A DNA stretch of 57,144 bases from Deltaproteobacteria bacterium (GTDB taxonomy: Bacteria > Desulfobacterota > WTBG01 > JAGOGO01), in contig JAFGRE010000031.1 of the NCBI GenBank assembly GCA_016935335.1, positions 1 to 57,144 of the forward strand, written 5' to 3'. How positions within the stretch are numbered: the stretch's first letter is position 1; every line of letters begins with the position of its first letter. The notes beneath the pieces were generated by a model that was not told where the DNA came from, did no database searches, and was given only the letters and a program-made list of their open reading frames with translations. The position numbers were made by a program, and so were the translations under genes. Shown here in pieces: positions 1 to 57,144 of the stretch.

Positions 1-199
1 GGAGTACGACTGTTGCTTTGGATCATAGATTTGATGATGATCTTCTCATTGCGGCATGGATTAGTGATTTTAAAGCACGCCATAAAATTCCCTCTCGTCC
101 GCCCCTTGCTCCGCCCGATAGCGGTGGTTGTCGACAATTGAACGACTTGATTTAGATGGAGGGCACGGGAAGCAAAATACTAACGAAGGAGGAAAGACG

Positions 200-649
200 A
201 TGATTATGGGATTGGGTCATGCCGGATTGGTGGTTAGGGACATGGACAAGATGGTCAATTTTTATCAGGATAATTTTGGATTTCAGGTGGTTTTGGATAC
301 GATGGTGGGGGGAAAGGAAGCAAATAACATAGTAAACTTTCACGTGGAGTCGGAGCGAATCGTGGTGATGCAATTCGGTGAATCGCAGATCGAACTGCTC
401 GAATATAGGCCGAGTGGGCGGGATTACCCCGACGATTATAGGAGTAATGATATCTTTGGGGTCCATATCGCACTTTTGACCAACAACATGGAACAAGATT
501 ACGAAATGCTGAAAGAGAAAGGGGTAACGATTATTTCCACCGGGCCTCAGACCATTCCCAAGGAACATCCGATTTTCGGCGGGACCAAAGTTCTTTACCT
601 GCGTGACCCGGAGGGACATCCCTTGGAACTCATTCAGATCCCGGAATAG
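200..649 (+). CDS. VOC (glyoxalase/bleomycin resistance) family protein
   Basis: GLGHAGLVVRD, QIELLEY, HIALLT and YLRDPEGHPLEL motifs. Start moved from 128 to ATG 200, which follows the AGGAGG RBS. Confidence 0.85.
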   Translation: MIMGLGHAGLVVRDMDKMVNFYQDNFGFQVVLDTMVGGKEANNIVNFHVESERIVVMQFGESQIELLEYRPSGRDYPDDYRSNDIFGVHIALLTNNMEQDYEMLKEKGVTIISTGPQTIPKEHPIFGGTKVLYLRDPEGHPLELIQIPE

Positions 650-689
650 AATAGAAAAAGGTACCGAGACAGATAAAAAGGAACTATCC

Positions 690-1322
690 ATGGCACCTTG
701 TTTTGTTAGAATAGATCCCTGCGCGCCGTCTCCGCGTTCGATCAAATCGGCGGTTGACGTCATGAGGGCTGGCGGTGTGGTCGCTTACCCCACGGAGACG
801 TTCTATGGACTGGGGGTGGATGCTCTCTCAGGAGGCGCGATACGGAAGATCTATTCAATAAAGAAGAGGGACCCATCCCAGCCTTTATTAATTCTTATAA
901 GCCATTATGATCTTCTCAGTGAGTATGTTGCCATGGTTCCTGAAATTGCCCGAAAGTTGACAGAGAGATTTTGGCCAGGACCATTGACGATTATTTTTTC
1001 AGCTTCACCGCGCATTCCTTCACTTCTGTGCGCCGGGACCGGAAAGATTGCCGTTCGAATTTCCTCTCACCCCATCGCGCGTGCGTTAGCGGCAGCAATG
1101 GATGTCCCGATTACATCGACCAGTGCCAATCTTACAGGATTGCCAAGTCCTACCATGCCGGAAGAAGTATTCAACCAGTTGCATAGTAAGATAGATATGA
1201 TTATTGACGGAGGCAAGACCATGGGGGGGATGCCTTCCACGATTGTGGATGTCACCATGTCCCCCCTCCAACTGGTCCGAGAAGGGGCCATCTCATTCAA
1301 TGAGATTTTGAAGGTTGGTTAG
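690..1322 (+). CDS. tsaC: L-threonylcarbamoyladenylate synthase (TsaC/YrdC/Sua5 N-domain)
   Basis: VAYPTETFYGLG, IKKR, FWPGPLT and STSAN motifs. ATG 690 follows AAGGA. Confidence 0.9.
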   Translation: MAPCFVRIDPCAPSPRSIKSAVDVMRAGGVVAYPTETFYGLGVDALSGGAIRKIYSIKKRDPSQPLLILISHYDLLSEYVAMVPEIARKLTERFWPGPLTIIFSASPRIPSLLCAGTGKIAVRISSHPIARALAAAMDVPITSTSANLTGLPSPTMPEEVFNQLHSKIDMIIDGGKTMGGMPSTIVDVTMSPLQLVREGAISFNEILKVG

Positions 1323-1352
1323 CTAGGCTGATTTCGCTGATGAGGAGGGGAA

Positions 1353-2465
1353 ATGGAACAGGATATTTACCGTGAACTCATGATGCACTTGGGTAAGGTA
1401 GGAATTGGATATCCCCAGATAGATGGTTTTTTGGAGGTTTTGCAAAAAACACTTACCGTGGAGGAGGCTGAAGTTGCGCTTGGTCTTCCTACACGGCTTC
1501 CGCCTCTTGAGGTTGAAGAGGCTGATAATATAGCTCAACGGCTTCAAAGGCCGACTGAAGAGATTGAAATGATGTTGCAGAGACTGGCGGGAAAGGGATT
1601 CCTGTATAAGCGACAGACTCCCTCAGGAAAGGTTGGCTATGCATTCATCCAAATTGGTTTTGGTATTCCTCAGATCTTTTTCTGGAAGGGAGAGATTACC
1701 GACGCTGTCAAGGAGATAGCACCGACTCTAGGGAAATATCTCAGAAAAACGACACCTAAGGCCAGAGGGAGTGAGCATACGCGTTTCTATCGATACGTGC
1801 CGGTTAACAAGGCGGTTGATCATGGGCTTCAAGCTGTATACACCTATGATATGATGACCGAAGTCGTCAATAAGGCGAAGAAGATCGCGGTAGTACATTG
1901 TTCTTGCCGACAAACCCGTCGATTGTTAACCAATAGCACGTGCACCCATAGCCTGGAGGTCTGCATTAAGTTCAACAAGATGGCGGAGTTTGTTCTTGAT
2001 AAAAGGCTGGGACGGGAGATAACGAAGGGGGAGGCCCTTGAGATCATCCGAAAATCTGAAGAGGAGGGCCTGATTCACTTTGTGGATAACTGCCAGGAGG
2101 AGATTCAGCATAACTGCAACTGCTGCGCCTGCTGTTGTTGGACGGTGATGCCGATCAAGAAAAGGCTGGTGCCCCGGGACTATATAATGGCGACTTACTA
2201 TCTGCGGACCACGGATGAAGACTTATGTACCGCCTGCGGGCAGTGTGCGGAAGATTGTCCGCTTGAGATCATTACCATGGAAAATGACCTGCCGGTAGTT
2301 GACGAGAGTATTTGTATCGGCTGTGGGCTATGTCTCCTTCATTGTCCCATCGATGCGGCGAAACTGAAACGTAAGGACGACAGGGTGCCGGCAAAAGATT
2401 TTGTCACGTTGCATGAAACCGCTATTCGGGAGACGATTACTCAAGAGGAACGATCCGGGGAGTGA
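1353..2465 (+). CDS. Cys-rich 4Fe-4S dicluster protein with N-terminal winged-helix-like region, copy 1
   Basis: HCSCRQ, DNCQ..NCNCCACCC and two C-terminal CxxCxxCxxxCP ferredoxin motifs. GAGGAGG RBS. Confidence 0.8.
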   Translation: MEQDIYRELMMHLGKVGIGYPQIDGFLEVLQKTLTVEEAEVALGLPTRLPPLEVEEADNIAQRLQRPTEEIEMMLQRLAGKGFLYKRQTPSGKVGYAFIQIGFGIPQIFFWKGEITDAVKEIAPTLGKYLRKTTPKARGSEHTRFYRYVPVNKAVDHGLQAVYTYDMMTEVVNKAKKIAVVHCSCRQTRRLLTNSTCTHSLEVCIKFNKMAEFVLDKRLGREITKGEALEIIRKSEEEGLIHFVDNCQEEIQHNCNCCACCCWTVMPIKKRLVPRDYIMATYYLRTTDEDLCTACGQCAEDCPLEIITMENDLPVVDESICIGCGLCLLHCPIDAAKLKRKDDRVPAKDFVTLHETAIRETITQEERSGE

Positions 2466-2501
2466 ACCATTTGCTGAAGGGCGCTTGAGTAATGGAAGAA
2501 G

Positions 2502-2790
2502 ATTCTTTTGCCTGCCGGGACGTTGAAGACGGTTTGAAAGGTGACGGGAATGCGGTATCTGTTTTTGAGAATGGTCTCTTGTGCTTCCCCTGCGAGGTCG
2601 CGTTTACTGCCGACGCAAGGGGAGGTCTCCAACCGGTTTTATGGCAAGCTGGAAATGATTATTGAGAGGGGTATAGGCCCATGGGAAAATGCTTTCCGCG
2701 AAGCTAGAGGGCTACCATGTTGCTGTTCCAGCTAATCGGGGAAGGAACTGTACACTTCAATGAGGTTTTGAAGGAGAATCGGTTGAGCTG
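2502..2790 (+). pseudogene. Decayed 3' fragment of a second tsaC copy
   Basis: Translated pieces LLPAGTLKTV*, EVSNRFYGKLEMIIERG and (shifted frame) TMLLFQLIGEGTVHFNEVLK align with intact TsaC LLCAGTGKIAVR, EVFNQLHSKIDMIIDGG and TMSPLQLVREGAISFNEILK. Confidence 0.75.
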
Positions 2791-2812
2791 ATCTGAATGA
2801 TGAGGAGGAGGA

Positions 2813-3913
2813 ATGGAACCAGATATTTACCGTGAACTCATGACGCACTTAGGGAAGGTCGGAATCGGATATCCTCAGATAGATGGGTTTTTGGATGTTT
2901 TGAAAAAAACCCTTACCGTGGAGGAGGCTGAAGTGGCGCTTGGCCTTCCTACACGGCTTCCGCCCCTTGAGGTTGAAGAAGTTGATAAAATAGCCCAGAG
3001 GCTTAAAAGGCCGATTGAAGAAGTTGAAAGAATTCTGGAGAACCTGGCGGAAAAAGGATTCCTGTATAAGCGACAGATGTCCTCCGGGAAGACCGGATAT
3101 GCATTTATCCAGATTGGTTTCGGTATTCCTCAGATTTTTTTCTGGAAACGTGAGGTCAGCGATATCGCGAAAGATATCGCACGGCCGTTAGGAAAGTATG
3201 TGGTGAAAGCAACCCCACAGAACCGGGGAACGGAAAAAGTCCGGTTTTATCGATATGTGCCGGTGAATAAAGCGATCGACCATACGTTGCAGGCGGTCTA
3301 TACTTATGACATGATGACCGAGGTAGTGAACAGGGCGCGCAAGATAGCCGTTGTCCATTGTCCCTGTCGACAGATAGGCAGGTTGTTGGCCAACCGGGAG
3401 TGTTCCCACAGTGTTGAAGTCTGCTTGAAATTTAATGAACTGGCGGAATTTGTGCTTGAGAAAGGGTTAGGCCGGGAGATAACCAAGGAGGAGGCTCTTG
3501 AGATTATTCGAAAATCCGAGGAGGAGGGATTGATTCACTTTGTGGATAATTGCCAGGAGGAGATTCAGAATTGCTGCAACTGTTGTTCCTGCTGTTGCTG
3601 GACGGTTATGCCCATCAAGAAAAGGCTGGTGCCTCGGGACTATATAATGGCGACTTACTATCTGCGGACCACCGATACAGATTTGTGTACCGGCTGCGGG
3701 CAATGCGCGGAAGACTGTCCGCTGGAAATAATCACGATGGAAGATGATCTGCCGGTCGTTGACGAAAGCATTTGCATCGGCTGTGGTGTGTGTTTGCTTC
3801 ATTGTCCCACCGATGCAGCGCAACTGAAGAAGAAAGATGATACGGAGCCGGCAAAGGATTTCCAGACGCTTCATCAGACTGCGATTCAGGAAGTCACCTC
3901 AAACGAAAAATAG
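2813..3913 (+). CDS. Cys-rich 4Fe-4S dicluster protein, copy 2 (tandem paralog)
   Basis: Colinear and highly similar to 1353..2465, with the same Cys motifs. GAGGAGGAGG RBS. Confidence 0.8.
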   Translation: MEPDIYRELMTHLGKVGIGYPQIDGFLDVLKKTLTVEEAEVALGLPTRLPPLEVEEVDKIAQRLKRPIEEVERILENLAEKGFLYKRQMSSGKTGYAFIQIGFGIPQIFFWKREVSDIAKDIARPLGKYVVKATPQNRGTEKVRFYRYVPVNKAIDHTLQAVYTYDMMTEVVNRARKIAVVHCPCRQIGRLLANRECSHSVEVCLKFNELAEFVLEKGLGREITKEEALEIIRKSEEEGLIHFVDNCQEEIQNCCNCCSCCCWTVMPIKKRLVPRDYIMATYYLRTTDTDLCTGCGQCAEDCPLEIITMEDDLPVVDESICIGCGVCLLHCPTDAAQLKKKDDTEPAKDFQTLHQTAIQEVTSNEK

Positions 3914-3945
3914 AACCTTACTATTAGCTTATCCGAGGAAAAAAC

Positions 3946-6135
3946 ATGGCGAAAAAGGTTGTTAAAGGGCTATGCGGTATCTGTCCGGGGAACTGCGGGG
4001 TAGAGATAACTCTCGAGAATGACCGTATTGCCTCCATACATCCATGGAGGGAGCATATCGAAGGCGTTCCCTGTATTCGCGGTTGCAAATCGCCGGAGAT
4101 TGTCTATTCAAAGGACCGCATAACAAACCCCCTCAAAAGAAAAGGCCCCAAAGGAACGCTTGAGTTTGAAGCAATTTCGTGGGAACAAGCGTTTGATGAA
4201 ATCGCAAAAAAGATTTTTGTCTTAAAAGGAGATTATGGGCCGGAATGTATCGCTTCATTTTTTGGCCGCGGCAACTTTGAGCAATCTTTGTGGCAAATGT
4301 TTACGCCGAAGCGGAAGGGATATGCAGTAGGGAACTCAATTTTTATGCCGTTGGGATCGCCCAATGCCTTTTCCGTGGGAAGCATCTGCTTTCACGCTTA
4401 CGGAATCTTGGCTCCTTTCGCGACCTATGGCTCGGGGATATTTCAACTTCAACCGGACCTCGAGAATGCGGAGATAATCGTTGTATGGGGCTCAAATCCG
4501 GCAACCGATTCACCCTTGCGGCGCATGATTCAACTGCAGGCCGCAAAAAAACGAGGAGCAAAAATTATAGCGATTGATCCGTTACGGACCCAGGTGGCGA
4601 AGCTCTCAGATCAATGGATTCCAATTCAACCCGGGACGGATGGTGTTCTCATTCATGGGATGCTCAATATTTGTTTCCAGAATGGTAAAATTGACAGGGA
4701 ATTTGGCGAACAGTACTGCCAGGGATTTTTCGATCTTGAAGCGTATGTGCAGCAGTTTTCTCCCGACAGAGTTGCAGAAATAACTCGAGTCCCTGAGGAT
4801 ACGGTGCGGGAGCTGACAGAGATATTTACCTCCACACAACGCATTGCCTGCATTTCATACACCGGCTTGGAATACTCGAATACGGGCGTCCAGTGTATTC
4901 GAGCTTTTCTTACCCTTTTGGCGCTGACGGGGCATTTGGATGTGAAGGGGGGGCAGCGCTTTTGTCTACCCCCGCGGATCAGGCTTAGAAGGCCGGAGGT
5001 GACGTTTCCTATAGATGTACCGCCCATTGGTATGGACAGGTATCCTTACCATTGCAGTGCAATCCAGACCGGTCAGTTCATGGAATTCCCCCGCTCGGTA
5101 CTTTATGATGATCCGTACAAAATTCGGTTTCTTCTTATCGGCGGCGCTTCAATTTTGACCAGTTTTCCCAATACGAATCTTTACCGTAAAGCCCTTGGCG
5201 CTCTTGATTACCTCGTTACTGTTGACCGGTTTTTGAACGCAGATGCCTGCTATGCGGATTTGGTGCTTCCGGCGACTACTTATTATGAAATAACGTCTTA
5301 TTGCGGTTATCCGGCCCTTGTTCCACCTTTTGCCTTGCAATACCGCGAGAAGGTAATCGAACCACTTGGGGAGGCGATGAATGACTATCTTATTTATGCC
5401 AAGCTGGCTGAACGCTTGGGATACGGTCATCTGTATCCGCAGACAGAAGAGGAGATGGTGCGATTCGTTACCCAGGATCTTCCTGTAGACTTCAGACAAT
5501 TCAAGCGCCGATCAAAAGATGGTCCGGTATCACTGCTTGATCCCTTAAGGGCGCCCACGTATGCACTGGACGGTGAAGAGAAGAAATGGAAATCGGGGGC
5601 ATTGCGCCACGATAACAAACCGGGGTTCGCAACGAAATCGGGGAAATGGGAAATTAGCTCTTCGCTGTTGAGTGGGTATGGTTATAATCCATTACCCGCC
5701 TATGAGGGAGTTGCCGAGGGCCCGGAAGCGAATCCCCTTAATACTCGATTTCCGCTTACATTGACAACGGGAACACGAATCCAGTCAACATTTCGGAGCC
5801 AGCACCTCAATATTCCCGGCCTTGTCACATTCCAACCCTCGGCTGAGGTGATTATGCACTCTGAAGACGCCCGGGCGCGTGATATTAGGACGGGGGATGA
5901 TGTGATGGTCACGACCGTCCGTGGAAGCGTGAAGTTTAGAGCGAGAGTTACGGATGATATTTTACAGGGTGTTGTAGAAGTAAATCAAGGAGGCGGGTCT
6001 CCGATTCAGGTGGAAGGCTGGAAGGAAAGCAATGTTAACTTGATTACGGATGATAAAAATCGCGATTCAATTTCAGGATTTCCTGTTTTCAAGGCGCTTC
6101 TGTGTGACATAAAAAAAGCCCCTGGGATTGGATAA
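3946..6135 (+). CDS. Molybdopterin (Mo/W-bisPGD) oxidoreductase, DMSO reductase superfamily
   Basis: N-terminal CGICPGNC...C 4Fe-4S motif, RITNPLKR, WGSNP, IDP, ADLVLPA and a C-terminal dinucleotide-binding domain (FPLTLTTG, MHSEDA). No Tat signal seen. Confidence 0.9.
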   Translation: MAKKVVKGLCGICPGNCGVEITLENDRIASIHPWREHIEGVPCIRGCKSPEIVYSKDRITNPLKRKGPKGTLEFEAISWEQAFDEIAKKIFVLKGDYGPECIASFFGRGNFEQSLWQMFTPKRKGYAVGNSIFMPLGSPNAFSVGSICFHAYGILAPFATYGSGIFQLQPDLENAEIIVVWGSNPATDSPLRRMIQLQAAKKRGAKIIAIDPLRTQVAKLSDQWIPIQPGTDGVLIHGMLNICFQNGKIDREFGEQYCQGFFDLEAYVQQFSPDRVAEITRVPEDTVRELTEIFTSTQRIACISYTGLEYSNTGVQCIRAFLTLLALTGHLDVKGGQRFCLPPRIRLRRPEVTFPIDVPPIGMDRYPYHCSAIQTGQFMEFPRSVLYDDPYKIRFLLIGGASILTSFPNTNLYRKALGALDYLVTVDRFLNADACYADLVLPATTYYEITSYCGYPALVPPFALQYREKVIEPLGEAMNDYLIYAKLAERLGYGHLYPQTEEEMVRFVTQDLPVDFRQFKRRSKDGPVSLLDPLRAPTYALDGEEKKWKSGALRHDNKPGFATKSGKWEISSSLLSGYGYNPLPAYEGVAEGPEANPLNTRFPLTLTTGTRIQSTFRSQHLNIPGLVTFQPSAEVIMHSEDARARDIRTGDDVMVTTVRGSVKFRARVTDDILQGVVEVNQGGGSPIQVEGWKESNVNLITDDKNRDSISGFPVFKALLCDIKKAPGIG

Positions 6136-6285
6136 GAAATTTAGATTCCCTGTTTTGAGACAAGAGATGGCGTATGGCGTTGAGAGGCCCCACCACATTA
6201 TACTGGAGCCAGGTAGCGCTACCTTGTCACCGACCTAGAGGTAGAGCATCTTATGGTGCGTGCAGGACGGGGCTATATGAAAGCG

Positions 6286-7866
6286 TTATTTGCCCCGTAA
6301 CAATTCCATGGCAGCCAGGTGGCCTGCCGAGGCATTCATACCGCATCCCGGCCAGGTTGATTGACCGGTGAGGTATAATCGTTTGACAGGTGTCTTATAG
6401 CGTGACCATCCGGGCACAGGTCTGAACAGGAAAAACTGATGCAAATGATGAGCCCCACCGACCATGTCACCTCCAACCAAATTGGGATCATCGTTCTCAA
6501 GATCCTGCGGTGTGTGGACGACTGCTTTTCTGATAATGTCCCTAATTTGAGGAGCATAGACCGAGATTTTATTAATGATTCGTTCATAGATCGGCTCCTT
6601 CATGGTGTCCCAGCTTCCGACCTTAATTTCATCCAATGCGTCACCTTTTATTTCCTGCGGAAATGCGCGCGCCTGAATCCACATGACGTGCTTTCCTTCC
6701 GGAGCCCTCTCCGGATCATGTATAGATTGCTGGGCCACTACCAGGAGAGGGTTGCTGGGGAGAAGGCCGTTCATGATCTGGCTGTAAGTGTTAGAGATAT
6801 CTGATACGTAGGGGGCGATATGGATATAGGCAGAATTGGTTAAGTCTTCAGCAGCTTCCCATTCCAAGGGTTTGTTCAAGGTAAGGTGGATCATCAGCGT
6901 TCCTGGGCCATACTGAAAATTTCTGCAACTGGTTACAAACTTTTCGGGAAGCTCCTTTTGGTCGACCAGTTCGATAAATTGGCGAGGAGTGACAGTGGCC
7001 AGCACTGCCTTTTTCGCATGATAAGTCTGTCCGTCCGCAGTTTTGACACCAACGGCAGCACCATTATGGGTTACGATTTCGGTCACCATGTTTCCATACA
7101 AAAGCCGGCCTCCTCCTTCTTCAATTACCTTGACCATAGCATGTATAAGGTTACCGACGCCGCCTTTGGAGATGGCAAGGCCATTAAGATGATCAGCCAC
7201 GGATTCAAGAAATGAAAAAGTTGCGCCACCAGCGCAGTCAGGACTTAACCCCAGGTGGAAGGCCCACGGAGATAAAAGAGCTTTGGCCTCTTCAGTCTGA
7301 AACCGTTCGTCAAAGAATTCTCGTGTCGGTGTCAATAAGACCTTGACGAGGTTTAGCGCATCGTTAAAGCCGAGCTGTCGATATATTTTCCAGAAGTGAA
7401 GGAGCATCTTCACCGAAGGGATGGGTAGCTGCAGGATGGGAAACATATACGGTGCGATTGTACTAAAATAGGCTACCATTTCGTTCCATGCCTGCCCGTC
7501 CCGCGATGCAAACCGTGCGAGTTCTTGGTACGCTTTCTCCGCGTCGGTATACATACGGATGCAGTTGCCGTTGGGAAAGACATTCGCAAATGGCTGGTTG
7601 ATCGCTACAATGTCGAATCCGCTTCGGCGAAATGCGTCTTGAAAATCAGCATACACGCGAGATCCCAAAAACTGGCCGATGTTGGTGGCATAGAGATCGT
7701 GCTTAAATCCGGGTTCAAGGAGTTCTGCCGTCTTAGATGCGCCTCCGGGGACCTCTGCCTTCTCGATAATAAGTACTTTGTGTCCGGCTTTTTGAATATA
7801 TAGGGCTGCAGTCAAGCTGTTATGTCCTGCACCGACAATGATCACATCCGCATCATAATCTGCCAT
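6286..7866 (-). CDS. NAD(P)/FAD-dependent oxidoreductase, phytoene dehydrogenase-like
   Basis: IVGAGHNSL Rossmann motif, GG..T.E..PGFKHD and YKTPVKRLYLTGQSTWPG. Confidence 0.85.
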   Translation of the reverse strand: MADYDADVIIVGAGHNSLTAALYIQKAGHKVLIIEKAEVPGGASKTAELLEPGFKHDLYATNIGQFLGSRVYADFQDAFRRSGFDIVAINQPFANVFPNGNCIRMYTDAEKAYQELARFASRDGQAWNEMVAYFSTIAPYMFPILQLPIPSVKMLLHFWKIYRQLGFNDALNLVKVLLTPTREFFDERFQTEEAKALLSPWAFHLGLSPDCAGGATFSFLESVADHLNGLAISKGGVGNLIHAMVKVIEEGGGRLLYGNMVTEIVTHNGAAVGVKTADGQTYHAKKAVLATVTPRQFIELVDQKELPEKFVTSCRNFQYGPGTLMIHLTLNKPLEWEAAEDLTNSAYIHIAPYVSDISNTYSQIMNGLLPSNPLLVVAQQSIHDPERAPEGKHVMWIQARAFPQEIKGDALDEIKVGSWDTMKEPIYERIINKISVYAPQIRDIIRKAVVHTPQDLENDDPNLVGGDMVGGAHHLHQFFLFRPVPGWSRYKTPVKRLYLTGQSTWPGCGMNASAGHLAAMELLRGK

Positions 7867-8327
7867 GAGACCCCTCCTCTGTCTTACGTGAGTTCATTAG
7901 TGGTTAAAGAAATTCAACACCATATCTACCTTCTTATCTCCTGGCCTTTCCTTGGTGCAAACACACGGCAGTTAACGATCTATTATTAGTCCAAGGTGCT
8001 ATACAATGCAACATTTTTCACATCTCATCAGCATGAGAAGTATGATGCAGGTGCTTCACCTGTTCTCCCTTTGAATTCGAGAAGAGTGATTCCGACGTAC
8101 ATCCCATTTTCTTGGTCATGTCAACCATTTGATTTTTACAATCATTCGCCGTATCATTAAAAAACTCGTCACGAATGTCTTTGGTAATGACACTGTGGAA
8201 CCAGTACGTTCTATTGTATCCTCTTTTCTCTTACCATCAAGGCAACAGGCTTGGCTATATCATTACGGCTTAATGGAAACGGAGGAGATGGGAACTAGAA
8301 TCCATTTAATTTATTGAGGGAGATGTC

Positions 8328-8717
8328 ATGAAAAAAACTCAAATTAATCCTTGGACGTGGCAGGATCAGTACGGGTTTTCTCAAGCCTGGAGAGTCGAAG
8401 GCGGCCAATCGGTCATTTTCGTTTCCGGCCAATCGAGTATTTCAGCGGACGGGGTTGTAATGCATGGGGATAATTTTGAAGCCCAGGTTCGGCTGAGTTT
8501 TGAGAACCTGCATGCGATCCTTCAACAAGCGGGTGCAAGTTTTGATGATGTAGTGAAACTAGTGGTTTATCTTGTGGATATCTCAAAATTACCGATTTAC
8601 GGTGCGGCGCAGGCGGAATTCTTTAAAGGGAAAATGCCGGCTCAGACTGTTGTGCAAGTTAGCGCGTTAGCACTTCCGGGAATGATGGTTGAGGTGGAAG
8701 CGATTGCCGTCCTATGA
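8328..8717 (+). CDS. Rid (RidA/YjgF) family protein
   Basis: FSQA, FVSGQ, DDVVKLVVYLVD and PAQTVVQVSALALPGMMVEVEAIA. Confidence 0.88.
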   Translation: MKKTQINPWTWQDQYGFSQAWRVEGGQSVIFVSGQSSISADGVVMHGDNFEAQVRLSFENLHAILQQAGASFDDVVKLVVYLVDISKLPIYGAAQAEFFKGKMPAQTVVQVSALALPGMMVEVEAIAVL

Positions 8718-8784
8718 TTTAAGCTGATAAATAATGGGTTTTTTTGTTAGCATTATTAGCAATTAAAAGAGGAGGGATTATCAA

Positions 8785-10002
8785 GTGAGTACTGAAGCGG
8801 AGAGATATCCAAGTTATAGGTGGATAGTTTTAGGATTGGCTTGGCTTGTGCTTACTCTTTTGGTGTGGTCGTGGTTTTTAATCCCTTCATTGGCGTTCCG
8901 GCTTTTTCCTGAATTTGGTTTGACACATGCCCAATTCACGCTGATACTCACTGCGCCGTTTCTCATCGGCATATTCACCCCCCTTTGGGGAGGAGCGTTG
9001 GGCGATCGGTTTGGCATTCGACTGATAGTGGCGGTTGCTGCGTTGCTTGCCTCAATAAGCGGTATCGCAAGAACGTTTACGCCATCTTTTATGGGCATGT
9101 TTGTTCTTATGTCTCTATTCGGCATCGGCTACGGAGTCATTATGCCTAATCTCCCCAAGCTTGTTGGGATTTGGTTCCCGCCACGGCAAGCCGGGCTTGC
9201 CTCAGGAATTTATTTTTCCGGACTTAATATTGGCGCTGCTCTTGGTTTGCTCACGGGACCTCTCTTCGGAGGATGGAAACCGGCGTTTCTCACTATCGGC
9301 ATCCTAATGCTTGCCGCAGCTTTTTTGTGGGCGCTTTTCGCACGAGATGTTCCTCAGGGGGTGCACATCCAAATGCCCCCTTTGGTCACCGGTATAAAAC
9401 GGGGAATAAAAAGTAAAAACGTCTGGCTGATAGCACTGGCGCAGTTCCTGTATTTGGGAGCGTTTGTCGGTTTTTCCGGGAACTTTCCGTCTGCCCTTGA
9501 AAACGTGCATCATGTAAGTCCCAAAACGGCTGGCGCCATCGCTTCACTGCTTACGTGGGGACTCGTGATCGGCAATTTTTTTCTCCCCATGTTTTCCGAC
9601 CGCATAGGAATCAGAAAGCCCTTCGTACATTTCGGCGCAGCTGTGTCGGCACTGTGCTTATTCTTCGCGTGGTATTTTTCGCCGGGAGGTGCTACGGGGA
9701 TTCTTATTTTTATCGGCGGGGTTATCTTCGGGAGCATCCAGCCGGTATTGTTTGCCATTTTGGTGGAGCTTCCAGAGATCGGCCCGGAGTGTATGGGGGG
9801 CGCTTCCGGCATCGTAGCCACATTGTTGAATGCGGGAGGATTTTTTGTGCCGCTCGTGGTGACATCCCCTCTCGTGGCTGCCGGAACATTGGGCGCCTAT
9901 ACGACCGGTTTTTTAGTTACCGCAATGATTTTGGGTGGGATTATCATTCTGACACTCTTCCTGATGGAGACTGGTGCGAAGGCAACGACCGGGAAGAAGT
10001 GA
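8785..10002 (+). CDS. MFS transporter
   Basis: About 12 hydrophobic segments, motif A GALGDRFGIR and its repeat SDRIGIRK. GTG start after GGAGG. Confidence 0.9.
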   Translation: MSTEAERYPSYRWIVLGLAWLVLTLLVWSWFLIPSLAFRLFPEFGLTHAQFTLILTAPFLIGIFTPLWGGALGDRFGIRLIVAVAALLASISGIARTFTPSFMGMFVLMSLFGIGYGVIMPNLPKLVGIWFPPRQAGLASGIYFSGLNIGAALGLLTGPLFGGWKPAFLTIGILMLAAAFLWALFARDVPQGVHIQMPPLVTGIKRGIKSKNVWLIALAQFLYLGAFVGFSGNFPSALENVHHVSPKTAGAIASLLTWGLVIGNFFLPMFSDRIGIRKPFVHFGAAVSALCLFFAWYFSPGGATGILIFIGGVIFGSIQPVLFAILVELPEIGPECMGGASGIVATLLNAGGFFVPLVVTSPLVAAGTLGAYTTGFLVTAMILGGIIILTLFLMETGAKATTGKK

Positions 10003-10020
10003 AAGTGTTTTGCCAGAGGA

Positions 10021-10947
10021 GTGATCTCTATGCTTAGTGATCGGATTGTCTATTTCAACGGAGATTATGTTGCTTTGGATCAGGCAACAGTCCATCTGAT
10101 GAGCCATAGCTTCAGTCGTGGTTCAGCTATTTTCGAGGTGCTGGGTTTACATGAGACGAACGATGGTCCAGCGATCTTTCGACTCAACGAGCACATCCAG
10201 CGTTTTTTTAAGAGTGCATGTTTGCTGGGGATGGAGATTCCTCTGGGGGAAGATGATCTTTACATCGCAGTTATTGAGACGGTCAAGCGCAACACTTGTA
10301 AAAAAGGCCTTATCAAAATTATGGGTTATTATCCGCAGATCGCCCTTGGAGTTCTTCCCCCCGCTAAGGCGGTGGAAATATCCATCTTCGTTGTGGATCC
10401 GATCCAGGACCTAGGCGATGTTGTTTTCCCCTTGGCCAAAAACGTTTCTGTCTGTATTTCAAAATGGCGAAAGCTTGATCCCGGGACGGTTCCCATTGAG
10501 GCTAAGGTGGCAGCCAATTATTTAAACGGAATGATCGCTCAGGCGGAAGCCAAGTCCCGCGGCTTTGACAATAGCATCATGCTTGATACGAAAGGGTTAA
10601 TTGCCGAAGGTCCGACAGAATCGGTGTTCCTTGTTAAAGATGGTCAGCTTATGACGCCGTCCTTGAATTCGGTCCTTCAGAGTATTACGCGGAAGTCTCT
10701 TCTTCAGTTAGCCTCCGTTGTTGGCGTCGAGGCGATTGAACAGCCCTTACTGCCTGATCTTCTTTTCGAGGCCCAGGAAATATTTCTATCGGGTACGCCG
10801 ACGAAAGTCCTCCCCGTTCGACAAATAGAGAACCGTGTTTTGGAAAAAACACCTGGCACAGTGACGCACAAGCTCTCGAGACTAGTAAAAAGTATAGTAT
10901 CCGGATCTGAAGAGCGCTTTAAAGAATGGCTTTTTTATATTAAATAA
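10021..10947 (+). CDS. Class IV PLP aminotransferase (branched-chain amino acid aminotransferase-like)
   Basis: FEVL, IFRLNEHIQRF, EAKVAANY (PLP lysine), AEGPTESVF and LQSITR. Start may be ATG 10030. Confidence 0.88.
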   Translation: MISMLSDRIVYFNGDYVALDQATVHLMSHSFSRGSAIFEVLGLHETNDGPAIFRLNEHIQRFFKSACLLGMEIPLGEDDLYIAVIETVKRNTCKKGLIKIMGYYPQIALGVLPPAKAVEISIFVVDPIQDLGDVVFPLAKNVSVCISKWRKLDPGTVPIEAKVAANYLNGMIAQAEAKSRGFDNSIMLDTKGLIAEGPTESVFLVKDGQLMTPSLNSVLQSITRKSLLQLASVVGVEAIEQPLLPDLLFEAQEIFLSGTPTKVLPVRQIENRVLEKTPGTVTHKLSRLVKSIVSGSEERFKEWLFYIK

Positions 10948-10987
10948 CTACTTGATTGTTGAGTGTATTGGTTCCCTAAGCGCTTTA

Positions 10988-11015
10988 TTGACAACAAAAC
11001 TTTCTATATGATAAT
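10988..11015 (+). promoter_or_regulatory. Putative sigma70 promoter of PAS-LuxR gene 1
   Basis: TTGACA-N16-GATAAT upstream of ATG 11082. Confidence 0.5.
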
Positions 11016-11081
11016 AGCGAATGGCGTATGCCTTTATAGAATTTCCTAAAAAACAGGTTAGTTGTTCTTGGAGGGTGAAAG

Positions 11082-14000
11082 ATGCAATGCAATGAGAAGA
11101 CCAGCGAATCTTTAGAGCAAGAGGTGGTTCGTTTACAGAACCGCATTGCTGAATTGGAGGAGAAAGAAAAGTTTTATCAAATAGCGGAGAAACAATATCG
11201 AGACCTGGTGGAAAGCACCCTCGTAGGAATGTTCAAGACCACCCTTGCAGGAGATATCCTTTATGCCAATCAGGCGCTGGTGGAAATGTTCGGGTTTGAA
11301 TCTCCCGAGGAATTTGGAACCCAGCTGGTTTTTGCAAGATACAAGAGGGCTGAGGATAGAGAGGAATTTCTTGCGTTCATAAAAACCAAGGGTGTTGTAA
11401 ACAACTTTGAGGTTGAACTTATTACGAAAACTGGAAGGCCGAAGCCCGTGCTGATTAACGCGGTTCTTGCTGATAACATTATATCGGGGATGATGATAGA
11501 CATCACCGACCATAAGCGGGCAGAGGAGGCGCTTCGAAACAGTGAGGAAGAACTGCGACACATTGTTGAAGGGAGCCCGATACCGACATTCGTTATCGAT
11601 ACCGATCACATGGTCAAACACTGGAACAAGGCCTGTGAGAAGCTCACGGGTCTTTCTGCGGAGGAGATGGTGGAAACCAAGCAGCAGTGGAAAGCATTTT
11701 CTCCAACAGAGAGGTCGATGCTTGCTGACTTGATAGTGGATGGCCTTCCCGAGGAAGAGATAATAAAGCGTTCCGGGAGGGCGTATAGAAGATCCGCCAT
11801 TATTGACGGAGCTTATGAGGCTGAAGATTTTGTTCATGGTTTGGGGGAAAATGGTAGATGGGTTTCTTTCAGCGCAGCACCGCTTAAGGATGTTGCGGGT
11901 ACTATCACGGGAGCGATAGAGATCTTGCAGGATGTCACGGAGCGAAAACATGCGACAAAGGCGTTACAACACAGTGAACAGATGTTTAGAACTTTGGCGG
12001 AGACCGCCCCTTTTGGCATTTCAATTATGAATTCAGAACAGCGGTTTGAATATTTCAATCCGAAATTTACCGAAATATTCGGATATACATTCGAAGATGT
12101 TACGGATAATGCGACGTGGTTTAAGAAAGCATACCCCGACAAAGAATATCGAGAAAACGTGATTACCATCTGGAAGGAAGACCTGGGAGATGAACCGGAG
12201 GTGGGCGCAAAAAGGGAAAGGATTTATAACGTCAGATGTAAAGACGGAAGGGACAGGGTCATTCATTTTAGGGGAATCGCCTTAGAGGATGGAAGGCATT
12301 TTGTTACCTATGAAGATATTACAATTCGGGCACAAGCTGAAAGGGACCTTAAAGAAAGCGAACTGAAATATCGCGCCCTTTTTGAGTCGACGCCGGACGC
12401 AATTATGTTGACCGATAGCGGCGGCTTCCTAGATTGTAATAAGGCAACGCTTGAAATGTTCGGTTGTTCAGCGAAAGAGGAGTTCACCATAAAACACCCC
12501 GGCGAATTATCTCCCCCGATCCAGCCCGATGGGGAGGAGTCGATTTTTGCTGCCAACAAGCACATTAAGGAAGCTCTCGCAAAGGGATTCTGTTTTTTTG
12601 AGTGGGTGCATAGACGGATTGACGGGGGGGACTTCCCGGCTGAGGTATTGCTCAGTACGCTTGAATTAAGGGGGCGGATGGTTTTACAGGCGTTAGTTCG
12701 CGATATTACCGACCGGAAGCGAGCAGAAGAGGCCGTTAGAAGAGCTCAAGACGAACTCGAACAGCGGGTTAGGGAACGAACCGCGGAACTGACAGATGTT
12801 AATCAACGATTACAGCAGGAGGTTGAAGAACGAAAACGGGCTGAGATATCTCTTCAACAGAGTGAAGAAAGATACCGGTATATTTTTGATAATGCGTTGG
12901 TTTCACTTCGGGAGGAAGATATCTCCGAGCTTAGGTCTGCCCTTGACGAACTGCGGAGGAAAGGGGTGCGGAATTTTCGAGAGTACTTGGACGAACATCC
13001 GGAGTTTATAAGCCGGGCGATAAAAATGATAAAAATTACCGACACCAATGATGCTGCGATGAGATTATATGAAGCGGATGATAGAGGGCAATTCTCTGAG
13101 AGGGAAAAAATGTTTGTGCCGGGAGAACTTTCCGGGTTTCACGAATCGCTTATCGCTCTTGCAGAGGGGCAGACCTCGTTTGAAGGCGAATCGGTGAACC
13201 AGACGTTTCGGGGAAAGCCCATCAACATTTTGTTGAAGATCGCGTTTCCTTCTAAAAAATCACGATTCAACAAAGCGTTAGTGAGCGTAGTGGATATCAC
13301 TGAACGGAAGCGGGCAGAGGAAGCCTTGCAAGAGAGTGAAAATAGATTCTCAACCTTTATGGATCATTTGCCGGGGATTGTCTGCATGCGAGATGAAGCT
13401 GGGCGGGTTACATATCTTAATAGATACATGGGGGATACATTCGGAGAACAGGCAAGCACATTGGCGGAGAGGGTTACCGGGGAATGGTCCGATTTTTCAA
13501 GAGAAAACATACGGGAAAGTACTGAAGCTGTGTTCGATAAGAACGAGAAGTCTCACTTCTATCGGACGTTCAGGTTCCCGGTAGTGAGAAAAGGGAAGCC
13601 GACGATTTACGGAGGCATTGGGATTGACATAACGAAGCAAGTGGAGGCGGAAGAGGCGCTTCGGAAAGCGCATGGGGATTTAGAAGAAACAGTAAAGAGA
13701 CGCACAGCCGAATTGGTTACAATTAACGAGCAATTGAAACAGGAAGTCGTAGCGCACAAGCACACGGGCAAGGCGCTTGAAGAACAAACCTTGCTCAACG
13801 AAATGATTCTCCAGACTACCATGAACGGATTGTTTATTAAAGACCTGGACGGTAATATTTTAAAAGCAAATCCGGCGGCTTCTATGATTACCGGCTATAG
13901 GCAGGAAGAATTGATCAAGATGAACATCCTCGACATAGAACCGCTGGACTCATTAGCGGCCTTTAAGCAGCGCAGCCAGCTTGCTGTCGAAAAAGGGTTT

Positions 14001-14603
14001 AATCGTTTTGAAGCAAAATCGCGGCACAAGGATGACCACATCGCGGATGTAGAAGTGAGTCAGAATTTTCTAAAAATCGGGGAGCAGGAATTACTTATCT
14101 CTTTTTTCAATGATATCACGAAAAGAAAGCAGGCGGAGCGGGTACTTAAAGAGCGGGAAGAAGAACTGGAGGTAAAGAGCAGTAACCTTGAGGAAGTAAA
14201 TACTGCCTTGATGGTCTTATTGCGTAGGAGGGATGAAGACAAAAGAGAACTGGAGGATAAGGTCTTGGTAAATATGAAGGAATTGGCGCTACCGTATATT
14301 GAGAAGATAGGACAAGGCAATCTGGATGCCAGGCAAAGGTCTTATCTGGAAATCCTGGAATCAAACCTGGATGATATTATTTCACCTTTTGCGCGGACTT
14401 TGTCCTCTAAATACCTTAATCTTACACCTACGGAAATTCAGGTGGCCAATCTTATTAAACAAGGGAAAACCAGCAAGGAAATAGCGGAATTGTGGAATCT
14501 CTCCAGTAGGACGGTTGAATTCCATAGGGACAACATCCGGAGGAAACTCCAGATAAAAAATAGAAAGACAAACCTCAGATCCTACCTGCTCTCCCTGCAA
14601 TGA
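11082..14603 (+). CDS. Multi-PAS (about 7 PAS/PAC) LuxR-family HTH one-component regulator
   Basis: Repeated [12 protein letters not shown]-type PAC linkers. C-terminal [43 protein letters not shown] LuxR HTH. No kinase or receiver domain. Confidence 0.92.
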
Positions 14604-14604
14604 T

Positions 14605-14675
14605 AATACTGGTTTTAGGCAAGCATTATACAGGTAATTATTTGTGATTGATTTTTTGGGAAAAGCTGATATTTT
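14605..14675 (+). promoter_or_regulatory. Inverted repeat plus sigma70 promoter directly after the LuxR1 stop
   Basis: AATACT-N11-AGCATT (14605-14627), then 20 nt, then TTGATT (14648)-N16-TATTTT (14670) with extended TG. Aligns with 16276-16347. Confidence 0.6.
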
Positions 14676-14681
14676 AAAAAA

Positions 14682-14847
14682 AGCAGATGCGATTTTCGCG
14701 CTGCCTTCCTCTAACCTCTCTAACTCAGCATGGAGGGAAATGTAAAGCGACTATTTCGGACGTGAAAATTTCATAGGTCTTGCACTCTTTTTTACCTTCC
14801 TATATCATCTATATACTCCAACTAATGAAGAGTGCAAGACTTTTTTT
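14682..14847 (+). ncRNA. Candidate small RNA 1 with CU-rich large-loop terminator
   Basis: No credible ORF. 13-bp stem GTCTTGCACTCTT/AAGAGTGCAAGAC (14777-14840), 38-nt loop containing CCTTCC and TACTCCA, followed by T7. 5' end inferred from the promoter. Confidence 0.5.
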
Positions 14848-14999
14848 GTGTTGGCGTTGGGTGGTTGACTTCGCTTCCACCGAAATTGCTGAGCCAGGAA
14901 TCTCTCTCTTCGTCTTTTTAATTGTAGTAAGATAATACAAAGTTGGTATCGCGTAAGAATCCCAATCATTGACGTGACATATCTTTGGAGAAGAGCCTG

Positions 15000-16277
15000 A
15001 TGAATGACAAGAAGAAAACCAAGGGCCTTCTGGAGCAAGAATTGGCTAATCCCCGTGATCGGACTGCTCAGTTGGAGAAGTCCATCAAAGGGTATTGGCA
15101 ATCTGAGAAGCAGTTTAGGGATTTTGTTGAAAATGCTCCTGTGGGTATTTACAGAAGTAACTTCAAAGGCGACATCCTTTACGCAAATCGGGCGTTGATG
15201 GCTATGTTTGAATTCAATTCGCCGCAGGAACTTATTTCTCAGGGCGTCGTGGCGCGATACAAGAATCGAAAAGATCGGGAAAGGCTTATTCAGATTGTAA
15301 AGGAAAAGGGATCTGTTGATAATTTTGAAGTTGAAGTTCTAACCAAAATCGGAAAAACCAAATGCGCAATACTCAGCGCAGTGCCTGAGGGAGATATGAT
15401 ATGGGGAATGATGATTGACATTACCGAGCGGAAGCGGGCGGAGGATGCGCTGCAAGAGGAGACTTTGCGGAACGAATTGATTCTTAAAACCACTATGCAT
15501 GGGTTTTTTATAACGGATATGGAAGGAAAAATTCTTAAGGCAAACCCGACAGCGGCTTTGATTTCCGGTTATTTGCAGGATGAATTGATCGGAATGCATG
15601 TTCTTGATCTTGACCCGTTGTTGTCTCTGGAATCGTTTCAGGGGCACCGGAAGCTATCCATGAAAATCGGATGCCACCGGTTTGAAACGAAATGCCGTCG
15701 AAAAGATGGACGTATTATAGACGTGGAAGTCAGTCAAAACTTTCTCGAGATCGGACGGCAGAAGAGTTTCTTCTCTTTTTTTACGGACATTACACAACGA
15801 AAACAGGCTGAGAAGACATTGAGAGAGCGGGAAAAAGAACTCGAGGCAAAACGCAGCAGCCTCGAGGAAGTGAATGTTGCCCTAAAGGTGTTGCTGAAAA
15901 GAAGGGATGAGGATAAGGCTGACCTTGAGGAAAAGGTGATGGTAAATCTGAAGGAACTTATAGGACCCTACCTGCAGAAATTAAGGGAGAGTGGTTTGAA
16001 TGCGAAGCAGCGGGCCTATTTTGAGGTGCTGGAGTCCAATATTAACAGTATTATTTCCCCATTTGCACGCAGTTTAGGATCCAAATACTTGGGCCTTACC
16101 CCTAAAGAAATTTTGGTTGCCAATCTTATCAGGCAAGGAAAGACGGCGAAGGAGATAGCGGAGCTGTGGAACATTTCTCGGAGGACCGTTGAGTCTCACC
16201 GGGAAAATATGCGTCGGAAACTTCGCCTCAAGAAGCAGAAGAAGAACCTGCGGTCTTACCTTTTATCTCTAAAATAA
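15000..16277 (+). CDS. Two-PAS LuxR-family HTH regulator (paralog of 11082..14603)
   Basis: PAS1 and the last PAS plus HTH are similar to the upstream gene. [39 protein letters not shown] 15000 follows GGAG. Confidence 0.92.
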   Translation: MNDKKKTKGLLEQELANPRDRTAQLEKSIKGYWQSEKQFRDFVENAPVGIYRSNFKGDILYANRALMAMFEFNSPQELISQGVVARYKNRKDRERLIQIVKEKGSVDNFEVEVLTKIGKTKCAILSAVPEGDMIWGMMIDITERKRAEDALQEETLRNELILKTTMHGFFITDMEGKILKANPTAALISGYLQDELIGMHVLDLDPLLSLESFQGHRKLSMKIGCHRFETKCRRKDGRIIDVEVSQNFLEIGRQKSFFSFFTDITQRKQAEKTLREREKELEAKRSSLEEVNVALKVLLKRRDEDKADLEEKVMVNLKELIGPYLQKLRESGLNAKQRAYFEVLESNINSIISPFARSLGSKYLGLTPKEILVANLIRQGKTAKEIAELWNISRRTVESHRENMRRKLRLKKQKKNLRSYLLSLK

Positions 16278-16347
16278 TACGCAGTTTATATCCGTATTGT
16301 GCTAGAATTTATTTGGTATTGATATTTAAGAAAAAGAGATCTATACT
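16276..16347 (+). promoter_or_regulatory. Inverted repeat plus sigma70 promoter directly after the LuxR2 stop
   Basis: AATACG-N11-CGTATT (16276-16298), then 20 nt, then TTGATA (16319)-N17-TATACT (16342). Confidence 0.7.
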
Positions 16348-16353
16348 ATTAAT

Positions 16354-16439
16354 AAATAGTTGACGCATTTAAGCCTTACACTCGTTTTCAATTCTCTTCT
16401 CCTCCATTTACTCCATTAAACGGGTGTAAGGCTTTTTTT
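16354..16439 (+). ncRNA. Candidate small RNA 2 with CU-rich large-loop terminator
   Basis: 17-bp stem AAGCCTTACACTCGTTT/AAACGGGTGTAAGGCTT (16371-16434, one G-U), 30-nt loop with CTCCTCC and TACTCCA, then a T7 run. The next gene is convergent, so no same-strand ORF explains the promoter. Confidence 0.55.
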
Positions 16440-16445
16440 ATGATT

Positions 16446-16488
16446 AAAAAGCCTCTTAACCATCTGCCCCTGGGAAAGGGGCTTTTTT
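16446..16488. terminator. Second hairpin, possibly a bidirectional terminator
   Basis: AAAAAGCCTCTT...AAGGGGCTTTTTT with A-run before and T-run after, between convergent units. Confidence 0.55.
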
Positions 16489-16567
16489 CATTGAGGGCGG
16501 AAAGGGATCTCCGGGAAAGGTTGGTAACCGCCTTCTTGCTGGGGAGAATTCTTAAATGAAATGATCC

Positions 16568-17197
16568 TCACTGTTTTGTTCTTTTATAATCCTGGAGATA
16601 CCGCAATACTTTTTTAATATAAACATGGGTTTCTCTATAGGGGGGGATTTGGCAGCCATGTTCCTTTACGATGTTTTCTCCGGCATTATAGGCGGCAAGC
16701 GTTAATGGTAAGTCGTTATCGAACATGTTAAGAAGCCGTCGTAAATATTTGACTCCCCCTTCGATATTTTCTCGGGGGTCAAAGACGTTTTTTACGTTCA
16801 TATCTAGTGCGGTTTCTGGCATAAGCTGCATTAAGCCCCTGGCCCCCCGATGAGAGACTACGGATGGGTCGAAGTCTGATTCTGCCTTGATAACTGCTCG
16901 TATCAAATCTTCATCAACTTTATATCTGGTTGACATTTCCCGGATTACGTCCTTGTATCGGGCATACTCGTGGTTTTTGTTCCGCCCCCCCCCGGAAATG
17001 TAAAGGCGATATCGGGGGTCAGTGGGAACATTTGAAAAGTGAACCACCCCGTTTTTATCGACAAATCGGTAGATGTCAGCCAGCACGAACTGGCAATTAA
17101 AGCTTGCCAACAAAAAGAAAAAAATTCCCGCCCACGGTACATGCGTTTTACGCGACAGGGGAGCGGCCTTTTTGCTAGAGTAAATGGCGGAGGCCAT
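16568..17197 (-). CDS. Lytic transglycosylase (SLT domain) with N-terminal DUF4124-like region
   Basis: ADIYRFVDKNGVVHFSN, IKAESDF, GARGLMQLMP and LAAYNAG. Start uncertain (17197 or 17245). Confidence 0.9.
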   Translation of the reverse strand: MASAIYSSKKAAPLSRKTHVPWAGIFFFLLASFNCQFVLADIYRFVDKNGVVHFSNVPTDPRYRLYISGGGRNKNHEYARYKDVIREMSTRYKVDEDLIRAVIKAESDFDPSVVSHRGARGLMQLMPETALDMNVKNVFDPRENIEGGVKYLRRLLNMFDNDLPLTLAAYNAGENIVKEHGCQIPPYRETHVYIKKVLRYLQDYKRTKQ

Positions 17198-17300
17198 CTC
17201 TTTTCCTTTTAGCAAGCACCCTTGACAGACGGACGTAAAATTCATAGGATGGAGTCAGACCGCTCGTGCGGATCACCCAATTGAAGGTTTCATGCATTAC

Positions 17301-17510
17301 ATGGATTTTTACTATTTTCTCAACGTTTTGGGTCTGGTCCTGATTATCGAGGGATTGCCCCATTTTTTATTTCCCAAAAAACTCAAAAATATTCTTTCCC
17401 AACTAGCATCAGTTCCGAGCATTTATCTGAGGGTATTCGGTTTCACTGCAATGACACTCGGCCTCTTGTTACTCTATCACGCTCGAGGGCATATCAGCCT
17501 GGATCCCTAA
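17301..17510 (+). CDS. DUF2065/YjeT family small membrane protein
   Basis: LGLVLIIEGLPHFLFP and LRVFG..GL pattern with two TM segments. Confidence 0.75.
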   Translation: MDFYYFLNVLGLVLIIEGLPHFLFPKKLKNILSQLASVPSIYLRVFGFTAMTLGLLLLYHARGHISLDP

Positions 17511-18571
17511 TAAATAAGCTTTAGCTTCGTACCCGCTTGAAGAAAAGCCCCCCCTTCCACATTATTCAGTTCTGCAATTTCTTGAGCCAGAATTCTATCT
17601 CCGCCGAACATCTCGTCGGCTATTGATTCTATAGTATCACTTTCTTGGACGGTATAGATGTGGATACGGCGGGGATTTTCGCGGGAGCCATAAAGCAAAC
17701 CTTCCAGGTGGGCTTTATATTCGTCCTCCAGGACGTTTCCCCGGTAACCCGTTACCTCTTCTCTGGTAACATGTGCTTCACCGCCTCCTTCTTTCTGGTG
17801 AATTTTGTAGTGGGCGAGATCTAACGCAACCATCAGCTTCGCGCTGTTTCGAGTTTCTCGTATCCGATCGAAAATATCGGGATGTGTGGAACTGTACACC
17901 CCATATCCTCCGGGCCCTTGAGACTTCTTAGCCAATTGGCTGAGGAAACCACTTACTTCCTTTGGATCATAGCCGGCTTTGTACATATACTTGAGTCCCA
18001 TGGCATCTGCCTGAAATTCTCGATCGCGACTATACCCCAACATCATGGTCTGGGTAAGTGAGGCAGCTACGGTCAGGACCTCTCCTGCATTTGGTCCCGC
18101 TGCCAATGCTGCCAGAGTTACCAGTTGGTAGCCCAATGTCTCAGAAAGCTGAACGGCGCTATGACGAGCGCAGACGTGGCCGATTTCATGGCCTAGAACA
18201 CTTGCCAGTTGAGCTTCGTTTTGGAGCTCCGCAAGTAAACCGCGGGTGACATAGATGTACCCACCGGGCAGGGCAAAAGCGTTGAGGACCGGGCTATCGA
18301 TGACCTGAAACTGGTATTGGAGGTAGATTCGGTCGCAAACCTGAACTATCTTTTGTCCGATTTGGTTTACATATTTCTGAAGATCAGTGTCGTCATATAC
18401 CCCCCCAAAGCTCTGAGTGACAGAATGACTGGCATTGCGCCCCAGACGGATCTCCTTTTCCTCACCAATAACGTTAAACTCGCGCTTTAAGGTAGCAGGG
18501 TTAACACTGCATGCTGAAAAAAAGAACAGCACGGAAATAACTCTTGTTAAAACAGACAGAAAATGGATCAT
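17507..18571 (-). CDS. M48 family Zn metalloprotease lipoprotein with C-terminal LysM-like domain
   Basis: Lipobox FSAC, NAFALPGG, HEIGH, EFQAD, STHP and C-terminal YTVQESDT..IA..LN. Confidence 0.88.
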   Translation of the reverse strand: MIHFLSVLTRVISVLFFFSACSVNPATLKREFNVIGEEKEIRLGRNASHSVTQSFGGVYDDTDLQKYVNQIGQKIVQVCDRIYLQYQFQVIDSPVLNAFALPGGYIYVTRGLLAELQNEAQLASVLGHEIGHVCARHSAVQLSETLGYQLVTLAALAAGPNAGEVLTVAASLTQTMMLGYSRDREFQADAMGLKYMYKAGYDPKEVSGFLSQLAKKSQGPGGYGVYSSTHPDIFDRIRETRNSAKLMVALDLAHYKIHQKEGGGEAHVTREEVTGYRGNVLEDEYKAHLEGLLYGSRENPRRIHIYTVQESDTIESIADEMFGGDRILAQEIAELNNVEGGAFLQAGTKLKLIY

Positions 18572-18692
18572 ATTTTTTCTGTTACGGCTCCGTCAACGCG
18601 GCAATTAGGGGGAAAGACTAACGCTATGATTTAGAAGCAAGGATGTTTGGGAAATGCGTTGCTGTGTTTAAATAGTGAGGTAGACTTCCTCG

Positions 18693-19457
18693 CTACAAGC
18701 TCTTCAGATCTTTCACCGCCTGCAATGCCTTCGTAAGATCTATTGTTCCCTCATAGAGGGCCCGGCCAATAATGACTCCCTTTACCCCTTCTTTGACAAG
18801 GGGTATGATCTCTAACACATCCTGTAGTGTGGCCACCCCTCCAGAGGCGATGACAGGAACCGATACTGCTTGTGCTACCTGCTGGGTGGCACGGAGGTTA
18901 ATACCGGTCAGCATGCCATCCCTGGTAATATCGGTATAAATGATAGCAGACGCTCCTTCCATCTCTGATAGTCGGGCTAAGTCATTTGCTGATAAAGGGG
19001 TTTGCTCGGCCCATCCTTTCACAGCGACTTTGCCATTTCGGGCGTCGATCCCGACAACGATTCGCCCTGGGAATCTGGAACAGGATTCCGAGAGGAGACG
19101 TCTGTTGTCATAGGCAGCCGTGCCCAAAATAACTCGGTCTATTCCCATGGTAAGATATTCGGCAATAGTATCGATACTCCGAATCCCCCCTCCCAGTTGA
19201 ATCGGTATGTGTATGGCTTCTCTTACCTCTCGAATGACCGGCTTGTTCCGGGGCGTTCCCGCAAATGCCCCGTCAAGGTCTATGAGATGCAACATCTGGG
19301 CACCTAAAGATTGCCATTGACGGGCGATCGTGGGGGGGGAACCGGAGAAGACAGTTGTTTTGTCCATTTCTCCTTGTCTAAGGCGAACACATTTTCCATT
19401 TTTAAGGTCAATGGCGGGAATAATTTGTAGACGGGCGTCGTTAATTTCGACGTTCAT
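18693..19457 (-). CDS. hisA: ProFAR isomerase HisA
   Basis: IIPAIDLKNGKCVRLRQG, LHLIDLDGA, GGGIRS, YTDITRDGML and ASGG. Confidence 0.96.
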   Translation of the reverse strand: MNVEINDARLQIIPAIDLKNGKCVRLRQGEMDKTTVFSGSPPTIARQWQSLGAQMLHLIDLDGAFAGTPRNKPVIREVREAIHIPIQLGGGIRSIDTIAEYLTMGIDRVILGTAAYDNRRLLSESCSRFPGRIVVGIDARNGKVAVKGWAEQTPLSANDLARLSEMEGASAIIYTDITRDGMLTGINLRATQQVAQAVSVPVIASGGVATLQDVLEIIPLVKEGVKGVIIGRALYEGTIDLTKALQAVKDLKSL

Positions 19458-19550
19458 AAATTCAAGCTCACCGTTCTAAATATGCGGTCAAAATTTTACA
19501 GCGCGAATTGATACTCGTCCCTTGCAACCTGAAAAGGAGGGGGAACGACA

Positions 19551-20138
19551 CTACAGGAGGCCTTTTGTTGACATTACTCCCTGGATCCGAGCATCAATAG
19601 TGACGGCTTTGGATAAAGCTCTGCCAAAGGCTTTAAAAACCGCCTCTATGATGTGATGTCTGTTATCACCATAAGGGACATTGATATGAAGGGTGATGCC
19701 ACCAGAATTGGTCAGTGCCTGAAAGAACTCCTTGATCACTTCAATATCGAAGCCCCCTACCGTGCCGTGGGAAATGGGAAGATTATACGCCAAATACGGT
19801 CGGTTACAAATATCAAGAGCCACGTGCGCTATCGCTTCATCCATGGGAACCACCGAGCATCCGTACCGTTGAATCCCCTCTTTGTTATCCAAACATCGCT
19901 TGATGGATTCGCCGAGTAAAATACCGATGTCCTCAACAGTATGGTGGAAATCCACTTCGATATCACCACTGGCCGCAATTGACAGGTCAAACAAACCATG
20001 TTTGCTCATCAATGCCAACATATGGTTAAAGAAAGGGATGCCGGTGTTTATTTCAAATTTACCGGTACCGTCTAAATTTAGGTGTAGAGAGATTTTCGTC
20101 TCACTCGTTTCTCGCACCAAAGAGATTTCACGCGGCAT
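19551..20138 (-). CDS. hisB: Imidazoleglycerol-phosphate dehydratase
   Basis: TGIPFFNHML, DFHHTVED, PMDE, NRHHIIEAVFKA and STKG. Confidence 0.96.
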   Translation of the reverse strand: MPREISLVRETSETKISLHLNLDGTGKFEINTGIPFFNHMLALMSKHGLFDLSIAASGDIEVDFHHTVEDIGILLGESIKRCLDNKEGIQRYGCSVVPMDEAIAHVALDICNRPYLAYNLPISHGTVGGFDIEVIKEFFQALTNSGGITLHINVPYGDNRHHIIEAVFKAFGRALSKAVTIDARIQGVMSTKGLL

Positions 20139-20257
20139 AAAAAATTCCTCACTACACTCACAACAAGAAAATCATCTTCCCACACCCCTAAAGGGGAAAG
20201 AAAGTGAGCCATCCGGGAAGGCGAAAAGGTTGGAAGCAACAGGGCCCGAAGCCAAAA

Positions 20258-20578
20258 CTATACTTCCGGTTCTTCCCCCTTTTCCTGTTTCACAGAGACT
20301 TTTTCTTTGATTTTTTCCACTGATTCCTGAACCTTGCCCTGTACATCCGAGAATTTTTCTCTACCGGCTTCCTTTAATTCCTCAGCCCGTTCTCTCAGGC
20401 CGTCAGCTGTTTCTCGCAGGCGCTCGCAAGCTTCTCCCGCCTGCTCTCTTATTCTTTCCCGTGTTTCCACCCCAGGGCGCGGAGCAAAAAGAACCCCCAG
20501 TGTCGCCCCAATAAATCCGCCGGTAACAAATGCCAACGCCAAGGCTGCAAAACCATACTCAGGTCGCTCTGAATTCAT
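20258..20578 (-). CDS. YtxH domain protein
   Basis: FVTGGFIGATLGVLFAPRPGVETRERI followed by a charged helical tail. Confidence 0.85.
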   Translation of the reverse strand: MNSERPEYGFAALALAFVTGGFIGATLGVLFAPRPGVETRERIREQAGEACERLRETADGLRERAEELKEAGREKFSDVQGKVQESVEKIKEKVSVKQEKGEEPEV

Positions 20579-20643
20579 CTCATAACCCCCTTTCTATTCG
20601 GTCTAATTTTATTATTATACTTCTGCAAAATCAAGAGCCGATT

Positions 20644-21015
20644 CTATAAGGCTTTCCTTTTCCGTGCGCTCGTCATTTTTTTCCACCCTTGCTTAAAACC
20701 CCAGAGAATCAGCCCTCGGATGAGTTGGCTACCTACTCCCCTTATAATGGAACGAGACGCCCCCTTAGAGATATGGGTTATTCTATCCTTCGCGAGCGCA
20801 GGGATTTCTTCAAACTCCCTCAGAAGAACGTCTCCACGTGTAAGCAGTGCCTTAAGTTCGTTGTTGACGATCGAATCAAGGCTCGCCGCCGTTATTTCAA
20901 TTTGGCGGGCTGTCCTTCTTAGTTGATTCAGGAAGGGTATCAATGATAGCAAAAGGAGAACAAAACAACCTCCCAGTATGAAAACGACTATAAGTAGTAA
21001 AGCTTGAGTTTCCAT
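20644..21015 (-). CDS. DUF948/YoxC-like membrane protein
   Basis: N-terminal TM then LNQLRRTARQIE coiled coil, next to the YtxH gene. Start moved to ATG 21015. Confidence 0.6.
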   Translation of the reverse strand: METQALLLIVVFILGGCFVLLLLSLIPFLNQLRRTARQIEITAASLDSIVNNELKALLTRGDVLLREFEEIPALAKDRITHISKGASRSIIRGVGSQLIRGLILWGFKQGWKKMTSARKRKAL

Positions 21016-21031
21016 GGCGCACGCAATTGGT

Positions 21032-22363
21032 CTAATTACCAGGGGTACTTTGTTTGCCTTGAAAGATTTCCCAACTTTTAAGGAGTTCAACCGCTCGATT
21101 CAACGGCGGATCATCCTGAAAGTTGTCATTGGAAGATTCTACGGCGCTTGATTCAGTATCATCATTTTTGGGCACTTCACCGGTGTTTGTTTTGCCCAGG
21201 TGTTCCTCAAGATCTTTTTCTCGCAAAAAACGCACTGGATTCGTTTCTTTTTCCGGCCCTTCAATTTGATCTTCAACAATAATATCAGGTTCAATTCCCT
21301 TTGCATGAATTGAACGACCATTGGGAGTGAAATACTTTGCCGTAGTGAGTCGTAGTCCACCGCCATTATCCAAGGGAATGATGGTCTGGACGGTTCCCTT
21401 GCCAAATGTCGGGGTGCCTACGATAAGGGCTCTCTTATGATCCTGCAACGCACCTGCCACAATTTCTGATCCACTGGCAGATCCGGCGTTAACCAGCGCA
21501 ACCAAAGGATAATTGGCTACTTTCTCTTTCTTATGCGCTTCAAACTCTATTTTTTGGGATGCCGAACGGCCCTCTGTATACACAATAAGCCCTGAATCAA
21601 TAAACTCGTCCGATATTTCAACTGCTTGTTGCAGCAATCCGCCAGGATTGTTGCGAAGATCAAGGATGAGGCCTGCAAGAGAGGGGATCTTTGTCTCTAT
21701 CTCATCTAAAGCTTTTTTAAAATCGCTCGTAGTCTGTTCTTGAAATTGAGTTACACGGATATAGCCAAACTTGTCATAGAGGGTTTTGTGTTTGACGCTT
21801 TTTATCTCAATAATATCACGGATGATTGTATGTTCTTGCAGTTGTGTGAGTCCCTCCCTCATAACAGAAATAGTTACGCTGGTGCCCTTTTTCCCCCGCA
21901 GCTTTTTTACTGCGTCAACAAGAGTCATATTTTTTGTTGTCTCCGAGTTTATTTTGAAGATTTGATCTCCGGCCTTAATGCCGGCTCGAAACGCTGGTGT
22001 GTCTTCGATGGGAGCAACTACCGTAAGGATGCCGTCTTTAACGGTCAGTTCTATTCCTAATCCACCAAATCGTCCCTTAGTTTCCACTTGCATCTCTTTG
22101 TATAAATCGGGAGGCAGGTATGAAGTATGGGGATCCAGGGTGTTCAACATGCCGTTTATTGCGCCTTCTACAAGGTCGTCTACGTTGGTTTCTTCTACGT
22201 AGTCTTTCTGTACGGTATACAGGATATCACTAAATACTTTGAGATTTTCGTAATTCTTATCAGTTACCGCCGACACAAAGGTGCTGTTTTGGTTGATGAG
22301 ATATCCCAAAACAAAAAAGGCAAGGAATAAAAGCCATAAAAGTGTAGTTTTCTTACTGCTCAC
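21032..22363 (-). CDS. ctpA: Carboxy-terminal processing protease (S41, PDZ)
   Basis: LDPHT, GGLGI PDZ motif, LDLRNNPGG, SASGSEI and TFGKG. Confidence 0.93.
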   Translation of the reverse strand: MSSKKTTLLWLLFLAFFVLGYLINQNSTFVSAVTDKNYENLKVFSDILYTVQKDYVEETNVDDLVEGAINGMLNTLDPHTSYLPPDLYKEMQVETKGRFGGLGIELTVKDGILTVVAPIEDTPAFRAGIKAGDQIFKINSETTKNMTLVDAVKKLRGKKGTSVTISVMREGLTQLQEHTIIRDIIEIKSVKHKTLYDKFGYIRVTQFQEQTTSDFKKALDEIETKIPSLAGLILDLRNNPGGLLQQAVEISDEFIDSGLIVYTEGRSASQKIEFEAHKKEKVANYPLVALVNAGSASGSEIVAGALQDHKRALIVGTPTFGKGTVQTIIPLDNGGGLRLTTAKYFTPNGRSIHAKGIEPDIIVEDQIEGPEKETNPVRFLREKDLEEHLGKTNTGEVPKNDDTESSAVESSNDNFQDDPPLNRAVELLKSWEIFQGKQSTPGN

Positions 22364-22397
22364 AATTGGTCTCCTTATCTTCAGACAATACCAGCTG

Positions 22398-23642
22398 TTA
22401 TTTATTTTTTTGCAACCACGTTAACGGATCTAACGGTTGGCCATGGTGTCGGATTTCGAAGTAGAGGTTAGGCCCTTTAAGAGAGCCCGTCTCGCCGACA
22501 AGTCCAATAGTCTCTCCCTCCTCAACCTGGTCACCGACCCTTTTGAAAAGTTCGGAAGCATGACCAGAAAGCGTATAATATCCATCCCCGTGATCGATTA
22601 TAATGATATTCCCATAGCCCTTAAACCAACCGGCATAGATGACGCTACCTTCAAAAACCGCATGTATTGCACTCCCCGTTTGCGCCAGGATCTCTATCCC
22701 GTTGTTAAAAGAGATGGTAGAGAATGCCGGGTCTTCATGCTTGCCAAAATGCGTTATAATACTGCCCGCCACCGGAAAGGACAACTTATTCTTAGAGACG
22801 GGAAAGGCTCTTGGTCGATGTATAGTATCAGCTTTTATCTCTTGTTCCAACTGATCAATTAATACCTGCAAACGGCGAGAGGCTTGTTTGAGTTCCTCCA
22901 GCGCTTCAAGATGAATTTCTTTTTCCGTTTTTATCTTCGCCAGAAGGTCTGTCTTCCCTTTTTTATGATGAAGAATTTGCCGGTGCGTTGAATCAGTCTT
23001 TTCAATCAATAGTGTAAGGTTTTTTTCATTTTGATTCAAGAATTCTTTGTTTTTCTGGACTTTTTCGAGGGATTCGGAATAGGCGTCAACGCTTCTCACG
23101 CTGTAATCAACAACGCGGATCATGTGGCTGTTGATCCTCATAACGTCCCCCAGCGAGTCGGAAGAGAAGAAAACGCCTGGCATTCGTAGCCGGCTAATCT
23201 TATAAAGCGTTCTTACATGATAAGCCAACTCTTTTTCCTCTCTCATAAGCACAGACTGCAAGGTTGCATGCTCGTCATTCAGCCTCTCAATCTCTTGCTT
23301 TTTCTCCTCGAGTTTCGCGACGTAGTTCTTGTGTTCTGCTTGTTTCTGAGAAAGCATTTTTTCTATTTCGTCCAGCTCGGACAAGACTTTTTTTTCCTTC
23401 TTTTTCGTGGTTTGAATTTGAATTTTTTTGTCCGCGATCCTTTTTTGGAGCTTTTCCAATTCACTCTTTTCCTTAAGTAATTGGCCGCCATTTTTTTTGT
23501 TTTCTTCCTCTTGACACTGGGCGGCTTTTATTTCGAACCAGCCAAAAAAAACCGGTCTGTCAGACGAAAGTGTGGGGGTGACGGCAGGAACGAATCCCAG
23601 TAAACCAACGGCGATACCGATTGAAAAGGCTACCTTGATCAT
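22398..23642 (-). CDS. envC: Murein hydrolase activator EnvC (coiled coil + degenerate M23)
   Basis: Long coiled coil; NNGIEI and LYFEIR (Zn ligands lost, as in EnvC); follows ftsEX. Confidence 0.88.
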   Translation of the reverse strand: MIKVAFSIGIAVGLLGFVPAVTPTLSSDRPVFFGWFEIKAAQCQEEENKKNGGQLLKEKSELEKLQKRIADKKIQIQTTKKKEKKVLSELDEIEKMLSQKQAEHKNYVAKLEEKKQEIERLNDEHATLQSVLMREEKELAYHVRTLYKISRLRMPGVFFSSDSLGDVMRINSHMIRVVDYSVRSVDAYSESLEKVQKNKEFLNQNEKNLTLLIEKTDSTHRQILHHKKGKTDLLAKIKTEKEIHLEALEELKQASRRLQVLIDQLEQEIKADTIHRPRAFPVSKNKLSFPVAGSIITHFGKHEDPAFSTISFNNGIEILAQTGSAIHAVFEGSVIYAGWFKGYGNIIIIDHGDGYYTLSGHASELFKRVGDQVEEGETIGLVGETGSLKGPNLYFEIRHHGQPLDPLTWLQKNK

Positions 23643-23645
23643 AGC

Positions 23646-24548
23646 TCATGACACTCTTAAATATCTGCCCAAAGCGAAAAAGCTTCCTAGCAACCCGGTT
23701 GCCATTCCTCCAATCAAAATGAAGAGTCCGTAATTCAAGGGAAGAAATGATATCTGCACATACTGCAAAGGCAAAAATGACTGATGCACAAGCCATCCAG
23801 CGCATAGGCGGAAAGAGCCGTAAAGCGCAATCAACGCTAGCACCGCCCCCAAAAGTCCCTGCACTATCCCTTCAAAAAGAAAGGGGATGCGTATAAAGAG
23901 GTTGCTGGCTCCCACCAACTTCATTATCTCGATTTCCTCTCTTCGAGCGTAGACAGTGAGCCTAATGGTGTTGGAAACAATAAAGATGGTTGCGAATACG
24001 ATAATGGTTCCAATAGTCCAGGCAACGGTATTGACAAAATTGAAAAAACTTTCATACCCTTCAATCCAGTCTTTGGCATATTCCACTTCATCGACGCCGG
24101 GAATTCTCTCAAGGTTGCCCGCTAGCGTCCGAAGCCGCTCGGGGCTTTGGTATCCAACCTTAAGGCGAATTTCAAAGGAGGCGGGGAGGGGATTCTCCTT
24201 AAGGCTTCCGAATACGTGCGCCTGGCCGGGAAATATTTCCTGTAACGACCGGATCGCCTCTTCGGGGGAAATAAAAGAAACCTCCTCAACCTCATGAAAG
24301 TTCATTATTTTCTGCCTGACCGCAGTGGTCTCATCAGGTGGCAGACCATCCTTGATATAGACGGCGACCGGAACTTGCCGTTTCCAGGTATCCAAGTACT
24401 TCTGGAGTGTCAGAGATATCATTAAGAAGGAACTGAGCACAATCAAAGAAAGGCTGATTATGCCAACAGTAATGAGATTAATAAGAAGAAACTGTCGGAT
24501 ATTCTGAATCGCTTTTGCAGTAAAGTAGACGAGCTTTCTGATTATCAC
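23646..24548 (-). CDS. ftsX: Cell division permease FtsX
   Basis: NPLPASF, NTIRLTVYARREEIEIMKLVGA and PFLFEG. Confidence 0.93.
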   Translation of the reverse strand: MIIRKLVYFTAKAIQNIRQFLLINLITVGIISLSLIVLSSFLMISLTLQKYLDTWKRQVPVAVYIKDGLPPDETTAVRQKIMNFHEVEEVSFISPEEAIRSLQEIFPGQAHVFGSLKENPLPASFEIRLKVGYQSPERLRTLAGNLERIPGVDEVEYAKDWIEGYESFFNFVNTVAWTIGTIIVFATIFIVSNTIRLTVYARREEIEIMKLVGASNLFIRIPFLFEGIVQGLLGAVLALIALYGSFRLCAGWLVHQSFLPLQYVQISFLPLNYGLFILIGGMATGLLGSFFALGRYLRVS

Positions 24549-24553
24549 ATTAT

Positions 24554-25261
24554 TTACTGAACGTTTTGGGGAACAAACGAGCCTGAGTTCTTATGACTCG
24601 AAACGAAAACCCCCTGGACACTTCCCTTTTTTAAGACAATCAGCTTGGTTGGGTGATAACTTAAAAGGTTTTTATTGTGGGTGGCAATAACGACTGTTGT
24701 TCCCCATGAGTTAATAACTTTAAAAAGTTTCATAATCTCCTTCGTGATGTCTGCATCTAAATTACCCGTTGGTTCATCGGCAAGAAGAAGGATCGGGTCG
24801 TTAACAATAGCTCGCGCAATGGCAACTCTTTGCTGTTCACCCCCTGAGAGCGCTGGGGGTATTGCGTTTATTCTATTGAGCAAGCCCACTTGCTTAAGGA
24901 CTTGAAGGACCCTTTTTCTGATAAGCTTTTTCTTCAGGCCAAGCACTTCTAATGCTAAAGCTACATTATCATAAACCGATCGGTGATTAAGCAGCTTAAA
25001 GTCTTGAAAGACAAATCCAACACGGCGGCGCAACAAAGGAATGGTGGATGTCTTGGCTCTTACGGTATTGATACCATCAACAATAATTTGGCCCTTTGTG
25101 GGAGGTTCGGCCCCAAAAATCAATTTTAGCAGGGTGGTTTTGCCGGCACCGCTGGGACCGATGACGAAGACGAACTCTCCTTTATCAATTTTTAAGTTTG
25201 CATCAGCGACTGCTCGGTAGTTGGGGGGATAGATCTTGTAGACATGGAACATCTGTATCAT
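24554..25261 (-). CDS. ftsE: Cell division ATP-binding protein FtsE
   Basis: [24 protein letters not shown] and ADEPTGNLD. Start moved to ATG 25261. Confidence 0.95.
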
Positions 25262-25673
25262 GCTGAAAGGATCCTTTGCCAGGAGGAAGGAATGGGGTTT
25301 CCCCCACGACTCCTGGGAAATGACGCAACACCGAGCTGCTATTTCCTCAGAGCCTGCGAAGCGTTGCTGGGTAGCATGCTCATGATGAGCTACAGGTCTA
25401 CCTGACAGAGTTTCTTTCTCACGCGATTTCCGGTGAGCGGGCGATACCACAACTGATTATTTATCATAACCGATTTTGTTTAGCATCATTCAGAATCATT
25501 TGCAAGCACTTTTGCCATCTAGAGCGCATGGCAAAGGAGCCCGCATACTTCCCGGAAGGCAGATACTATCAGCATTCTTCCTTTCGGTTTATCTCCCGTG
25601 GTTCCCGGGACAGGCGATGTTTACGCCTTAAGGTATTTTATTATGAGTCTAAAGACGGCTAACAGTTTCTCCT

Positions 25674-26681
25674 TTACGGAGCGGGAGTCCCTACCGTGCG
25701 AAATGAAATGACCGTATAGTTGTCTATGCAAAGAAAGGCAAGAGTGCACAGCAACGCGACAAGTAGCGATACACCAAGAACTGCCCAGCGAAGGGAATCC
25801 CCCGAAGCCAGCCTGTGCGTAAGGCGTTGATCCCAAATCTTCAGACGCTTTAAGAGTAAAAACGTATGGTAGGTTACATAGCACTCTACCGCAAAAGGAG
25901 GAAATCCCAAATAACCAGCTAGGGGCATTTCGAACAATTTCGGGTCATTGAAAAACGGGAGTGTGTAGATCCACTTCGTTGCCGCCCAGTAATTCCAAAA
26001 TTCCCAAAGAAAGCCGCAAATAAGTCCAGCCGACAGCAGAAGAAGGGGAGTTCTTGAATATCCTTCTTCCCAGTCCCGGAGCAAGGAAGGGCTTCTGTGT
26101 ACATAGTTAATCGGCTCCAGGAGAAATATAAATCCTATCCATATCAGTGGGAAACCGTATCGAGGCATTATGAGTGGTAGGAGCAGCGAGACAATTCCGA
26201 TGGCGTAGAAAACAAAAAACCAACTTTTTGGTACTACGCGCTTTCGAGTGGCAATGCCACTATAGAATCCCCAACAGGCCAGCAGTTCGGTGGTTTCAAA
26301 TACGCCGGGTACGACCGTGGCAAAGGATATGAAATAACCGGTCCATCGGATCCAGCAGAGATCGATTACATTGGAATAATGCCAGTTCCCCATTCTCACA
26401 TTTGTCATTTCGAAGAAAAGCCAGAAGATGACCGACCAGGGAATCATTACGAGAAATTCTCGAGTTCTGTTGATTATGAGCGAGTTTCTCTGAATATGAT
26501 AAACAACACCGTCTATTATAATGATATAAGACCACCACACAAAAGGATAGAAGCAGGAGGCAAAGGGCTCAATCCCGAGGAACATCAGAGTTTCGGCAAT
26601 CGTCAATAAAATCAAACCAAAAACAATCTGAAACCAGGCTTGTCTTTTGTGGTTATCTCCTGAGGCAGATTTCGATTTCAT
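25674..26681 (-). CDS. Polytopic membrane protein of unknown function
   Basis: About 9 hydrophobic segments, Trp-rich WEFWNYWA..KWIY and LFEMPLAGYLGFPPF. Confidence 0.75.
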   Translation of the reverse strand: MKSKSASGDNHKRQAWFQIVFGLILLTIAETLMFLGIEPFASCFYPFVWWSYIIIIDGVVYHIQRNSLIINRTREFLVMIPWSVIFWLFFEMTNVRMGNWHYSNVIDLCWIRWTGYFISFATVVPGVFETTELLACWGFYSGIATRKRVVPKSWFFVFYAIGIVSLLLPLIMPRYGFPLIWIGFIFLLEPINYVHRSPSLLRDWEEGYSRTPLLLLSAGLICGFLWEFWNYWAATKWIYTLPFFNDPKLFEMPLAGYLGFPPFAVECYVTYHTFLLLKRLKIWDQRLTHRLASGDSLRWAVLGVSLLVALLCTLAFLCIDNYTVISFRTVGTPAP

Positions 26682-26872
26682 GTTTTTCGGGATATCAGTA
26701 TAATGGATTGCAGCTTCCTTCTTTTCAAGGAAGTATAACTCTTCTTAAGAATTTTAATGAACTTTTTTTGAATCAGAAGAGGCGAGAACCATTTTTTGGG
26801 TAACAGGTACAAGGGTTTTGAGTGATTGCGTTTAGGCACAGCCAATGACCCACAGCATGGAACATCCTTTTC

Positions 26873-28180
26873 GTGGCGGGAGATATGTCCTTTAAGGCGA
26901 CTCTTTCGTATCATTGTAAAAGGCTGGAGATTACTATCACATCAAGGAATTTTTTAGGTGTTCTCTTGCCGCGAAAGGCAACGCCCATCCAAGACCTCAA
27001 TCTCGCTATTGCTGCGGCCTTAGATAGACCCGTGGGAAGCCCTCCTTTTGACAGCCTTCTCCAGAAGGGGGACACGGTGGTGATTATTGTCTCTGATTTA
27101 AGCCGGTATACGGCAGCTCATCTGTTCCTTCCCTTTATCGTACGGCGTTTACAGCGCAGAGGAATACCAGATAAAGATATAACCATTCTTTTTTCCCTTG
27201 GAATCCATCGAGCAATGACGTTTGAGGAACAGAAGGCTGTTGTGGGTGAAACAGTGGCGGAGCGGATCAGGTTGCAGAACCATGACTGCCGAAGCACAGA
27301 AGATTTGGTGTCATTGGGGACAACGGGAAACGGAACGCCGGTGATTATCAATCGACGAGCGGCGGAAGCAGATAAAGTTATTCTGACGGGAAGCATCGGA
27401 TTACATTATCTTGCCGGCTTTGGTGGCGGCCGGAAGAGCATTATTCCAGGCATTGCTGCCTACGAAAGTTGTGTTGCCGTTCATCTCAGAGCCCTTATGC
27501 CGGCAAAAGGACGACATCCCCATGCGTGTGCAGGGAACCTTCAGGGAAATCCCATGCATGAAGAGATGATGGATGCCTGCGAGTTGGTTGCCCCGGCATT
27601 CCTGATGAACACTGTTATTTCACCCAGCGATGATATACTTGAAATAGTAGCTGGGAACTGGAAGGCCGCTTTTTTTGAAGGATGTCGATTTGTTGATAGT
27701 CTCTGCAAAGTTCCGCTTCGGCAAAAAGCTGATTTGGTAATCGCAAGCTGTGGCGGCTTTCCGAGGGATATCAATTTTATTCAGGCTCATAAGACGTTGG
27801 ATTATGCCATGAACGCCCTGCGCTCGGGCGGTGCGTTGATCCTCGTGGCTGCGTGCAAGGAAGGAATCGGCAATCAGGATTTTTTGCGGTGGCTTCGTTT
27901 TCAGAATCCGCTGGAAATGGAAACGGAGTTGAGAAGACACTACCAGATCAACGGACAAACTGCCTATGCAACTTTGCTGAAAGCTCAGAGGGCGAAGATA
28001 TTTCTTCTTTCCGAACTTCCTGATTTCGTAGTCCGAAAAATGTCCATAACTCCGGTTCATTCTTTAGAAGAGGCTTTTGCTCAGGCACAATGTTTGGTGG
28101 GAGACAATCCATTGACCTATCTTATCCCGCATGGGTCGATGGTTTTTCCGTGCGAAGAAACCACGGATCAAGAAATTTAA
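26873..28180 (+). CDS. larA: Nickel-pincer-dependent lactate racemase family protein
   Basis: SDLSR, LGIHR, HYLAGFGGGRKSI.PG and DINFIQAHK. Start may be slightly downstream. Confidence 0.85.
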   Translation: MAGDMSFKATLSYHCKRLEITITSRNFLGVLLPRKATPIQDLNLAIAAALDRPVGSPPFDSLLQKGDTVVIIVSDLSRYTAAHLFLPFIVRRLQRRGIPDKDITILFSLGIHRAMTFEEQKAVVGETVAERIRLQNHDCRSTEDLVSLGTTGNGTPVIINRRAAEADKVILTGSIGLHYLAGFGGGRKSIIPGIAAYESCVAVHLRALMPAKGRHPHACAGNLQGNPMHEEMMDACELVAPAFLMNTVISPSDDILEIVAGNWKAAFFEGCRFVDSLCKVPLRQKADLVIASCGGFPRDINFIQAHKTLDYAMNALRSGGALILVAACKEGIGNQDFLRWLRFQNPLEMETELRRHYQINGQTAYATLLKAQRAKIFLLSELPDFVVRKMSITPVHSLEEAFAQAQCLVGDNPLTYLIPHGSMVFPCEETTDQEI

Positions 28181-28207
28181 TCCTTAGATCGGAGGACTGG
28201 AAGGGTA

Positions 28208-29596
28208 GTGTTGAAGAAAAAAGTGATTCGGCGGTTAGAGAAGATTGTAGGACGGGAAAATTGCTCCACCTGCCAAGCAGACTTGGTTTGTTACTCCTAT
28301 GATGCGGTGAACAAGAGATTTTTGCCCGACGCAGTTGTATTCCCCGCGAATGGTGCCGAAATTTCAGCCGTTATCGACCTTGCCAACAAGGAACAGTTTC
28401 CCGTTATCCCGCGAGGAGGTGGTACTGGTTTCAGCGGAGGGAGTTTGGCGGTAAGAGGGGGGGTGGTTCTTGTAACCACCCGGCTCAATCGGATTATTGC
28501 CCTCGATACGGAGAATCTGACCGCGATTGTTGAGCCTGGCGTTATCTGCGGAGACTTCCAAGAAGAGGTGGAGAAGCGTGGTCTTTACTACCCTCCTGAT
28601 CCGTCGAGCCTTGCCTTCTCCACGCTGGGGGGTAATGCCGCTGAATGTGCTGGTGGTCCCCACGGTTTGAAGTACGGTGTAACGAGGGATTATATTACCG
28701 GGCTCGAAGTGGTCCTTCCTACCGGCGAGATTATGAAAACCGGCGTACAGACAATGAAAGGGGTTGTCGGGTATGATCTTACCCGTCTTATTGTCGGATC
28801 CGAGGGTACGCTGGCGATTATTACCAAGATATATCTTCGTCTTCTGCCAAAGCCAGAAAGCAGTGTCACAATAATGGCTGTTTTCTGCAGCATGCGCTCG
28901 TCTGCAGAGACCGTGGCCAGCATCATCCGGGATAAAATAGTGCCATCAAAATTAGAATTTTTGGATCAAGAATCAATCAGATGCGTGGAAACCTATCGAG
29001 ATCTGAACCTTCCGAAGGATACGGCAGCGTTGCTGCTCATCGAGCTTGATGGCGATATTTCCAGCGTGGAAAAACAGGCAGAGCGGGTGGTGGAAATCTG
29101 CCGGAAGGGGGGGGCCTTTCTTGTTAATCGAGCGCATACTGCCGTCGAGGCAGACCGGTTATGGGAGATACGACGTGCTATTTCTCCCTCCTTATTGCAG
29201 TTGAATCCAACGAAGATTAACGAGGACATCGTCGTTCCTCGAAGCAAAATCCCAGATATCCTTGACCGGATAGAGAATATACGAACCCGATACCAGCTCA
29301 AAATTGCAACTTTTGGCCATGCCGGAGATGGAAATATTCATGTGAACCTCATGGTTGATGATGCTGTTCCCGGAGAAATCGAAAAGGCAGACAAGGCTGT
29401 TGGCGAGATCTTTGAAGAGGTCCTAAAACTGGGCGGGACTATTTCAGGAGAACATGGTATCGGGATTACGAAAGCGCCTTATATTTCCATGGAACTCAGC
29501 GAAGCGGAGATAGCATTAATGAGGAAGATAAAGCGTATTTTCGATCCCAATGATATCCTCAATCCAGGGAAAGTATTTTATGACTCGCCCCGTTAG
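28208..29596 (+). CDS. glcD: FAD-linked 2-hydroxyacid oxidase/dehydrogenase, GlcD-like
   Basis: PRGGGT, YPPDPSS, GSEGTL, NED, GHAGDGNIH, SGEHGIG and LNPGK. Confidence 0.9.
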   Translation: MLKKKVIRRLEKIVGRENCSTCQADLVCYSYDAVNKRFLPDAVVFPANGAEISAVIDLANKEQFPVIPRGGGTGFSGGSLAVRGGVVLVTTRLNRIIALDTENLTAIVEPGVICGDFQEEVEKRGLYYPPDPSSLAFSTLGGNAAECAGGPHGLKYGVTRDYITGLEVVLPTGEIMKTGVQTMKGVVGYDLTRLIVGSEGTLAIITKIYLRLLPKPESSVTIMAVFCSMRSSAETVASIIRDKIVPSKLEFLDQESIRCVETYRDLNLPKDTAALLLIELDGDISSVEKQAERVVEICRKGGAFLVNRAHTAVEADRLWEIRRAISPSLLQLNPTKINEDIVVPRSKIPDILDRIENIRTRYQLKIATFGHAGDGNIHVNLMVDDAVPGEIEKADKAVGEIFEEVLKLGGTISGEHGIGITKAPYISMELSEAEIALMRKIKRIFDPNDILNPGKVFYDSPR

Positions 29597-30896
29597 CGTG
29601 AAAAAACCGCACGGCCGGAACAATGCCGCTGTGGTAACAGCTCCATGGAGTGAACTTTCCATCGACGCATCTCGCTGTGTTAAATGCGGGCGTTGTCTAA
29701 GTGTCTGCCCGGTTTTCAGGGAAAGTACGAGAGAGCCTGCCGGAGCTCGAGGGAAACTTGCTCTCATCGAATGCACGGCATCAGGAGAGGTTGCGATCGC
29801 CTCTGCGAGACTGAAGGAACTTATTTCGTTTTGCCTTCTTTGTGGTGCCTGTGCCGAGATCTGCCCTAATCTGGTACGAGGAGATGAAATTATTCAAAGG
29901 TCACGGGAAGCGCTCTCCTCTCGCCAGATCTTTTCATCTCCCACTCTGGTCGCCCTATCTCATATTCTCCCCTTTCCCCAACGGATGGATAACCTGCACA
30001 AAGTTGGGCAAATTGCTCTATCTCGGTTTCTCAGGAAGATTCCAGGGGAGAGTGGCCTGTATTGGCGGTTCCCTCTTTCTCGTGCCTCAAAGCTTCCTCT
30101 CTTTCCTCAGTTGGCGGATAAGGCCTTTTTGCCCACCCGTTCTCGCCAGCACGATCCGACCTCCGGTTCGGTTGCGATTTTTGTGGGGTGTGTCTCCAAT
30201 TACATTTACCCGCATATAGCGGAGGCAGTTCTCGCCGTTCTGGGTCACCTCAAGATTTCCGTCTCCATTCCGCGTGAACAGGGATGCTGCGGGCTGATAG
30301 CATACGGCTTGGGGAAGATGGATGTTGTGCGGAGGCTCGCCAAAAGGAACATCGAGGTTTTCGGAAGCACGTCACCAGGGCCCATCGTAGCCTTTTGTTC
30401 TTCCTGTAGCGCTCATCTGAAGAGCTATTCCACCTTATTTGCCGACGAGCCATGGAACCGTGAGGCTCTTGCTTTTTCTGAACGGGTACAGGATTTATCG
30501 GAGTTTCTGACCGGCGTCGGATTTTGTTCACAATCCGACCGCGGTACGAGCGCGCCGTCGTACCGGGTTACTTTTCACGATCCCTGCCATCTACGGCGGA
30601 AGCAAGGTATTTTTGAAGAGCCGCGACAGCTCCTGAGAAGCTTACCAGAAGTTCAATTTATTGAAACCGGCAAAGAGGCTCTTTGTTGCGGATCAGGAGG
30701 AAGTTTTGGCCTGAAACATTACGACGTATCTATGAGGATTTTTCAGCGACGGTATCGTTCCATCGAAGAGGAGGCTGTGGATATAGTCGTAACGTCTTGC
30801 ATGGGATGTTTACTTCAGTTTATCAATGGAATCCACTACTACAATAAGGCGATCCGGGTCAAGCACTTGGCTGAAATCATGCAGGAGTCTCTGTAA
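29580..30896 (+). CDS. glcF: Fe-S subunit GlcF-like (2x4Fe-4S + CCG domains)
   Basis: CVKCGRCLSVCP, CLLCGACAEICP, GCCG, FHDPCH and LCCGSGG. Confidence 0.88.
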   Translation: MTRPVSVKKPHGRNNAAVVTAPWSELSIDASRCVKCGRCLSVCPVFRESTREPAGARGKLALIECTASGEVAIASARLKELISFCLLCGACAEICPNLVRGDEIIQRSREALSSRQIFSSPTLVALSHILPFPQRMDNLHKVGQIALSRFLRKIPGESGLYWRFPLSRASKLPLFPQLADKAFLPTRSRQHDPTSGSVAIFVGCVSNYIYPHIAEAVLAVLGHLKISVSIPREQGCCGLIAYGLGKMDVVRRLAKRNIEVFGSTSPGPIVAFCSSCSAHLKSYSTLFADEPWNREALAFSERVQDLSEFLTGVGFCSQSDRGTSAPSYRVTFHDPCHLRRKQGIFEEPRQLLRSLPEVQFIETGKEALCCGSGGSFGLKHYDVSMRIFQRRYRSIEEEAVDIVVTSCMGCLLQFINGIHYYNKAIRVKHLAEIMQESL

Positions 30897-30915
30897 GGGT
30901 TTTTTCTTGGTTCTC

Positions 30916-32955
30916 TTAGTCCGTCCGGTCATAATGAGAGAACTGCATGGAAAACGTCCCTCTCCCTTGACTCGCAGAGCGCAGGTTGGTTGAATAACCG
31001 AACATTTGTCTTAAAGGAACCAACGCCTTCAGCAGGGAGGCTTTGCCTTTGGGGATGATTTTCTCTATTTTCCCCCTGCGAGCGTTGAGGTCTCCGATGA
31101 CATCGCCGACGAAACTCTCGGGAACGACCACATCAACCGACATGATGGGTTCCAACAGGATCGGGTGAGCGTTTTGGGATCCTTTCTTTATTGCCATTGC
31201 GGTGGCTACTTTATAGGCCACAGCGGTTGAGCTTCCTTCTCGATACGTGGCATCGACAACTGTTATTCTGATATCAACGACCGGATAACCCCCTACTACC
31301 CCGCTCAGAAGTCCCTCTTGAGCACCGTCGTGAATGGCACTCTCAAAGGCAAAGGGGACAAGCCCTTTTGGGAGTGCATTGACGAACTCAAAGCCACTTC
31401 CCCGCTTGAGGGGCTCAAGTTTGAGTTTGACCCTCCCGTAGTTCTGTGCCCCTCCAATTTCTTTATCAAACACTTCTTCCACGTCAACTGTTCTGGTAAT
31501 TGTTTCCCGATAAACCACCTGGGGTCTGCCGACAGTAACATTTACCTTAAAATCTTGAAGAAGCCGGGTCACCAATACTTCGAGGTGCAGTTCTCCCATG
31601 CCGGAAATAACGATTTGGTCGGAATCTTCGTCATGCTTGACGTTAAAGGTCGGATCTTCATCCACCAACTTGGCGAGAGCGTTCTCCAGTCTTTCAAAAT
31701 CACCTCTCGTTTTCGGTTCTATAGCAACGGAGATAACCGGGCGATAAGAGTCGATCGATTCTAAGACAATGGGGTTTCCAGAGGTACAAAGGGTGTCACC
31801 GGTAGTAGTGTTTTTCAGCCCCGCTACTGCCACGATATCCCCAGCCGTTGTTTCCGTTAATCGTTGTCTCTTGTTGGCATGCAGCCTGAAAATACGAGCA
31901 AACCGTTCCGTGCTTCGCTTGGTAGCGTTATACACCTCTGATTCAGCATGAACTTTACCTGAATAGATTCTGAGAAAAGTAAATTTTCTTTTTTCCTCGT
32001 CACTAATTACTTTGAATGCAAAGGCTGTAAATGGCGCCTTTTCACTGCACGGGCGGCGCTCTTCCTGGTTGGTTAATGGATTGGTCCCTACGACGGAAGG
32101 AACGTCCACTGGTGAAGGGAGATAGTGAGTTACTGCATCCAAAACGGGCTGGATGCCTTTGTTTTTAAGTGCCGCTCCACAGAGGACCGGAGTGGCTTTC
32201 ATCCCTAGGGTAAGCCTTCTTACAACCTGCCGGATGTGTTCCGGAGGGATAGGAAGACCGGACAAGTACTTATTCAAAACCTCATCATCGTTTTCCGCGA
32301 GTTTCTCCAGAAGAATGTCACGATAGTGGAACGCCTCTTCTTTATTTTCTTCGGGGATTTCTTCGGCGTGATAAGTTATTCCCAGTGTGTTTTCATCCCA
32401 AAGTATCACCTGATTTTGAATAAGATCGATGACTCCCTTGAAGTTGGCTTCGTTCCCGAACGGAAGTTGTAGCACGAGCGGAAAGGCGCCTAATTTTTCT
32501 TTCATCTGATTAACGGTTCCGTGAAAGTCGGCCCCGATGCGATCCATCTTGTTGACAAAGGCAATACGAGGAATGTGATACTTGTCGGCCTGGTGCCATA
32601 CTGTTTCTGACTGAGGCTCCACACCCCCCACCGCGCAGAAAACAACGACAGCTCCATCCAGAACTCGGAGGCACCGTTCTACCTCTATGGTAAAATCAAC
32701 GTGGCCGGGAGTATCAATGATATGGATATCATTATCCAACCACGTACAGGTCGTAGCCGCGGACGTTATGGTAATGCCTCGTTCCTGCTCCTGAACGAGG
32801 TAATCCATAACCGCTTGTCCATCGTGGACCTCTCCCAGTTTATGGGTTCTACCCGTATAAAACAAAATCCTTTCGGTAACCGTGGTTTTGCCGGCGTCAA
32901 TGTGGGCGATGATCCCGATGTTTCGAATTTTTTCAAGCGTATTTATCTTTGCCAT
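30916..32955 (-). CDS. fusA: Elongation factor G, stand-alone paralog
   Basis: [24 protein letters not shown] and GMGELHLE. No rpsL/rpsG/tuf neighbours. Confidence 0.93.
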
Positions 32956-32958
32956 TAT

Positions 32959-33618
32959 TTATCCGGATTTAATAATGGAACGGTTAAGGTCAAAAGGAGT
33001 TCGACAATCAATATGCCCTTTCAGGGTTTCCGGGGCTTGTCCTTCCACCAGGATCTGCACTTGTTTTAAGGATGCAATATTCAAAAGCAACGAGTTGACA
33101 AGGGAGTAAATCGTATGCATTTCCGCTAAGGTGCCCCCCGGATGATTTTGGGAAAGCTCCTTACTAAGATCTATGACTCCTACTCCTTTCTTCTTGATCA
33201 CGATATTTCGGAGCCTTACGTTTGACGGAATGGTTTGTTGGAGATTACCCTGCGGCCCCTTGATGAGTTCGTTGACAATAACGTCTATTTGATCCTTGGG
33301 ATCTCCTCTATTCCACATCACCGTTCTTACTTCCTTAGCAAGAAAGTCACTCTGAGGATCGGAAAAGTAAAGACCAATCCGGGCGCTCGTTTTTTTTACC
33401 GGCAAAGGGGATACCGGCGGCGGTGGATGTTTCGTGGGGAGTCTTTCCGGCCTCGGAGATATCATGGTTACTACCTCCGGATTTTTGAGGAGAAAAATTG
33501 CTCCCCCCGTTAAACTGACCAGAAAGAGGAGAAGAAGAGTCCTGCAAAAAATTGACGAACTTGTTTTCGTCGGGGACGCAAGTTTCTTTTTTTTCTTCTG
33601 TTTCGGCTTCTTAGTCAT
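32959..33618 (-). CDS. GerMN domain membrane-anchored protein
   Basis: N-terminal TM; LYFSD, ELIKGP, IYSLVNSL and VQILVEG...LKGHID. Confidence 0.85.
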   Translation of the reverse strand: MTKKPKQKKKKKLASPTKTSSSIFCRTLLLLFLVSLTGGAIFLLKNPEVVTMISPRPERLPTKHPPPPVSPLPVKKTSARIGLYFSDPQSDFLAKEVRTVMWNRGDPKDQIDVIVNELIKGPQGNLQQTIPSNVRLRNIVIKKKGVGVIDLSKELSQNHPGGTLAEMHTIYSLVNSLLLNIASLKQVQILVEGQAPETLKGHIDCRTPFDLNRSIIKSG

Positions 33619-33729
33619 TATTACTTAAAACAAAGCGTGCTTGCGTATGAAGCAGGATAGATTGCGCGAATCCTATGGAAAACGGGCTCGGATAATCCGC
33701 ATCAAAAAACACACGTGAACATCTTGGTA

Positions 33730-34737
33730 TCAAACAGCATTGCTACCCTCATAACCACCGGGAAACGGGCGCATCTTAGAGAAATCAGGCAGGTACAGTT
33801 GGTTGCTTTCCAATTCCTGCACCCAGTATTCATCAAACGCACAAGCTTCCATCATCTGGAGAGCTTCTTGGTGTTCATGCGGTAGGAGGTTGCGGTCTAA
33901 GGGGGGATGCATGGGTGCCTGGTAAGCAGGAGCATATTGTGACATGAGGCTGATTTTGATTGAAGGGGAGAAGTTCTCTACAAGAAGTGAAAGGATCAGT
34001 TCAGTGTTGGCCAAATGGTGGGGCAATACCAAATGCCGGACGATTATTCCCCGTTGAGCAATGCCTTCGTTGTCAACTTGCAGATTTCCAACCTGACGAT
34101 ACATCTCCGTAATGGCGGCAAGACAAACGCAAGGATAATCGACAGCGTTTGAATACTCGCGCGCTATCCTTTCCTCGCCGTATTTCCAGTCGGGAAGATA
34201 TATGTCGACGATTCCCTCGACCAGTCTTAGAGTGTCCACGGTCTCGTATCCGCTGCTGTTGTAAACCAGGGGCACCTTAAGGCCCCTGTCTGCTGCCAAC
34301 CGAATGGCCTTAAGGATAAAGGGAAGATAGTGGCTCGAGGTTACCAAATTTATGTTGTGACATCCTTTATATTGGAGGTCAAGCATTATCTCTGACAAAG
34401 CTTCCTCACTTACGAACCTTCCCATCCCTTGTTGGCTGATTTGGTAATTCTGGCAAAAACAGCATCGAAGCGAACAGTGAGTAAAAAAAATTGTCCCCGC
34501 ACCCTTGGTTCCGATAAGTGGAGGTTCTTCGCCGAAATGAGGGCCGGCCCATGCGATTTCTAAAAAATTGCCCGCGCCGCAAAAGCCCCGTTCAACATTG
34601 TTTCGGTTAGCCCCACACCTTCGAGGGCAGAGCGTACAATTGGACAGTAATTGCCGTGCCCGACTTTCGCGAAGAGCAAACTCGCCAGATTCGATCATGG
34701 CGAGATAGCTCGGGGTGGTGGCGGAGTCAGGCATCAT
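33730..34737 (-). CDS. Radical SAM protein, PflX-like
   Basis: CTLCPRRC, HFGEEPPL, CSLRCCFCQN, DIYLPDWKY and IVRHLVLP. Confidence 0.88.
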   Translation of the reverse strand: MMPDSATTPSYLAMIESGEFALRESRARQLLSNCTLCPRRCGANRNNVERGFCGAGNFLEIAWAGPHFGEEPPLIGTKGAGTIFFTHCSLRCCFCQNYQISQQGMGRFVSEEALSEIMLDLQYKGCHNINLVTSSHYLPFILKAIRLAADRGLKVPLVYNSSGYETVDTLRLVEGIVDIYLPDWKYGEERIAREYSNAVDYPCVCLAAITEMYRQVGNLQVDNEGIAQRGIIVRHLVLPHHLANTELILSLLVENFSPSIKISLMSQYAPAYQAPMHPPLDRNLLPHEHQEALQMMEACAFDEYWVQELESNQLYLPDFSKMRPFPGGYEGSNAV

Positions 34738-36533
34738 CGTTTCCCCGATGATGCTGTGATCGCCGCTTCGTTACATACTTGTGAACACATGCTACATCCA
34801 ATGCAGAGCAGCGGATCTATCTCGGCAACGCCCGCCTTCAGTTTCTTGCCTTTCTTTTCATCCCGCGATCGGATTTCTTTCCACCCGATTGCGGGGCACC
34901 CCAATTTAAGACAACGCCGACACCCGGTACACGCAGCCGCCGCAATCTCATAACGAAAGGGGAATGGAGTGTATTCTCGCCGATTAAGAATACAAGGGGC
35001 TTCGGAAATAATCACCGATACCTCCGGTCGATTTACTTCTTCTTTTATCGTCATGAACACTTCTTCGAGGTTGTAAGGATCAACTTTTCGGACTGTCCTG
35101 ACACCGAGGGCATGACAAAACTGAAAATAATCAATGGCGTGGGATTGTTCTCCCCGCATCGTGATACCGGTTCCTGGATGATCCTGCCCGCCGGTCATGG
35201 CCGTAAAGCGATTATCGAGAATAATAACCGTACTTATACCTCTATTGTACGCGCTATTTAATAAGCCCGTAATCCCTGAATGAAAAAAGGTTGAGTCGCC
35301 GATGACGGCGGCCACTTTCCCCAAGGCATCCCCCTTTATTGCCTGTTCCACCCCGTGGGCTTGCCCAATGCCCGCCCCCATGCACACACAGGTATCAAGG
35401 GAGTGTAATGGGGGCATGTAGGCTAAGGTATAACAGCCGATATCTCCGGTTACGAAGACCTTCAATTTGTTAAGGGAATAAAAAATACCTCGATGGGGAC
35501 AACCAGGGCAGAGATTGGGGGGGCGATCCGGGATGGATGCTTTTTTACCCTTCCGTTTCGCTTTTGGCCGGCTGTCGTCTTTTATACCCTCAGCTATGAT
35601 ATCCGGATTATACTCCCCGCAGACAGGCAATAAGGACTTGCCCAGGACTTTGATACCAAGACTTCTGATCTGCTCTTCGAGAAAAGGGTCTAGTTCCTCA
35701 ATTACGTATATATTTTTGACTTGCCGGGCAAAGTATTCGATCATCTTAACCGGTAGGGGGTAGACCATTCCCAGCTTCAGAAAGGACGCATCGGTAAAGA
35801 TTTCTTTGGCATATTGATAGCATGTGCCACTGGTTATTATTCCCCTGTCCTTTTTATTCCATTCAATTCGATTCGCGGGAAAGGATTCTGCGAATGCTGC
35901 TAATCGCCTCATTCTCTTTTCAACCTGACGGTGGCGATCTCGCGCATTGACGGGAACCATGACATGCTTTTGGGGATTCTTGAGGGGTCCCGAAGCAGTT
36001 GAAGCTTTTTGGATGCGTCCAGGCCGTACGATTGATTCAGAGTGTGAGATGCGGGTCGTTGTTCTGAGCATAGTCAATGTATCAAACCGTTCGCTTAAGG
36101 AAAAGGCGATTTTTACGAAATCCTTTGCCTCCTGACTGTCGCTCGGCTCCAACATGGGAACCTTGGCAAATCTGGCATAATGCCTGTTGTCTTGTTCGTT
36201 CTGGGAACTGTACATGTTAGGGTCATCGGCAGTTACAAGCACCAGTCCTCCTTTTACCCCAATGTACGGCAGAGTTAAGAGCGGGTCGGCGGCAACGTTA
36301 ACGCCTACATGTTTCATAACGACCAACGCTCTCGCTCCTGCGAGAGACGCCCCGCTTCCCACCTCGAGGGCCACTTTTTCGTTGGGGCACCACTCCACGG
36401 CAATCTCCTTGAATTGGAGCAGGCTTTCCATGATTTCAGTGCTGGGTGTTCCCGGATATCCGGTGGAAACCGTGACTCCCGCTTCGTACGCACCTCGAGC
36501 AATCGCTTCATTTCCCGACAACATCTGTTTCAT
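34734..36533 (-). CDS. iorA: Indolepyruvate ferredoxin oxidoreductase alpha subunit
   Basis: GNEAIARG, GYPGTPSTE, MKHVG, LCPGCPH, GDIGCY, GDSTFFHSG (TPP) and a C-terminal ferredoxin. Start moved to ATG 36533. Confidence 0.95.
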   Translation of the reverse strand: MKQMLSGNEAIARGAYEAGVTVSTGYPGTPSTEIMESLLQFKEIAVEWCPNEKVALEVGSGASLAGARALVVMKHVGVNVAADPLLTLPYIGVKGGLVLVTADDPNMYSSQNEQDNRHYARFAKVPMLEPSDSQEAKDFVKIAFSLSERFDTLTMLRTTTRISHSESIVRPGRIQKASTASGPLKNPQKHVMVPVNARDRHRQVEKRMRRLAAFAESFPANRIEWNKKDRGIITSGTCYQYAKEIFTDASFLKLGMVYPLPVKMIEYFARQVKNIYVIEELDPFLEEQIRSLGIKVLGKSLLPVCGEYNPDIIAEGIKDDSRPKAKRKGKKASIPDRPPNLCPGCPHRGIFYSLNKLKVFVTGDIGCYTLAYMPPLHSLDTCVCMGAGIGQAHGVEQAIKGDALGKVAAVIGDSTFFHSGITGLLNSAYNRGISTVIILDNRFTAMTGGQDHPGTGITMRGEQSHAIDYFQFCHALGVRTVRKVDPYNLEEVFMTIKEEVNRPEVSVIISEAPCILNRREYTPFPFRYEIAAAACTGCRRCLKLGCPAIGWKEIRSRDEKKGKKLKAGVAEIDPLLCIGCSMCSQVCNEAAITASSGKR

Positions 36534-36840
36534 TTTAAACCTCAAGCCATATAAAAAGGTTTTTACAAAAAACAATCAGTTATATTAGTTGAAAAGAAAT
36601 GGTATTGTCAAGGAAGCTGATGGTTTATTGTCAGATTGTCTCAGTTCGCCCTTTTGCCATGCAGGCACCAATCTGCTATTAATAACAAAAGGCGGAACAG
36701 GGGGAGAAGGGTTTTGCCTTCGGTGGGGTCGGCTGTAATTTTAGGGGAGTTGCCGTTTGGTAAGGAAGAGGCGCATTATAGTGTGCTTTCTTTAACATAT
36801 AGTCTCTTATTCAAACCACCCCTTGCAGGACCATGATGCA

Positions 36841-38196
36841 ATGATGGATCTTTTTTCTCCAGCAACGACGAAGCACGCCCCAAAGCCATCGGGCCCACTC
36901 GCTGATCGGATGCGGCCTTGCACGTTAGATGAATTCGTCGGTCAGGAGCACCTTTTGGGAGAGGACAAAATCCTTCGTCAACTTCTTTTTGCCCGAACAA
37001 TCCCCTCCATGATCTTATGGGGCCCACCGGGCACAGGCAAGACCACCTTAGCCCATCTTATTGCGGAAACAGCAGGAAAGCATTTCGTCTCCTTTAGTGC
37101 GGTCACATCCGGCGTTCAGAACATCAAAGAGGTTATCAAAGAAGCCCGACACCAGTGGACATATAACACCAAGGAGACGATTCTTTTTGTGGACGAAATC
37201 CACCGGTTTAACAAGGCCCAACAGGACGCTTTTCTTCCCCACATCGAAGGGGGGACAATAGTACTTATCGGGGCAACAACCGAAAACCCTTCCTTTGAGG
37301 TTATTGCCCCCCTCCTTTCCCGGAGCAGGGTATTTACCCTCAATCCTCTTAGCGAACAGGAATTAATTATTATCTTGGAGCGAGCGTTAAAGGACAAAAT
37401 AAAAGGGTTGGGCGAGTATTCGGTTCAGCTAAGTGAGGAAGCCATCGAGTATATAACGCAGTTTTCTGACGGTGATGCACGGGCGGCGCTGAATACTCTC
37501 GAGCTGGCGGTGTTAAGCACTCAGCCCAATAAAGATAACGTCCGCAATGTTTCGGCTGCTCATGTGCAGGAAGCTATGCAGAAAAAAGCCCTCCTTTATG
37601 ACAAGGCGGGGGAAGAGCATTACAACCTCATTTCGGCTCTTCATAAAAGCCTCCGGGACAGCGATGCTGATGGTGCTCTGTATTGGTTGATTCGTATGCT
37701 TGAGGCAGGAGAAGATCCGTTGTATATAGCACGGAGGATGGTTCGGTTTGCTTCGGAGGACATCGGCAATGCCGATCCCCAAGCTCTCCAACTGGCGGTT
37801 GCAGGATACGAGTCGTATCGATTTTTAGGTTCTCCGGAAGGAGAGCTTTCCCTTGTCCAGGTGGCAGTCTATTTGGCTTGTGCTCCCAAGAGCAATGCAA
37901 TATACAGCGCTTACCGTGAGGCCTTGCAGGACGTAAGGACGAAAGGCAGCCTTCCGGTTCCGCTTCATCTGCGCAATGCTCCCACCACGTTGATGAGAAA
38001 TTTAGGATACGGGAAGGGTTATCAGTACGCTCATAACTTCCCTGAGGCGCTAGTAAATCAGGAACATCTTCCCGAACCCTTGAAGGGGCGCGGGTACTAC
38101 AAACCAACCAACAGGGGGAAAGAGGCGGAAATAAGGAAGCGACTGGAAATACAGAGAAAAATGAAACTGAAAGACCCTAAAGATGAAATTCGGTAG
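36841..38196 (+). CDS. rarA: Replication-associated recombination protein A (AAA+)
   Basis: PLADRMRP, GPPGTGKT, FVDEIHRFNKAQQD, GATTENPSF and SEDIGNADP. Confidence 0.96.
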   Translation: MMDLFSPATTKHAPKPSGPLADRMRPCTLDEFVGQEHLLGEDKILRQLLFARTIPSMILWGPPGTGKTTLAHLIAETAGKHFVSFSAVTSGVQNIKEVIKEARHQWTYNTKETILFVDEIHRFNKAQQDAFLPHIEGGTIVLIGATTENPSFEVIAPLLSRSRVFTLNPLSEQELIIILERALKDKIKGLGEYSVQLSEEAIEYITQFSDGDARAALNTLELAVLSTQPNKDNVRNVSAAHVQEAMQKKALLYDKAGEEHYNLISALHKSLRDSDADGALYWLIRMLEAGEDPLYIARRMVRFASEDIGNADPQALQLAVAGYESYRFLGSPEGELSLVQVAVYLACAPKSNAIYSAYREALQDVRTKGSLPVPLHLRNAPTTLMRNLGYGKGYQYAHNFPEALVNQEHLPEPLKGRGYYKPTNRGKEAEIRKRLEIQRKMKLKDPKDEIR

Positions 38197-38215
38197 TAAG
38201 TAGTGGGTGCCTTCC

Positions 38216-39559
38216 TTAAAGGTATGATTTCTCAAACTTGTCGGTGAGGTAATTTATCGCATCTCGGACATTCCTGTTCGTGCGCATGCTCGTTTCAAAT
38301 TTGTTTAAGGCTCGGAGAACCGACGAATGGTTTCTTCCGAAGTTTTCTCCAATTGCGGACAGGGTTATGTCCGTATATTTTCGGCAAAAATAGTATGCAA
38401 CCTGGCGAGGGTAGGTTACACCTCGGCTGCGGGATTTTGACTGCAACTGGTCCAGGGTGATCTTAAAATGGTGAGATATAAATTTTTTAATCTCCGCAAC
38501 AGTAACCGTTTTGTTCTTTATAAAACTTTTGAGGGTTTCTTTAGCGAGATCCAAGTCTATTTTTTGGCCTAACAATGAAGAAGTAGCAATAAGATTGATG
38601 AGGGCACTGGTCAGATCACGAACATTACTTTCAATTGTGCGGGCGATATAGTCAGCCACTTCCTCAGAAATAGTGATCTGTTCTTTGGCACATTTGCGGG
38701 CAATGATATTCCGTTTTGTTTCATAGTCCGGTTTCTTTATATCCACTACCAATCCGCTTCCCATCCGTGATCTAAGGTTAGCCTTAAGATCATTAATTTC
38801 CCGGGGATCAGCGTTAGCCGTTAAGATGACCTGTTTGTCCATCTGAATCAAGGTATCGAGGGTGTAGAAAACCTCATCCTGCGTTTTATCTTTCCCCTGT
38901 AAAAACTGTATGTCTTCTATGACCAGGACATCACAGCGTTTTCTATATTTTTCCTTGAATTCGGAGATAAGGTTTTTACGAAGAGCTTGAATCATCTCAT
39001 GGGTAAACCATTCTGCGGTGGTGTAAAAAACCTTTGTTTCGGGATAATTGGTGATAATTTTTTGTCCGGTGGCAGTGGAAAGATGAGTTTTCCCCAGTCC
39101 TTCAGAAGAATGGAAGAAAACGGGATTGTACAGTCGGGATTTTCTCTCAGTAACGGCCTGGGCTGATGCGTAGGCAAACTGATTGCACGGCCCGACAACG
39201 AAGTTGGTAAACGTATACTCCCGGTTAATAAACGGCAGCCCATGGAGGTAGTTCTCGGTGCCCGGAAGGGATAGTTGCCTTTTCGGGAGGGTATCCTTCC
39301 GACTCTTTTCTTCGCGGGACGGTGCAACCACCAGTCTCAGCGAGAGGTCCTGTCCGGTAACTTCTCGCAAGGTCGCGAGAATATCTCCATAGAAGTGTAA
39401 TCTGATCCAATCGAGAACAAACGTGTTCGGGCACGAGAGGGTGGCTGTATTTGACGAAATATCTTGTGTCGTTAAGTGAGATAACCAACGGTTATACGAT
39501 GTTGCGCCAATTCGAGTCTTCAACCTCTTCTCGAATTGGCTCCAGAATTGTGCCTCCAT
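38216..39559 (-). CDS. dnaA: DnaA-family protein, divergent paralog
   Basis: All four domains: YTFTNFVVGPCN, YNP, GLGKTHL, EDIQFL, LRSR, NVRDL and domain IV PRQVAYY. No dnaN/recF/gyrB context. Confidence 0.85.
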   Translation of the reverse strand: MEAQFWSQFEKRLKTRIGATSYNRWLSHLTTQDISSNTATLSCPNTFVLDWIRLHFYGDILATLREVTGQDLSLRLVVAPSREEKSRKDTLPKRQLSLPGTENYLHGLPFINREYTFTNFVVGPCNQFAYASAQAVTERKSRLYNPVFFHSSEGLGKTHLSTATGQKIITNYPETKVFYTTAEWFTHEMIQALRKNLISEFKEKYRKRCDVLVIEDIQFLQGKDKTQDEVFYTLDTLIQMDKQVILTANADPREINDLKANLRSRMGSGLVVDIKKPDYETKRNIIARKCAKEQITISEEVADYIARTIESNVRDLTSALINLIATSSLLGQKIDLDLAKETLKSFIKNKTVTVAEIKKFISHHFKITLDQLQSKSRSRGVTYPRQVAYYFCRKYTDITLSAIGENFGRNHSSVLRALNKFETSMRTNRNVRDAINYLTDKFEKSYL

Positions 39560-39609
39560 GGGCTCTCCTCCCGTGGGACTAGGAATTGTACGAAGAAAAA
39601 TTTTGTCAC

Positions 39610-39639
39610 ATAATAGTAACAGTGAAAAGATACTGTCAA
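39610..39639 (-). promoter_or_regulatory. Putative sigma70 promoter of the dnaA paralog
   Basis: Minus strand TTGACA-N18-TATTAT about 50 nt upstream of the ATG. Confidence 0.45.
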
Positions 39640-39984
39640 AGTGAGTTTCAGGGAGATTTTAGAAATCGGTGACCTTAAATGTGCACAATTGATAACCATC
39701 TGAAAAACAAGAAAAATAAAACTGACGTAGTCATATTTGCTGATAAACATAGGGGAAGTGAGAAGATGAGAAAAACATATTCATTTTTAAAACCTTATTT
39801 GGATTTTCAACAATGTCGCACAGGAAATCGGGAGCAGCAAATCTCTCGAAATCGCCTTTTTTCGTCCTTTTTCATTTTTTTAGTTTTATAGGAACGGAAT
39901 CTTCCTGGAACCGCCAAAATGATTCCTCCCCACGCGGGTTTCATCGGCGCGTTACCAACTCTTTCAAGGACGAAGCAGAGCGCC

Positions 39985-40794
39985 TTATTTTGCTGTTTTC
40001 CGGAGGCTCGCCTGAAGAAGGCGATTCGCAGTTGTCCTGGCAGAGGGTTGCGGTTCTAAAGGTGAGAGGCTAAGCTCGATGTTGATACCGGTACCGTTTT
40101 TTGAGAGAAGGTGCCATTCGGTGCGGACGAAATTTTTTTTCGACGATAAGGTGAAAATTTTGTCTGCCGCGTCCTTCGATGAAACACCGGGGGACTGAAA
40201 TTGGCGACTGATTTCCCAAAAGTATCGCCCCGAAAGCTCTTCCCGTTTATATCCCGTCAGAGCTTCGCAGGCTTGATTGACTCCTATGATTTGTTGGTTT
40301 TCCTTCATGATGATGACAGCATCAGGAGAAGTCTCAAAAACCATACGGTAATGTTCAAGGCTTGTGTTCAGTCTCCTTTCGGTTCGTACGCGTTCCGTGG
40401 TATCAAAGATGGCGACTACTGCATAGGATATAATTTCCTCCCCATCAAGAAGAGGCACCACAGTTCCTTGTCGGTGAAATACTCTCCCCTCGTAGTATTG
40501 CTCTTCCTCCCATTCAAGGATAACAACTTTACCAACGGTGAAGGCTCTGGTAATACCAGCCGAAATGATTTTGGGGTCCGGGAGGAAAAGGAGGTTCGAG
40601 ATGGGCTTGCTTACGATATCCGAGTGCCTACATTGATACATCCTTTCGCCAAGGGCATTGATGTACCGGACCCTTTCGTTTCTATCAACCACGACAATAA
40701 CAAAGGGAAGACGCTCCAGCAGGATCTTCATGTTTTCAAAGCCGAAATCAGTAAAGAAGGGCTCTTTGGTTGGGAGCGCGAGGTGTTGATTCAT
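39985..40794 (-). CDS. Stand-alone tandem PAS protein with no output domain
   Basis: Two PAS/PAC units (VIVVVD..RYIN..DTTER; SPDAVII..VNQACEALTGY). Confidence 0.8.
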   Translation of the reverse strand: MNQHLALPTKEPFFTDFGFENMKILLERLPFVIVVVDRNERVRYINALGERMYQCRHSDIVSKPISNLLFLPDPKIISAGITRAFTVGKVVILEWEEEQYYEGRVFHRQGTVVPLLDGEEIISYAVVAIFDTTERVRTERRLNTSLEHYRMVFETSPDAVIIMKENQQIIGVNQACEALTGYKREELSGRYFWEISRQFQSPGVSSKDAADKIFTLSSKKNFVRTEWHLLSKNGTGINIELSLSPLEPQPSARTTANRLLQASLRKTAK

Positions 40795-40870
40795 TTTTTT
40801 GTTTCTCCTTGAACTTCTTTGATGATAAGAACTGTGCGGACGTGCTATGAACGAAATCCCAGGCAGACCT

Positions 40871-41557
40871 TTAGGTTTTCCCGAACCGTAGTTTTGCTAA
40901 CTCTTCTACATGCTCGTATATATGCAACCCTTTGGAAGAAGCGATTATTTCCCCATCCTTAACCCCGATTTCGGCCGCCATATATTCCTTTAAAAGCTGA
41001 AGGCCGGCCAAGTTTGCCGGGAACCCTCCCCACAGATCCCATGAGCGGAAATAGGGAAAAAAGTGAAGGACGCCGTTACGAATTTTTGTATCAATGTGGC
41101 GCAAACACGGCGGATCGCCCAAGAGAAGGTCTGAAGGTTGACCGATCTGGAGGATAATCTGATTCGTTCCAAACCCCTCCTCCCGGTAGCGTTTGATGGC
41201 CTGTTCGATTTGACTGAAAAACCCGCCGTTTTTCGTATTCGCCCGGGTTAATCGTTCCCCATACGTATAGTCTTCACCCTCTGCCTTTTTACCCCCCATG
41301 ATATAGTCATTAAAATAATCGACAACATACTTTTCACTCACGGGTGGCGGTATATTAAGTTGTTCGGGGATTCGCGGCAGTCGCGGTTCTTCCCACGGAG
41401 CTTTGATTTTGATGACGACAAAGTCAAACTCCAATCGCTCACTTCCCGGGTAGCTCCCACTGTCGATCTTGTATTTTCGACCATGGTCGAAGAGATTAAA
41501 AACCGCTTGATGCCAAGCATCGTCCAGGGTTATCGCTTCTATAAACACCACGTTCAT
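40871..41557 (-). CDS. thyA: Thymidylate synthase, short archaeal-type ThyA family
   Basis: YTYGERL, DPPCL (catalytic Cys), YFRSWD, FPAN and LHIY; 228 aa. Confidence 0.85.
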   Translation of the reverse strand: MNVVFIEAITLDDAWHQAVFNLFDHGRKYKIDSGSYPGSERLEFDFVVIKIKAPWEEPRLPRIPEQLNIPPPVSEKYVVDYFNDYIMGGKKAEGEDYTYGERLTRANTKNGGFFSQIEQAIKRYREEGFGTNQIILQIGQPSDLLLGDPPCLRHIDTKIRNGVLHFFPYFRSWDLWGGFPANLAGLQLLKEYMAAEIGVKDGEIIASSKGLHIYEHVEELAKLRFGKT

Positions 41558-41584
41558 CGTGCTGTCTCCAGGGGCGTTTCAGTT

Positions 41585-42598
41585 TTATGGGACCGTCACT
41601 GGTGCCGCCCTTTTTTCGTGTCCCGATCGAGGGTGCGGTCCTAAATCCTCTAGGAGCTTTAAATCCTGATCTATACGGCGTCCTCCGGTAGTTAAGTAGC
41701 CACCAACAATCATTCCAGTAACTCCTGCCAGGAAAGCAGTGGCCTGAAAATCCCGCAGATTGGTTTCCCTTCCTCCCGCCAGCTTGATAGGGATATTCGG
41801 TACGATCAGCCGCGTAATGGCAATGAGCTTAATTATTTCCAGAGGGGAGGGCGGTAAGGTGGCTTCGAGGGGGGTTCCGGGGCGAGGATTAAGGATATTA
41901 ACGGGAATGCAATCAACTTCCAGGTCCCGCAACTGAAAAATCATTTCCAGCCACTGTTCAGGAGCCTCTCCTAAGCCGATAATACCTCCCGAGCAGATAC
42001 TCAGACCGCTTTCTTTCACGGCCTCTATTGTGGTCAGCTTATCTGAGTAGGAATGGGTAGTGCAGATTTTTTCAAAGAAGCTTCGGGATGTTTCCAAGTT
42101 ATGGTGGTAGCGGTCTGCCCCGGCCTTCTTCAAGACAGTTGCCTTTTCATGGGAGATCATTCCCAGCGAACAGTCCACTCCTAGGGCGGTTTGTTTGCGA
42201 ATCTGGCGCGCCGCCTCGATGACGGTTTGGAAATCTTTGGAATTCAACGCTCTCCCACTGGTAACGATACTGAATCTTTGGATCCTTTGCTCTTCAGCAT
42301 CATGCGCCGCTCGTACTATTTCATCAACGCTCACCATGGGGTAAGTTTCACATACTCCATGGTGGTGGGCGGATTGGACACAAAACCTGCAGTCTTCCGA
42401 ACAACGACCTGATTTAGCGTTAATAATTGTACAGAGATCTATCCCTTCTGAAACAAACTGGTGGCGTACCCGATTGGCGACAGCGATGAGATCGACAAGA
42501 TCGCTCATATCGACCTGGAGAAGCTTTTGTGCTTCCGGAAAACTTATTTTTTTGCCGCCGAGGACCTTCTCGCCGATACTCTGAACAAAAACATTCAT
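41585..42598 (-). CDS. bioB: Biotin synthase
   Basis: NAKSGRCSEDCRFCVQS, YHHNLETS, CSGGIIGLGE, AGGRE and YLTTGG. Confidence 0.93.
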   Translation of the reverse strand: MNVFVQSIGEKVLGGKKISFPEAQKLLQVDMSDLVDLIAVANRVRHQFVSEGIDLCTIINAKSGRCSEDCRFCVQSAHHHGVCETYPMVSVDEIVRAAHDAEEQRIQRFSIVTSGRALNSKDFQTVIEAARQIRKQTALGVDCSLGMISHEKATVLKKAGADRYHHNLETSRSFFEKICTTHSYSDKLTTIEAVKESGLSICSGGIIGLGEAPEQWLEMIFQLRDLEVDCIPVNILNPRPGTPLEATLPPSPLEIIKLIAITRLIVPNIPIKLAGGRETNLRDFQATAFLAGVTGMIVGGYLTTGGRRIDQDLKLLEDLGPHPRSGHEKRAAPVTVP

Positions 42599-42808
42599 GC
42601 CTTTTCCCCCCTGAAAGCCTCTCCGATTAGGAGATAAGCCGAGGATGTTGGCTTTCTCAGGGTAATAAAATGTGTCGATGACGTAATCATTGTTATTTTT
42701 ACCCTAACTGTCAATGCTTTTCAAGTCTTGATCACGCTTATTCCCCTTTTGAAAGGTGTGTCCTCCGAGGGAAAACCGTCACGATTGAAACATTTTTGCA
42801 TTTAACTA

Positions 42809-42836
42809 TTGACAAATAGAAAAACTATTCTACAAT
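42809..42836 (+). promoter_or_regulatory. Putative sigma70 promoter of the PxxKW gene
   Basis: TTGACA-N16-TACAAT, with an AATAG-N5-CTATT inverted repeat in the spacer. A divergent TTGACA for bioB lies at 42709-42714 on the minus strand. Confidence 0.6.
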
Positions 42837-42905
42837 ACCGCTTCTTGTCCTTACCTTCATTAACGAACAAAAACAAATACCTTACAAACAAAGGGGGTGA
42901 TTCCA

Positions 42906-43193
42906 ATGATTTGTCAAACCGTTAAACCAGGGGTCGAGTGCGTCTTCATGAAGAAAGCCGGATGCGGTTATAACGGAGGAAAATGTCATTCGGTGGTTGA
43001 TGAATGCACCGGATGCGATCGCATCGAAGAACTTCCTAGCGGGCAGTATTGCTCAGTTTATCCTGATCCACGCCTAAAATGGAAAAATGGAACCTGCAAC
43101 TTTGCTACCCACGTAAAAAAACAATCCGATACGCCTAAAGCGACACTCAATGCCTTGAAGGCATCCAAAAGAAAAGCAGCGGGGAGAATGTAA
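42906..43193 (+). CDS. PxxKW family cysteine-rich protein
   Basis: CQTVKPG.EC.FM...GC, C..C, PDPRLKW..G.CNFATH and KASKR tail. Confidence 0.85.
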   Translation: MICQTVKPGVECVFMKKAGCGYNGGKCHSVVDECTGCDRIEELPSGQYCSVYPDPRLKWKNGTCNFATHVKKQSDTPKATLNALKASKRKAAGRM

Positions 43194-43227
43194 TATGTAA
43201 TATTTATAGTTAGGGCATATGGCTTCG

Positions 43228-43278
43228 GTGAGCGGTTGATTCCTCCTCTCTCATCCCTCTTGTTCAGCCGCTCACTTT
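43228..43278 (+). terminator. Large-loop hairpin between convergent genes
   Basis: Stem GTGAGCGGTTGA/TCAGCCGCTCAC with a 24-nt CU-rich loop and a short T-run. Confidence 0.55.
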
Positions 43279-43320
43279 CCTCCGCATCTGATTTTCATAT
43301 CCCATGGATCTCCCACCCTT

Positions 43321-43803
43321 CTATCCCCTCAAGATCTCATGAATGGTTTGTCTCAAGGTCTCGTTGGTTGTGTTTGTTGCCATGATTTCGAGCTTTGCTT
43401 TGAAACCTTGGATTTCGGTCAGACTCTTGGTTTGATGAAGATCATTCAGTTTCAAGAGGACGTCTTTGACCACATCAGCTTTTCTGTAATCAAGGAAAAG
43501 AAAGAGCGTATTCCAGTCATCAGGCAGCCCGTACTCATCGATAAACTTCTTTGCAGACGCATTGAATTTCGAGCTACCGTGCAAATTGTGAATCTCGTTG
43601 AGAGCTTTCTTATATGCATCAGTACCCTTCTTGCCCTTCCATAATCGCTCCAATTCTTTTCGGTACTGTTTAGAAATCCACTCGGAGCGCTTGCTCTTCT
43701 TGGGATATGATTTTTCTTGAGACACATGGCGGCTCTGGTCTTTCATTTTGTCGCGTTCGCTCCAGGATGGCTTTTCCCTCTTTTCTTCATCGTAGGTATT
43801 CAT
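43321..43803 (-). CDS. Hypothetical protein (basic, helical)
   Basis: 160-aa ORF whose start overlaps the Mur ligase stop (ATGA); GGAGG RBS. Confidence 0.75.
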   Translation of the reverse strand: MNTYDEEKREKPSWSERDKMKDQSRHVSQEKSYPKKSKRSEWISKQYRKELERLWKGKKGTDAYKKALNEIHNLHGSSKFNASAKKFIDEYGLPDDWNTLFLFLDYRKADVVKDVLLKLNDLHQTKSLTEIQGFKAKLEIMATNTTNETLRQTIHEILRG

Positions 43804-45254
43804 ATGCCTTCCCTCCTTCCCGCGTTGGTTTTATCGCTCGGGCGGAATGGGATCCTCGATGGTTCCACCCCTCCTCTTGATGGGAGCGTTGTTTTGAGCG
43901 TTTCTGCAATGGCACGTGCTAACGTAGTTAATGTGTTGTCCCGTGCTCCCATAACCACAATGGCATCACCTGGTTTGGAGAAGTTGATTGCCCGACGAAC
44001 AACTTCCTTTCGGTCGTGCAGATGCTCAGTGCGGGGAACATTGATTTCTTTCTTCAAATCACCGGCACTAACAGAATTGTCGACCGTTCCCCCGCTATAG
44101 TAAATATCGAGGAGAATCAGGATATCCTTTGCCCGCAACCTGGTGTTAAAGGTCTCTATTAGCTCGTGCCTAAGAAACTTAGTGGGGCCGTAACCATGAG
44201 GTTGATAGATGATGATCAAACGGCCCCTTAACGGCCTCAGTGCCTCCACGGCGGCAGCGATCTTAGCAGGATTATGGGAGAAATCATCAAAAACCCGTAT
44301 TCCCCCCACTGAGTCTATCAACTCAAGGCGCCGCGCTATACCGGTAAACATGGCAAGAGAGTCCCGTATTTTTTCAAGAGGAATTTTCAGGGTCACTCCC
44401 AGGGCGATCGTTGCCAAGGCGTTGGAAATATTGTGCTCGCCCGGGACCTGAAGGGAGAAAAGGGTGTTGTTTATTCTGAAGGTTGATCCGCTTGCTTTTT
44501 GTTTTACCTCTTCTGCCTTCACTTGACAGTCTTTGTTTAAACCAAAGGAGACAATTTTTCGGGGTGGAATTTGGGTCATGAGCTTTCGTAGGTGCTGGCA
44601 ATCCGCATTGAGAATTGTCGTTTGTTTTGTGTTTTTCGCAAAGCGAAGGAAGGATCCTGTAAGTTCAGGAAGAGGCTTATGGTCTTTCGAAATATTTGCC
44701 ACAATGCTAATTTCGGGAAAGAAATCGACGATTGAATCATCGCTTTCATCAGTCTCCACCAGTATGTACGCAGAAGTTCCTACCTTGGCATTCCCCAAGC
44801 CTCCGCCCTTTTTATAATCAGGAATGATCGCCCCATTAAGGACGGTAGGATCCAGCCCAGCGTCGTCCATAACCTTGGCCGCCATGGCTGTGATAGTTGA
44901 TTTTCCGCTGGTTCCGGCAACTCCAATACCCCGAGCGGCATTGAATAGACGAGCAAGCAAACTGGAACGATACGTTACGGGCAAGGAAAGATTTCGCGCT
45001 TTTCTGAGGTCGGGGTTATTGTCTTCAATTGCTGCCGAGATGATTACCTCGTCAAGGGGAGGAATGACGCCACTCCCATCCTGAGGATGGAGCACGATGC
45101 CTTGCCTCTGCAGACTGTGGAACACTTCCTGATTTTCTTCCCGGTCATAAATGCGGTCCGAGCCGGATACGAAATTCTTTTGTGTCTTCAGGATCTGAGC
45201 AAGACCACTCATTCCGCTCCCCCCGATGCCCACAAAAAAATAATGGTTCACCAT
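43800..45254 (-). CDS. Mur ligase family protein (MurC/Mpl-like)
   Basis: FVGIGGSGMSGLA, GSD, AGTSGKST, ETDESD, DH, GIARR, DDFSHNP and YQPHGY. Confidence 0.88.
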   Translation of the reverse strand: MVNHYFFVGIGGSGMSGLAQILKTQKNFVSGSDRIYDREENQEVFHSLQRQGIVLHPQDGSGVIPPLDEVIISAAIEDNNPDLRKARNLSLPVTYRSSLLARLFNAARGIGVAGTSGKSTITAMAAKVMDDAGLDPTVLNGAIIPDYKKGGGLGNAKVGTSAYILVETDESDDSIVDFFPEISIVANISKDHKPLPELTGSFLRFAKNTKQTTILNADCQHLRKLMTQIPPRKIVSFGLNKDCQVKAEEVKQKASGSTFRINNTLFSLQVPGEHNISNALATIALGVTLKIPLEKIRDSLAMFTGIARRLELIDSVGGIRVFDDFSHNPAKIAAAVEALRPLRGRLIIIYQPHGYGPTKFLRHELIETFNTRLRAKDILILLDIYYSGGTVDNSVSAGDLKKEINVPRTEHLHDRKEVVRRAINFSKPGDAIVVMGARDNTLTTLARAIAETLKTTLPSRGGVEPSRIPFRPSDKTNAGRREGI

Positions 45255-45563
45255 CTGCCGTCGCCTTGCTATTTCGAGGACGCCCCCAATTTGTTTCTCT
45301 TTGGTTGTTACCAGGGGTCGATGTTAATAAGGATGGACGCGCTTCTTCCAATGATCTCCTTATGTGGCCATTATAGCTTAAATAGACTTTTGTCGATAGG
45401 TTATTCACTGTTCAGTGAATTTCAACAGATTAAAGGGGCTTAGAGCGAGGACTCAAGGTTCCCTACACCCGGCGGAGAAGGGGCTTGCAACAAACCGTCC
45501 ACCAGATTTTCTCCTGACTCAGAATTCTCCCGCTGTGACGGAACCATAACAAGATTGATTGCA

Positions 45564-46166
45564 TCAGAGGGAGATGGGGAAATGTGGATTGCTCGTGAGT
45601 ACCCTTTCCAGATCTTCGGGAGTGTTTACATTCACTAATGAATGTAAACCAGGGTCTATCCGCTGCAGTTCCTCTTTTTTTATTTCCCTGACTCTAACCC
45701 ATTTATAGGCCTTAATTATTTTGAGGTCATCTTGTTTCATCAGCCTTTCGATGGGTTTTATAAAGGTTCGGGAATAGACTGCGTGGAGTGGTTCCCAATG
45801 GTCCCCTGAACGGTAGACGACAATTTCGGCCATTTCAGAGTGGTCAAGGAAGTGCTGAATAACCTCTTTGTCAAGAAAGGGCATGTCACAGCTCACAAAA
45901 AACGCCTTTGGTGTCGAGGAAAAGAAAAGACCCGTATATATGCCCCCCAGGGAACCCTTTCCGGGGATGAGATCGGTTACGATTTTAACATCAAAATCAA
46001 GATAGTCTAAGGGGGAATTGGTAACGATAATGACATCCTCGAATATATTTTTAAAAAGAGAGACAGTTCGTTCAATGATTCGCTGCCCGTTAATTTCGAT
46101 AAATGCCTTGTTGCGGCCCATACGCCTGCTTGCTCCCCCTGAAAGGATGACCCCGGTCATATTCAT
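45564..46166 (-). CDS. mobA: Molybdenum cofactor guanylyltransferase
   Basis: ILSGGASRRMGRNKA, CDMPF, EPLHAVY and NVNTPED. Confidence 0.92.
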   Translation of the reverse strand: MNMTGVILSGGASRRMGRNKAFIEINGQRIIERTVSLFKNIFEDVIIVTNSPLDYLDFDVKIVTDLIPGKGSLGGIYTGLFFSSTPKAFFVSCDMPFLDKEVIQHFLDHSEMAEIVVYRSGDHWEPLHAVYSRTFIKPIERLMKQDDLKIIKAYKWVRVREIKKEELQRIDPGLHSLVNVNTPEDLERVLTSNPHFPISL

Positions 46167-46615
46167 TAGAATGCCTTTTTGCTGTCCACCAGCAAGGTAA
46201 CAGGACCATTGTTAACTAGACTTACTTTCATGAAAGAGCGAAACGCGCCGGTCCTTGCAATGATTCCCTTCTCTTTCGCCTGGTCAATAAATCGGGAGTA
46301 TAATTCCTTCGCTGTTTCAGGGTCTGCGGCAGCCTCAAAAGAGGGGCGCCGACCCTTTCGGCAGTCGCCGAAGAGAGTGAATTGGGACACAACCAACATT
46401 TCCCCCCCTACATCAACCAGAGAACGATTCATTTTTCCATGTTCGTCTTCAAAGATCCGAAGATGAAGGCACTTATCCACCAGATAATCGACATCATTGT
46501 AGTCATCTTCTCCGCCGACTCCCAGAAAGACAAGAAGTCCTTCACCGATTGTGCTAATGAGATTGGTGTCAACTTCGACTTTAGCTTGTGTTACCCTTTG
46601 AACAACAGCACGCAT
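46166..46615 (-). CDS. dtd: D-aminoacyl-tRNA deacylase
   Basis: [20 protein letters not shown] and NGPVT. Confidence 0.96.
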
Positions 46616-46635
46616 GGCAAGACGTATGAGATGAT

Positions 46636-47994
46636 TTAAAAATCAGCAGCTATCTTAACCGAACGGGGCTCATCCTGATCGAGCAGGACAATCATGTGGT
46701 GAGAGACCTCAAGAAATTTGTCTCGATACAAATCTTTGACCGGAGAGCCAGGTGGAAATTCTTCCGCAAGGGGGTTGATGAATCTGCCGTTTTTTTTCAT
46801 TCGATAGTCCAGGTGAGGACCTGTTGCCAGCCCAGTTGCCCCAACGTATCCAATAATGTCCTTTTGCCTGAGGCGGGTTCCTATTTTGATGCCTTTGGCA
46901 TAACGGGAAAGATGATTATACATAGTCTCATATCCATTCGGGTGGCGGACGGTCACCATGTTGCCGTTTCCGTTTTTCCATCCTTTCTTGATCACGACGC
47001 CGTCGGCTACGGCCCAGACGGGTGTTCCGGTGGGGGCGGCAAAGTCAATGCCTAAATGGGGCTGGTAGCGCTTCAAAACAGGATGAAATCTTCGATGAGA
47101 ATAACCGGAGCTTATCCGTGTAAATCGAAGGGGAGAGCGGAGGAAACTCCGCCGAAGAGATCTCCCTTCGGGAGTATAATAATCTTTTTGTCCTTCCGGA
47201 TCTTGAAAGAAGACTGCCCGATGAATTTTGCTGCGACTTCTATACTCGGCTGCTAAGATCTTGCTGTACTCTATAAATGTGTCGTCCTTGTAATAGGTCT
47301 CAAAAATTATCTTGAATTCGTCTCCCTTGCGAAGGTCATGGCGAAAATCGATATCCCATACAAAGATGTCGGCAAACATAATTGCTAATATATCGCTTTC
47401 TCCGGTACTGGTGATAGCATTAAAGAGAGAGCCGTCAATAACGCCGGAAATGACCGCAATTCGTTTATCGGGGACGATTTCGTGCTGTACGGCAACCAGT
47501 TCTTCTCCTTCTTGCCGCAACTCATAGGTGTTGAAAGGAGTTGTTTCGATACTAAGACTTACAAGATTGTCTTGCTCATCGGTTATAATCTCATAAGTTT
47601 CTCCGGGAGAAAGGTTTCGGCAGTTAAAGATCGGTTTGTATGCGTCTACGAATCGAGCGATAACCGGGGAAGGAAAACCATGTCGCAGTAATAAAGAATA
47701 AAACGACTCACCCGGCTGAATGAATCCCGTAACGGTGGAATGAGGAGGTCCCTCGCTTCCAAGACCAATCGAACCATCTTCAGGGCAACCGGTATTGTCA
47801 GGAAACTGATTATTGATGGTCAAGGTGCTGCACATGCTGGGCGACGGAGAAGCCAGGGGAAAGAAGTCGTTTCGCAGGAATGCCAGAAGAAAGAGAAGAA
47901 AGACGAGGACAAACAGAGAAAAGATAAAGCCGGTTCGAATGCGGGTTTTTCTTCTTGTCGTCATCCTTTCATTAAATCCCTGGTAAAAATGCAT
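46636..47994 (-). CDS. M23 peptidoglycan DD-endopeptidase (MepM-like)
   Basis: N-terminal TM, HLGID and TGPHLDY Zn motifs, RFHPVL. Confidence 0.9.
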
Positions 47995-48334
47995 GCTTCA
48001 GTAAAATCGTGACTTGCAGTGGTTACGGGCAAGGGTGATATCAACAAACCTGATTCACCGATATTCGGAATGATCCGATTATCTAAATTTTTTTATAATT
48101 GCACAGAATATATTGATTTTCAAGAGGGAAAGATGAACCGGAAAAACTGATGCTGAGGAAAACCATTTTTCATAAGCGGTGATTAGTCTATCATGGGGAA
48201 AAAGAAAGTTCGCTCAATTCTCCAAGATGCGGTATGATTAATTTTTCTCCTCACTAACCCGTTTTAGCCCAAGGATGGTAGCGGAACGAATCGTGATGAC
48301 CGTTTCCAAGAGAAACAGGGGATAGGAAAGAAAT

Positions 48335-49687
48335 ATGTTGTTGGAAGTAAAGAGCCTAATACTTCTCCGCCAAGCTCTCGGGCGACTGGAGGAGGGTTTT
48401 AAGCACTTACCGGGGTGGACGGTTGATATCGATCTTAACGATATGCGGACCGTTCTCTCAGAGGTCGCAGAGCGCATGCAGGATAATTTCCCTTATCAAC
48501 ATCCGTTTTACGCCGGGCAAATGCTGAAACCCCCTCATCCGATAGCCCGCCTTGCTTATATGCTCTCGCTCTGGATCAACCCGAACAACCATGCCTTGGA
48601 TGGAGGGAGGGCAAGTTCCGCGATGGAAAAGGAAGCGGTTGGGGAGATCGCAAAGATGTTTGGGTGGGAAACACACGTTGGTCATCTGTGCGGGGGGGGC
48701 ACAATGGCAAACTTGGAAGCGCTTTGGATATCAAGGTGCCGTCGGCCGGGAAGCAAGATTGTTGCCTCTACGCAGGCTCACTATACTCATCAACGGCTTT
48801 GTGATGTTCTGAACATCTTTTTTGAGGCGATTCCCTGTGATCGGCATGCACGGATGGATCTTAACGCACTCGAAGCCATGCTCAAAGAGGATGAAGTCGG
48901 TACCGTTGTTGCCACTATCGGAACAACAGCGACTGGTTCGGTTGATCCTCTGGCAGAGATTTGTGCTCTGCAAAGAGAATATGGATTCCGCATTCATGTT
49001 GACGCAGCCTACGGGGGATATTTTACCCTTGCCGATAGTCTCGGCGTTGATACGCGGAGACATTTTGATTGCCTCGCAGAGGTCGATTCTATCGCCATTG
49101 ATCCCCATAAACACGGACTTCAACCGTATGGATGTGGTTGTATAATTTTCAAGGACCCCTCTGTGGGAATGTTCTATAAGCACAGCTCACCTTACACCTA
49201 CTTTACTTCCGACGAACTCCACCTCGGGGAGATAAGCCTGGAGTGTTCAAGGGCGGGGGCCTCTGCCGTTGCGCTTTGGGCTACTCAAAAGCTTCTTCCT
49301 TTGGTTAAAAAAGGTACGTTTGCCGGTTATCTTGATTGCTGTCGGCAGGCAGCGCTAAGGTTTTTTAGGAACATAGAGGCCGACCCTCGTTTTCTGCCTG
49401 CTTTTTCCCCGGAACTTGACATCATTTGCTGGGCCCCCCGCGCAAACCGTGCCAGCCGAATATCTGAACTGTCCACACAGGTATTTGAGAAGGCGGCATC
49501 CGAGAATCTCCATCTGGCGCTGGTTACCTTTTCGGAGGAGATCCTCGCTCAATCCTGGCAGGATATCACCTGGGATCAAGATCATGTTACCTGCTTGCGT
49601 TCGTGCTTGATGAAACCGGAGCATCTCGACTGGATTGATCGGATCTGGGGTGTAGTGGATGATGTGGCGAAAAAGATTAATTGGTAG
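48335..49687 (+). CDS. Group II PLP-dependent decarboxylase
   Basis: GGTMANLEA, AHY, GTT.TGSVD, HVDAAYGG and DPHK. Confidence 0.88.
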   Translation: MLLEVKSLILLRQALGRLEEGFKHLPGWTVDIDLNDMRTVLSEVAERMQDNFPYQHPFYAGQMLKPPHPIARLAYMLSLWINPNNHALDGGRASSAMEKEAVGEIAKMFGWETHVGHLCGGGTMANLEALWISRCRRPGSKIVASTQAHYTHQRLCDVLNIFFEAIPCDRHARMDLNALEAMLKEDEVGTVVATIGTTATGSVDPLAEICALQREYGFRIHVDAAYGGYFTLADSLGVDTRRHFDCLAEVDSIAIDPHKHGLQPYGCGCIIFKDPSVGMFYKHSSPYTYFTSDELHLGEISLECSRAGASAVALWATQKLLPLVKKGTFAGYLDCCRQAALRFFRNIEADPRFLPAFSPELDIICWAPRANRASRISELSTQVFEKAASENLHLALVTFSEEILAQSWQDITWDQDHVTCLRSCLMKPEHLDWIDRIWGVVDDVAKKINW

Positions 49688-49782
49688 GGGACGGAAGCGA
49701 ACAGATGGCGTAATGTTTGCCCAGGGAATAAAATTATCTCCCGGGGATCCACATTAGCAATTGTTACAGAGGGAGAAGAAGA

Positions 49783-50364
49783 ATGGAATTTGCAGACGTG
49801 GTTAAAAAAAGAAGAAGTTGTCGGTCCTTTGAAACCACCGCCGTTTCTCCTGACCAGCTGAACGCGATCTTAGACGCAGGACGGTGGGCACCGAATCCAT
49901 TAAACCTTCAGCCATGGGAATTCATTATAATTACCCAATCCGGGATTAAATCTCAAGTCCGAGGGGTTGCCGAAGAAGCTCTCCACGAAGCGGTTGGCAA
50001 GGGGGGGCCGAAGTGGGTGGCACACTATAACCTGGACTTCCTGGAGGAAGCTCCCGTGTTGGTAGTGGTCATCGGCGATCGTGCCAAAGGGGGGTTGGGA
50101 AGTCTGTTTGGTCAAGAATATGGCGCGCTTCAAGCTGCATCTGCCTGCATAGAAAATATGCTATTGGCAGCTACTGAGGCAGGATTGGCATCGCTGTGGT
50201 TCACCTTTTTTAGGCCCGAAAGGCTTGGGAAGGTCTTGAACGTACCCGATCATTTGGAAATTGTCGGGGTAATTCCGATCGGGAAGCCGAAGGGATTGAC
50301 AAAAGCGCCGCCACGCAACGAACTGAAGATTCATAGGGAACGGTACGGCAAGCCTTCTTGCTAA
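49783..50364 (+). CDS. Nitroreductase family protein
   Basis: RRSCRSF, AP..NLQPWEF and IENMLLAATEAGLAS.W. Confidence 0.9.
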   Translation: MEFADVVKKRRSCRSFETTAVSPDQLNAILDAGRWAPNPLNLQPWEFIIITQSGIKSQVRGVAEEALHEAVGKGGPKWVAHYNLDFLEEAPVLVVVIGDRAKGGLGSLFGQEYGALQAASACIENMLLAATEAGLASLWFTFFRPERLGKVLNVPDHLEIVGVIPIGKPKGLTKAPPRNELKIHRERYGKPSC

Positions 50365-50404
50365 GACGCTTCAGAGGCAACGGCATGAAATTTTTTACAA
50401 ATAT

Positions 50405-50427
50405 GCTCTGGTCCTACACTCCAGAGC
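50405..50427. terminator. Hairpin between convergent genes
   Basis: GCTCTGG-N9-CCAGAGC. Confidence 0.4.
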
Positions 50428-50431
50428 CAAC

Positions 50432-51598
50432 TTAATCCTCGAACATTTCATCGACTGCATCTAGTGCCGATTTCTTGATTTCAGGAGTAATGTCTTTCAG
50501 TTTTTGAAAAATGTCGGTAAAGGCATCAGGTGAGAGTGGTCCAACTTGGCGCCACTTTTCAAGAAACTCTTCCTTAAAATGAGACGCAATTCGGCTGTTT
50601 CGAAAGACAATTGCCGAACTCATGGAAGGGGTCCCGCGTTGTGGGGAGAATGAACGCAATCCGATGTGCACGGTTGTTTCGTCATAAATATGATAGGAGA
50701 AGGGGATGAGCTGGCCTTCAGGGACGATGAGGCAGGCAAAAGCGTACCGATCAGAAAACATGAGCGAAAACCGTCGACACAATTCCAACCATGTATACGT
50801 GTAAAGCGGGTCGTTTTGAGGAAGGTATGAGAGGACGGTCCATTTACATGCAGGATTGTTTTTTAATACCGCTATGGTAGAGCGAATATAATTGCGGTAG
50901 ATGGGTGAGTCATAGGGCACGGGCCCTCCGAATGCAAAAACCGACTGCGCGCGCTCCTGTTGACGGATTATGTTAGCAACTGCTTCATTGGTAGAGTCGG
51001 AATAGATGACTTCACTGTCCAGCAGCAAGGTGGGAAGTCTCATCGGAAAGTCGGCAGCGTCATTATCGATCGGGGGGCTGCTGTTTTGCCAGTCTATGCA
51101 TTGCAGTTCTTTCGGCTGGCTGTCCGGAGTCGGCTTAAACTGGACCCAGTTAATCTTTGACGCGTAATCGATAGCCTTTCCCAGCACGCAGAGTCGGAAT
51201 GGGTATCCCGAGTCAGCGGCCCGGTAGGTTTTGATGGAGATGTCGTCCAAGAAGCGTTCTCCATCGAAGGTAGGCTCACCAATATTTAACGCCAAAGAAG
51301 GTTTTAAATAAAAAAGGCCGTTCTCATTTACAAGGCGAATGATCCTGGTTAAAAACAGGCAGGCAAATCGGATAGCAGGCTCGATATCTTCAAACGTAAA
51401 ATACCAACTGTCTCCACCGAGATGGAGCATCTTCATAAACGGGCTTTTCTGCTTACAGAGGGCTATCGTATCGGTGACGATTTGAATCATTGCCGCCCTT
51501 ACCCTGGCCGGGCTTGCGCCAATGATGTCTAGATCCCGGGCAAGTTGGCTCGCAAGGTCTGCAAATCCGCGCATCTCCAGAACAATAATTGCCGCCAT
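50432..51598 (-). CDS. Hypothetical protein: degenerate class III nucleotide cyclase-like N-domain + PLD-like C-domain
   Basis: AIIVLEMRGFADL, LGGDSWYFTF and ALNIGEP...DDISIKTYR mirror class III cyclase motifs. C-terminal YHIYD...IGL...AIVFRN..IASHFKEEFLEKW resembles a PLD-fold end. AAGGAG RBS. Confidence 0.6.
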   Translation of the reverse strand: MAAIIVLEMRGFADLASQLARDLDIIGASPARVRAAMIQIVTDTIALCKQKSPFMKMLHLGGDSWYFTFEDIEPAIRFACLFLTRIIRLVNENGLFYLKPSLALNIGEPTFDGERFLDDISIKTYRAADSGYPFRLCVLGKAIDYASKINWVQFKPTPDSQPKELQCIDWQNSSPPIDNDAADFPMRLPTLLLDSEVIYSDSTNEAVANIIRQQERAQSVFAFGGPVPYDSPIYRNYIRSTIAVLKNNPACKWTVLSYLPQNDPLYTYTWLELCRRFSLMFSDRYAFACLIVPEGQLIPFSYHIYDETTVHIGLRSFSPQRGTPSMSSAIVFRNSRIASHFKEEFLEKWRQVGPLSPDAFTDIFQKLKDITPEIKKSALDAVDEMFED

Positions 51599-51709
51599 AC
51601 GACGCTCCTTTCGCCCTTGCTGGCCATACCCTCAGCAACATCACTCAACCAACCAGCGGGAGCTAATGAGTTCGATTCGATCCAGGGGGTGCACAGGAGA
51701 CGAGAATGC

Positions 51710-52423
51710 TCAGTGATAAGTAGTGTCGTTATCGTCCCGCTTCTTGTTGTTTTTATGAATCACCCGAAAGCGTCTACGAAACCACATAACCTTCAATCTC
51801 GCGATCGGTTGCATGAGAATCCTTATTAAAAGATCTGATTTGAGGTACATGAAGCCGAAGAGCATCCCTCCCAAATGAGCCATGTGGGCTATGCCGCCAC
51901 CGGTGCCTGAAAATGAAAAATAAAAGGTAAAAATTCCGTAAATCAAAACAAGATATTTTATTTTAATGGGAAAGAGAAAATTGAAATAAACGATTCGGTT
52001 AGGATAGTAGAGAGCGTAGGCAAGGAGAACTCCAAAAACCGCGCCTGAAGCTCCGATTGTGGGGACGAAAGTGGCGGGGGTGAAGCAGACGGTGCAGATC
52101 CCGGCGCCGATACCGGTCACAAAAAAGTACTTCCAGAAAAATCGTGAACCCCATACTCTCTCCAGCTCGCACCCGAACATAAAGAGGGCCACCATATTAA
52201 AGATCAGATGCCATATATCGCCGTGAAGAAAAATGTAGGTAGCAAGCTGCCAAATAAAAAATTTTTTCCAAACATACAGAGGGATAAGTCCAAAGATGGC
52301 GAGCATGTCCGGCGCGGCAAGCCGTTGAACCAAAAAGGTCGTTCCGCAGGCTATGAGTATTGATTTAACCGCCGGCGTCAGGGGGCCGCCAAAGGAAACG
52401 CGATAGTGGGGATAGTAGTTCAT
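51710..52423 (-). CDS. Rhomboid intramembrane serine protease
   Basis: WQLATYIFLH, HLIFNM, GASG and AHMAHLGG. Confidence 0.93.
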   Translation of the reverse strand: MNYYPHYRVSFGGPLTPAVKSILIACGTTFLVQRLAAPDMLAIFGLIPLYVWKKFFIWQLATYIFLHGDIWHLIFNMVALFMFGCELERVWGSRFFWKYFFVTGIGAGICTVCFTPATFVPTIGASGAVFGVLLAYALYYPNRIVYFNFLFPIKIKYLVLIYGIFTFYFSFSGTGGGIAHMAHLGGMLFGFMYLKSDLLIRILMQPIARLKVMWFRRRFRVIHKNNKKRDDNDTTYH

Positions 52424-52538
52424 AAAGATACCTAACGGGAAAGAGTATGAAAATCAGAACCGCCTGAACTCGAAATAAACAAAATCATACCCCAAAACAA
52501 TGAGGTTGCAAAGAGTAAAAGTCTCCCCAAAAGCTATG

Positions 52539-53615
52539 TCACTCAATCCAACCGCCTCCCACTACCATATCCCCATCATAAAATACAACTGCTTGGCCGG
52601 GAGTGAGGGCAAGGGGAGGCTCCAAAAAGACCACCTTCACTTTCTCGTTTGACAAAGGAATAAGGTGTGCGTGCTGTTCCGGATTGCGGTACCTGATCCG
52701 TGCTTTGACCAGAAGCGGTTTCTCAAGCGATGCCATGGTAATCCAATTGGTCTTTGATGCGATCAGTTCGGTTCGGTACACTTCCTCTTTTTTACCGACG
52801 ATCACGGTATTGGTTTCTTTATCCAAGGCGACTACGTAAAGAGGATGCCCCCGGGCGATATGCAAGCCCTTGCGCTGTCCAATGGTGAAAGAAAAAATTC
52901 CCTTATGTTCGCCTAACAATTCACCACTGGTTGAAACGACGGGGCCTCGCTTCACCAATTCCGGGAAACGCGCTTGAATGAACAATGGATAATCGTTATC
53001 GGGGACGAAGCAGATTTCCTGGCTTTCGGTCCGCTCAAGCATAGTAAGCCCCAATCCCTTCGCCCTTTGGCGCACCTCTGTTTTCGTCAATCCTCCCAGG
53101 GGAAAGAGGACTGACTGGAGCTGTTTCTGGCTTAGGGAAAAAAGAAAGTAAGACTGGTCCTTTTCCTTATCGGCACCTTTTTTCAGAACGTATCGACCCG
53201 TGTGTTCATCATAGAACACTTGCGAATAATGACCGGTGGCCAGAAAGCTTGCTCCCATTTTCCGCGCCCGGCTCAAGAGAATGCCGAGCTTGATTTTTTC
53301 ATTACAAACAATACAGGGATTGGGAGTTCGTCCGGATAGATACTCCCGGCAGAATGTTTCGACTACGTGCTGATTAAATTCTTCGTGGACGTCGATTATC
53401 TGGTGGGGAATATCAATCCTTCGTGCCATTTCTGCCGCGAACTCTATTCCTTGTTGGCGCGGGTCTTGTGAAAGAGGTGCGGTCTCATTACCACGGAACA
53501 TTCGCAGGGAAACACCGATCGTCTCATATCCTTGCGCCTTAATCATGGCTGCTGCCAGAGTGCTGTCTATCCCCCCGCTCATGGCGACAACGACCGTGTC
53601 TTTCTTCCTGATCAT
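52539..53615 (-). CDS. mnmA: tRNA 2-thiouridylase
   Basis: SGGIDS PP-loop, TPNPCIVCN (CxxC type), ATGHY, KDQSYFL, ESQEICF and TPGQ. Start moved to ATG 53615. Confidence 0.95.
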   Translation of the reverse strand: MIRKKDTVVVAMSGGIDSTLAAAMIKAQGYETIGVSLRMFRGNETAPLSQDPRQQGIEFAAEMARRIDIPHQIIDVHEEFNQHVVETFCREYLSGRTPNPCIVCNEKIKLGILLSRARKMGASFLATGHYSQVFYDEHTGRYVLKKGADKEKDQSYFLFSLSQKQLQSVLFPLGGLTKTEVRQRAKGLGLTMLERTESQEICFVPDNDYPLFIQARFPELVKRGPVVSTSGELLGEHKGIFSFTIGQRKGLHIARGHPLYVVALDKETNTVIVGKKEEVYRTELIASKTNWITMASLEKPLLVKARIRYRNPEQHAHLIPLSNEKVKVVFLEPPLALTPGQAVVFYDGDMVVGGGWIE

Positions 53616-53646
53616 TCCTTGTTCCGTACCTATTGAGATATCTTGA

Positions 53647-53928
53647 TTATCTGATCGAGAATTTTTGCTTTTCGATCTGTTCACTCTTACACTTCGGACA
53701 TCGAGATGGCGGACTAAATCGAGTTCTCTTCGCAAATTGAAACCCACACTGCTTGCATTGAGCCGCTACGATCACAAAACGATTGGTGGGACGAAGGGAA
53801 CGCGCAATGTGTTCAAGATGTTCGCACAGTTCTTTTTCCTTGCAGCCGAATAGTTCTGACAAGTCGCGGACGGATACCTGCTCCTTCTTTAACAAATCGA
53901 TGATCGATTGTCTGATCGTCTGTTGCAT
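53647..53928 (-). CDS. HTH + Zn-ribbon transcriptional regulator
   Basis: TIRQSIIDLL, HLEHIARS, CKQCGF and PSRCPKCKSE. Start moved to ATG 53928. Confidence 0.8.
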   Translation of the reverse strand: MQQTIRQSIIDLLKKEQVSVRDLSELFGCKEKELCEHLEHIARSLRPTNRFVIVAAQCKQCGFQFAKRTRFSPPSRCPKCKSEQIEKQKFSIR

Positions 53929-54455
53929 AATCGATACAACTTTTTTCGGCTCTAAACCGATGAGCATTCCAGACGAAGCTATGAGGGAAAAATATCTCTC
54001 CGTAAAGGCCATTCCCGCATTTTCTTGTTCAGAAGAATAGCAGGATGGAAGAAGAGAAGGCTTGTTCCTAGGAAACTATTATTTCCTCTGTATCTCGGTT
54101 ATGACCATGCGGAAATCCCCGTGCTTTTTTACCACGATGAAACGTGTCTCCAGCAGGGGCTTACCGGGGAACTCTTCTATAATCGTGCCGCAAGTGCTGC
54201 CATGCGGCGCAGATGGGCACCTGACCATGGTAACCACCACATGTTTTTTCTCGGTTATCGGGAAGGCAAGGGGGTCATCCCTATTATTTCCTGGACGGTA
54301 TGCGCCTCCTTAGTCTGATACAATTTCATGAAAGTAAGGCGGATGAGGTAAAAATCGTATCCCCCCGGCATGGTAGATCCCCTTTCGTCAGCACTCCCTC
54401 TCGTGTGTCGAAGGTGCAACAGCGGGTGAATGTAGGTGGAGATGTGACCACCGAG

Positions 54456-55754
54456 TCAGGATTTCTTCCCCTGGGTTCTAATCAATTTGATAGCGCAGTA
54501 ATCGCCGCACATGGTACAGGTAGTTCCGTCGCCCGAAGGACTGCTTTCATAAAGTTTTCGGGCGGTTTCAGGATCGATGGATGTTGCGATTTGGCCTTCC
54601 CAATCGAGATCCTTGCGGTATCGGGCCATTCGGTTATCCAGCTCAATCGCAGAAGGCCTCCCTTTGGAGATGTCAGCCGCGTGGGCAGCGATTCGGGCAA
54701 CGATAACACCTGTTCGTACATCTTCAACCGTCGGCAACCGAAGGTGCTCAGAGGGGGTCACATAACAGAGAAAATCAGCGCCGGCAGCAGCGGCCACGGC
54801 TCCGCCGATTGCGGAGGTGATATGATCATAACCCGGAGCAATGTCGGTTACCACCGGACCGAGCACATAAAACGGGGCACCGTTACACAAACTTTTTTCC
54901 AGAAGGATGTTTGCCTCAATTTGATGAATCGGCACGTGCCCCGGTCCCTCGATCATTACCTGGACACCGAAATCCTGCGCTCGTTGAGTAAGTTCACCTA
55001 ACATTATCAATTCCTGAATCTGTCCGCGGTCAGTGGCATCGGCAATGCAGCCCGGTCGGAGTCCGTCTCCCAGGCTCAGAACCATTTCATGCTCGGCTGC
55101 TATTTCCAAGAGACGATCATAATACTCATAAAGGGGATTCTCTCGGTTGTTATAGGCCATCCACGTAGCCAAGAATGATCCGCCGCGGCTTACCACATCC
55201 AGTATCCGACCCTGAGCAGTAAGGCGTGCCATCGCCTCTTTGGTAATACCGCAATGAACGGTTATGAAATCGACGCCCTCTTCACCCTGTTGTTGAATGG
55301 TGGAGAAAATATCATCCACCGACATTTCCACAATTCCTTTTTTCCCCTTCTTCACTGTATCCACGGCGATTTGATAGATAGGCACCGTGCCGATAGGAAC
55401 CAACGATTCTTTCAGAATCTCCCGGCGAATCTCTCTAAGATCGCCGCCGGTACTTAGATCCATGACCGCATCTGCTCCAGCCGCCACAGCCACTCGCAGT
55501 TTCTCCAGTTCCACTGCTTTGTCGGCATGGTTTTCCGATGTTCCGATATTGGCATTGACCTTGGTCTTGAGACGGTTTCCTATCCCGGTTGGACGACAGT
55601 GGCCCCGATGCCGGTTCTTACAGACAACCACCCGCCCGCCCGCCACTTCCTGACGGATAATTTCCGAATCAATTCCTTCAACTTTTGCCACTTCTTCCAT
55701 TTCCGGAGTAATTTCTCCGGCTCGAGCTCGCTGTAATGTTGTTAACGTAGACAT
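54456..55754 (-). CDS. thiC: Phosphomethylpyrimidine synthase
   Basis: KVNANIGTS, MDLSTGG, GTVPIYQ, SRGG, EGPGH, YVTPSEH and CTMCGDYC; coupled to thiD. Confidence 0.93.
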   Translation of the reverse strand: MSTLTTLQRARAGEITPEMEEVAKVEGIDSEIIRQEVAGGRVVVCKNRHRGHCRPTGIGNRLKTKVNANIGTSENHADKAVELEKLRVAVAAGADAVMDLSTGGDLREIRREILKESLVPIGTVPIYQIAVDTVKKGKKGIVEMSVDDIFSTIQQQGEEGVDFITVHCGITKEAMARLTAQGRILDVVSRGGSFLATWMAYNNRENPLYEYYDRLLEIAAEHEMVLSLGDGLRPGCIADATDRGQIQELIMLGELTQRAQDFGVQVMIEGPGHVPIHQIEANILLEKSLCNGAPFYVLGPVVTDIAPGYDHITSAIGGAVAAAAGADFLCYVTPSEHLRLPTVEDVRTGVIVARIAAHAADISKGRPSAIELDNRMARYRKDLDWEGQIATSIDPETARKLYESSPSGDGTTCTMCGDYCAIKLIRTQGKKS

Positions 55755-57067
55755 AATACTTTTCTGACGACCTCCTGAGGTGTCTTGCCGAAGACTCTGA
55801 TCATGGGCTCCTTGCCGACACCCCCTAAATCATAAATAACATCTGGGATCCGATGACTTTTATCAAGAACGGAACTCACTCCCCATTCCAGGCTGGACCC
55901 TTCCTTTTTTTGTACTTTTTGGGGTTCCTGGGCACGATCAAAACTTTTGACGCGCCACTTTTGCTCGCGGCATTTTTGGAGAACCCTTTTCTCATAACGA
56001 ATATTCATCACCGACCGGTATTCCGGGTCATAGGCCATTGCGGTTAAGATGATGTTGGCGACGTGGCGGGAGGCTCCGGGCTCTGGAGGTCCTGCAGCAA
56101 CAATTGTGTCTCGACAGCGCACCAGCCGGCCAGGAAAGGCAACCACATCATCTGCTGATTGGGCCCACGGAATTGCATACCCCAGATTTGACTGAACTTC
56201 CGGAATCAGCGCCCCTACCGTGTGAGCCTGTAAAGTCTGAAACGCTTTCTGCAGCGCTTGGATGGCATGATAGACCTCTACGTCGCGGTGAAGAACCGCA
56301 TAAGGGTTGGTGGGCCCGTGGCCCTTACCCAGAGAAAAACCGAAGGATATGGATTTGGTAATGAAAGTTTTTGCCTTTTCTACTGCCTCGGGGATTGAAG
56401 GGTTTCGAGTCAGTTCCACCGCAAGGGCGGAGGCAAAGGTACACCCGGTACCATGAGTGTGCCGTGTCTGGATACGGGGAACGGAAAAAAAGAAGAGTTT
56501 CTTCCCGTCGAACAGGACGTCCACGGCAGGCCCCCGGCGGTGGCCTCCCTTGATGAGAACGTTCTGTGCCCCCCGCTGATGAATGCGCCGGGCGGCTTGT
56601 TCCATGTCACGAATTGTGTTGATCCTCTGCCCCGAGAGGATTCGGGCTTCAGGGATATTTGGAGTGACAATCGTCGCTAAGGGGAGCAGCTTGTCGATAA
56701 AGGCTGATTGTCCTTCCCTGGTGAGCAGGGTCGCTCCTGACTTCGACACCATGACCGGGTCGAAGACCTTAATCGGTATCTTGCTCGTTCTTAACTTGGT
56801 GGCGATGAGGGTAATGACATCCTTGTCCCACAACATTCCCGTTTTGACGGCATCAATCAGGATATCGGAAACGACGGCATCCCATTGAGAAGCAATGAAG
56901 GTAAGTGGTACCGGATGGATTCCGGTAACTCCCAGAGTGTTCTGGGCGGTCAACGCGGTGATGACGCTCAAGCCGTATTCACCCAGGAGGGCGATTGTTT
57001 TTAGATCCGCCTGAATTCCGGCTCCGCCACAGGAATCTGAGCCCGCTATGGTTACTATCTTCTTCAT
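55742..57067 (-). CDS. thiD: Bifunctional HMP/HMP-P kinase fused to a ThiN-type thiamine-phosphate synthase domain (ThiDN)
   Basis: TIAGSD.GGAGIQAD and HGTGC in the kinase domain. C-terminal LIPEVQSNLGYA, FPGRL, GASRHVA and GKEPMI are ThiN motifs. Confidence 0.92.
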   Translation of the reverse strand: MKKIVTIAGSDSCGGAGIQADLKTIALLGEYGLSVITALTAQNTLGVTGIHPVPLTFIASQWDAVVSDILIDAVKTGMLWDKDVITLIATKLRTSKIPIKVFDPVMVSKSGATLLTREGQSAFIDKLLPLATIVTPNIPEARILSGQRINTIRDMEQAARRIHQRGAQNVLIKGGHRRGPAVDVLFDGKKLFFFSVPRIQTRHTHGTGCTFASALAVELTRNPSIPEAVEKAKTFITKSISFGFSLGKGHGPTNPYAVLHRDVEVYHAIQALQKAFQTLQAHTVGALIPEVQSNLGYAIPWAQSADDVVAFPGRLVRCRDTIVAAGPPEPGASRHVANIILTAMAYDPEYRSVMNIRYEKRVLQKCREQKWRVKSFDRAQEPQKVQKKEGSSLEWGVSSVLDKSHRIPDVIYDLGGVGKEPMIRVFGKTPQEVVRKVLCLR

Positions 57068-57144
57068 TTCGTGCCTGTGGTCCATAAGTTCGTAAAAGGA
57101 AAATTATTAGTTTAACAAAAGTATTATCGTTATACAAACCAAAA

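Follow-up and report, generated by a model that had tools for sequence, protein, structure and literature searches.

The window, meaning the whole stretch of 57,144 nucleotides that was analysed, probably carries two tandem sensor-sRNA cassettes, in each of which a PAS-LuxR activator would switch on an anti-Shine-Dalgarno (anti-SD) sibling sRNA; this is the reading we favour, by a modest degree. The cytoplasmic PAS-LuxR regulator is predicted to bind sites just past its own stop codon, namely the inverted repeat AATAC-N13-GYATT together with another half-site that covers the -35 box. Binding would activate a sigma-70-type promoter 20 nt downstream, the product of which would be a short non-coding RNA with a terminator, about 165 nt long in cassette 1 and about 85 nt in cassette 2. 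Both RNAs would be siblings in a lineage-specific sRNA family with a conserved terminator stem, and the oversized, unpaired, pyrimidine-rich loop with its anti-SD-like core would most likely pair with purine-rich ribosome-binding sites and lower translation. The two cassettes may have arisen by duplication. The features are collected in Table 1.

A regulator that activates anti-SD sibling sRNAs is a circuit well known from Listeria, streptococci, and vibrios, so the value of the present case lies in new parts and a new lineage and not in a new principle. Very little is known of how sediment bacteria that have not been cultured regulate their genes after transcription. The parts are a new sRNA family, absent from Rfam 15, which has clear comparative support and is searchable by covariance model, and a defined predicted operator, matched up to 11 times per genome, for the PAS-LuxR one-component sensors, a large family that has expanded. 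Because the operator lies at the regulator's own stop codon, the target of such a regulator should be predictable from sequence alone. The window also appears to be a natural case of tandem duplication of a sensor-sRNA cassette.

Table 1. Positions of the regulator genes, predicted control sites, and candidate RNAs in the window
Feature	Position	Strand	Description
PAS-LuxR regulator 1	11082..14603	+	1173 aa; ORF call, Pfam
Operator 1, inverted repeat AATACT-N11-AGCATT	14605..14627	+	2 nt past the stop codon; fits 18-site consensus
Promoter 1	14648..14675	+	TTGATT (14648-14653), 16-nt spacer, TATTTT (14670-14675); read by eye
Candidate sRNA 1	14682..14847	+	about 165 nt; start predicted from the -10 box
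Family hairpin of sRNA 1	14775..14842	+	16-bp stem, 38-nt CU-rich loop; fold z -6.9; T7 at 14841-14847
PAS-LuxR regulator 2	15000..16277	+	425 aa from ATG 15000; ORF open from TTG 14985
Operator 2, perfect inverted repeat AATACG-N11-CGTATT	16276..16298	+	read directly; 18-site consensus
Promoter 2	16319..16347	+	TTGATA (16319-16324), 17 nt, TATACT (16342-16347); promoter scan 10/12
Candidate sRNA 2	16354..16439	+	about 85 nt; predicted start
Family hairpin of sRNA 2	16371..16434	+	17-bp stem, 30-nt loop; fold z -5.8; T7 at 16433-16439
Second, ordinary terminator hairpin	16446..16488		T runs on each strand; separates sRNA 2 from the facing gene
Convergent gene, SLT lytic transglycosylase domain	16568..17245	-	ORF call, Pfam

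Regulator proteins

Both regulators are of the PAS-LuxR one-component type, with N-terminal PAS domains, a LuxR helix-turn-helix (HTH), and no receiver or autoinducer domain. Pfam resolves regulator 1 into several PAS domains, a predicted helical linker, and a C-terminal GerE helix-turn-helix (PF00196, 56.0 bits against a gathering cut-off of 23.5), while regulator 2 matches PAS, PAS_9, and GerE (48.6 bits, cut-off 23.5). The families above cut-off in both proteins are PAS, PAS_9, PAS_4 and similar together with GerE, and nothing else; a receiver domain was not found in either, the response-regulator models matching the HTH part only and far below cut-off. The C-terminal 260 residues of the two regulators are 63% identical, and the solved chains closest in sequence to the regulator HTH are those of EsrB (7vim) and SsrB (2jpc). 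A third PAS-LuxR paralogue is encoded outside the window, on contig C154, and has the same downstream layout.

Operator and promoter at the regulator stop codons

Regulator 1 ends with TGA at 14601-14603 and regulator 2 with TAA at 16275-16277, operator 2 beginning within the stop codon itself. The distance from inverted repeat to -35 box is exactly 20 nt in both window copies, and the initial annotation, which had described a repeat, a fixed 20 nt, and -35 and -10 boxes after both LuxR genes, is borne out here and extended by the third case on C154. Across the -35 box of promoter 1, GTGATTG forms a weak third half-site, and in promoter 2 the third half-site GGTATTG overlaps the -35 box. Promoter 1 aligns with the promoters of copy 2, copy 3, and a metagenome locus (L031), and its spacer has TG at 14667-14668, as in an extended -10 element. 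By manual count its hexamers reach 8 of 12 positions plus the TG, and the consensus promoter scan made no call; by consensus it is a weak promoter, which counts against the sRNA reading. The score is 10/12 for copy 2, and 9/12 for both the L092 promoter (genome G003) and a copy from genus g2.

A search of the complete 2.8 Mb assembly, both strands included, gives three matches to the pattern AATAC-N13-G[CT]ATT-N18-22-TTGAT, and all three directly follow the three PAS-LuxR paralogues. Among homologues, ATAC-N13-GTAT with at most one mismatch lies some 6 nt or less from the stop codon in 13 of 74 distinct downstream regions, and across 42 genomes of the class the operator pattern was matched 33 times, against six for a reversed control. 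Eighteen sites were judged by eye to be true (copy 2, L031, and 16 of the 30 matches that were retrieved); their consensus is AATAC-N13-cGTATT-N16-gGTA/TTGnat, with the third half-site spanning the -35 box. A LuxR HTH gene ends at most 400 nt upstream of 12 of the 18 sites and is absent there from the other six. The spacing of operator and promoter is kept despite proteins that are just 54-63% identical. These comparisons support the view that repeat, fixed spacing, and promoter form a conserved operator-promoter unit of the PAS-LuxR family.

Among NarL/FixJ-type regulators, a site upstream of and over an imperfect -35 box is the usual layout of an activator-dependent promoter. The present sites have a class II-type layout as far as sequence tells, with -35 and -10 boxes 16 and 17 nt apart in the two window copies, in the 16-18 nt range of such promoters, and a gGTA/TTG half-site over the -35 box in the 18-site consensus, and activation, as opposed to repression, is predicted on this basis. 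Each paralogue would act on the site at its own stop codon; the operators of the three own-genome paralogues are nearly identical, however, so the paralogues could cross-regulate. A scan of genome contigs for the three-half-site motif returned 66 stretches from unrelated taxa, where about 70 were estimated by chance; the relatives known to have the motif are not represented among them and seem to be missing from the collection scanned.

The two hairpin RNAs

The folds of both hairpins agree with the long terminator stems, T7 tails, and oversized CU-rich loops first described for them. Candidate sRNA 1 has an additional 5' hairpin in which CCUUCCUC pairs with GGAGGGAA (fold z -3.4), and the 38-nt loop of its family hairpin contains two small inner helices according to the folding. 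This loop is CU-rich (CCUUCCU, ACUCCA), is without CCUCC, and belongs to the most diverged member of the family. Candidate sRNA 2 has AATAGTTGA in its leader and CUCUUCUCCUCC, with a CUCCUCC-type core, in its loop; its leader and -10 region resemble those of the genus g2 copies. TACTCCA, noted initially in both loops as a candidate conserved element, does occur in both, but it is confined to these two copies, and the loop element conserved across the family is a CUCCUCC-type core. Nor do the two stems simply differ in sequence, as had been stated: they are homologous, share sequence, and differ by compensatory changes.

Stem and U7 are those of a canonical intrinsic terminator, but the loops of 30 and 38 nt are far from the canonical 3-8 nt, and a terminator scan that allowed loops of 3-8 nt called neither hairpin. 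Loops of at least 35 nt, by the measure of the script used, occur in eight of the 48 long-stem, T6-tailed hairpins of the genome. Copy 2 faces a convergent gene, as the initial annotation held, and the gene proves to encode an SLT domain on the minus strand; no downstream mRNA therefore accounts for promoter 2. DNA contigs of relatives span 14685-14849 with seven other letters in 165, and 16371-16485 with seven other letters and one gap.

The hairpin RNA family across genomes

On comparative evidence, both window hairpins are members of one conserved RNA family, characterized by a 14-bp stem and a loop of 24-40 nt with a CUCCUCC-type core, followed in most members by a U tail. Both copies have the 14-bp stem of the AAGCCTTRCACTCG type and its complement, in register. 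The family has five copies in the own genome and is present in all seven other genomes of family f1, at one to five copies per genome; forward-strand matches in those seven score 37.5-74 bits and own-genome copies 62-79, while reverse matches score 22-37. A model (R2) trained on 12 copies, none of them from the window, recovers copy 2 at 51.6 bits (E 8e-13) and copy 1, at 14770-14850, with 33.9 bits (E 1.6e-7), and with filters off these are the sole plus-strand matches below E 1e-3 in the 57 kb. Copy 1 differs from the family consensus at three compensatory pairs.

In the family alignment, 97% of stem cells are paired and double changes occur in seven of the 14 pairs, a level reached by none of 500 shuffles. 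Among 14 members from eight genomes, the stem cells comprise 176 Watson-Crick pairs, 15 G.U pairs on the forward strand, and one A.C or C.A, and this 15:1 bias of wobbles to the transcribed strand points to selection on RNA. The loops are 42% U, 38% C, 17% A, and 3% G. Strand-specific selection at the RNA level is thus supported for the hairpins by these substitution patterns. A T-rich tail is found on 13 of the 14 members; the copy in genome G002 is without a U tail, which counts against the sRNA reading. One own-genome copy (C143) sits past the upstream gene's own terminator, another (C15) has a divergent neighbour gene, and the genus g2 copies retain a promoter, TTGACT-16-TAAATT; these settings count for independent transcription of family members.

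The name of the family, if it had one, was sought in Rfam 15 (4227 models, with those for LhrC, csRNA, and Qrr included if curated there), where the whole window has no match at gathering score and positions 14500-16700 have only chance-level matches (E at least 1); 11 loci with family members and the L092 and L031 RNAs gave tRNA only. This agrees with the initial view that the RNA is not of a named family. Two further loci from a stem pattern search, L178 and L180, were dropped by eye as coding-region look-alikes, and a reverse-strand micro-ORF in the loops was rejected, as no frame is consistent across members (by eye). A TGCAYGRTTCTTGCA motif precedes the C143 and C15 copies; it could be read as a sigma-54 site, but has TG in place of the -24 GG.

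Wiring of regulators and RNAs

The earlier proposal of a PAS-LuxR to sRNA system is probable for the window but does not hold as a general rule: where homologous regulators have this site, the gene it drives mostly encodes a protein, for example a Ycf48-like or DUF169-like one, and family members in related genomes are mostly without a PAS-LuxR regulator upstream. The window thus appears to be a local wiring of two older parts that was followed by tandem duplication. Since most such regulators drive protein genes, any single locus could be a promoter stranded after loss of its target. Two loci elsewhere have the same operator-promoter followed by a short, terminated candidate RNA, of 110 nt (z -6.4) in L092 and 81 nt (z -4.0) in L031, and both RNAs expose a CUCCUCC or CCUCC stretch. 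L031, on a metagenome contig, also has a 105-codon frame that runs from the predicted RNA start without a Shine-Dalgarno (SD) sequence and crosses the terminator, which is evidence against an sRNA there; it is one of five loci, all distant (30-45% identity), found in a metagenome search with regulator 2. In the literature on PAS-LuxR proteins with small RNA, of which parts were available, nothing was found beyond a general Streptomyces review.

Alternative readings

Both hairpins stand behind co-oriented genes and have U tails, and since the operator-promoters of homologues mostly serve protein genes, a former target may have been lost; the hairpins could then be unusual, conserved intrinsic terminators of the regulator genes, with relic or useless promoters and no regulatory RNA. 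This is unlikely, since the strand-specific loop content (3% G, CUCCUCC core) of the 14 members in eight genomes is superfluous for a terminator, some copies stand alone past another terminator or beside a divergent gene, the promoter is conserved in genus g2, and operator, spacing, and -35/-10 boxes are kept in both cassettes despite proteins at 63% identity. Equally doubtful is the reading in which the copy 1 transcript serves chiefly as an attenuator, a terminated leader of regulator 2, the level of which would be set by regulated read-through of 14775-14847. Regulator 2 does begin 150 nt past the terminator on the same strand, 14850-14999 has no convincing separate promoter (by eye; the scan called none), and further LuxR-type input is suggested by a compact repeat, AATAC-N6-GGTAT, at 14934-14949; however, no co-oriented gene lies downstream of copy 2, of L092, or probably of L031, the same hairpin family occurs at unrelated loci, and termination at a 16-bp stem with T7 is strong. 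In such an arrangement regulator 1 would start transcription at 14682, giving a cis cascade that could coexist with a role in trans.

The remaining alternatives are less probable still. The repeat could be an operator for repression or autoregulation, or the site of another regulator, and not the activator site of the upstream PAS-LuxR protein, as the six sites without a LuxR gene within 400 nt upstream and the near sameness of the three own-genome operators would allow; such a gene directly precedes the other 12 of 18 sites, though, and the operator lies upstream of and over imperfect -35 hexamers, so this is very improbable. Instead of base-pairing sRNAs, the hairpins could also be short DNA repeats of the REP or MITE kind, or RNA decoys that bind a protein. 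A stem conserved in both sequence and structure and the several copies per genome fit with this, but just one to five copies per genome, wobbles at 15:1 on one strand, and stretches that on reading by eye have no flanking direct repeats or transposase genes all argue against a repeat element; a decoy role is compatible with the sequence, but we give this reading as a whole very little credence. The tandem sensor-sRNA cassettes remain the preferred reading.

Expression, targets, and partners

Among the RNA runs listed, none spans 14400-16600. Two metatranscriptomes match about 15412-15463 only, a 40-nt conserved coding stretch, on contigs that are otherwise unlike the window and uninformative on expression. 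When six segments, taken from loops or 5' parts, were scored by duplex energy against some 2,830 roughly defined start regions, this crude genome-wide scan gave no specific target, which counts against the sRNA reading. The top matches are G-rich and heterogeneous, many of them from doubtful ORFs, and target ranks correlate between loops (r 0.44-0.78), as would be expected of a generic anti-SD sequence. A 9-nt perfect match between the copy 2 loop and the SD region of regulator 2 was noticed post hoc; matches of 9 nt or more occur in 30 of 2,833 regions, which places this one in the top 1%, and a feedback loop from the sRNA to regulator 2 is conceivable. An Hfq gene (PF17209) did not turn up in the 91.5% complete assembly, a point against the sRNA reading, nor did the 3' end of 16S rRNA, which would carry the host's own anti-SD sequence.

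More tentatively, this family-level lineage of sediment bacteria may run a distributed translation throttle, in which sibling sRNAs with terminator loops that mimic the anti-SD sequence of the ribosome would each be under a different sensor, and cassettes would duplicate and diverge as units, possibly with feedback on the regulator. The PAS-LuxR cassettes of the window would be one form of such control, with other promoters at the C143, C15, C109, and g2-type copies.

Relation to known systems

In Listeria monocytogenes, LhrC1-5 are sibling sRNAs activated by the response regulator LisR, according to the available part of the source (PMC5880928). The likeness as given there lies in several homologous sRNA copies per genome, in unpaired CU-rich stretches, among them the loop of the terminator, which pair with SD regions (a pairing predicted here), and in transcription switched on by the DNA-binding regulator of a sensory system (likewise predicted here) (PMC5880928). 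LhrC is described there as having three short CU-rich sites, whereas the present RNAs have one oversized loop. Unlike LisR, the regulator here is a one-component PAS-LuxR protein; its gene directly precedes the candidate sRNA and has the predicted site at its stop codon, and copies of the present family have different promoters. A sequence relation to LhrC was not found with Rfam 15 at gathering score in the window and 11 related loci.

The streptococcal csRNAs under CiaRH and the Qrr sRNAs under LuxO are also siblings complementary to ribosome-binding sites, with a dedicated regulator site before each copy, and one Qrr gene adjoins luxO. Those systems differ in having OmpR-type and sigma-54 activators and another RNA architecture, homology having been compared via Rfam scans alone. 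In the accessible part of a study of the E. coli sRNAs SdsR, RseX, and ArrS, terminator loops act in fepA regulation (PMC11979758). The active part in those RNAs is thus the loop of the sRNA's intrinsic terminator, as is suggested here, but the same text has the loops acting "likely without base-pairing" and needing Hfq and RNase E (PMC11979758). Pairing is proposed here from anti-SD composition, in an assembly where the Hfq gene was not found.

Streptomyces PimM and PteF, in the portions of their descriptions that were available, have an N-terminal PAS sensor and a C-terminal LuxR HTH and are pathway-local activators that control polyene and other biosynthetic clusters, while the present regulators would control sRNAs or envelope-protein genes. 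The PAS domains of the proteins here number two to six or more, and a long linker predicted to be helical is present. The operator AATAC-N13-GTATT is another motif than that given for PimM in the part available, and the likeness rests on shared domains. The GerE-type HTH is that of the NarL/FixJ family, but PAS domains here replace the receiver. Half-sites beginning TAC in inverted repeats are typical of that family; the arrangement for NarL is 7-2-7, in contrast to the half-site spacing of TAC-N15-GTA here.

Organization of the two units

Behind each of the two neighbouring PAS-LuxR genes of the window, regulators 1 and 2, reading and folding of the sequence confirmed the layout described in the initial annotation: an inverted repeat, a gap of exactly 20 nt, a -35 box, a -10 box, and a large-loop hairpin ending in T7 (copies 1 and 2). 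Both stems were recovered by folding, with z-scores against shuffles of -6.9 (copy 1) and -5.8 (copy 2), and there is no credible ORF between the -10 box and the hairpin in either copy. The gene downstream of copy 2 is convergent, as had been reported, and has an SLT domain. The earlier interpretation, that each PAS-LuxR regulator controls an adjacent small RNA, was largely right, although the picture that emerges is narrower and more modular than proposed.

Features of the two regulator-hairpin units (window positions)
Feature	Copy 1	Copy 2
Regulator gene (PAS + GerE protein)	11082-14603	15000-16277
Inverted repeat at regulator stop codon	14605-14627	16276-16298
-35 box	14648	16319
-10 box	14670	16342
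Long hairpin with large loop and T7 run	14775-14847	16371-16439

A compact AATAC-N6-GGTAT repeat lies at 14934-14949, some 50 nt ahead of the regulator 2 start; despite its different spacing, its half-sites are those of the operators, so it could be a putative autoregulatory site of that gene. Within the coding sequence, metagenome and metatranscriptome contigs of other organisms pile up to a depth of 278 at 15417-15453, a PAS-domain junction (ITERKRAE region), which is a widely conserved linker motif and not a sign of regulator 2 expression; none of the sequencing runs compared with the locus yielded evidence for its transcription.

A family of hairpin RNAs

The own genome was scanned for long-stem, T6-tailed hairpins, among which loops of at least 35 nt are rare (8 of 48); one large-loop hairpin, on contig C143, has a stem in common with copy 2. 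Extension by a stem pattern search and then by a covariance model (R1) gave five copies in the own genome, two in the window and one each on contigs C143, C15, and C109, as well as copies in seven of seven other genomes of the same taxonomic family, including two in tandem in genome G003. Forward-strand matches score 62-79 bits in the own genome and 37.5-74 bits in the other seven, while reverse-strand scores are 22-37 bits; beyond the taxonomic family, R1 gave short, weak matches at most. A second model (R2), built from 12 copies outside the window and run against the window with filters off, found copy 2 (51.6 bits, E 8e-13) as well as copy 1 (33.9 bits, E 1.6e-7). Just four further matches have E values up to 1: two are these hairpins read on the reverse strand (E 2.6e-7 and 0.0046), and two are a neighbouring terminator at 16441-16492 read on either strand (E 0.076 and 0.32). 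Judged by these models, the window hairpins are members of one RNA family.

The initial annotation did not recognise a named family here, and no Rfam family reached its gathering score anywhere in the window; a permissive scan of 14500-16700 gave chance-level matches only, and 11 loci with family members and related RNAs yielded a tRNA and nothing else. The TACTCCA motif noted in both loops is indeed shared, but within the family it is restricted to copies 1 and 2.

In an alignment of 12 sequences, 97% of stem cells are paired, and both partners have changed in 7 of 14 pairs. This level of covariation was not reached in any of 500 shuffles, a figure that overstates significance because the sequences are few and related, and slid registers drop to 22-55% paired. 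Relative to the consensus stem, copy 1 has three compensatory pair changes. The stem cells of 14 members comprise 176 Watson-Crick pairs, 15 forward-strand G.U pairs, and a single A.C or C.A pair, an asymmetry that is hard to explain other than by selection on a forward-strand RNA. Loop composition is U 42%, C 38%, A 17%, and G 3%; read by eye, 12 of 14 loops have a core containing CCUCC or a sequence one base off, and a T-rich tail follows in 13 of 14. CCUCC is the core of the anti-Shine-Dalgarno sequence. The hairpins are probably parts of selected RNAs.

Two tandem members at L198 (G003:C118), 1501-1575 and 1887-1956, are about 390 nt apart, the first with a promoter-like TTGACT-17-TATTCA about 110 nt upstream. 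Two other long-stem, T-tailed hairpins with large loops containing CCCTCCTC occur on C15 near 3679 (-) and C79 near 2486 (-), and fall outside the family model.

The operator and promoter

A third paralogue in the own assembly (2.8 Mb, 246 contigs), on contig C154, is 54-59% identical across the last 260 aa; behind it come AATACG-N11-CGCATT, a 20-nt gap, and TTGATT-17-TTAATA. The pattern of repeat, spacing, and -35 box occurs three times on both strands of the whole genome, only behind the three PAS-LuxR paralogues. The predicted C154 target (6330-7436) is a 368-aa Ycf48-like (PSII_BNR) protein with a signal peptide, and by eye the gene after it has an N-terminus like that of the membrane-transporter-like target of locus L048.

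A search of 41 genomes found homologues of the C-terminal 260 aa in 28, frequently with many copies each. When their downstream regions were collected, as the initial annotation had suggested, ATAC-N13-GTAT (at most one mismatch) started within about 6 nt of the stop codon in 13 of 74 distinct regions. Across 42 genomes of the class the operator pattern has 33 matches, versus 6 for a reversed control. By eye, 18 sites were judged true (16 of 30 fetched matches, copy 2, and metagenome contig L031), the other 14 matches being in coding sequence or without a third half-site. Their consensus is AATAC-N13-cGTATT-N16-gGTA|TTGnat, which places a third half-site over the -35 box, and a LuxR helix-turn-helix gene ends at most 400 nt upstream of 12 of the 18, counting copy 2 and L031. 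A site upstream of and over the -35 box is the layout expected for a local NarL/FixJ-type activator; the closest solved relatives by sequence are EsrB and SsrB. The operator-promoter is very probably functional.

Most of the sites precede a protein gene. Secreted proteins of the Ycf48/BNR-like type are found at C154 (by Pfam) and at L079, L080, L098, and L099 (by eye; the sole Pfam match at L099 is Lcl_C), and further units, also by eye, are DUF169-like proteins, a carboxylase, and other secreted proteins. The Ycf48/BNR-like targets at L003, L008, L009, and L079 have leaders of about 200 nt behind this operator-promoter, which keep a GAAAGGAGG-like box about 60-70 nt into the predicted transcript and well away from the actual start codon; at L003 and L008 a TTG frame of 36-39 codons begins at this box. 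Other regulator subfamilies appear by eye to have different repeats in the same place right after the stop codon (L007, L011, L036, L056, L062, L066), for example of GGGTA...TACCC or GTATT-N3-AATAC type, and regulators of the family may generally have a site at their own stop codon.

Recurrence of the wiring and proposed mechanism

In G003 the gene of a homologous regulator precedes the same operator and TTGACT-17-AATACT. The predicted RNA behind this promoter is 110 nt long and combines a single-stranded CUCCUCC stretch with two hairpins and U8 (z -6.4); a convergent ORF lies further downstream. L031 encodes a helix-turn-helix region 71% identical to that of regulator 2, and its operator and promoter precede a predicted 81-nt RNA containing CCUCC stretches as well as a terminator (z -4.0); a 105-codon frame from the predicted RNA start has no Shine-Dalgarno sequence and crosses the terminator. 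Since these RNAs have other architectures, the link between operator and anti-Shine-Dalgarno RNA is not just one inherited locus.

In the proposed mechanism, the adjacent PAS sensor would activate the sRNA promoter and the sRNA loop would then pair with ribosome-binding sites; for this whole chain the balance tips modestly in favour. The copy 1 transcript may additionally act as a terminated leader for regulator 2. Circuits of this kind are already known: LhrC sRNAs, activated by LisR, bind Shine-Dalgarno regions through CU-rich regions, the terminator loop among them (PMC5880928), and terminator loops are reported as active parts of E. coli sRNAs (PMC11979758). Literature searches on anti-Shine-Dalgarno sibling sRNAs and Desulfobacterota sRNAs gave these analogues only; those on PAS-LuxR and small RNAs turned up a single unrelated review, and those on PAS, LuxR, and Desulfobulbaceae led to Streptomyces and quorum-sensing work, neither with a paper on such a circuit in these bacteria. 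Judged by Rfam 15 and these searches, both the sRNA family and the operator are new.

Neither Hfq nor the 16S 3' end was found in the own assembly (91.5% complete), and a pairing scan against about 2,830 crude start regions of the own genome named no target for the loops. The Shine-Dalgarno region of regulator 2 (14983-14991, GGAGAAGAG) and the copy 2 loop (16394-16402, CUCUUCUCC) show perfect complementarity along 9 nt, a match noticed post hoc among the 30 of 2,833 regions with matches of at least 9 nt to that loop; it could indicate a feedback loop.

Origin of the cassettes

Regulators 1 and 2 are mutually closest (63% identity; full-length matches from elsewhere do not exceed 46%), which together with their private TACTCCA suggests that the regulator/operator/promoter/sRNA cassette was most likely duplicated in tandem. 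Four copies in a related genus retain, about 25-30 nt ahead of the hairpin, a promoter-like TTGACT-16-TAAATT, with a -10-proximal leader resembling by eye that of copy 2 (ATTAAT, then AGTTGA), but have no PAS-LuxR gene or AATAC repeat upstream; on this comparison the sRNA gene and core promoter look older than the PAS-LuxR coupling in the own genome.

The C143 copy sits behind the upstream gene's own terminator and the C15 copy has a divergent neighbour. Both share a motif, TGCAYGRTTCTTGCA, 36-44 nt ahead of the hairpin (C143 ~3690-3706; C15 (-) ~7420-7440), resembling a sigma-54 -24/-12 element but with TG where GG is expected, and these copies may answer to another regulator. The C109 copy (14694-14750) stands about 160 nt before a histidyl-tRNA synthetase-like gene, with a small Cys-rich PilZ-like ORF on its other side (both named by eye).
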